From Ostrea edulis (Eukaryota): DNA of 64,000 nucleotides. Where the stretch lies: NCBI RefSeq assembly GCF_947568905.1, contig NC_079168.1, positions 31,248,001-31,312,000 on the forward strand, written 5' to 3'. Position numbers and translations under genes: made by a program. The notes beneath the pieces are model-generated. The model worked only from the letters and a program-made list of their open reading frames with translations, did not search any database and had not been told where the DNA came from. Below are positions 1 through 64,000 of the stretch, piece by piece. Each line of letters starts with the position of its first letter. The stretch's first letter is position 1.

Positions 1-13051: not shown

Positions 13052-13204
13052 TATATGTACTTAGCTAGGCGATGACTTTTTAAATGAATAGAGTAGACAA
13101 ATATTGCTGAAATTTATATTTTCATTTTAAAAGAAAGTCAGCCATTATGACAATGTAGAGTACCTCCTTAAAGTTTTTGACACATTAAGTTTTGTTCACC
13201 TCAC

Positions 13205-13301
13205 CTGTAAATACACTTGGCACTTTGGACATAAAACTTTTGACCGTTCTGACAGATACCCCGGTACTCTCATCCTGCATCATCTCCACGATGTGCTCCA
13301 T
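13205..13301 (-). CDS. RGS7: RGS7-like coding exon 2 (97 bp; [33 protein letters not shown])
   Basis: Acceptor tttggcag|ATG, donor ACAG|gtgagg. Peptide matches the R7-family DEP start [33 protein letters not shown] (recalled). Confidence 0.95.
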
Positions 13302-13314
13302 CTGCCAAAGCAAA

Positions 13315-13490
13315 GATTCAACATTTCAATAGGTTAAAATTCTAAGTAAAGATCGAATACTTCACAATTCAACATTTCAATAGGTTAAAATTCTAAGTAA
13401 AGATCGAATACTTCACAATTCAACATTTCAATAGGTTAAAATTCTAAGTAAAGACTGAATGCTTCATAATTCAACATTTCAATAGATTAA
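13315..13490. repeat. 51-bp tandem repeat (~3.5 units) just upstream of the exon 2 acceptor
   Basis: ttcaacatttcaataggttaaaattctaagtaaagatcgaatacttcacaa. Confidence 0.9.
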
Positions 13491-14481
13491 AATTGATCTC
13501 ATCTCATACTTTAAGTCAAATAAAACAAGAGGCCCATGGGCCACATCATTCACCTGAATCATGTTCCTCATTCCTAGACACTAACTTAAACTCCTATCCT
13601 AGGCTGCATTAAAGATTGTAGCGGCTAGCCTAGAAGCAAGTGCCATTTTACACTTTCTTGTCATTTTGTTGTTCAGAGGCGAAAATACAACAAAATGGTA
13701 TTTGGACAACTTTTCGTCCTGCAATAACAAAAACAACACACCAACAAAATGATGATATTAGCTACTTTTGCCTCAAAATAACAAGAAAAAAAACACATTG
13801 TAAAATAGCACAAATCAGCCACCATACCTAGCCCATAGGCTAGCCGCTACTAATGGCACAAATCAGCCACCATACCTAGCCCATAGGCTAGCAGCTACGA
13901 TCTTGAACACAGCCCAGGTCTCATCCTATAAGAACACTTTCATCTTCTAAACAGAAAACTTTGTCAAACTACAGTAAAATACCCTTATAACAAACTTCCA
14001 GGGCCAGCAAAAAACAGTTGGTTATCACCAAACTTTGATATAACCAATAAAATTTTCATTCAAGATTTTCCTCTCATAGGAGAATAAATGTCATATTTCA
14101 CAAGAAGCATGGATCCGTCTTATCAATTGCACTTTACTGACTATATCCTTGTGGTTTTCTCGCTAATTAAATTTTTAAAGTCCTATTTATTCCAATATTA
14201 TAAAACTTCAACTCCCATTTAATGAGGCCCTTTCTGAATGACTCGACACCACATAAGGATCCTTGCATACTAATGTGACAAATTGTAGTTTTGTGACTTT
14301 TGAGAAACTCTTGAGAGGATTTATAGATATTGTTCACTGGAGCACATTTCTATTCTTAAGCACATTTATAGCAAGGTTTTGTAATCATATGTCTAGCTCC
14401 TGCAGAGAGAGTGCATAACTCTGCCCAATAATCAAGAAATTAACATAGATACCTTAATTTCGGCTACACCCCTGAGTTGAA

Positions 14482-14667
14482 ACCTTTCCCAACCAAACAT
14501 TCAATATAATACACATGTAGAATCTTTCCCACCCAAGCATTCAATATAATACACATGTAGAATCTTTCCCACCCAAGCATTCAATATAATATACATATAG
14601 AATCTTTTCCACCCAAGCATTCAATATAATATACATATAGAATCTTTCCCACCCAAGCATTCAATAT
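14482..14667. repeat. ~41-bp tandem repeat (~4.5 units)
   Basis: tctttcccacccaagcattcaatataatacacatgtagaa. Confidence 0.85.
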
Positions 14668-15644
14668 ACAGTCAAACCTCGTTATCTCAAACTCGATGAG
14701 ACCTTACTATGTACGAGAGTTCTCTAAAGGAAAATAATTCAGACATATCTAAAAAACGGCATGACTTGTTCAATATTCCCATGCCTATATCAGCCAAATA
14801 TACTTAAACGAAATCCTTCCTGTAAAATTAAGGCTTATACCCTTTCATGCAATGTAATGAATTTCATCCACTTTTAAAAATTCATGGCTCTGGCAGACAC
14901 TGCTAGAGTACATGCTACGCCTGTCTGCAGCTACATGTACGTAGTGCATATCTATGGTTGCATGCTTGAAATATCTCAAGCCATGATGTTGTCAACTGCA
15001 ATTCCAAAATGAGGCCATGGTGAACTACTTTTGGGCCATGACGTCACACCCTACCCCTAAAAAATGCATCTTTTAACTGCCAGAGTTTGGGGTTCTAGAC
15101 CTTACAACAGTGCTCATCATATGAATATCCAGATGATTGTATCTATGTATAGCCATAAACTTTTGAAATGTGACCTATTTTTGGTTTATGATCCACATAC
15201 TTCCCAACAAATGCATTAACTGACCATGCTTGATAGTCTTAAGGCCTCACAGTCTGAAAGATATAATCTGAATATGATTTGAGTATTTCAAAAGGAACTA
15301 GGCCACAGTGACCTATATTTGGTTTGTGACAACCCTCCTCCCCTAAAGAGGTATCAACTGACCAAGTTAGATGGTTCAAGGCCTCACCGTTAGTATGCAA
15401 GATATGATCTGGACACAATTTGAAAAATACATCAGCTGACATTTGAGAATCTACATTGTAGGTATCACATTGCGAATGAAATGATTCTGACGTGATTTGA
15501 ATAATCTTTTAACTAATGAGGTCACAGTCAATTATTTTTGGTCCCCCCCCCCCCCATCCAGACTTAACATCATAAAAGGGCCCATCAAAAAAAAATGAGT
15601 GTATCAGGTTGTATGTAGGAGGATTTATACTTTTCATTATAAAA

Positions 15645-16404
15645 CATAATAAAGTGCACCGCCACGTCACATGATACGCCCGTCACATATTGTTAACAGT
15701 ATAGATTGTACCCATTAAAACATTTTTTTTTTATATCACCTTAATTAAATGTCACAGTGACCTTAAAGTAGGATGCGACACACCTTCTACCTAAGATGCA
15801 TTAGTTGACCAATGTTGGTGATTCTAGGTCTAATAGTTTTCAAGTTATGAGCCGGACAAGTTTTTGCCATATATGGCCATATCTTCTTAATGAAAAGTCA
15901 CAGTGACCTGGTTTTAATGTGCGACACACCTTCTACCCAAGATGTATCTACAGACAAAGTTTGATGATTCTAGGCCTTGTAGTATTTAAGTTACGTGTCG
16001 GACACGAAAAAGATAACAGACGGACGGACAGACGGATATCTTCTTAATGAAAAGTCACAGTGACCTGGTTTTAATGTGCGACACACCTTCTACCCAAGAT
16101 GTATCTACAGACAAAGTTTCATGATTCTAGGCCTTGTAGTATTTAAGTTACGTGTCGGACACAAAAAAGATAACAGACGGATGGACAGACGGATATCTTC
16201 TTAATGAAAAGTCACAGTGACCTGGTTTTAATGTGCGACACACCTTCTACCCAAGATGTATCTACAGACAAAGTTTCATGATTCTAGGCCTTGTAGTATT
16301 TAAGTTACGGGTCGGACACGAAAAAGCTAACAGACGGACGGACAGACGGACGGACATGAACGCCATACCATAATACGTCCCGTCTTAAGACGGGCGTATA
16401 AAAA
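15645..16404 (+). mobile_element. Helentron-type non-autonomous element with 157-bp cores
   Basis: 5' gatacgcccgtc; cores at 15881, 16038, 16195 each carrying (GGAC)n; 3' hairpin cgtcccgtcttaagacgggcgtataaaaa. Confidence 0.75.
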
Positions 16405-19400
16405 GTAACATCATACAAAAATCCATCAGGATGTCCCTGGGAAAAGTGCTTCCCTTGCAAAAGTGTAACTGCATCTAGATAGACAGAGACAGACAGACAG
16501 AACAGCTGGACAGACAGCCGGACAGTAACAGATGCTATGTTGTTCTTTGATGGCTGTATCCATCATGTTCTGCAGGCGACACAGAAAATTGATGATAATA
16601 GGCACCTATCAGAGGGCACTTCTAGGTGTGGATGATCATTGGGACATATATAGCAATCATAATTTGTATCAAAACAAATTTGTGTTCAAATTACAAGGCT
16701 CTATGCTGCAACCCTCTGCCAGCTGTCATTATCACCCTAACCACAAAACAGGGACTATTGATTGAGGAAGAAATTTTAACACCCATTAGGTCTGGCCTGT
16801 GCAGCACCTGCCAATCAAATTATTTTAACATCCAAGTGTTACCTCAAATCCATAGAATTTAATAAAACTCTCTGCTTATTGCAGACGAGTCATCCATCCC
16901 GAAATTCCATTATACAAAAGCTTACTTTATACTCCAAACAGATTGAGTTTATTGAGCAGTCAGTTGACTGGTTGGAATTAGTGCTATAATCCTGGTAATG
17001 AATAGATCCGGGATCTGCTAAACAAGATGTTACATTCGAACCACAGCGGGGAAAAATCCCTGTACAAACAGGAAGAGATGTCATCATAGAAATGAGTCTG
17101 TTGAGTTTTGTCCAATTTTACACATGCATTGAATGTGTGTCTTATTGAATAATTAATATGCAAATGTGGTTCAGTAGATGAACGTGTTACGTGTTTTAAT
17201 GTGTGACCTTTATGGACTTAAATTTGCATGTGTGGTACAAGTATCATGAAAAATTCAAGATCCATGTTGCTTAAAAGTTTGCTAAATCTAACCGACAGAA
17301 CTTTACAATTTCTCAACGGGTTAATTGTAAAACAATTCCAACCAACCATCATTTCGGAGGAATATATTACACACCAGAGAAATCGTGTATCGTTGAAAAC
17401 TGGAGGATATGTACAAAATATCTTAAAATTGAAAACTTTCAAATTTATCTCATTAAAAATTCCGTTTTTATAGTAGGAAGTCACCTAAAAAAAAATTTTA
17501 AAACCCTACTGGACCCAAATGATCTACAGTCGACATGTTAAGCGACTGAGCTACCCAGCTTGATGATTAGATTTAAACAGAAATATACCAATATTGTTGA
17601 CATCTATATTCTGTTGTTTTAGAAAGTTGACCATTATGACGATTTAATACACCTAGCTGACATTTGCATGCAGTTAAACTTAAATGTCAACACCTGTGTA
17701 CTCTGTTTGCCTGCACAATCCGACCCTATTTTCCTTCTATTTAGTTATCTATGTTCTTTATACACTGCACAATCAGACATCCTGTGTATTCTGACACGAG
17801 CACATTGATTTAGACGGGTTTCTCTGTACCACTCATACTAAAGGTCACGAACTCAACACCACAGAGAACACTTCACAAATCATCATAAGCCATATTCAAT
17901 CCAATTCATTTCTCAATCACATTATTCATAATTTAGAGATTTGATATATATGCTCCAATCTTCATATGGTAAGACCTGTGTTTTTAGCACAGAGGAATTG
18001 GGTTCAAACTTCAATGATTATAGTATACTCATAGATAGATCATATAGTAAGAGTTCAAAATGATCCAAATAATCAAAGTTTGGTCTATAAAATGAGATGA
18101 ATTTTGAAAACAATTTGTCAATGATTTTTTAAAAACACATCAAATAGAATTTTTTATCTACTTTTAAAATACATCATGACAATATGAAGTACTCAAGCTG
18201 ATTTCAAATTTCAATGCTGGAACTTAAGTTGACACTCATGAACTTAGCCCATTCTTAATGGCCTACTGTTGCATGGAGATCACTGCCATTTATGATCATA
18301 TAAAAAACTGAAAGACCTTCACAAATCAAATCTATTTTAATTGAAAGAACCTGGCTGAGAAATTGAAGAAAATAATATTAATATCCCCCCCCCCCCCCCA
18401 AATCATGCTTAACAATTTTTTAATTCGTTTGGGTTTTGAGAGTATCACGGCGACATCACAAAGTACGTAGCCAACAGCTATGACAGCACACCCTACTACA
18501 AGATGTAACGTAGATGTCATTTCTAGTACAGCAGACAGCCATTATCATGATGCGAGGTCACTGACATATATTCATGTGATCACGGTTCTCCTACCCTTAA
18601 TTGTACATCATTATAAACACAATTGTATCTTTCTCTGTGAATGCATTATACGTACGATATCATCTTTAAACAGGCAACACTAAAACTAAAGAACCTCACA
18701 GTTTCATTACATTTCCTCTCTGTACATCATTTGTCCTTGACCTTTTTATCTCTTTTAAATAATGATATTTAGCAGTATGCCAACACAGAATATAAAACAG
18801 CTAAGCACCTCTAAGCTGTGTATCTTTGAGTCAGGTGGGAAACATTTCAACATAATATGTACATACCTAAATCATTTCTCAGTTTCATTATGCTCCTATC
18901 AATTATGTGTGAAATATGGAAAACAGATCCCGAGGAATGCTGTAGAGGTATTCCAAACTTTCACTACTGTCTCTCATTACATTGATCACTATAGGAGCTG
19001 GATCGTGTATCGTTCAAATATCTTCCTCAAGCACAAATACATCACTTATATATACACCCAAATGTCAACATAAAAATACTATAATCATACTACTGTTGTA
19101 TTGTGTAGCCACTCATTGAAATCTCGTATCAGAAATTGTTGAACTGTAACTTTTATCTTTGAAATTATTTGACCTAGCTGAGTCCAAGTTGTTGAAATGT
19201 TAGTCTAAATGAAGTAATATATGACTTCATATTGATTTTTTTTTTTTTACACCTGTTGTGCTAATACAACTGAAGACAAAATAAATGAAATTGTTTGCGT
19301 GTTTTAAAAGTCATTTGTATAATAGATGTGAAAAATATTCATCTAATGCTGATATTATTAATTACTTTCTTTGTCAACATTCGCTTTGAATCTTTACATG

Positions 19401-19474
19401 TATGTGAAATTGACAGAATTAAGAGCAACACCTGGCTCTGTCTCCTTAACACTGGTCAACACCAGTTCTGTCCA

Positions 19475-19730
19475 GTAGCCACAGTTACTGAGTCCTGTAG
19501 CCACATGCAGTTACTGAGTTGCTAGCCCAGTTACTAAGTCCGGTAGCCATGATTACTGAGTCGCTAGCCATGGTTACTGAGTCCGGCAGCCACAGTTACC
19601 GAGTCACTAGCCACGGTTACTGAGTCCAGTAGCCACAGTAACTAAGTCTGGTAGCCACGGTTACTGATTCGCTAGCCATGGTTACTGAGTCTGGTAGCCA
19701 CGGTTACTGAGTCGCTAGCCACGGTAACTG
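19475..19730. repeat. ~20-bp degenerate minisatellite
   Basis: agccacggttactgagtc(gct/cggt). Confidence 0.85.
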
Positions 19731-22700
19731 GGTCCGGAAGTACCTACCCTATCCCATTTGACGTAGTGTAAACGAATACAATAGGTGTGGCTTGCGACAA
19801 TGTATTTTCTGGAGAAGGGCAATGATGGACAACTCAAAATTTGAGGGCTTGATATGTAGTTTAACTGGAAAAATTCAGTGGAATGTAAATTCAATGTGAT
19901 GAATAAGTTGAATTACGATCCATCTCAGAAGTCCACTGTACTTCTGTCTCATTTAACGGTGTAAAGTTTGAGTTATATGACTCAATTGCAAAGCAATTGT
20001 TTTCAGAGCACATTCCCCATCTATTGATGACCAAAGAAGCACATGTTGGACTTGATCATTCATAGCAGATGTCAAGCTGTTATTCATTGTTAACATTTAA
20101 TAACCCTAAACTCGATCACCACCATGAAAGGGAAAAATAGCAGATTACAGTCAAACACTAATTAGCACACCTTTAATTAATCCTGAATGTGAACCCCACC
20201 AGTGATGAGATTTGCAATTAAGCCAAGATTTAGGATTCTGGGAAATTTCTGTACTCGATAAGTAAATGTGAGTTTACCCGACAATAAACTGTATTCATTC
20301 AACACATGTTAAAATCACAGAACCGCTTCCTTTCTTTTCCAGGAATTCTAAATTAACGTAATGCCAAATTGTACAAAAGAACACATATTATACCGAGATA
20401 GTTTGAAATTATAGCTAATATAGTAAAAAAAATATATAAAAATTAAAAACTGGGCTTGGGCTTCTAAAATATCCCCACCACTGCATTCACGAGTGGTCAG
20501 TTAATTTGCAGGTCAGTGCTTTTCAATATAACTTTAAGAAATAAGGACACTCATCACAATTATTGAAGAAGGAAAAACTTGTACTACAAATGAAAATTTG
20601 AAACTTTTTAAAACTGATGAAAAAATGTAATACTTTAACTAGGCAGCAACAAAGCCCCAAGTGTAAAGAAAATACTAAATGCCTTAAATTTCTAATTGAG
20701 CTTCGATCATCATGCACACACCCAGTCCTGACAATTTTAATTAAATGACAGTATAGGTACAGTAAAAAGCATAATGAGCAATAACATCTGTACCCTTAAG
20801 CTAACTTGTAATCAAAAAAACCCCAGTGGCAACTGGATAAGTATTTTGAATGGATATCCTCCCAATACCCCCCCCCTCCCCCCCTCCCCCAGGTGATATC
20901 CATATACAGCTGTGAAAAACTGTACCATTTTCAAGTACACACTATACATATATACACCACAATTAACAATGACCTCTAAATGTAGGACAAATCCGGTCCT
21001 ATTAACTTCCAGCTCCAGTAATGCAGGAGATTCTTCCTACGATTATGACATTTTCTACTGATGCTCGTTTTCATTCCACTTTGAGCTTGGGACTGCAGAT
21101 CTAATGAAATATTGTAGGAGGACTTGAGGAATGATAATAGCTAGTAAAGTATTCTAAAATCAATGCCACGCACCGTGTCCTTCACCATGACATTTAGTTA
21201 TATTGTAAGTCTTGTAGTTATAGTTTATGACTTCTAAATCCTCTTATGCTGTGAATTAATGCCCACCCTGTCAGAATTGCCCCATTATCCTCCATTTCCA
21301 TATACTTGTATTACCAATAAGTATATGAAACAGTAATAAGTCAGAACCATATATATCATTAATCTAAGATTCCTACCTCTCTTACTCAAACTTATTATTG
21401 TGACATGTGCGGGGGGTACCCCACACGTCACAAGATAAAGCGGGGGTAAGAGTCAGAGGAATCTAGGATTATTATATCATTTACGGTCTCTCGTGTTTTC
21501 ATTACACATAACTGAATTGCACACATTATTTTGATATTTTGCTGATTCAGCATTAACACACCCTACAATCAATCTAAAATGTCAAATTTCTGATAAGAAA
21601 TACATTGACATTTTACATTTCTTTTGGTACCTAAAACAACTTATCTTAATTCTCTAAGTGGACAATAAATATAACATAAATCAAGAAAAATCAACCATAC
21701 ATGCATTAAATACAGCATGCTTATACATCACAGTTGATTGAACATGCTCTAAGTTCGAAAACTTTAATTAAATGACAAAAGCTAGATAATTATTATTTTA
21801 CACCGAATTAAATGGTCTCAAATGAGTTTGATAAACGGTGTATATTTCAGTGTGTGACGACACCTCTGTAATTATGACGCCAGTGAAGTTCTGATTGCTT
21901 TAGGTGTAAATGGTTATTCCACCCAGCACTGATTATCAACGTCTGCTAATACTAGCTCACGTTCCCATATAAAGCCGGAATGTCGTCACGAAGACATGGT
22001 CCACAAATATTCTACCACTTAGGGTAAAGATTTTTTGCATAGCAAATTCAACAACGTATATAAATTGATTTAATATTCCTGCTCTTGGAAAAGCTCTTTT
22101 AAAAGAACATTTAATTTATCTTTATAAAATTAATCAATTTCAAATAATTCACTCTGTATTGAAAAATGTGAGCCTGTGCAGTAATTAACAATCTATACTG
22201 GGAATATACACTAAATAATCATCAGCTGTCATTTAGATGTAGAATGTATCTATTATATACATGTGACACTTGTTACACTGTGTTTTAGTGTCAAAATTAT
22301 AAATTTCTTCTAAAGTTGAAATAAATAATACAACTAAACTTTCTATTACATGTATAGAGCTATAGAGCCATAGATTTTTACATATTGAAGATATTCATTA
22401 CAAACACTGTGGGTCACTTCTGTTAAATAATACACCAGGGAAAAAATGGACAATATATACAATAATGTTTTGAAATTGAAAACCTCGGATTTATCTAGTC
22501 AAAATGCAGTTTCAGTAGAAAGTAATCTGAAAAAAAAAAACAACCTTAAAACCCCTCATGATCTACACATGTTAAGCAGCTGAGCTACCTACAAGGCAAT
22601 CTTAAAAAGGAATATATATGTACAAATATTGCTGATACAGTGTATTTATATTTTCATTCATCTTTTAAAAGGAAGTCAGCCATTATGACAAGGAGTTATT

Positions 22701-23184
22701 CCCCCTTAAGTATCTTTGGTCATAATGTGTAGGCCTACAGGGAGCTTTTATACTGTTATTTTCACCCATACTCACTGGAAATAAGATTTCACCTATAGTT
22801 TTAAATTTGCCCAAAGACCCCCTTCTAAATAAGCCATGATAAAGTTTATCGATATGTCTGGTACCGTACACTAATAATGTAGCCCAGGACTCTAGTCACA
22901 CTGGTTTAAACCGGATCTACTCTTCATGAAGATCTTGACAAACTGCACCTTTTGAGGTTCTTGGCTGTTATTGAGAAGATTGATTGTATAATGTTTAACG
23001 TCACACTCAAGACGTCACCATTGCTGGTGAAAGGCTATAAAATTTAGTCCTATGCTCGGGGATTACGGCCTTTGGGCAGGGAGGGATCTTTATCATAACA
23101 CACCTACTGTGATATGAGACCTTGGTTTTCGTGGTCTCATCTGCAGAATCATTTTTTAGAATTACACCTTATTTCCCAATTATC

Positions 23185-23546
23185 CAGTCTATGCGAAAGT
23201 TTTTTGGACCACACAGGACATTCGGTCCTGTGTAATCAATGAACACACCGGACCGAACCAAATTTTGTCATGTTTATTATACTAGTAATACTATACCAGG
23301 GATCCCTCCCATATAATACTTTAGACAGTCCATGCGGTTTTAATCACATTCATTTACGTATTTGGATTCGTGTGCTATTTTTTACTTATAACAAACATTT
23401 AAATGACTCCGCATCAAAATAGTAAAGCTCAAAACCGGACACTGAGACATCGGACATTCCGGTCTGGTGTAAAAAAAATGATGCATCGTACCTGAGGCAC
23501 TGCACATCGGTCAGGTCCGACGGTCCGATGTCTTTCGCATAGACTG
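23185..23546. mobile_element. MITE with 15-bp TIR and 7-bp TSD
   Basis: CAGTCTATGCGAAAG ... CTTTCGCATAGACTG; TSD aattatc at 23178-23184 and 23547-23553. Confidence 0.85.
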
Positions 23547-23751
23547 AATTATCCCCCTTGGAAGGGAACACAGCCCTTACATTTGTACAAATGTCAACAA
23601 AGGATGCCTTGAAATTAGCCGTGTCGGTTCTGACAAGTTTGATTGACATTGGCCTTGTGGTTCTAGAGAAGATCAAAGTCTAATGTGTGAAAAAGTTAAT
23701 GACAACGTGGACTGCAGATAACAGTGAAAATGCAAATCTGATCGCAGAAAG

Positions 23752-24011
23752 TTGGATTTATTGTTTAATGTCCCTCTTGCTAATCTTTCACTCATATGGA
23801 GACGTCACCATTGACTGTGAAGGGCTGCAAAATTTAGGCCTATGCTCAGCACTTATGACCTTTGGGCAGGGAGGGATCTTTATTGTGCTACACCTGCTGT
23901 GACACAGGGCCTTGGTTTTTGTGGCCTTATCCGAAGGACCGCCCCATTTAGTTGCCTCTTACGACAAGCAAGGAGTACTGAGGACATATTCTAACCCGGA
24001 TCCCCATGGAA
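23752..24011 (-). mobile_element. SINE-like repeat, same family (a partial copy also at ~22980-23135)
   Basis: Colinear with 5157-5412. Confidence 0.8.
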
Positions 24012-24439
24012 AAGTTGGAAAATTTGAAGAATTTTCAGATAGCAAGGATACAGGGTTATTATCGGGGCAAATACGGTAACGGTACTTGTACTGGAATTCT
24101 GTATTGAGGAAACTTAATCTATAATATCTGAAATATACAAATATCAGACAAGCAAATCAAGGATCAGAGTACTTACATGTAAATCTAAATACGAAAAATA
24201 AACAAATGAACTGGAGTAATTTAAATTAGGATGCTTTGAAACCATTCAATTACAAGGTGAAACAGAAGCTATCAGTATAAAAACATACTTTGATCTATAA
24301 AAAGATGACCATGAATTGATGTATTGATAAAATATCAAACCTTTTAAATCCTAAACACCTTGATGTGAAACCACAGATTAAATCAAGGTCGATACAAAGT
24401 ACATTACTATTTACCTGCACAAAACCTGTATGCGGGGAG

Positions 24440-24572
24440 AGAACTAGCCCTGTAAGGGGAAAGAATTAGCCCTGTAACCAGGGAAAAGAACTAGCCCTGT
24501 AAAGGAAAAGAACTAGCCTTGTAAAGGAAAAGAACTAGCCCTGTAAAGGGAAAGAACTAGCCCTGTAAGGGG
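24440..24572. repeat. ~20-bp minisatellite
   Basis: gaactagccctgtaaaggaaa. Confidence 0.85.
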
Positions 24573-27500
24573 AATTTGTCAATCACTCCCTTGACTTCTT
24601 AATGAAAAAGTGTGGAAAACTGATTTGCCTGGCTGACAGACAGAGTGCAAACTTAAAGTCCTTTTTGACTCTGCCGGTTGGGGACTAATTAAAACAATTA
24701 TAACCTAGATGCAAGAACTAGAAAACTGACACCATCCAAAGGTGCTGGTGGACAGGACTTCCGGTACCCCCCTTCTTGTACTTTTGAATGATCAATTCCT
24801 TGGGTATTTCAGGTGGGTTTTTATCAAAATATGTAACTTCAGAGTGTATCTATTTCGATGGAATACACAAATCTTGCATAGAAACCATTTTTAAAAATGT
24901 CATGTCACTATTCACTTGATCATACTAGAAAAAAAAGGGGGAGCCAGATTGCAGGTCTGGTTATCATCAGACTGGGGGTACTAAGGGCCTATTCTAACCT
25001 GGATCCCCACGTGATAAAGCTGTATGTTAAAACATGACAATGTATTAAACTTGAAGGTTTGTGACCTTGACCTCCGACCCTGTAAAAACAAAATCAATGT
25101 CTTTCTATAATCATCATCTGCCTTTGTAAACAACATGAATGGTCTATCTTGAAAATTTTTCAACTTGCTGAGTCACATGAAAGCACATTCAGTAAGCTTT
25201 ATGTTTACTCAAGATATTAATGTCATAATAAAATTAATGACAGACAGATGGATGGATAGAAAGATGTGATTACTATAGGGCTCCCACACTTTCAATGCGG
25301 ATCCTAGTTCATCATTAAATCTAAGCACTTTAAAACTTTCCTGAAAAAATTCAATCAATATACTTGTTTTACATGACCTCGATAATCCTATTGTAACTGA
25401 ACTGAAGACAGTGTATGTTCAGTACACTCTACCATTAAAAATTAATATGAAAAATCGACAGTATTTTCTCAAATCCTGTGAAAATGATGTACTTTCCTTC
25501 TGATGAGATTTTAACTGATCGGACAGCAACTATAGAACTTCAGTGTCAAAAACATACCTGTGGTGTACGTTTGTTCTTATGCATTGGGAAATAGGATACT
25601 GAACAGGATATACTGAAGCGCAATTGTGTCAAAAATTTGGTGTCATTCAGGACGCTTGATAGTACAGCTGGTTGATTACCAGACAAGTTGTGTGGAAATA
25701 AATCCTTACTCACTAAAACTATATCAGTCCTAATAAAACGTAAATTCCTTCCACATCAAAACTGATTCATATTTGAATATTTACATTTCCAATGTTTTTA
25801 ACTCTTAATTAATATCCTTACTTTGTAACGATAGCCATTTCCTCAGGAATGTGAACAATGTGCGTATGAATCTTGATAAAAATAGTACACATATTCTAAC
25901 GGCTGGGGATATTCCATGCTTTATGAAGTACGCTGGCGTAAGGTGTTGCAGTTTATGCCCTCCCTTGTGTATTTTCAAAAAATGCAATTTATTTCTTATA
26001 ACGCTACTTTATTCTTCTGTCGGTACAAATCCATGCCCTACAAAGTACTATACCAGAGAAAATTAATTTACTCTGGATGGCCAGGTCATATCACATCTTT
26101 AAAAGGTCAAAATGAAACTTAAAGTTGAGAATGATGATCTGATAATCTAGCACTGAAGATATCAATGGGAAGAGAATTTTCCAAGTGACCTTGAATTTGT
26201 TAAGATGACCTTGACATGGGTATCTAATTGGTTACAATGGTGTATTATTGTTGATAAACTGGGCTAGTCCAAAGGTTAAGAGAACCAAAGGTACTCACAA
26301 GTAAACAAGTACCGACTTATAAAGGAAATATGATAATAAAAATTTCCATGAAAATCAGCAATTTTGGTAAGAATCAAGATTGCCAACAGTACAATTTCAT
26401 TCTGCAATAAGCCTTAGTGTGGTCCGTTCTTTAATTGTAATGGGACTATAGATCTACACTAGCTGCCATTAAGGGTTTTACGTCCACTCTGCTATCAAAG
26501 GGTTTATGGGAAGCGGAGTGAAACCCCTTGGCTAGTGAAGATCGCACTGAATATGAACTTCCAAAGTAACAGATAATATCTAGCCAACTATTATCCAAAA
26601 TGCACCCTCCTCAATTTGGTAAACTGTGTCTCATGGCAGACAAAAAACCTTACATTACCATGATTATGCATCATTTAAGTGTTTGCAATACACCATACTT
26701 TAAATTTATTACCTTTTTGTCAACTTTCATAATTTTCCGAAACTTGTGATAGATAAATCATAAAGCCATACTCCAGACCATGAACAGATGCTTTCTGCCT
26801 TAATTTGTTTTTTTTTTGTACATAGCAACAAAATGGTTGGTTTATAAATTTGAGTTGTACAGAACATACACGTGGGTTATGTGTTAGTGCTCCATTCAGT
26901 GGTGCAGCCATCCAAGCACACCGCCTCAGTAATTGCCTTTAACATGACCACGGAGATAAAAAGATTCAGGTTTCTTCATTACAGATATAACTAATCAATA
27001 CACAGTCATCTTCAATAAGGACACAGGCAATATCTGATCGTCATCACATCCACACACAGTGAACGCTGGAAATCTGCAGCTGAAATAAGCCTACTGCTGT
27101 ACCTATTACAAGATTTTAACAGTGGTTGATAACATTGGCTTTGTTTCATTATATAAATGTACTACATATACACAAGTATATATCTTATTAAAATTTTCTT
27201 GCACGTTAATATACTGAAGGGGACAAATTTTTCTATTAATTCCGGGGGAAACATAGCGCAATTTTTACTTTAAGCCTTATGATCAACACAATTATCAATA
27301 TGAAACTCTGAAATCAATAATTTATGACCAATTACTTTAATTTGAAACTTTGTAATAAGTAATTCATGATTCACACAGTACTAATCATTATAAGAGACTT
27401 TAATAGATTGTTGGGGTATCACACAATGAGTTTTAAGTATATGCAATATCAATTTTTATTTAAGGTGCTAGGACTATAATACATGTATATTATCATAATA

Positions 27501-27589
27501 ATGAAGCTACGCATAAAATTACTAATTCATTATCAATGTTATGAAACTCGTTAACTTAATCAGAACTCGTTAACTTACTGAGAACAATT

Positions 27590-27814
27590 ATGAAAGGTGA
27601 AGATAACGAACAGTGATCAATCTCATAGCAGTTACTCCTATAAAGAATACAAAATAGATAGTTGGGCATACACGGACCCCTGGACCTACCAGAGGTGGGA
27701 TCAGACAAACACGGACCCCTGGATATACCAGAGGTAGGATCAGGTGCCTAGGAGGAGTAAGCATCCTCTGTTGACCAGTCACACCCGCCATGAGTCCTAT
27801 ATCTTGATCAGGTA
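27590..27814 (-). mobile_element. Solo Penelope-like terminus in the RGS7 27-kb intron
   Basis: atgaaaggtgaagataacgaacagtgatc...tgatcaggta, with a local duplication of the cacggacccctgga...gggatcag segment. Confidence 0.85.
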
Positions 27815-29024
27815 ATCAGAGTATTCCATAATATATGACCATAAAAATGGTGTTAACTTCAGAATGGCCCAATAAGAAGTGTTTTTTCTATCACATGAGA
27901 GTGCAAAGTTGGAAAATTTTCAAATATCCCACTATAATGCATGCTTTCTAACTTTTGGGGCCGAAATGCAGTGGGAACGGCATACCAGTTTCTTTGTGAT
28001 CAATCTCACAATGAACAACACTAAAATCAACAATTACTTATAATCAAAATTATACACAACTCTGTAATGATTGTTTGCAATGTATATTATATTCCTACAG
28101 TTACACTTAATTATTATGCATAAAACCATATACAAGGTACAACACAAAAAAATATCACATATTGACTGGTTTTATTTCCTCAAAGTCTCAAAAAAACTCA
28201 TAGAATTCCTTGCACGCTTGCCAAATTTTCATTTGGTTACTTAACTTTAGTTCAGAAATCCCCCATACAACTATTTTATGCAGTGTTTCTATAATCTCTT
28301 TGTTAATGTTTTGTCCTCCATGTTTACTGAACAAACCATTAAATCAATCTAATCTAGTTAACATGGATATATGAAATTGCTTTATTTTATGACATCAAAA
28401 GAAAACTTGTTCCAAAAATGGTGTCCAACCATTTTCAATGATAAATGAAATTGCATTGTAATAATACCAATATTCTTTACATATATAGATTGCATTACAG
28501 AAATCCCAGTGTGTGACCCATTAACACTTAGGCCCTCCAACAATGACAGCTATTTTGTTTGACCACTGTCACTGTCTGCAATTAACAAAACAATATCCCC
28601 TCCTCACTCAAATGGATTTTTCTTTTTCTTTCTGGCTTTATAACAGAATACTGGCATGGATAGAAAATGGAGATTTGAGAACTTTAAAGCTGTCACAGTC
28701 TGATATTTTGACAAATTTTGTCCATCTGATAAAAATTTAAAAAAAAAAAAAAATATGTCGCATTTATGAAAGGTTCTAATATCACATGTTTGTTTACACC
28801 TGTAATCTATTACATAGTTTATGCGAGTCACCTAGTCATTTATTCATTGCTTGGGTTCTAACTGACTGATTTTAGTAAAGCCAAAGGACCATTGTAGACA
28901 TCAACCAACACAGATCAGCGGGTTTTTTCTACCCACTGGTACCCATTCAACTGGGGAAATAGCGTCAAAATCGAACAAATTGAGAATTTTCTACCAATGT
29001 ATCGGCAAATGATTTTAACTAAAA

Positions 29025-29758
29025 GAAAAAAAAAATCGCTAAAACGCATCAAAGATGCATATCGCCGAGTTGCAGTTTGGAATGTGTTCGGCCACAATAG
29101 GTATTTAGTGTGATAATGATCTTGACCTTTGGATTTCAAAAGCAACATGAATCTTGAATGTCATCAGGATTTGAAGTCTGATAAACATGCACCAGCAACT
29201 ACATGTAAAAAAGTTAGAGGCAAGCTCAAATCTACAGTATATAGTGAAAAAGAGACCATGACCTTTTGATCTCAAAATAAATAGGAACCTTTCTCTTTTG
29301 GATGTGATCAAAATATGTAAGTCTGACAAAGACGCACCAAGTAGTATGAAAGTTAGAGACCGGACAAGCTCAAATCTATGGCATTTATTGACAAAGAGAC
29401 CTTGACCTTTGTAATTTTGACCTCAAAATAAATAGGAAACTTCCTTTTTTTGATGTGATCATGACATGTAAGTTTCACAAAGATGCCCCTAGTAGTATGA
29501 AAGTTAGAGACCGGACAAGCTCAAATCCATGGCATTTAATGACAAAGTGACCTTGACCTTTGACCTTTTGACCTCAAAATAAATAAGAACCTTCCTCTTT
29601 TGGATGTGATCATGTTATGTAAGTCTCACAAAGATGCACCAAAAGTATGAAAGTCAGAGACCTGACAAGCTAATTGTGGATGCCGCCTGCCCAACTGACT
29701 GGACACCCATCCTTCGCCAAGTTAAAAGCCGAGATTTGCTACGCAACTCGGCTAAAAA
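29025..29758 (+). mobile_element. Helentron-type non-autonomous element with ~150-bp cores
   Basis: Subterminal inverted repeat gccgagttgc (~29065) / gcaactcggc (~29743); 3' hairpin aagccgagatttgctacgcaactcggctaaaaa; tandem cores between. Confidence 0.7.
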
Positions 29759-30298
29759 GTGAACAAAACAAGAAGCATTCATCTCTACAAACCTTTTTAC
29801 GGTAATATTTGCTGTTGTGAGACATAAGGCATCGTCGTAGGCTTGTTTTAGAATCATCGTAACTCTACAAAACACGCGTACTGCCATGATCTGTACTTTC
29901 GATTTGATATCAAAAGTGAACATTATAGTTAACTCATACAATGTTTCAGACTTAAGTAAATTACAATGTCAGCGGTCTATTTTTTTGGCAAGTGAATTGG
30001 AAAATTTTTAGTCTCAAAATTGGGGAAAATCAACGTTTTTTGGCATTGGGAATGGTACCGTTTATCGGTACCAGTTATATAAGGGGGGAAAATGCTGCAG
30101 ATACTGAAGAAAGAACATTTTGAAGTGCTCGAGACTGCACACATTTGTGTAAAACAGTTTTATTTGTGACCAAACTGAAATCTGCACTACAGAAATTTAT
30201 TACGATACATAATATTCCTGTTCTTCTTAAATTAATAAAGTGATGATTTTCTTCCAGTATACTTATATATATGGAAAACATTACATCTGTATTTAATA

Positions 30299-32168
30299 GG
30301 CCTTTCCGAAAACGTGAGTAATCTCTCTTTGTATTCTTACATATAGTGTGAATATGACAACTTCCGGGTAGTAACACACTCAGACTGCGCATATATTATA
30401 AGAGTTATATTAGTATGGGTGCTGTTCAAAATCGAAAACAGTTGAAATCATTTGTACGAGAGAGTAAGAAAATGTTAATGGAAACAAAAACGAATTTCTT
30501 GATCGAGTTGGGTGTGATTTTTGGGGGGGGTGGGGGGGGGGGAGGGGGGGTTAAAAATTAAATTGGAAATCAAGCAGACATTCGTTTACATATGTCTCCA
30601 ATAATGACTGACATAACTATTTTGTATGAAATCAGAACAGAACTTCTGATTCTCAAGAGATGACGGCATCTCATCAACTCAAAGCTCGGGTTTTATGAGG
30701 ATCGACACACGTGCAAAGATCTTGCATAACATCCCCCCCTTCCAAAATTAAAAAAAAAATCAATTAAATTAGGAAATCAACACTCTCATTGTTTTATCAG
30801 GGCTAAAATTATTCCACCAATACCAATTGACTCTTTCAAAAATAAACCAGATGTGCACACTATTTGGGTAACTTTCTCCAAAGTACCTGGACCTGTTCAA
30901 TTCTGTGTGCAAATCATTTGTACACTGCAGCATGAAGCTGGAATTGTTAATATCAACTGATATGTTTAAAATGCAGAAAAATAGGTAATTAAATAATTTT
31001 TTTAAAATTAATTTTGTTCAATATTGCTCGATTGATATAAATTATTTTTCATAGACCTGTGCGATCCCGCGGGAGGGGGGGGGGCATATTCTTAAATGTA
31101 CTCTCTGGGGGAAGGTAAGTTTAACCTCCAATAGAATGCTTTTGACGTCTCTATATCTTCCCTCTTTTATTCGTTTTAGCCCCCTTGCAATGTACTTGAT
31201 TATGTATAGGCACGTATCGTGTCATAACAGAAATTGCAATGACAGATTTAGACCCCCCTTTTCGCCACAAATTTACAAAATAAATTTAATAAAACTCCAA
31301 ATATTTTACCCAAAACGGCTGTATTTACAGGTACACATTCTTGCCGACTATAAATTTAGGGCGTTCAATCATAATTAAGTTATTTTATTTTCAAAACATT
31401 GCATGTGTAAATGTCAGTTTAAAGAGGGTTTGTGACGACGAATTTCTTTATGGTTATACTTGTATTTGAAACTGTATAAAATTTGTGGGCAGGCAGCTGG
31501 AAATCTGTCAGTGGCCTCTCACTTACAAGTACAGGTTGGGATAAATTTTACTCGCCAATCGAAGAGATGGACATTTTCAAAATCCAGGTGTCAGTCCGAC
31601 ATACCAAGACGTAAATCGTGGCAGAACTTTTATCGCTGAATGTACTACATTGATATTGAACAAGTAACTTCTGATATTTTATTATAAATCTGACTGTATT
31701 AAAACATGGGCTAAAGATCCAGAGGAAATGTATGCAATATATGATATATACTAATTTCAGTCATAAAACATGTGAAATCCTGGAAAATGGGGGGGGGGGG
31801 GGGGGGGGGGTAGTTAGAATAATCTAACTGCGTCTCGGGACAGGCCCGCCGTAGGAAATTACATCACTTTAACGATAGAACATTCTATCGGGGAGGGGGG
31901 TGTCCACTATTTACAACATTAATTTTCTATTATTTCTACATACACAGTTGGTTATTTTCACATGTATGAAGTAAACTTATGCATTGGGATTTTTTATTAA
32001 TGTTAACATATTTGTTGGTGTAAAATTATACAGCAATATCTTTGCGGCCTTCTGCACTGTTGATAATGACGCTTCTCGAATATACTACCCGGAAGTCATA
32101 AAACTATTGTTACGTAAGCGCACTACGTTAGGGATCAAGGAAAGATAACTCATGTTTTCGGATTGGCC
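30299..32168. mobile_element. ~1.9-kb non-autonomous DNA transposon with GGCC termini and TA TSD
   Basis: ta|ggcctttccgaaaacgtgag ... ctcatgttttcggattggcc|ta; a further inverted match (acttccgggtagta / tactacccggaagt) ~60-70 bp inside each end. Confidence 0.6.
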
Positions 32169-32866
32169 TATAGTGATGGGCTGATTATTGCCAACAATCA
32201 ACAGTCAATTGCTGAAGGCCTTCCAATTTTGATTATAGTTTTCATAATCGATTACATGGAGAAAAAAACACAGTGTAAAGCATAAAATACCTACAAATAA
32301 CTTGATATTTTTCAAATTCATAAAGAACATGCACTGTCATAACTATTACTGAATTCATTAAGAACATGCACTGTAAAACTATTACTGACAACCACATTCT
32401 CACTGGCCAGCATTTTGTTTGTTAAACATGCGAAACTAAAAAACAATGACCCTTACTTCCCTTAGGCAACATATTTGTCAGATTGCATTTGAAAGGTTAG
32501 AAATCTCACAGCGGGGAAAAAAACCCACCATGATAGGGTTGGGGTAAAATGAGGGTCCACCAGATGACACTACAAAAGTATACATAATTTACCCGGTACA
32601 TGAAAATATACCACTATCTGACAAATCATTTGGATTGGTTATGGTTAAAGAGACACATGAACAAGGTTTTGGGACTTCACTTTTTTAATACTCCCCAACC
32701 CATCAACATATCCCTTGGGTCAAATAACTACAAGTCATTCAATATTCCTATATAGGCTAGCATTAATTGAATCTGTTGTAGTTACTGTAATACAGCAGAG
32801 GTTAAGGCCTAAAAAATAATTCTGTGTTCCTGGTAACCCAACCAGTGATTTTTCAACATTCCTGTG

Positions 32867-33981
32867 CAGGGTTTGACACTAAGGCACGTCCAACCGACCG
32901 AGTCTAAATGATTGGTCCGGTTGGGTAAAATGTTGATTTACTAGTCCGACTGGCTGTGTTGAAAAAATAAACAAGAGACTTTACTTTAAACCACAAGATA
33001 TTTTATTCTTAACTAAAATAAATTAACTGTAAAGAGTTGGCGAGCAATTTTGAACCGCATGATGACATAATCTTTATTTTAAAGTTGCGGTCGGAAGTGA
33101 TGTTTTACAACATCTCTTCGATGTAAATGTTTGTAAAGTTATGTTTCCGATAAATAGATATATAAATTGAATTCATTTTCATATTTCAAAAACCCAGTTT
33201 ATTTGAATTAAATATAAGAAAGTGTTTATCAAATTAATAAATTGCATCTTGTGTCGTAAACAGCCATATTTCAGTGTTGATATATGTGCAAGAATGTCTA
33301 TATATTTAAATACGACTTCTCGTCCACAAGGAAAGATGTCACAAGAGAAAAAAAAGGAAAAGGTTGGGAAGAAATAAAGCATGGATTATGAAATAGAAAT
33401 TTTAAAAAAAAAACCAGTTGAGGTCAATTTTTATTAAATGGACTAAAGAATTTTGTTGCCAGGTACAGTAAATATTGTACATGTCATTAGTGATTGTCTA
33501 ATGGCACAATACTGTAGAATTTAAAGAGATAGAAATGTGTTTGAAAATAAAAGCATCTGAAGATCGATTTTATATTGTTTAACGAACGTCCCTCTCGAAA
33601 ATATTTCACTCATATGGAGACATCACCAATGCTGGTGAAGGGCTGCAAAATTTAGGCCTATGCTCGATACTTACGGTCTTTGAGCAGGGAGGGATATTAA
33701 ACGTGTCACACCTGCTGCGACACTGGGCCTCGGTTTTTGCAGTCTCATCTGAAGGACTGCCTTATTTAGTTGCCTTTTTACAAAAAGCAAGGGGTAGTGA
33801 GGACCTATGCTATCGGATAAAAGCATCAAATTGAATGATGAGACTAAAGATTTTTTCAGACAATTAAGTTTTCCTGGAAGGTTGGTCAGGGCTAGTGGAT
33901 GCAAGGTCGGGTCTAGTAAAAATCATTTGAAGTACTAAGCCCAACTGGTCTAGTGCTCAAAAGAGTAAATGTCAAACCCTG
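32867..33981. mobile_element. hAT-like non-autonomous element
   Basis: TIR CAGGGTTTGACA / TGTCAAACCCTG; the 8-bp flanks do not match, so the TSD is unsupported. Confidence 0.5.
33565..33812 (-). mobile_element. SINE-like repeat nested in a DNA-transposon-like element
   Basis: Colinear with other copies; head truncated. Confidence 0.75.
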
Positions 33982-34493
33982 AATGGCTTTTGAATTGGGA
34001 AAAATTGTCGACATTTTGATCAAATTAGGAAAACCTAGACATTATTGTAAACATGTTAAACATATATCCAACAAGAAATGAAACACAAATTGATGTCATT
34101 CTTCTTCTATTTTACATCATATTTAAATTTCTTTCCTTTCAACTCTTAAATTGTTTTGACTATTCTTTCTAAATCATCTAGAATTGATGCGTCTTTATCA
34201 TGCCATACATAAACTATTCACATTAAACTTAAAAATTCGTAATTTTTGGGAGGGGAAAGGGCCAACATTTGGACCTAAAATGGGTCTTAAAAAATCACTG
34301 CCAACTAACTGTATTTTTGAGCCCGCTACCCCAATTCTTTGATGGGTCGGCGGAGAGAGAAAAAAAATCCAGAATTTCGGGGTGGGAGGGGTGGTTCGAC
34401 ATAAGTTTTAATGAACTGTAATCACTTTCTAATGTGGAGGCTAAAAACTATACAAAACAAAAGGCATGGCCATCACCAGCTCAATATTAATTT

Positions 34494-34947
34494 GAGATTC
34501 CTCTGACTTTTACCACCACTTATTATAATGTGACGTGTGTGGGGAATTCAGAGTGAACTCCATATTGAAAAGTGGGAATGTCAGCGACACCAGTTTTACA
34601 ACTTTATTTTGATGGTCTACCTTCCAAAACATGAGAATTCAGTACAAGTTATAAATCATGACTAATATGATGTTATTGCCATTTAAACAACCTTAAACAT
34701 TAACAAATGAAGCATCAGTTTGATTTGGGTCACATCCCTGCCACTCTATTCTTTTGCGCATGACAACAGCACACAAAATTCCAATCAGTGTCAAAGTCGG
34801 TATGATAAATAGATCATTCGATAACATCTTGCGCCTTGGAAGGTAGATCAACGAAATTAAGTTGAAAAAGGTAGGCATTTTCAATATGGAATCCGCTCCA
34901 ACTTTTATATCACAATGTAAAAGCGTGGTAAGAGTCAGAGGAATCCC
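34494..34947. mobile_element. MITE with TIR gattcctctgacty ttacca; a ~105-bp deleted relative lies at ~21367-21468
   Basis: gattcctctgacttttacca ... tggtaagagtcagaggaatc. Confidence 0.6.
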
Positions 34948-37900
34948 CGATTAGTTCGATATTTGCAATCAAAATTGCAAAATGCAATTATTAATACGCA
35001 CATGTATATAGAATTTAAAAATGTGCTAAAATCCTTGGAGCACAATCAAAGTTTGACAGACGTATTTGAAGAACATAGGGACTGTTTGCGAGGTGAAATA
35101 TTTCAAGAATTTCCTATGTATATTTTTCACAAAAGAAAATTACTGACCCACCGACCCCTAATTTTGAAGATGTTTAAACTCATACCGGAAACACAGATTT
35201 TAATAGGCCTAATGGTGAATGTTCTCATCAATGAAATTTTCTAGTTCATAATAGACTTCATAAAGAAAAAATCTTGTTTCATTTCAGTTTGAGCAGTTTC
35301 CATTAATACTTCCCTCACCATTACATTGGTTAAGTTTGCCTTCATTTACACCAAATCCATTTAAAAAAAACTTGTGTTTAGGCCAATTCAACTTAATTGA
35401 TAGATTATCATCCCTGCCCACCCCTCAAAAATTGGCCCACCCTGAATTTTTTTATTTTGCGAAACTTGCAATTTCCGGAATATTTTCATGTCTGACTCCG
35501 GTATTTACACTTCTTGTTCACATTTCTGGTAGAGCAACGTGAAAAGCCATGTGACGAAAATAGATCTATATGGTTTTCTTAATTTCTCGCGTTCTTACAG
35601 ACGTAAATCTTGAAGAAGTTAGGTATATTTCTGTTATATCCTTAAATTAAAGCCTAACCTGGAATTAGTCTATGAAAATAGCATAGATTGATATCCATCT
35701 GCCATTAAATGATGCGGATCTGTTGAAATAAAAACTCGTTTGTCTTTAATATTCTTCTCAGAAAATAAAAAATTAAAATCCTCCCACCCGCCCCATACTT
35801 TTTGCTGACCCTGGATGATAATCTACTAATTAAGTTGAATTGGCCTTATGCTAAAACTATATAAAGATGGCATAATATACATATATGTCATGTTTATAAT
35901 TCTTATTATGTATTGTGATAGTTACCGTATTACATGGTAACCCCCCCCCCCCTCCCTTTCCCAGCCAAGCACATGATCTCCTCCACGTAACCATGGTAAC
36001 TATGAGTCAACTATAAATTAACAAAAAAAATGTTGAAAATCATATTCTTTTTTAAAATTCTATATCCTCAACAGTAGTTCTGGAACGCATATTGAAATTA
36101 AATGCAACACACTGCACTTACCACTAGCCTATGTATATATATATATATATATATATATAGGCCTATACACACAAGTAGGCTACAGTACTACAGCTTCAGA
36201 TCGACCATCGTAAAGCGGTCTGATTTCACTGCCCATCACTCTACATCAACTCTAAACAGACCAGTGTTATTGAGTTTATGTATCGCCAGTAATATAATAT
36301 ACTAAAGTCCATAAAGTACTATTGACATTTTATGGATAAATTGCCTTCGGCTTGAGCATTTGGGAATATAAAATCTCACAAATCAAATCCATAACCCAGT
36401 CACATGGGATGTTCGCATCAGCAACTACGTCATAAAACCAAACACTGACCAACTTATTTCCGGATAAAGTTTTTATGCCCTTTTTTTTTATCTATATATA
36501 GGCAATACAGTGAAAAGCATATGCTATCAGGCCCATCAAAAATAACTACATTGTGTGCAAATATAAATCAGTGTGGTTCTAACTACAGGGTTAAGTACAT
36601 TTGATTTCGTTTTTGATAGCCACGCTTTTGCTTGGAGTGGTACGGCCATCATTTGGAAATTGTCATTGATTAGGCCTATAAATTACACTCATTTTTTTTT
36701 TATATATAAAAAGAACTCAAATCTCCCATACATAACGTGACGTATAATAGAAATCAAAGGTCAGCAGTAAGCTTTAGAAATTTTAGTGGCATTTCAAGTA
36801 TGTCCAGTCTGTACCCTACAAACACATCGTAGCAAGAAAACAGTTCGATTTGAAGTTCTTCATTTTACGATGCAATTTTCAATTTGCTTCATTACTGATG
36901 GAAGCTGTAGACCAACACCGACTAAGATACAGGAAGAATTTATTACCCTTATATAAATAGTGCAATGTAAAAAAAAAAAACCAAAAAAAAAAAAACCCAA
37001 CACCTCCTCCATATTTTTCTCATGGAGAACACTACTGCAAACGGAATGCTCACTAAACTGAGACATAATTGTGCTTTAAACAAAGATTTATTTAGATGTA
37101 ATATCATTGAAAGTCCATTGTTTCTGTGTTCAAACAGAAGATGCCTACCACTTCTTTATCTCTTGTGTACAACATTCCACTCCTAGAAGCGATTTATTTA
37201 ATGTCATCTTTAAAATGAAAAATTTACGGTACATACTAGTGGATGCTTGTGTACTACTTTGGGGAGATAAATCCATTAGTATTAAAGAAATTGAAAATTT
37301 ATTTTCTATTGTACAATTATTTTCAAAGAGATTTAGTCGGGTTTTTTTGTTGTTTTTGTTTTGTTTTGTTTTTTTACCTTTACGCGCTATATAGGCCTAG
37401 TACTTCAATAATGTATATCATATAAATAATATTTATATATAAATTTGTGTATCAACTTCTTCATGTAAGAAATGACCGATGATACCATGCATACTATATT
37501 GTATACATAATGAACATTTCTGTAATTTGTTGTTTATACAAATTAGGAGAGGGCTTTTTAAGTTTAAAGCAATACAAGCTGTAACTGACGGCATATTTTT
37601 TCAACTATCTAATTATGAATCAATTACCTCCTATCGGTATAACTGATATAATCTCCAGGATCTAAAGAAAAATTCAACAAAATAAACTAGGGAATATTGT
37701 TTGAGAGCATACCTACAATCAGCGTTTCATATAAACCGCCATTGCATCGTATACACGGACGGACACGGGAACGATGATTGCCGAACATAATATTGGGTTG
37801 CTGAGACCGACGTCATATACAAAGACGGAATCTGACGTGAGTAACTACATGTTTGGTTTGTTTAAAATATTACATCGTTTCATGAATGACAAAAAAGTAC

Positions 37901-38483
37901 TATAAGAGTAAGAAAGTAATGATTACGTAAATGTGCAACTCAAATAAAATTTTGATAGTGAATTTTCTATAAAATTGGCATGTTAAATTGTTTACAAATC
38001 TGACACGTGCTCAGTGCCTCTCTTTCGCTTTTTTCCGAACTGGTGACCTCCGAGGTCAATGCACATCGGAGATTACGAACAGGAATTACTGACAGGATGA
38101 CAATGACTCATGAATCGACATTTTCTGCTGATTTTGACGGGTTTATTGCTTCAGATTCACTCTGATTCTAGATCAAGTTGTATGTATATAATAAAAAAAC
38201 AAAATGTTTTATTGTACATAAATTATGATGTCCCCATTTACAAAATCAGTTTGTTTCATGCATTAATGACGGGTTAAATATTGAACAGTTAGGAAATGCT
38301 AATAGGTTATAGACTTTGTATGGGAAAATATGACGACCGAGTTTTTTGGCGCGTCTTTTAAAGAAAAAAGAAGAGATGAAATTGAAAGTATATAATAAAT
38401 GTTGTTACTGCACACTGCCAATATTGATGAATCCTCGTCTATTTTGGATAATTTAACAACTAAATACTTAGCTATATAATAAA

Positions 38484-38605
38484 AGGGTTATTGAACTTAT
38501 ATAGGTGAATATTGACACTCGTTGGCTGTCAAAATGTACTCGCAAGCTCGTGCATTTTGACAGCCAACTCGTGCCAATATTCACCAATATAAGTTCAATA
38601 ACCCT
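38484..38605. repeat. 122-bp near-perfect foldback (MITE-like)
   Basis: agggttattgaacttatat...gctgtcaaaatg / cattttgacagc...atataagttcaataaccct; ~55-bp arms with a short loop. Confidence 0.85.
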
Positions 38606-39336
38606 ATAGTATTGCTTTAAAGAACTTGTGCCCAAACATTTTGTCGTTCATATATTGACAATAAAATATATGTTCAATTCAGTGCACAGTATACTTCCCA
38701 TTCAATCCTTTTTCACGTACCTCCTCTGAACAAAAAGCAATTAACATCAAACATAGACATTCAAATCGAGCTGAAATCATGCTAGTGCCTTCTCATTTAA
38801 AACGATAACACCGGCGTGGCCAGATTTTTGTTATTCTCCACGAAAACCAGTTGTATATTTTGGACATAGTTTGGGATCAATAACCCGTATATTGCAGGGA
38901 TCGTTTCTCTAGTTAGTCGTAAGGAATATCGCAATGAGGAAACGACAGCATCTTGTCTTCTGTTAGTCGTCTGATAAGAATACGAAACTATGGAATCCGC
39001 TGCTTAACTTTGAAATCTACATCCTCGTTGTGACGATACATTTTTCATTTTGGCGATACATCAGAAAAGTGATTTGCATCTGATTGGGGACTGCAGGTTA
39101 TTTAGAAAGATGCATGGGGGAAAAGGGAGAAACACCTAGATGCAAGTTTTCTTTTTACCAACCTTTCAGAATTTTGAATAATTCTAAGAAAGAGTTCGTC
39201 TGTAGGATTTGGCAGACGTTGTGCAACAAGAAAGGAGCTTGGGATGATAAATATCTGTTCATTTTAACAGGTCTGAGTCATGTTTGTATGCAAGCAGTTT
39301 GCTTGTTTGAAACAAAGAACTTGGTTTGTGTACACA

Positions 39337-39340
<4 letters not shown>

Positions 39341-39380
<40 letters not shown>
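39341..39380. repeat. (CT)20 microsatellite; (TA)n tracts also at ~36133-36158, ~57640-57686, ~58776-58812
   Basis: Read directly from the sequence. Confidence 0.95.
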
Positions 39381-39383
<3 letters not shown>

Positions 39384-39544
39384 GTTGTGAGCGTAATTGG
39401 TTAGTTTTACCATATAAAATTTACCCATACATGAAAAAATTAAACCGTGGTCATATGAACCGGATAGAAATATACAATCTGTGAACACTTGATCCCTAAA
39501 GAGACAATCCTAGTGACGTCGTGAATATAGAGGCCAGGATCATC

Positions 39545-40075
39545 CAATCACATGATCGACATCTCATCAACTGTCTACAACATACATATAAACTAGAAAT
39601 GTACGGTCGACATCTCATCAACTCTCGATAACATACATGTAGACTAGAAATGTACGGTCGACAGTTTATCAGAACTCGACAAAATGCATATGAACTAGAA
39701 ACGTATGGTTGACATTTCTTAAGAAGTCGACAATATATAGATGTAAATTAGAAATGTACGTTCGACAGTTCTTCAGAACTCGACAAAATGCATGTGAACT
39801 AGAAACGTATGGTCGACAGTTCGTCAGAAGTCGACAATATACTTGTAAACTAGAAATGTATGGTCGATATTTCTTCAGAACTCGACAACATACATGTAAA
39901 CTAGAAACGTATGGTCGGCATTTCTTCATATAAGTCGACAATATAGATGTAAACTAGAAACGTATGGTCGACAGTTCGTCAGAAGTCGACAATATACTTG
40001 TAAACTAGAGATGTATGGTCAACATTTTTTTCAAAAGTCAACAACATAAATGTCAACTAGAAAGTGTAGCGACCA
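39545..40075. repeat. ~52-bp degenerate minisatellite (~10 units)
   Basis: aaactagaaatgtatggtcgaca...agaactcgacaa...catgt. Confidence 0.85.
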
Positions 40076-40459
40076 ATTGTTCACTTTGTTTGTACCTGTT
40101 TCCACACATGTAAACAACATGTAGAAATGTAAACTGACCAATGGTTGAAACATATCATCTTGAAGTATTACGAATGCATGTTCAACAAATAATGTTTGGA
40201 CCAAAAACCCACTCCATGTAGTTGACCAATGGTGAGAACAAAATCTTTTTAGATCAGGTAAGGTGACCATTGGTCAAAACCATGTTGACTATTTGGTTAA
40301 GTATCTCTTCGTTAAAACAGACAATTAGCGAATGGCTTCCTCATATCTGTTGTCCTACTAGTTATCGAACTAAATAACGAGAGTTTACAAATTATCAGAT
40401 TGTTGAAAATTAACTACCAATATCCAGGAAAACAGCCCACCGGCTGCTCGGAGACCTAC

Positions 40460-40591
40460 CTTTTTATACACTAGATAGTTTGGATTATCTTCTGGGTTGA
40501 TCTGTCCATTTCCAAACATTACAGACGTAAGCGTGTTTGGCAGCGATTCTGTCCGCTGTTTATACAAAGGTCTACTTGAAGTCAACGCCAT
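40460..40591 (-). CDS. RGS7: RGS7/RGS6-like gene, first coding exon (44 codons, MALTSSRPLY...PEDNPNYLVYKK)
   Basis: ATG at 40591-40589 in gcaATGG context; ends AAG|gtaggt (phase 0 donor). C-terminal EDNPNYLVYKK resembles the RGS7 N-terminal DESPNMLVYRK (recalled). Joins in frame to the 13205-13301 exon. The start could instead be the internal ATG (MFGNGQ...). Confidence 0.85.
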
Positions 40592-41349
40592 TGCTTGTAA
40601 AGATCTCTCAGATCAGCTTTCAATTACACATGTATATCAACAAAGAACAGCCTTTTTGAATTTTACTGGGTAGAAAAATCATTTTTTTTCCAGATTTATT
40701 TCCCAGTCTGATTTTTTTTTTTATTTCGGGAAGCACACTCTTTTTGGACATCCACACACTATTGGATCAATATTCCATCTGCTGGTCCAAGGCATCCGAT
40801 GCACTGACTGTAATAATCTCGCGGATACTGCCAATAAAACACCACTTTGAAATCTTTTGACGTCCACGGAAGAAAGGCTTTTTCCCACTCTTTCAATGTG
40901 CAAATAATCATCCAGTGAGGGGAGAACGTTTAACACATTTCTTTCCCTTTTTTATTGAACTCGCTGAAAAATGTAATGCGAATCTGTTAAAACACCATAC
41001 GAGTTTTCGCGATCACTCCGATTGCCAATCGCCCGAGTTTGCTTCGCACACTGCTGACAAATTGTTTTGCCAATCCATTTTCTTTGCAGCGTACATCTAT
41101 TTCTGATTTTTTTCTCCCTCTCTCCTTTTAATTGATTGATCTGGAAACAAGATATTTCAAATAGAATTCCTTGCAATTAAACTCGATTTTCATCTCCGCA
41201 GAAACGAGAAGCATCTTGTATCACTGTGTTAGAAACACTCATCGAACCCTTTTCTCAAATTCATATCAGCAGCAGAAACACGAAATAATACAAGCGCTTA
41301 TCGGTCGGTAAATACATTTTCTTTTCAGAGTTTTAAAATTCAAACACTT

Positions 41350-41640
41350 CTATGTACACAAGAATTTTAATTACCAGTTTCCACGATTAAAACATGATTT
41401 GAATCAATTATTTGAAGCCCTCGAGCAAACATACTTTGCACTCAATAGTCGCATTGTCATACACGTTAGTGTAGGGGCTCGAAGGGGTTCCCAGAACACG
41501 ACAATCAATAGTCAAATTAAGCAATATGGTCTCATTCAATTTAATCAGATAAAAGAGAATCTGGAGAAACGAGAGAAAAAAATCTTGTAATCACTCGCGC
41601 GCGAGAGAGACCCCCTTCTACTCTCGTCTGCAGCTGAAGC
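41350..41640 (-). promoter_or_regulatory. Possible promoter / non-coding first exon region of the RGS7-like gene
   Basis: Unique sequence ~0.8-1 kb upstream of the ATG with a CpG cluster (ctcgcgcgcgag at ~41594-41605), a pyrimidine-rich stretch on minus and a candidate donor (ctg|gtaatt near 41370-41378). No transcript evidence. Confidence 0.25.
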
Positions 41641-43259
41641 AAGTTTTGAGATTCAGTAGAAGCTAATTAGATCCGATTTCAACAAAAACACACAATAGCA
41701 TTCCTAAACATCATATCAGTAAAGACCGTGGCTAAATACCTGCACATACACTGGTCAAACACAACCAATTCACAGACGGAGCGAGGGCGTCGAACCACCG
41801 CATGCAGAAGTTCCTCGTACGCGCCATTTTGAATATCATAAACATATTGAATGGTTTTGCTGAGTCGATCGATACGCACGTAGGATAATGGTTGGCTACT
41901 AAACAGCGTGTAGAACTGATGCCGCTAAACAAGATCATGTGGCAGCGAGTTGTTTAAATTTAATTTACGGAACAGAACCTGCACGTGTATATAGATACTC
42001 TACAGGATATATATGATTTTACAAATGACCATGTAAAACTGCTTGTAGGTGCGCGTGCATCATCTTCAAATATTTTGCTCAATTGTCAAATGGACGGTGC
42101 AGTTGGCGGGGTACTTATTAACAAGGAATTATTTTATTACAGAAAATGCTACTGCATATTGAAGATAGTGCACAGTTATAAAACTTGAATTCTAGAAATT
42201 AAGTATTAAAATTGAGGACGTATATGTACATAATTATATTGTATGACCATAGATAAAATTTACAAGTACAACCGTTCAAGATTGAACTGAATTTGACATG
42301 CATAAAGTGTTGACGTGTGCAAAATGTGAGAATTAATGAAATTAAAATGTTATGAGTAAAAATATTTCACGTGTTTTTTACTTATGTATACATAAATATT
42401 GACATTTCCAGTGGTTTCACCTTCGATATCTCTACCATTTGAAATGATAGCCATTTCCTCCTGAATGTGAACAATGTGCGTATAAATCTCGATAAATATA
42501 GCGCGGCTATTTTAACGGTTGGGAATATTCCCACATAAATGAAAGTAAAAATTTAAACATAAAAAAAGAAATAAACTTCATTTTTGAAAATATATGAGGA
42601 GATGAACAGCAGGGCTTCACGCAAGTACACTTTTCATAAAGCGCTAACAATTCACATTCGTATGTTGGCATAAGGCCTCGCAGTTCACGCCCTCGTGTAT
42701 TTTCAACAAAAATATATATTAAATATATCTACATTTTTGTTTTTGAGTAATAAATCTAAGCTGTTTCAATAAATTTTAATTCTCGCTTAAAAGAACTACC
42801 CCTTCTACTTGACATCCAAACTTCGATATTACAAAATATAAGGAATAAATGAAGGGTATATAAAGGGATGAGAAAACAGTGCAGATTTGGCTGATAATAT
42901 ACATTTTGTGTAAATATAGAATTTAGGTCCCAAGCTTCAAGTGTTTCTATTCGAGCTAATAATACTGACAACCTAGGAATTTATTTTTATTTATTGAATA
43001 TCACCATTAGGAATATTAACAATCATTGCTTCTTCGACATGTGGTAGAGTACCGTTTATCAGGAATTTTACGTGTGTCAAATGTCGGCTTTATTTGCGCG
43101 CATCCCGTGGTTCGGTACAATGATAAACGGAAATTTCCCAAAAGAAGGCAAAACATACTGATGTCTACTACCCCTCCTGGGCAATAGGCCGCCGATAAGA
43201 GAATTAAGAGTATAAAATGACTGCCCTACAAGCCTATTACGTATATAATTTACAGCATT

Positions 43260-43525
43260 CCCGTGGGAATCCGGATTAGAATAGGTCCTCAGTACCCCTT
43301 GCTTGTCGCAAGAGGCAACTAAATGGGGCGGTCCTTCGGATGAGACCGCAAAAATCGAGTCCCCGTGTCGCAGCAGGTGTGGCACGATAAAGATCCCTCT
43401 CTGCTCAATGGCCGTAAGCGCAGAGCATATGTCTTAATTTGCAACCCTTCACAGGCAATGATGACGTCTACATATGGGTGACATATCCTCGAGAGGGATG
43501 TTAAACAATATTCAATAAATCATAA
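43260..43525 (+). mobile_element. SINE-like repeat, same family
   Basis: cccgtgggaatccggattagaataggtcc...aaacaatattcaata. Confidence 0.8.
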
Positions 43526-45089
43526 TTTACAGCAGTTACACCATTTGTGAATAAATAGTACACATACACGGTACTGATGCCAAACCAACAGTAACAAACA
43601 ATATGTCTCCGACACTCTGTGTTCGGAGACATAATAACAGATCTTTACACGAGAAAATCTATGAGAGCCCTTTAGATAAAAGAAAACATTTCAAAGAATT
43701 AAAAAAAAAAAATCATAATTCTAGCTACAGTGCTATCGAATAGTTAAAGACTCTGCTCTAATCGAATTTGGATGTGTTTCTTACATGTATTGACGTGTAC
43801 GAGGGAAGAGAAATGTTTGTCATATGCTGATTGGAACGGATATTCTTATACTCTGTGTAATGAATTTATTCTTTGTTATTGATAAATGCACAGAGCGGTA
43901 ATTAGTAGCATTCAATATTGTCTTTGATCCTGGACCCTTCCTGAATTAACATCAATACCAAAAGAGCGGAATTCTTAAGCACGCAAATCGAGACATCGTA
44001 CAATGTGTAGTAAGCAGATCAATGTCATTATGAAGCTTGATTCTGTCTCTCCAGTGTCCGCCAGTTAACGCTAAACATCACCGGTAATCACGGCGATATA
44101 TGTAATCTTCTACATATTATCTCCGAGTAATGCAAATGGCTGTGTAATTATGTCGCCGACTTTATTTCGTAGCCAATAAAAAATACATCATCTTCCCATA
44201 ATCCGTATACCACATACCTGTACTACTGATGAGAAAATCAGAAGTATTTTATACATACTGATTACACGAACCTTTTAATTGTAAAATATTGATGCTCTTC
44301 TGCACGTAGGTATAATACACAAATATGCTAAGGTTATGCAAAAGGTCCGTGGACAAGTTAAATTGCTGACGATAGCAATTTTCTTGTAAAAATGGTAATT
44401 TGGATGAGAAAATTCACTAACTCGATTTCTGGTGTATTCCCAAACATACAGTACAATATAGCTCTCGCAGAGTTGTTGTTTAGTGACAAAATAAAGCAAA
44501 AGGCCATGTAAAGTAAATGAATAACCTGGAGACATAAAGTCACCTTATATTGACCGACCGACTTTTCTACGTGTGACTCGTGTATCTGACAGGTCTGAAA
44601 GGGAACACCTGACTTTTGTCTTGGAATTCTGGAATTTTCTGTCCAACACAGATCCCGCATGAACAAGGCAATGCACACGTTTGATTTAATCTACTTTGCA
44701 CTTTGGATCGATCATAATCATTAATTAAACGCCTTAATTTCGGTAGGTTCACATGTAACTTTTCTTCCAATGAATATCGGAAATATTTGAATCTCTCAGA
44801 CGTTTGCTACATGTATATGACGTAATATAGGCGACGATTGTATGCAACAACACGTCAATTGAAGAAAGATATGTTAACGGTTGGGAGTAATTACCTCTTT
44901 TGAAAGTTTTATCGAATTAAAGAAAAAAGTACTGAAAAATGTGTACAACACGCTTCTTTTAGAATACATACCTTTTCATGAAGAAATACACATACAATGT
45001 ACATGTATTTCTTCACAGACGCACAAAATCACTTTCAGTTGATTTCCCAGGCAAATAGCTGCATTGCTTTTCAAATTGTCGTCGGAGAA

Positions 45090-45580
45090 TTATTCTACTT
45101 TACAACAAACGGGGTACAGTTAGCTTCTCCATCTTCAACTTCCACTAAATTGTGTAGAAATATTTCATTATCAGCTGTATATGGTGTTTATGTCTCTCAA
45201 CTGATTCGATACGCAAGAGCTTGTTCTGCGCATGATCAGTTTTTGAATGGAGACAAGCAAAGAAGTCAGCATTTCGCAAAACCTATGGTCGTCATTACGA
45301 TCTAATGTACAAATACGACCTGTAAATAGGTCAAATGGAATCTGAACTGTTTCATAGGTCAATTGCTAAGCCATTCTTCACATACTAATTTTGAATACGC
45401 ATTACTCCGTTTATCTGATCAAGATATATGGCTCACGGCGGATGTGACCGGTCAACAGGGAATGCTTTCTTCTCCTAGGCACCTGGTCCCACCTCTCGTA
45501 TGTCCAGGGGTCCATGTTTGCCGAACTCTCTATTTTGTATTCCTTATAGGATATATCATATTGATCACTGTTCGTTATAT
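45090..45580 (+). mobile_element. Penelope-like 3' fragment (RT C-terminus plus terminus)
   Basis: LSAVYGVYVSQLIRYARACSAHDQFLN matches the C-terminus of the 62-kb element; followed by terminus ggtcaacaggg...cctaggcacctg... Confidence 0.8.
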
Positions 45581-45659
45581 AGGATTGATTGATTGTATAT
45601 TGTTTAACGTACCTCTCGAGAATATTTCACTCATATGGAGACGTCACCACTGCCGGGAA

Positions 45660-46652
45660 ATAAGAGATTGACCACTGTTCGTTAGATAGGAGTTATGAGA
45701 TTGATCACTGTTCGTTATTTTCGCCTTTCCTGAGGTATGGGATAGATTACTGTGCGTTATATAGGAATTGTGAGATTGACCACTGTTTCTTATCTTCACC
45801 TTTCCTTATAGGAGTTATGAGATTGATCACTGTTCATTATATAGGAGTTATGAGATTGATCACTGTTCGTTATTTTCGCCTTTTCTGAGTTATGGGATAG
45901 ATTACTGTGCATTATATAGGAATTGTGAGATTGATCAATGTTCGTTATATAGGAGTTGTGAGATTGATCACTGTTCGTTATTTTCGCCTTTCCTGAGTTA
46001 TGGGATAGATTACTGTGCGTTATATAGGAATTGTGAGATTGACCACTGTTTCTTATCTTCACCTTTCCTTATAGGAGTTATGAGATTGATCACTGTTCAT
46101 TATATAGGAGTTATGAGATTGATCACTGTTCATTATATAGGAGTTGTTAGATTGATCACTGTTTGAGATATAGGAGTTATGAGATTGATCACTGTTCATT
46201 ATATAGGAGTTATGAGATTGATCACTGTTTGAGATATAGGAGTTGTGAGATTGATCACTGTTTGAGATATAGTAGTTGTGAGATTGATCACTGTTTGAGA
46301 TATAGTAGTTGTGATATTGATCACTGTTTGATATATAGGAGTTGTGAGATTGATCACTGTTTGAGATAAAGGAGTTGTGAGATTGATCACTGTTTGAGAT
46401 AAAGGAGTTGTGAGATTGATCACTGTTTGAGATATAGGAGTTGTTAGATTGATCACTGTTTGAGATATAGTAGTTGTGGGATTGATCACTGTTCATTATA
46501 TAGGAGTTGTGAGATTGATCACTGTTTGAGATTGAGGAATTGTGAGATTGATCACTGTTTGAGATATAGGACTTATGAGATTGATCACTGTTTGAGATAA
46601 AGGAGTTATGAGATTGATCACTGTTTGAGATATATGAGGTATGAGATTGGTC
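45660..46652 (+). repeat. Minisatellite derived from the last ~35 bp of the Penelope-like terminus (33-bp unit, with ~140-bp higher-order units at 45680-46070)
   Basis: Unit ataggagttatgagattgatcactgtttgagat corresponds to the element's 3'-terminal sequence. ORFs 46059-46496 and similar are artefacts of it. Confidence 0.9.
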
Positions 46653-49631
46653 ACTGCTATTTAGTATTTGAAAATAGTACAGTCTATATCTGTTTCAATA
46701 TTTTGATTTACCAAACAATGTGGACTGTCTATCCAAATTAATTAGATATCAAATTGATTTAAAAACTATTCGTTGGTACTGTGCCACAATTCTTTCACAT
46801 GTCAGTTTTCTACAAATCGGTGATCAATTGTTCGTATTTCCTTTCTGCAGAAAACACAGGACAGTGGATTAATTACTTTTGATTTTATATATTAAAAAAA
46901 GTAATTTGTTTGTATGAATCTATGCAGTAATTAGAATTTTATCCATTGAAGTTTGGTTTCTTGTGGAGTTTTAAAAGATAGTTTATATAATATACACCAA
47001 TTCATATACGGAAAAGAGCCCCCCCCCCCCCTTTTCATTCCATTTTAATAATTTAAAAAAAAAAAAACGGTCTTTTTTCGACACATGACGGGGGATTGAT
47101 TGCTGTTGATTTGAAAAAAGTAATTTTGTTGGTATAATTTGTTCACAAAGAATTCATCTATTAGAAGAGTTGTTAATTTTGGCAATTCTGGTCCAATTAA
47201 GGAAACCTTTTCCCAAAAATCATTGCGTAAAGTTTTACACAAACCCAGACTGATAGCCAAACCCTTCTTCACAGAGCAGTAATATCTGTATCACATGATT
47301 TGACCCGCTTTGATTCATCATTTTAATTCTCCATATTCATGCTTGTGAATTATGCTGGGGTTCAATAACACTGTGGACCTTACTTCCTCATCAGAGAAAT
47401 ATACTTCCTTTTTCCAATAACTTCATAAAGTGTGCTTATTTCTGGATTTGGTAAGACAAGTATGAGGTGAATAATGTTAAGCATTATCAGGGTTTACTAT
47501 ACACTTTAATCTACCTATTGGGGTTAATTTACGTAGTCTTCAGTAGCTAAACAATCTTTGAAATGTAAAGTTGAAGTGAATCATTTTGTGAAGATTCAAT
47601 GAGAATTTATTTCATTAATTCAAAATTTTGTGAGGTAACTACCATGGGAAGAAATTAGTCAAACGGTTTCCGGTTGTTTTAGGTATGTGGTAACAGTGGT
47701 ATGGGTATTAACATAATTATGTACATGTAATACTGGTTATCTCTATGACATGTCAAGCGTTGCAATATTTGTTTTTATAATTTTTGTTATATATTTACAA
47801 TTTGTATTACATATAATTTTCCATTTGTATTCTATTTTTTCTATTTATATTGTATAATTTTTCACTTGTATTGTATATCTCCATTTTCATTATAACGGTT
47901 TTAATTTGTATTTTGTAATCTTTCATTTGTATTGTATTCAAAGGATACTTTATTTTGAATTTGTTATTAAGGATTTCATTGGTCAAGTTTCAACCCGCAT
48001 CGTGTCTTCGTTACTGTTTGTGTTGGACTAACACATTTTCCAATTTGTTCTCAAACACTTTCACTCTAATTTGTTTATCAATTTCCGTGTCCTTTGTTCA
48101 CCCTCTGTTTTCAGTCAGATCATATAGCGCTTCAGTTGACGCACTGCAGAATTTCTAGATTCAGTACAGTTCATTGCAATGTTTGACCAACATATTTTCC
48201 AAGATTTTTCTCTAAGACTTTCATTGAAATTTTCCATCAATTTCATCGTTAGTCCTCAATGTTTTTGATCAGATTGTATGATATTGTAAAAATAATCCAA
48301 GCCTTTGTTTCGGTTGACACATTGCTAAATTTCCCGATTCCTTTGCGGGTTGATCCAATGATCAATGCATCCGGATGCAGCATTCTTCTAAGATATTAGA
48401 AATGTTGAACTTTTAGATCTTGTCCAGCTACCTGGTCTTCTCATCTCATGTCATCTCGCCCTCTATTTTCTTAATCTTATCTCTTTTTTTTTTTTTCAAG
48501 GATGCTGCTATCTCTTGTACACGTGATAGCAGGAACATAAATAACTGTTCTTTATGCCTCGATGATGTTAGATTTATGACATCAGTTTGATATCATCAAC
48601 AAAATTCAAATCATCCAGATGTTTCAATATATCACACTGCGATCCGCTGTTTCCATGGTTAGTACCGGTAATCTACATAATGTAGTTCACGAAACAGTCA
48701 ATCAAAATGTGAAGAAGGGATAGGTGATCCTGTGCGTTTGTTTTACTCCAGATGTAATTTTTAGTTTTTAGTTTTAACCCCTCTGATTTCTTTCCAACAA
48801 GTTGTATATATGTCTCTCAGAATGTTGAAGGTCTTACCAAATCTTTGAATGATATTCAAGAAAGAGTGTTTACATAAGTGTCAATTTTAAATGTTTTTTC
48901 AACAAAGTTAAAATAGTAGCATAAGATAGAATCCCATTCCCGAATCTGTTCAATTTCGTAAGTTTGCGAACTAAAAAATTATTGAATCTTGTACAATGCT
49001 ATATTCAGCCACTCTGATATTACTACGCAGAGGAACTTCCCCAGAACTGATACCCTGTCAAGTGTTGCAGTCGGTATGATTTTCTTTTGGAAAACTTTAT
49101 ATGTGATGCTTTTGTTTCCTTCATTATAGCTAGTGTGTAGCTACTGTACTTAATGTGTTGATAAGTGTACGGGGTATTGATCTTTTCCCTTCGTCATCTA
49201 ACCAAGGAGACTTAAAATTATTGAATAATACACTGTAAGTGTAAACTAAAAATCCCAAGGTTGTCCACCAGAAAGCTATACTACATTACAATTTAAATTG
49301 TATTAGATAACAATGCAAAATATTTTTACTTTACCGTGTAACGTAAATCATAGAAAATATATGATGTCACAATCAAATGACGTCGCAACAGTGTGAAACA
49401 GAAAAATCTCACATGGCTGTCTCACATGGATAAAGTCGATCTCACACTGGTGATGATGTGAGAAAGAAAAATCTCACATGGCTGTCTCACATGGGTAAAG
49501 TCGATCTCACACTGGTGATAATGTAAAACAGAAAAATCTTACAATTTGACTCCACTTTTTTGGCACGCTGTTTTCCCCTATAATAGCTCTAAAACTTCAT
49601 TGTTATTTCGGATTACAAACATTTCGGTTGA

Positions 49632-49675
49632 GCATCACTGAAGAGACATTATTTGTCGAAATGCGCATCTGGTGC
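49632..49675 (+). ncRNA. Minimal type I hammerhead ribozyme (copy 1, intact core)
   Basis: Helix I GCATCA/TGGTGC; core CTGAAGA; helix II GACA-ttatt-TGTC; GAAA; 2-bp helix III closing GCGC inside palindrome ATGCGCAT; AUC triplet, predicted cleavage after 49669. Confidence 0.85.
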
Positions 49676-49981
49676 ATCAAAATTGGTACCGTATAAGTTT
49701 TACATTATGACCCCTGGGTCGAGGCCTCTGCTGGTGGACTGTTAGTCCCCGAGGGTCTCTACAGCCCAGTAGCTAAGTACTTCGTTACTAGCTTGAAAAT
49801 ACGGAGGTATATTTAATTGCTGTTATACAATTTAGAAATTCATTTCAAAATTAAGGATTATCTCCCTCACGCATAGCTCTTATCCTTAGACGAATTTGAC
49901 TCCACTTTTTTGGCACACTGTTTTCCCTTATAATAGTTCTAAAACTTCATTGTTATTTTGGATTTCAAACATTTCGGTTGG

Positions 49982-50025
49982 GCATCACTGAAGATACATT
50001 ATTTGTCGAAATGCGCATCTGGTGC
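49982..50025 (+). ncRNA. Minimal type I hammerhead ribozyme (copy 2, G10.1->T at 49995)
   Basis: Same motif as copy 1 except CTGAAGA-T-ACA, which breaks the conserved G10.1-C11.1 pair. Predicted cleavage after 50019. Confidence 0.75.
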
Positions 50026-50779
50026 ATCAAAATTGGTACCGTATAAATTTTACATGGGTAAAGTCAATCTCACACTGGTGATAATGTGAGAGAAGACGTT
50101 TATTTGGCAGTGTCTTCTTATCTCATACGGTGATCCCTTTGCTATTAAAAAATCTTACTGAAAAGTTCTTTCCGTCTTAACACAAGTGTTTCCCGCTTTC
50201 TTCCCCCTTAATGATAAAACTAGATTCTTTTGTGATGTTTTAAAACATCTTCATGAAAAGGTGATCAAACTCATAACTCCCACAAGTAATATACACTGAT
50301 TTTGACTACGGAATACTCCGATTACCTGGTCAAGAAATAGAACTCATGGCGAGTGTGACCAGTGGACATGGGATGCTTACTCCTCCTAGGCACCTGATCC
50401 CACCTCTGGTGTGTCCAGGGATCCGTGTTTGCCCTGTTCTTAAGTATTCCTTATAGGAGTTATGGGATGAGCCACATCCAATTATCACATAATTCAGTCT
50501 GTTCTGGTGTAGAAAAATCCAAAGTATGGATTAGCTTTGGCTTCTTAAAAAAAAGTACTCAAAACTCTCAATGGAGGAGAGTAAAGTTTTATGCGAATAT
50601 GATGTGGACCTGATTGTCTTTTGAGGTAAGGTTAAAGGGAATCATGTGAGACATCGTGTATGTTTGGTATTTTATATGAACGATGTCCATGACTATATTT
50701 ACGTCGTTTGAGAAAATTCAGCCTCGTGAGGATATACAAGGTCAGCTAGTAAAGGAAAATATTTCTTACCCATGGAAAT

Positions 50780-51400
50780 TCCAATTGAAAGACCTGATCT
50801 CCAATATTGTCAATGGCGAACTCTGGCATTTTTATGCCAATTTCATAATATACTTGAATGTAGAATCAGAGTGAAGTTTTTGGATGACTGATCACAAGAT
50901 ATGAATATTTATGAGTCTCATTCTTATTCGGAAAGCAGCTATATTTATTCACGATGTCAAAGAGCCTTCTTTAATTCATTGTGAGGAATGATGGTGTAAA
51001 ATGTTTAAAGAAAAGTTATACGTTTTGATGTTGTTGATTTTGGATAAATATTGTGATTTAGATTTTTTCGTGATTTTTTTCCTGAATTTTTGAAAATCCA
51101 CTGACATATCTCGATTATTATTTTCGTAAGGGGTAAATATAGGGGTTTGGTAGAACATTTACTGAATCCTTCAACGACAACTCTAATGCGTTCTGGGATA
51201 TTATATCTGTGCAAAACTGAAAAGTGATTTTAAAGAATTTGGTCTTTTGAAAGGGAAATTTGAGTATAAATTGGATCACCAAATAAGGAATTAAAGCAAT
51301 TTTCTTCTAAAATACTATTGTAATAATGAACCTTACGAAGAAAATGCTGTTAGAAGCTTTGTCACCGGAACAGGAACATATTCATTACGTTTTTATGACA
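50780..51400 (-). pseudogene. Decayed Penelope-like RT fragment
   Basis: Colinear with 62598-63330 (gaaagacctgatc..., KINNIKTYNFS, cagtaaatgttctaccaaacccc); many stops and indels. Confidence 0.7.
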
Positions 51401-51974
51401 AAGAATGTCGCTTAAGTTAGCGGCATCGATTCCTTGGTCCGTAAATATATGTTTACGGAAATGACGGCATCATTCAGGAGGATTATCATCCGGAAACAAT
51501 GTTGGTTTTAAGAGCCTGTGATGGACAACATCAATGATAATATCAGATTTCGGTCTGAAGGCTGGTGTTGAAAAGTTCAAGATTGGAACTGTTCTTCAAT
51601 AAACCCATTCAAAAGTTTAAAAGAAACAATTCAAAGGAATGATTTTTTATTTTTGGTGTATGACTTACCACTTTTGTATTCAAACTGGTTTTACATGCCT
51701 TCTAAATGATAAAGCTGGGAGTTAGAACATTTCCCTGCAGTTCGTTATTTTTCACCAAAACAAAAAAGTAAATGATTGTTTGGTTTGGTTTGATACTGTT
51801 AAGCGTTCCTTTCAAGAATGTTTCACTCATATGGAGAAAGGCGAAGATAACGAACAGTGATCATTCTCATAAATCCCATAAACAATACAAAATAGATAGT
51901 TGGGTAAACACGGACCCCTGGAGACATCAGAGGCAGGATCAGGTGTCTAGGAGGAGTAAGCATCTCATGTCGAC

Positions 51975-53555
51975 CGGCAAACTAACTCAGCTTTATGACA
52001 AATGCTGTCTGACGTGTTTCATACCGATTGTTAGACCGTTCTTGGCACACTGGTTTTGACTACAGGTGACTCCGTTTACCTGATCAAGATATAGGGCTCA
52101 CGACACCTGATCCCACCTCTGGTGTGCCCAGGGGTCCGTGTTTGCCCAACTCTCTATTTTGTATTGCTTATAGGAGTTATGAGATTGATCACTGTTCGTT
52201 ATGTTCACCTTTCCTTATAGGAGTGATGAAATTGATCACTGTTCTTTATCTCCACCCTTTCATAGTGCTTTACAATTATTTTTCATGTATCTATTGCATC
52301 CAAACTTTTTGATTACCTATATAATAGAATACAATATCTTTCTATATGTTTGAATATTTCTTTCAATCCAACTGTCATTACTAAAGTTACTAATTTCAAA
52401 AGGTTCACAATTCAGAGAGTCCCGATTTTTCAATTGGTGACCGAACTTTATTATGAAATCGGTCGATGATTATGCCAGACAGTGGGCTACATATGAAAAG
52501 AAAGAACTTGATATCTTGTCAGAATGAATAAAAAGGATTAATGGAAGAGAAAATATCGTATTAGACGCATTAAAACAAAAATGAATACCATATATCCTTT
52601 TGTGATCATTGAACCAGAAGTAATGAAAGAAACAGGTTACACGAGGAATATGTACTGGTTCTGGCTGATAAAGCTTGTAACAACATCGTCTTTGTTTGTA
52701 AGACTTATTATTACAACGGCATTATAAAAAAGCTGACTTTAATTCCACATTTGGTAATCCAACGTATACTAAATTTCTTTCCAAACGACGAAAATCTTCA
52801 AAACCTACGCTTCAGTTTTAAACACATTTAATATCTCAGTCAATGGAGGCAAATTAATGATTATCGGATTAACGGAGATCCTCATTGTTGATATCTAAGT
52901 GCTGTCTGTTGAAATTCTTTTGGCCACGAATTGATGACCTGTTTTTGTGTTCTTATGAAACCGAATTTATTCAAAAGCTTGTACATCAGAAGAAAAAAAT
53001 CTGTTGCCCTTTAAATACAGAGACAACATTTATCATTAATACTTAGTTTCATTCATACATGTGAGTCAAATCACAATCTTCCATAACTACTTCATACTTA
53101 AATATTTTATTGAATATAGACGTTAATGGCAAACTGACAACTCAACCTCAAGACTTCAGCTTCTCCATCGTCAACTTTCCATAGTCATGTAGTACTATTC
53201 CATTATCACCTGCATATGGTGTTTATGTCTCTCTACAGATTTTATACAAGGGCTTGTTCTACGTATGATACATTTTAAAACCGAGACATGCTACTGACAA
53301 GTTGATATCACAGGGATTTCCACAGTTTCGTTTATAGTCAGGATATCGAAATTTGAAGTTCGCTGTAATGATATCATTTACAATACACAATTTGTGATTA
53401 GACTGATTGCTGTCTGCCGTTCTTTACGTACCGATTTTGACTGCAGTTTACTTCGTGTACCTGATCAAGATTTAGGGCCCATGGCGGATGTGACCATCAA
53501 CAGGAGATGCTTGCTTCTCCTAGACAGCTGATCCCATCTGTGGTGTTTACCGGTC
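51975..53555 (+). mobile_element. Degenerate, internally deleted Penelope-like element preceded by a terminal repeat
   Basis: Terminal repeat at 51990-52262, then decayed linker (DDYARQWATYEKKELDILSE) and RT pieces (DLFLCSYETEFIQKL; LNIDVNGKLTTQ; PLSPAYGVYVS) homologous to 61.9-63.7 kb, ending in a second terminus at ~53420-53550. Confidence 0.75.
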
Positions 53556-56004
53556 ACTGTTTATTATTTTCAATTTTTCATCAATGAAAGACAAACTGAC
53601 TAAAAGAAAGAAAGGGACATATCGATCAAAAGCCCTGGGAGCAATCCGTTCCCTTGAATTATTTTGATAGTACAATTAATATATTATATGGTCAGGTTCG
53701 CCGCTGACCCTGCGCTACGATAGTCCTCAACAAAAATAATGAATAGTCTTTAATGATGTTCACTTGGATGCTTACTCCTCCTAGACACCTGATCTCACCT
53801 CTGGTGTGTCCAGGGGTCCGTGTTTGCCCGACTATCTATTTTGTATTGCTTATTGGAGTTATGAGATTGATCACTGTTCTTATCTTCACCTTTCATGTAC
53901 AAGTATACTCAGTTTGTACCAAGTTGTGATGAAATTAACACAATGGAGCTTCCAAGGGAAATGTAAATATACATGCATCATCTTAAGAAGCTCTAACCGT
54001 AACTTTGACAAGATTTAAACTTTATTTCACAAAGATATAAATTTCATTTTAAAAAAGGAAATTAAAGTTACATATGCGATATGAAATAGAATACTGGCAT
54101 TTTTTTTTAAAAGTTGAAACCCCGACCAAATATTTTTTTCAGTTTAATGAATTATGTAAAAAGGTAATTTCTGACAAATTCGACAAATTGTTAATCGGTA
54201 TTAACGAAGTATTGGTCTTTTCTGTGCAAGGGGGAAACGGCGATTTTTTCATGCATATTTATGAAGAATTAACGTCGATGATGGATTTGCGCATGTTGGT
54301 GGGCAAAAGATTCAGAGAGTGAAGGAAGTTCATAGTTCAACACGAAATTTAGCTGTCCTTTCACGCGATTCCTTCGTTTAAAAGTGGTTGCCATTAAAGA
54401 CCACCTCCCTATTCGTTGCCTGTCTCATTGTCTTTTTCTTTCTTTCATTACATAACACATTATAAGCCTCCAACAGCAGATTGCCGATTCTTTCGCATTC
54501 CCATATTTGTTCACTTTTTTAAATTCAGCTTTCGATGTCCAATGATCATGGGCATTTTTACTATCTGATCAGAGGATTGAATAAATGGCGAATTTCTCAA
54601 TCCAATAAAGTGAAACTGTATAATTTGTAGAAAGCGTATAACGTAATTCTATTAATAAGGCATGTAAAGCTTAAACTTGCCTTCCTCGTACTTGCTTATC
54701 AAAATTGTGTTTAGATAGAACAATAGATGTTTATGATACACGGGATTGAAAAGAACAAAGAATTGAAATCATCTAAGATTTTTTTTTCTTACCACTACAA
54801 AAATCAGGGACCGACAGAGAAATATTTGTGACAGTTTCTGATGAGCCATTCTGGGAAAAAGTTCCGAATTATTGCGTCAAAATCAGAGACCTTTAATTGA
54901 ATTATCTGTGCTTTGGAATAGTTCATTCTGTTTAATACATAGCTATTAGGAGAATGATAGTAACGGTGCTTATGACGCCATTGAAGGAAGTTGACATTAT
55001 GTGACATTTGATGAAAGATCTAATCGTCCTTTTTAAGCTTTTGTCTAGAACCAGCAAGCCCAAAAATAATGTTACACTTTAATGAATGGTTACATAAACT
55101 CAGGTATCGCAATAGATACATATAAAAATAATCTATCTAGTTTTTTATAAAAATATAGTTTGACTGTCTTTAACAGGGACTTAAGATAACAAATACCAAA
55201 AAAATTAAATACTACCTGTAATCACCTAAAAGCTTTTAACTCTTTAATAATTTAAGTGTGATATCGCTTTAAAACGATTGTAAAAATAGTCGTTCTTTTC
55301 TTGGAAAGTTCCTAAAGCAGAACCTTAAATTCTTTCACTTTTAAACCGTCATGTCTGAACAGTTATTATCATTGGCAAAATATGTAAGATGTAAAAGAAA
55401 GATTGAATAACTAGGCAAATAATCAAATAAACCATTTTCACTGTTTTCCGATTTTGACAAAATCAACAAATTTACGTTCGTGTTTGAAAACTAATATGCC
55501 CCTCAAAAGCCACCTGACATAGTTAGCTGACATGCAGGATTCCCAATGCAGCACCACGGTAAAAACCCTTTTAAGTCAAATATTTTCGGCATGCCTAAAC
55601 GTTGAAAGAAAAGACATTAATGGTCATTTAACGTCTCCCAAGTGGTCTTAAATCCTCGCCAAGATTTCCGATAAGTAAATTAAATGTGCTAATGTATTAT
55701 TTTTGAATGACTGCACGATTTATTTAGCCCCCTTTCCTCACTTTCACATGTAGTGATCATTTTACTCTCTTTGAACTAATGAGTGCATTTTCCGCTTTAA
55801 GTCTAACATGTTGATGGTGTTATCTTTAGGACGAAAGCTACATGTACATATGCACGCAGGGATCCAGACATTTTCCCAAGGAAAGTGAATTCCACTCCAT
55901 GCAATTTTTTCCAGGGGTCAACCTTTACTAGGAACTAACACTTAGTATTTTACAACTGAAAGTGCATAAAACAGGCAAATATTTTTTCCCCCTACAAATT
56001 TCAA

Positions 56005-56298
56005 AGACCGGTCGACAGGGGATGCTTACTCTTGAGTTCTTAACACACTGATTTTAACTACGTATAACTCCGTTTACCTGATCAAGATATAGGGCTCACG
56101 GCGGGTGTGACCGGTCGACAGGGGGTGCTTACTCCTCCTAGGCACCTGATCCCACCTCTGGTATATCCAGAGGTCCGTGTTCGCCCAACTCTCTATTTTG
56201 TATTGTTAATGGGAGTTATGAGATTGACCACTGTTTGTTATCTTCACTTTTACAGGAGTTATGAGATTGATCACTGTTCGTTATATCCACCTTTCTCT
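56005..56298 (+). mobile_element. Penelope-like terminus with partial duplication
   Basis: A short gaccggtcgacagggg piece, then the full terminus cactgattttaactacg...atccacctttc. Confidence 0.8.
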
Positions 56299-57638
56299 TA
56301 GATGACCTACTGCTATTAATCTGCGCCTGTATCGTCCGTCGTCCGTTAACAATTGAACATTTCTAACTTTTTAATAACTCCTTTTAAAGGAGCATCTTTG
56401 GGATAAGGTTAACCAAAATTGTAAATGTCAGGACTCCTGCACCCCTCGGGCCTTAGAGGCGGGACAAAAACTGTGAAAAATTGACCAATTTTCAAAAATA
56501 TTCTCCACAAATGCACATCTGTAAGAAAAAACAAAATGCATAAACATTTAAAACGAAAACCTCTACCAGAATTGTAAATTCCATTATCCCCGGGGTAGAG
56601 GTTCTGACTCCAGGGCTGGACCAAGCATGGCATCTAATGACTAAAACGTGCAAAATAATCCAAGCTAAATCTGAACCTTTGACAAGGAACTTTTTTGACA
56701 CCAATCTCTGAAGTCCTTCGTCAAAAATGGCGGAGATCTCGCAAAGTCACACTTTGGACTCAATCGTAACAACTCGACTATTTCCGTAACTGCAAATGAA
56801 CCTCGTATGTGGATCGACGCTATCAATGTCGGTTGCTATGTGCACAGAACTGTAACAATGACGTCAAAGACATGCATTACAATGTGAAACACAAGCTTTG
56901 GAGTTAAAACAAATGCATCTAAGATATCATACATATCTAATATATTCTACCACTACCAATTTCTACTTATAATATGATGCAATCTTTGCGCTGATCCATG
57001 TGCGAGTCTTCTTACCGGATATGGAAATGGACGAATTATGGCGTGATCCGATTGACATTGGACTAATATTGTGAACTTACGTGGATTATCATCCCAATCT
57101 TGTGTTCTCCTAGGTCGAAAGTACAGTGCACCACGATGTGATACGTCATGCCTACGCTTTGACAGCATATTACGTTGGCTGCGCTACATCAAACGTAAAC
57201 ACCGTCAGCATGTTATTGAAGATAAAGGTCAACTTTGTATTTGCTTGTAAGATCATTTTGAGCAGGTTTTTAAAATATTTTTTTTAAAAAAGTGTTGGAG
57301 CTCTGGTAGTTTTGAATAGAACCTTCCTTATATCGATATAAACGCGAATCTTATATTCCACATAAATCAATCTTGCCAGCTTGTCTGGCAACTGAAGTTG
57401 GCAGGAAAAGGTCCCTTGTCGATTTTTAGCACTACATCATGTGCGGTCTGATCTATCTATCGCAGGACTCGATATCCAACAGAGACATTGATCGCAGGCC
57501 TTTCGTTTGCATCGCTTGGTCAGCCAGGTTTATTTGATATATATAACACCGCTGTCAATAACTCAAATGTGTCTATCAAAATTATCGTACAAGGTTAAAG
57601 TTTTAGCTAATTACAGCGATGAAATATACAGGGTGTTT

Positions 57639-57688
<50 letters not shown>

Positions 57689-58304
57689 CATAAATACAAT
57701 TACCTCACTACAACAACAGAATAACGCAGTTAGTCATTAATTTTTTTAATCCTGGAGTTTACCACTATATTTCAATGTATTTTTATCAGGAGATATTTCA
57801 TGCAAAACAAATTAAATTTTGGAGACAAAAATCAATGAATTTTAGTTGAAATGAGATTCAGTCACATCAATCAACTGTGCAGGTCGAAATTAAAAGGTAA
57901 TTATTAAAAAAATATACTCTCAAGAGTATTACAAAGTAAAGAGCTAGGTTTACTTTATGCATGAAATGGCCTTTTTAATTTCCTGTTTCAATAAATTTTT
58001 TCACCCAATTTCTAGCAACATTATATAGTACAGACTCTGTACATTAATAAGATATCAATCATTTCTTTATTGAAGAGAAGTGCGTGGATATTAACATACA
58101 TTATTAAGATTTTGAACATGGGCATGTCCATAACGCGGAAATAATAAACGACAGCTCTCCCAATAACAAACCCTAAATATATGGTCGCAATCTGTGTTGT
58201 GATCATTCTATCGATAAATACTTTCCACCAATATCTGTGGCCATTATCAATGAAAATCTGTATACATGACAAACGGCATACTATTTGAAACAATGATAGG
58301 AGAT

Positions 58305-58725
58305 TCTTCCTCTTCCTAGGCACCTGATCCCACCTCTGGTATATTCAGACACCTGATCCCACCTCTGGTATATTCAGACACCTGATCCCACCTCTGGTAT
58401 ATTCAGACACCTGATCCCACCTCTGGTATATTCAGACACCTGATTCCACCTCTGGTATATTCAGACACCTGATCCAACCTCTGGTATATTCAGGCACCTC
58501 CCAACTCTGGCATATTCAGGCATCTGATCCCACCTCTGGTATATTCAGGCACCTGATCCCACCTCTGGTATATTCAGACACCTGATACCACCTCTGGTAT
58601 ATTCAGGCATCTGATCCCACCTTTGGTATATTCAGACACCTGATCCCACCTCTGGTATATTCAGGAGTCCGTATTTGCCCTACTCTTACTTTTATATTCC
58701 TTATTAAGAGTTATGAGATTGATCA
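58305..58725 (+). repeat. Penelope-like terminus with an internal 29-bp unit amplified ~12 times
   Basis: cacctgatcccacctctggtatattcaga repeated at 58321-58665, flanked by the normal continuation of the terminus on both sides. Confidence 0.9.
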
Positions 58726-58774
58726 GTTTCTTTTCATATTTGAATCCCATTACGTCATAATCTTAGAATTGTAG

Positions 58775-58818
<44 letters not shown>

Positions 58819-59069
58819 AAGTAAGTACTATGCGACCCTAGTTCTTAGTTCTAATTATATCAAAAACCTACTTATAATTTTTTGCTTAATTCTTAATTCT
58901 ATTGACAAACAAGTAAACCGAACCAAAGAGATGATAACAAATACAAATTATAAAAGCCTTTCATATTACTATCTAATTTACATCATGCATATATAACAAA
59001 CATCTGGAATCTAAACAAGAATTCTGAGAACATTGTAATAAATGTATAAATTATAACTATCTAGTTCGT

Positions 59070-60382
59070 CAATACAACCTATCATTGGGTCAAATGCTGT
59101 CTGTCTGACGTGTTTTATACCGATTGTTAGGTCGTTCTTGGTACACTGGTTTTGACTACGATAACTCCGTTTACCTGATCAGGATATAGGGCTCTCGTCA
59201 GGTGTGACCGGTAATAATAATAAATTCTTTTATTTAGACAGGATAGCACAATTAGTACAAATGACCAGTTTACATTGTGGTCCTGTATAAAACATATTCA
59301 CAGACAGATAAATGAGAGAATAGAAAAATATATGACATAATATAAAATATATACATAAAATATACACACGATATCACTGGGGGGAAAATATACATATACA
59401 TCATATCTATATATCACTTATTTGAGTAATAATGCTGCAAATATGCTGATTTAAAAGATGTAATAGAACCACAGCTTCTGACAGACTCGGGCAACTGATT
59501 CCATAAAATTGTGGAGGATACCTTAAAAGACCGTTTATGATATTCAGTTCGAACTTTTCGTAAATATAAAATGCCACTATCGCTACTTCTTGTTGTTCTG
59601 GAACTAACTTGGCTGACAAAACTAAAAACGTTCATATATTCTGGTGTCATGTTATTAAGAACCTAGTTTTCTATATACAAAATAATCATGAACAGGCATC
59701 CATTTAAGAACACTAAAAATATCGGCTGTAGAAGTCTGAGTTACTTTCACCTTCAATATAATTCTGGCTGCCCTTTTCTGTAATTCAAAAAGTCTGTCAA
59801 TAAAAACCCTGTTTTTGACTGAGCACCAAACTGTGCAACAATAATTAAAATTGAGAAAATATAAACAGTGTTATAAATTTTCAATAATGCTGCATTTGAC
59901 ATAAACGTTTGCAGACGACGTAAAATGCCTATTTTCTGTGAAAGTTTCTTGCATAAAGAATCAATGTGTACAGACCAGATTAGACATTCATCTATTTGTA
60001 CACCAAGAAGTTTGGCCGTTTTAACAGTATCTAAAACAATATCTCCTACTTTGATACACATTTTTCTACACTTTGAGAGTTTTTGTGCAGTGCCAATCAA
60101 CATACATTGTGTTTTCTCTAAATTCATCGTAAGTTTATTACTTTCCATCCATTTCATAGAGTTTAAAAGATCATCATGTAACCTTTGCTCAATAACATCA
60201 ATAAATTGATGTGAAACATCCTGAGATGTATCATCTACACCGGTCGACAGGGGATGCTTACTCCTCCTAGGCACCTGATCCCACCTCTGGTATATCCAGG
60301 GGTCCTTGTTTGCCCAACTATCTATTATGTATTGCTTATAGGAGTTATGAGATTGATCACTGTTCGTTATCTTCACCTTTCA
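59070..60382 (+). mobile_element. Penelope-like terminus split by a LINE insertion (59070-59212 and 60239-60382)
   Basis: The two halves rejoin into the consensus gtgtgACCGGTcgacagggg; ACCGGT is duplicated at 59207-59212 and 60239-60244. Confidence 0.85.
59213..60238 (-). mobile_element. 5'-truncated CR1/L2-type LINE (RT C-terminus, 3' UTR, (TTA)n tail)
   Basis: Starts at the catalytic xDDT motif; continues KTQCMLIG...KLLGVQID..L.W..HI..LCKKLSQKIGILRRL, then KRSFKVSSTILWNQLP...SFK. Tail aataaa...ttattattatt next to the 6-bp TSD. Confidence 0.88.
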
Positions 60383-60448
60383 TGTACCTAACTTCACTTT
60401 CAGGAAGCAAATATTTGATACAATAGATACAGTAATAATACTTGTGAA

Positions 60449-60948
60449 TTAAAGAGGCACGATTTTAACTTTCAAAAATTATTTTCCACATTTTTAATGT
60501 TTAAAATGCTTAACTAAGGTATTTCTAACGGTCAGCAAAAATTTGAAAGTCAGTTGTGGAGTTACGCGTGTGATATAGCACTCACAATTCCTCATAATGT
60601 AAACAAGGCTCGTGCCACATTGTTTACATAGATTTACTTCATAGAAAACATCATGTTTAAAAAAAATTTAGATGTGACAAACACTAGAAACTTCAATTGG
60701 GTTCAGAATTAACTTGTAAAATGAAAAATCTGCTTTAAACGAAGCATTTACTAGTATATCTAACCTATGTAAACAAAAACATGGCATGATCCTTGTTTAC
60801 ATAACAAAAAATTTCTCTTGTTAACTCGAGAACTGCCATTCAAAGTTCTGTTGACCATTAGAATATATTAGTTAAGCATCGTAAACATTAAAAATGGAAA
60901 AATAAGATTTTAAAATTTTCAGCTCGAATCGTGCCCATGTCATTCTAA
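60449..60948. mobile_element. Kolobok-like non-autonomous element
   Basis: ttaa-agaggcacgatt ... aatcgtgcccatgtcattctaa; TTAA-like flanks and degenerate TIRs. Confidence 0.45.
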
Positions 60949-61089
60949 GTGGACCAACCGTGAATAACGAAAGCGTAAATTCTGAAATTGTTCGCTAGAA
61001 AGCTATATGTATACACATGTTTCTCAGAAAGTTACCCAAAAATATAACACAAGCAAAGGACAACAACTCTTCTAAATGTGGATCAAAGT

Positions 61090-61715
61090 GACGTCACAAA
61101 AAGATGCACGAACTTTGCAAACAGAAAAAAAGATATTGGTCGAATAAAGGACTCTGTAGTTGATCTTCAATGGCGCTGGGTGAAGAAGAATTTAGTATTT
61201 ACGAGTTTAGCTGGTGAAACTAAAGAAGATACGGAGGCCAAATTGCGTGAATTTATCTACAACACTTCGAACTCGAAATCAACTGGAAACTGGACTTCGG
61301 AAACGTTCATCGATATGGACGATTTAACCAAAACAAAAACAGGCCGATCGTCGTACGGGAGTGATCGTGTAAGTGTACTGGAGAGAACACACACACATTA
61401 AAAGGATCAGGATTTTTGTACGGGAGTGATGGTGTACTGGAGAGGACATACACACATTAAAAGGATCGGGATATTTTTACGGGAGTGATGGTGTACTGGA
61501 GAGAATACACACAATAAAAGGATCAGGATTTTTGTTCGGGAGTGATCGTGTACTGGAGAGGGTACACACATTAAAAGGATCAAGATTTTCGTACGGGGGT
61601 GGTGGTGTACTGGAGAGGGTACTCACATTAAAAGGATCAGGATTCGGGATGCACGAGTAGTTTTCGCACCCGAATGAAGAATGTAGGAAACAGTTAGATC
61701 CGATTATAACTTAAC
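61090..61715 (+). pseudogene. LINE ORF1-like (RRM) remnant interrupted by a 58-bp tandem repeat
   Basis: VVDLQWRWVKKNLVFTSLAGETKEDTEAKLREFI, then after a frameshift LDFGNVHRYGRFNQNKNRPIVVR, typical of non-LTR ORF1p. Repeats at ~61355-61645. Confidence 0.65.
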
Positions 61716-61747
61716 TGAGACCCCAAGGAAATAGAGCCAAGCTGGTA

Positions 61748-63770
61748 AATGAAAGATGAAGTTAACGAATAGTGATCAATTTCATAACTCCTATAAGCAA
61801 TACAAAATAAAGAGTTGGGCAAACACGGACCCCTGGACACACCAGAGATGGTATCAGGTGCCTAGGAGGAGTAATCATCCCCTGTTGACCGGTCATACCC
61901 GCCGTGAGCCCTATATCCTGATCAGGTAAACGGAGTTATCCGCAGTCAAAATCAATGTGCCAAGAACGGCTTAACAATTGGTATGAAACACATCAGACAG
62001 CATTTGACCCAATGATATGTTGTATTAACAAACTAGATCGTTATAACGACCATAGAATTTGCGAAATGCTGACTTCAATCGAGACTGTTGAAACCCCTGT
62101 ACCATCAACTTGTTTGTCAGTAGCTTACCTTGATTTAAAAACTGACTATACGCAGAACAAGCTCTTGCATATCGAATCAGTTGAGATATTATATAAACAC
62201 CATATGCAGGTCATAATGGAATATTGCTACATAAATATGGGAAGTTGACGATGGAGAAGTTGAAATAATCCCGTTTGTCATACAGTTGAGTTGTCAGCTT
62301 GCCGTTAATGTCTACTTTCAATAAAATATCTACGTATGAAGCAGAAGTGGACGACTCTGTGGTGTCCTTTATTTCGAGCTCACAGGGATATATCAAATCG
62401 ACATATGAATGAAAGCTATTATTGTTAATAGACAAAACGTCATCGATCTATCTAAATGTCGAATTGAAGGCCGCAGCGAGAGATTTTTTCTTGCCACGTA
62501 GAAGTTTTTGAATAAATTTCGCTTCATACGAATATAGAAACATGTCAGCTAACAAAGGAGCACAATTCGTGCCCATGGGAATTCCAACAGACTGTTAAAA
62601 GACCTGATCACCAAACACCACGAAGATATTATCAATGAGGAACTCTAACATATTTTTTATTTCAACTTCAGAGTACTTGTGCGTGGAATCAGAGTGGTGT
62701 TTAACAAAGTAAGCTTTTGAATGACTGATCACTAGATATGAATATTTCCGTTTTCCGTTTTTGTTCAAGAAGCAACTGTCTATGATATCAAAAAATCTAG
62801 TCTTTAATTCATCGTGAGGAATGGTCGTGTATAGTGTTGAAAAGTCATAGGTTTTAATGTTATTGATTTGGGAAAAATTCTGCAATTTCAAGTTTACTAA
62901 AAGTTCTTTAGAATTTTGTAGAATCCACAATTGATTAATACCACTTCTGGCATATGTAGTCGCACAGTAAGTTTGAAGTTTCTCCTTCACAGCTGTTAAT
63001 AATTTCGTCAGGAGGAAAGATAGGGGCTTCGTAGAGCACTTACTGGATCCAGCAATGTATCTTTGTAAGAGTTGTTATGTAGTTTAAGAATCCAGTATAG
63101 GTACGGTAACTCATATTCATTCGCCCCATTGACTGAGATTTTAAATGTGTCTAAAACTGAAGCATGGTTTTGAAGAATTTCATCTTTTGAAAGGGCAGTT
63201 GGAGTATAAGTATGATTACCAAAAGTGGAATTAATACCAAGTTCGTTTAAAATACAGTTGTAATAATGAGCCTTACAAACAAAGACAATGTTGTTACTAG
63301 CTTTGTCAGCTGGAACCAAAACATATTCCTCATGTAACCTATCTAATTCTTTTATCACTTCTGGTTTACTAAATACAGAAGGATAGATGGTACGTAATTT
63401 TGTTTTCTTATGTCTAATGCGGGATTTTAATATCCCTCTTATACTTTTAACCCATTCTGACAATGTATCAAGTTCTTCTTTTTCATATTTAGCCCATCGT
63501 CTGGCATAATCTTCGACAAAATTCACAATAGAGATGAAGTTCTGTCGCCAATTAAAAGACCGAGGTTCTCTGTATTTAGGACCTTTTAGAATAAGTGATT
63601 TGAGGTCCTCATTTTCAACTATATCAACATCACCAGTAATGACATGTCCAGCTGGACTATAGTTGAAAGAAGATGAAGAACAAGAACATGTTGGTTGATT
63701 ACGTATAAGATGGTCTATATCTATGCACTGCAAAGTTTGTTTATAATTAAAAAGTTTGGATGCAATATCA
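61748..63770 (-). mobile_element. Penelope-like retroelement (Naiad/Chlamys-type), 5'-truncated and inactivated RT plus 3' terminus
   Basis: Linker KGPKYREP and VPADKASNN; RT motifs YDFSTLYTTIPH, GIPMGTNCAPLLAD and (Y>stop)IDD. Frameshift near 63075 and stops at ~62595, ~62450, ~62211. ORF ends DVFHTNC* at 61971 with no C-terminal GIY-YIG, then a ~220-bp terminus ending ...atctttcat. Confidence 0.85.
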
Positions 63771-63771
63771 A

Positions 63772-64000
63772 GTAAACGGAGTTATCCGTAGTTAAAATCA
63801 GTGTGCCACGAACTGTCTAACAATCGGTGTGAAACACGTCAGACAGCATTTGACCCAATGGTTGTATTGGAAAACTAGATCATTATAACGACATACATGT
63901 AGAATTTGCAAAATGCTGATTTTAAACGAGACTGTTGAAACACCTGTAACATCAACTTATTTGTCAGTAGCCTGCATCGATTTAAAAACTGATCATAAGC
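63772..64000 (-). mobile_element. 3' region of a second copy of the same Penelope-like element, tandem with the first
   Basis: Matches 61925-62150 (gtaaacggagttatcc...gatttaaaaactga) in the same orientation; lacks the terminal ~180 bp. Confidence 0.8.

What the first reader, a model, noticed from the sequence alone, without database searches (positions are those of the whole stretch)
49542..50052. Retrozyme-like unit: two dimer-type hammerhead ribozymes exactly 350 nt apart
Seen: two minimal type I hammerheads (49632-49675, 49982-50025) with predicted cleavage after 49669 and 50019, so a read-through transcript would release a 350-nt monomer with no ORF. Helix III is only 2 bp and sits in the palindrome ATGCGCAT. 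Established: such minimal hammerheads fold as dimers in Penelope-like LTRs and non-LTR retrozymes, and mussel retrozymes yield circRNAs of roughly this size. Inference: this is an oyster-type retrozyme family mobilised in trans by the Penelope-like elements that crowd this locus. Copy 2 has a G10.1->T change, so this locus may make only one efficient cut, while the family could still make circles.
Basis: partly seen in the sequence, partly recalled or inferred. Interest (0 to 1): 0.8.

Follow-up and report, generated by a model that had tools for sequence, protein, structure and literature searches.

The report
Oyster hammerhead retrozyme copy
This is one ordinary, partly decayed copy of a very abundant 350-base non-coding mobile repeat of a bivalve genome that carries a self-cutting hammerhead RNA motif, a kind of element already described in mussels, corals and amphibians.

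Summary
Two type I hammerhead motifs sit at 49632-49675 and 49982-50025, with predicted cuts after 49669 and 50019, exactly 350 nt apart. Copy 2 has lost G10.1 (T at 49995).

They are not independent. The locus is a single 513-nt insertion (49543-50055): a 5'-truncated partial unit followed by one full 350-nt unit, set inside a 65-nt tandem repeat.

The family is very large. The genome holds 15,666 matches to its 3' end, 4,771 unit-to-unit junctions and 6,372 exact intact hammerheads. The 3' end is fixed 36 nt past the cut site, 5' ends vary, and roughly 40% of insertions exceed one unit. It has no ORF, no poly-A and no clear target duplication. That is the Penelope-like insertion pattern.

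Two hammerhead segments are predicted to pair through the palindrome AUGCGCAU, giving an 8-bp helix III. An RNA-Seq run holds a 380-nt contig (350 + 30) of an intact-hammerhead variant. This fits circular or multimeric RNA but does not prove it.

Not supported:
- Penelope-like elements crowding this locus.
- A partner element sharing the 3' end.
- An unusually self-paired circle.

The scan has already reported this family on other DNA of the same genome. Verdict: a new member of a known kind, of low interest.

The parts
49543..49705 (+). 5'-truncated partial unit (unit positions 188-350), which acts as a pseudo-LTR
   Evidence: BLAST of the unit against the locus gives 95.1% over 163 nt. The direct repeat D1 was found.
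49706..50055 (+). Full 350-nt unit, ending in the family's fixed 3' end (...GTATAARTTTTACAT)
   Evidence: The same 3' end occurs in nearly all of 30 sampled copies. Contigs diverge from the reference right after the repeat's end (loose ends at 49705/49706 and 50052). The 3' 23-mer has 15,666 genome matches and the reversed control has 0.
49632..49675 (+). Hammerhead copy 1, type I, all core positions intact. Predicted cut after C 49669.
   Evidence: Descriptor scan. RF00163 scores 31.2 bits, E 1.7e-6, full-length model.
49982..50025 (+). Hammerhead copy 2, with G10.1 changed to T at 49995, so the G10.1-C11.1 pair is lost. Predicted cut after C 50019.
   Evidence: Sequence. RF00163 drops to 22.0 bits and the helix II pairs are no longer aligned. 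G is the family majority at this position, 88% of 57 units.
49661..49668 (+). Palindrome ATGCGCAT (helix III plus loop). It recurs at 50011-50018 and is the predicted intermolecular 8-bp helix III of a dimeric hammerhead.
   Evidence: Cofolding two 59-nt hammerhead segments gives -35.3 kcal/mol, against 2 x -11.8 for the single segments, with the palindromes paired between the strands.
49670..50019 (+). Predicted 350-nt cut-to-cut monomer. It is non-coding, 38.6% G+C, and no more structured than shuffles.
   Evidence: No ORF over 50 codons. Fold z = +0.57 linear and +0.63 circular.
50020..50055 (+). 36-nt tail between the cut site and the fixed 3' end of the insertion
   Evidence: Downstream matches in the genome search stop at query position 36-40 in almost every copy. 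3' ends were listed.
49392..49542 (.). Host sequence: a 65-nt tandem repeat (2.3 units) interrupted by the insertion. It resumes at about 50056-50084.
   Evidence: Tandem Repeats Finder gives period 65, 90% matches. Repeat family D2 includes 50020-50084.

Best explanation
The stretch 49543-50055 is one insertion of a very abundant, non-coding, non-autonomous retroelement of the metazoan retrozyme kind, in a bivalve (oyster-like) genome.

Each 350-nt unit carries a classical type I hammerhead near its 3' end. Helix III is only 2 bp inside a palindrome, so the motif is expected to cut efficiently only when two copies pair, as in newt and axolotl repeats.

Shown here:
- the motif;
- the copy number;
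- the fixed 3' end 36 nt past the cut site;
- variable 5' ends;
- frequent head-to-tail partial tandems;
- the absence of ORF, poly-A or a tRNA-like head;
- the presence of family RNA-library contigs that cover a full unit.

Inferred:
- Longer-than-unit transcripts are cut by paired hammerheads into 350-nt monomers, which a host RNA ligase may circularise.
- A Penelope-like reverse transcriptase/GIY-YIG endonuclease, encoded elsewhere in the genome, copies uncut multimeric or circular RNA from a fixed internal start, with frequent 5' truncation.

This particular locus is a dead-end copy. Only its upstream hammerhead is intact, and 8 of the 350 positions of its full unit differ from the family majority.
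For: Motif.

Family size: 2,365 first-look candidates, with the 40 scored being 93-100% identical (the full-length matches 95-97%), on contigs C1-C10. There are 15,666 matches to the 3' 23-mer, 4,771 to the junction 23-mer and 6,372 exact 39-nt hammerheads, all with 0 matches for the reversed controls.

Architecture: all 30 sampled copies are a partial unit plus 1-3 full units, nearly all with the same 3' end and with 5' starts from unit position 78 to 310. Junction and 3'-end counts give about 10.9 thousand insertions, of which about 40% exceed one unit.

Non-coding, no tRNA-like head and no other Rfam family in the unit.

Dimer pairing.

RNA libraries: RNA-Seq run X2 has a 380-nt contig laid whole on 49647-50026, with G at 49995 and family-majority letters at several sites where this copy differs.

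[quoted passage not shown] One such family has a minimal hammerhead about 45 nt before its own 3' end.

Literature: PMC7229834, PMC4209133, PMC8557442, and bioRxiv 10.64898/2026.07.22.740005.
Against: - Self-cleavage and circularity are untested. Only contigs were available, and a 350+30 contig can also arise from linear transcripts or DNA of copies longer than one unit.
- The predicted circle is no more self-paired than shuffles (z = +0.6), unlike published retrozyme circles.
- No target-site duplication and no microhomology above control in 24 copies.
- No Penelope-like element sharing the hammerhead or tail was found, so the partner is unknown.
- The Rfam score is 2.8 bits below the gathering threshold.
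- The family is too young (about 4% divergence) to show compensatory changes.
Confidence: 0.82

Rival explanations
1. It is a fragment (solo pseudo-LTR pair) of an autonomous Penelope-like element rather than a separate non-autonomous family.
For: Penelope-like elements carry hammerheads in their pseudo-LTRs and form partial tandems (PMC4209133, PMC8557442). Such elements are abundant in this genome.
Against: Unit end joins unit start directly at 4,771 places, with no coding body between. None of 36 Penelope loci shares the sequence apart from chance insertions. The Penelope hammerhead seen here is of a different type: a bulged A, a 6-bp helix II and no loop 3.
Confidence: 0.05
2. It is a SINE-like element moved by a LINE, with the hammerhead as a passenger, as proposed for Schistosoma Sm-alpha.
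For: It is a dispersed, short, non-coding, 5'-truncated repeat with a fixed 3' end.
Against: No poly-A or simple-repeat tail, no tRNA-like head and no target duplications. Head-to-tail partial tandems in about 40% of insertions are a Penelope hallmark, not a LINE one (PMC8557442).
Confidence: 0.07
3. It is a satellite or tandem repeat spread by DNA-level processes, and the hammerhead has no role in its propagation.
For: Head-to-tail units occur. Newt hammerhead repeats were first called satellite DNA (PMC7229834).
Against: There are more than ten thousand dispersed sites on all large contigs, arrays are mostly 1-3 units, the 3' end is fixed and the 5' end varies.
Confidence: 0.04
4. The hammerhead-like motif is a chance match.
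For: Rfam gives no hit at the gathering threshold.
Against: 0 hits in 100 shuffles. The full-length RF00163 alignment has E 1.7e-6. There are 6,372 exact copies, and every core position is the family majority.
Confidence: 0.01

Closest known systems
Metazoan non-LTR retrozymes (Cervera & de la Pena 2020, PMC7229834), especially the Mytilus galloprovincialis family
   Same: Both are found in bivalves. Both have a type I hammerhead in every unit, a unit of about 350 nt (mussel 350-390), thousands of copies (mussel about 5,000 hammerheads), low G+C, no ORF, a head-to-tail arrangement, and co-existence with Penelope-like elements.
   Different: Here most insertions are dispersed singletons or 1-2 units, not long arrays. 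The predicted circle is not unusually self-paired. RNA circles are not demonstrated. Sequence homology to the mussel family was not testable.
Newt satellite 2 / axolotl retrozymes (dimeric type I hammerheads)
   Same: Helix III of 1-2 bp is capped by a palindromic loop, so two motifs are needed for an active fold. The unit is about 330-350 nt.
   Different: The phylum is different and there is no detectable shared sequence beyond the ribozyme core. The copy number is lower than in axolotl (about 126,000).
Penelope-like element pseudo-LTRs and their non-autonomous derivatives (PMC4209133, PMC8557442, bioRxiv 10.64898/2026.07.22.740005)
   Same: Shared features are 5' truncation, a partial tandem that forms a pseudo-LTR, occasional inverted pairs, and a hammerhead a few tens of nt before the 3' end. 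A Penelope family of this genome cuts about 45 nt before its own end.
   Different: This element has no RT/GIY-YIG ORF. Its hammerhead is the classical type I form, not the Penelope minimal form. No sequence similarity to an autonomous element's 3' end was found.
Plant LTR retrozymes (PMC4918200)
   Same: Both are non-autonomous, have hammerheads in direct repeats, and are cut into unit-length RNA proposed to circularise.
   Different: The plant elements have type III hammerheads, true LTRs with PBS and PPT, about 700 nt, high G+C, and Gypsy mobilisation.

Membership tests
Hammerhead ribozyme type I (Rfam RF00163) | Conserved core CUGANGA ... GAAA ... UH around three helices, with helix I open | tested here: met
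   Copy 1 has every core position, helix I of 6 bp (plus 4 more after a bulge), helix II of 4 bp and helix III of 2 bp in a palindrome. Copy 2 lacks G10.1.
Hammerhead ribozyme type I (Rfam RF00163) | Score at or above the curated gathering threshold | tested here: not met
   31.2 bits against 34 for copy 1, and 22.0 bits for copy 2. Both align over the full length of the model. E is 1.7e-6 for copy 1 and 0.0019 for copy 2.
Hammerhead ribozyme type I (Rfam RF00163) | Self-cleavage at the predicted site | not testable with these tools
   Only assembled contigs of public runs were available, and these cannot show RNA ends.
Metazoan non-LTR retrozyme | Short (150-450 bp) head-to-tail repeats, each with a type I hammerhead | tested here: met
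   The unit is 350 nt, with 1.46 units at this locus and up to 3 or more elsewhere. There are 4,771 unit junctions in the genome.
Metazoan non-LTR retrozyme | Non-coding, low G+C (below 45%), no LTR-type features | tested here: met
   No ORF over 50 codons and 38.6% G+C. No tRNA-like sequence or other RNA family in the unit. PBS and PPT were not looked for specifically.
Metazoan non-LTR retrozyme | Expressed as unit-length linear and circular RNA | tested here: inconclusive
   Family contigs occur in RNA-Seq runs, including a 380-nt contig equal to one unit plus 30 nt. This fits a closed 350-nt cycle at an assumed assembly word size of 31, but also fits tandem DNA or read-through RNA.
Metazoan non-LTR retrozyme | Highly self-paired circular RNA | tested here: not met
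   The circular minimum free energy is -65.7 kcal/mol, z = +0.63 against dinucleotide shuffles. The linear fold has z = +0.57.
Penelope-mobilised non-autonomous element | Fixed 3' end, frequent 5' truncation, partial tandems that form pseudo-LTRs | tested here: met
   One tail-to-tail inverted pair was seen in L022.
Penelope-mobilised non-autonomous element | 3'-end sequence shared with an autonomous Penelope-like element of the same genome | tested here: inconclusive
   None of the 36 GIY-YIG loci (about 149 kb) shares it.
Penelope-mobilised non-autonomous element | Autonomous RT + GIY-YIG elements present in the genome | tested here: met
   There were 1,102 first-look GIY-YIG candidates. [quoted passage not shown]
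SINE (tRNA/5S-derived, LINE-mobilised) | Small-RNA-derived head and an A-rich or simple-repeat tail | tested here: not met
   ARAGORN and Rfam find nothing in the unit. Copies end in ...TTTTACAT with no tail.
Plant LTR retrozyme | Type III hammerhead within true LTRs | tested here: not met
   The motif is type I, with helix I open.

The most novel reading that the evidence does not exclude
The insertion scars of this family may be direct genomic evidence that a Penelope-type reverse transcriptase copies uncleaved circular or multimeric hammerhead RNA from a fixed internal start site, going round more than once (rolling-circle reverse transcription). Three observations point that way. The 3' end always lies 36 nt past the ribozyme cut, not at it. 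About 40% of insertions are longer than one unit. The 5' ends in the sample never fall at the cut site but cluster 5-50 nt upstream of it, inside the ribozyme. Together these would give a sequence-level handle on a step of the retrozyme life cycle that is so far only hypothesised.
Probability: 0.25. Interest if true: 0.55.

Novelty: new member of a known kind. Interest (0 to 1): 0.25.

Why it matters
It adds an oyster family, with more than 10,000 insertions and more than 6,000 intact hammerheads, to the known metazoan retrozymes. Its very regular insertion scars could be mined to test how these elements are reverse-transcribed.

For annotation, it explains a common 350-nt repeat and stops its hammerheads from being reported one by one as new findings. 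This copy itself has no special role.

Tried and rejected
Rfam: the whole window and a 2.5-kb stretch gave no hammerhead. Only 121-nt stretches, which get laxer filters, did.

Partner element: a 23-mer taken from contig loose ends turned out to belong to sister subfamilies of the same repeat, 74-89% identical, not to a Penelope-like element. In 36 GIY-YIG loci, three retrozyme copies lie nearby, which is about what chance predicts, and there is no shared 3' end. Further genome DNA could not be fetched.

Penelope crowding of the window: tblastn with 15 Penelope ORFs found only a 22%-identical remnant at 62055-62852 (-). The window's ORFs of 110 aa or more gave no RT or GIY-YIG Pfam hit.

Target-site duplications and microhomology: none above control.

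Sampling bias: my first sample (30 of 30 copies longer than one unit) was biased, because the query spanned the unit junction. The unbiased motif counts give about 40%.

Reads: no raw reads were available, so RNA ends, strand and circles could not be tested. The 'goes back 351' joint in X1 lies at a T-run and is a mapping ambiguity between the two repeat copies, not a circle junction.

Majority profile: a column majority of 62 natural units was computed only to tell private from family letters. It is not reproduced here and no altered sequence is proposed.

Structure: no excess structure on either strand of the monomer or in the G+C-rich first 105 nt of the unit.
Full report
OBSERVATION

At 49632-49675 there is helix I (GCATCA / TGGTGC), the core CTGAAGA, helix II (GACA / TGTC, loop TTATT), GAAA, the palindrome ATGCGCAT (49661-49668) and the cut-site C at 49669. 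The same layout recurs at 49982-50025, with the cut after 50019, so the spacing is exactly 350 nt.

- A strict descriptor scan of both strands of the 64-kb window returns only the first site, and nothing in 100 shuffles.
- The second site fails only because G10.1 is T at 49995.
- Rfam gives nothing on the whole window or on 2.5 kb.
- On 121-nt stretches, RF00163 Hammerhead_1 aligns full length at exactly these coordinates: 31.2 bits for copy 1 (gathering 34, E 1.7e-6) and 22.0 bits for copy 2.
- The Rfam consensus itself has a loopless palindromic helix III. This is therefore the classical metazoan type I hammerhead, not the Penelope 'minimal' variant, which has a bulged base after A9 and a 6-8 bp helix II (PMC4209133).
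- The two motifs are copies within a 163-nt direct repeat, 95% identical, so they are one event and not two coincidences.

ANATOMY OF THE LOCUS

The repeated DNA runs 49543-50055 (513 nt). Measured against the family, it is a 5'-truncated partial unit (unit positions 188-350, 49543-49705) followed at once by one full unit (49706-50055).

- The cut site is unit position 314, and the insertion ends 36 nt later.
- The insertion interrupts a 65-nt tandem repeat: 49392-49542 upstream, resuming at about 50056.
- The 350-nt cut-to-cut monomer has no open stretch over 50 codons on either strand, even read round a circle, and is 38.6% G+C.
- ARAGORN and Rfam find no tRNA-like or other known RNA in the body.

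THE FAMILY

A search of the window's own genome (895 Mb, ten large contigs) with the monomer gave 2,365 first-look candidates. The 40 that were scored are 93-100% identical (the full-length matches 95-97%) and lie on contigs C1-C10.

Exact or near-exact pattern counts, each with 0 matches for the reversed control:

| Pattern | Matches |
|---|---|
| 3'-terminal 23-mer, up to 1 mismatch | 15,666 |
| 23-mer spanning unit end to unit start | 4,771 |
| Intact 39-nt hammerhead, exact | 6,372 |
| Same motif (34-nt version) with a base other than G at 10.1 | 333 |

- The 333 is close to the background decay of about 4% per site. The T at 49995 is therefore a private or minor-lineage mutation, and the family majority at this position is G (88% of 57 units).
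- Sister subfamilies 74-89% identical also exist.
- All 30 copies first sampled are a partial unit plus one to three full units. Nearly all share the 3' end (...GTATAAGTTTTACAT), and their 5' starts run from unit position 78 to 310.
- That sample was biased, because the query spanned the junction. The unbiased counts give about 10.9 thousand insertions, of which roughly 40% contain a junction, that is, exceed one unit.
- There is no poly-A, no simple-repeat tail, and no target-site duplication or microhomology above control in 24 copies.

HOW THE RIBOZYME SHOULD WORK

- A single 59-nt segment folds into helices I and II with no real helix III (-11.8 kcal/mol).
- Two segments cofold at -35.3 kcal/mol, with the two AUGCGCAU palindromes paired into an 8-bp intermolecular helix III.
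- This is the arrangement known for newt and axolotl repeats, which cut well only as dimers (PMC4209133, PMC7229834).
- The pair formed by this locus's two copies is weaker (-31.2 kcal/mol), and copy 2 lacks the conserved G10.1-C11.1 pair. A read-through transcript of this locus would at best be cut well at 49669 only.
- This step is predicted, not shown.

RNA EVIDENCE

Only assembled contigs of public runs were available.

- Family contigs occur in two RNA-Seq runs of a 'mollusc metagenome' study (X2, X4) and in two runs whose RNA label is a guess (X1, X3).
- Run X2 holds a 380-nt contig laid whole on 49647-50026. It has G at 49995 and the family-majority letter at several sites where this copy differs from the family, so it comes from another copy with an intact hammerhead.
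- A length of 350 + 30 is what a closed 350-nt cycle gives at word size 31. That word size is my assumption; no tool output states it. The contig therefore fits circular or multimeric RNA, but equally tandem DNA or read-through transcripts.
- Many contigs of X1 and X3 leave the reference exactly at 49705/49706. This independently marks the family's 3' end.
- No statement on RNA ends, strand or circles is possible from these data.

LINK TO PENELOPE-LIKE ELEMENTS

[quoted passage not shown] A 2026 preprint argues that animal retrozymes derive from Penelope pseudo-LTRs (10.64898/2026.07.22.740005).
- The genome holds many GIY-YIG copies (1,102 first-look candidates).
- One such family carries a minimal hammerhead whose cut site lies about 45 nt before its own 3' end, and it inserts at (TA)n. 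The hammerhead-then-short-tail layout is therefore shared.
- Its sequence is unrelated to the retrozyme, and none of the 36 loci shares the retrozyme's 3' module. The partner is unknown.
Fifteen Penelope ORFs of this genome hit the window only at 62055-62852 (-), at 22% identity, and the window has no other hammerhead.

MECHANISM, WITH ITS STATUS

Shown: a non-coding 350-nt unit with a dimer-type hammerhead, a fixed 3' end 36 nt past the cut, variable 5' ends and frequent tandems longer than one unit.

Inferred:
- Transcripts longer than a unit are cut into monomers, which a host ligase may circularise (as in mussel, PMC7229834).
- Reverse transcription does not prime at the ribozyme-made 3' end. 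It primes at a fixed site on uncut multimeric or circular RNA, and often stops early.

In the biased sample, 11 of 26 independent 5' starts fall at unit 266-310, against an expectation of 14-20%, and none falls at the cut site. This is suggestive only.

COMPARISON AND NOVELTY

The closest known system is the mussel retrozyme: a bivalve family with about 5,000 hammerheads and 350-390 bp repeats (PMC7229834).

Differences:
- The copies here are mostly dispersed 1-2-unit insertions rather than long arrays.
- The predicted circle is no more structured than shuffles (z = +0.6).
- RNA circles are unproven.

No paper in the library describes an oyster hammerhead retrozyme.

Earlier notes of this scan (s1-287401, s1-292085, s1-311841, s1-279176) had already reported the same 349/350-nt family on other DNA of this genome and judged it ordinary. 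My independent tests agree. It is a new member of a known kind, and this copy is a decayed one.

LIMITS

- The species name was not verified. The earlier notes say flat oyster.
- The census rests on short-pattern counts, which sister subfamilies may skew.
- The search for the autonomous partner is incomplete.
- No altered or consensus sequence is proposed. The tests suggested use natural copies.

Noticed in passing
window 49392-49542 and 50056-50084: The host of the insertion is a 65-nt tandem repeat with an internal TCTCACATGG duplication. It is itself a repeated family, with high contig depth and several loose ends in the runs laid. About 13-14 nt of the expected 65-mer are missing at the insertion point.
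   Followed up: partly
L045, L048-L052, L054, L056, L062-L066, L068, L070, L071, L077 (hammerhead at about locus position 2040-2720; L077 at about 5438): A Penelope-like family (RT plus C-terminal GIY-YIG; a 973-aa ORF in L077) has a textbook minimal hammerhead: a bulged A after A9, a 6-bp helix II and no loop 3. Its cut site lies about 45 nt before a 3' end that abuts (TA)n microsatellites. A longer form repeats the last ~12 nt.
   Followed up: partly
L073 (G000:C1:110499000-110508999), also L074-L076: A second Penelope-like family has intact 787-aa (RT + GIY-YIG) and about 406-aa ORFs. It occurs in head-to-tail copies 3,717 nt apart and in inverted pairs elsewhere, and many copies give identical scores, so it looks recently active. 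No hammerhead was found by my descriptors.
   Followed up: partly
window 62055-62852 (-), ORFs 62595-62990 and 63008-63733 (-): A weak reverse-transcriptase-like remnant (22% identity to a Penelope ORF of this genome, E 1e-6), with no Pfam hit for the ORFs. It is the only Penelope-like trace found in the window.
   Followed up: partly
L001-L030 (5' ends of the upstream partial units): 5' starts cluster at unit positions 266-310, inside or just before the hammerhead: 11 of 26 independent copies against an expectation of 14-20%. None starts at the cut site (315).
   Followed up: partly
L022:1005-1961: Two retrozyme copies lie tail to tail in opposite orientation and overlap by about 27 nt around the GGTACC palindrome of the tail. 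This is a Penelope-style inverted arrangement.
   Followed up: no
L033-L035 (hammerhead just after locus position 1523, minus strand): A sister subfamily (82% identical) has A9 changed to C and a G-U wobble in helix II. Its shorter tail runs into (TA)n.
   Followed up: no
window 49631/49674 (run X3): One contig (depth 11) skips 49632-49673, that is, almost exactly the hammerhead. It appears to be a deletion variant of the family.
   Followed up: no
window 7759-8829 (-): A 356-aa ORF with a Pfam DUF6860 match (E 1.3e-8). It is unrelated to the finding.
   Followed up: no
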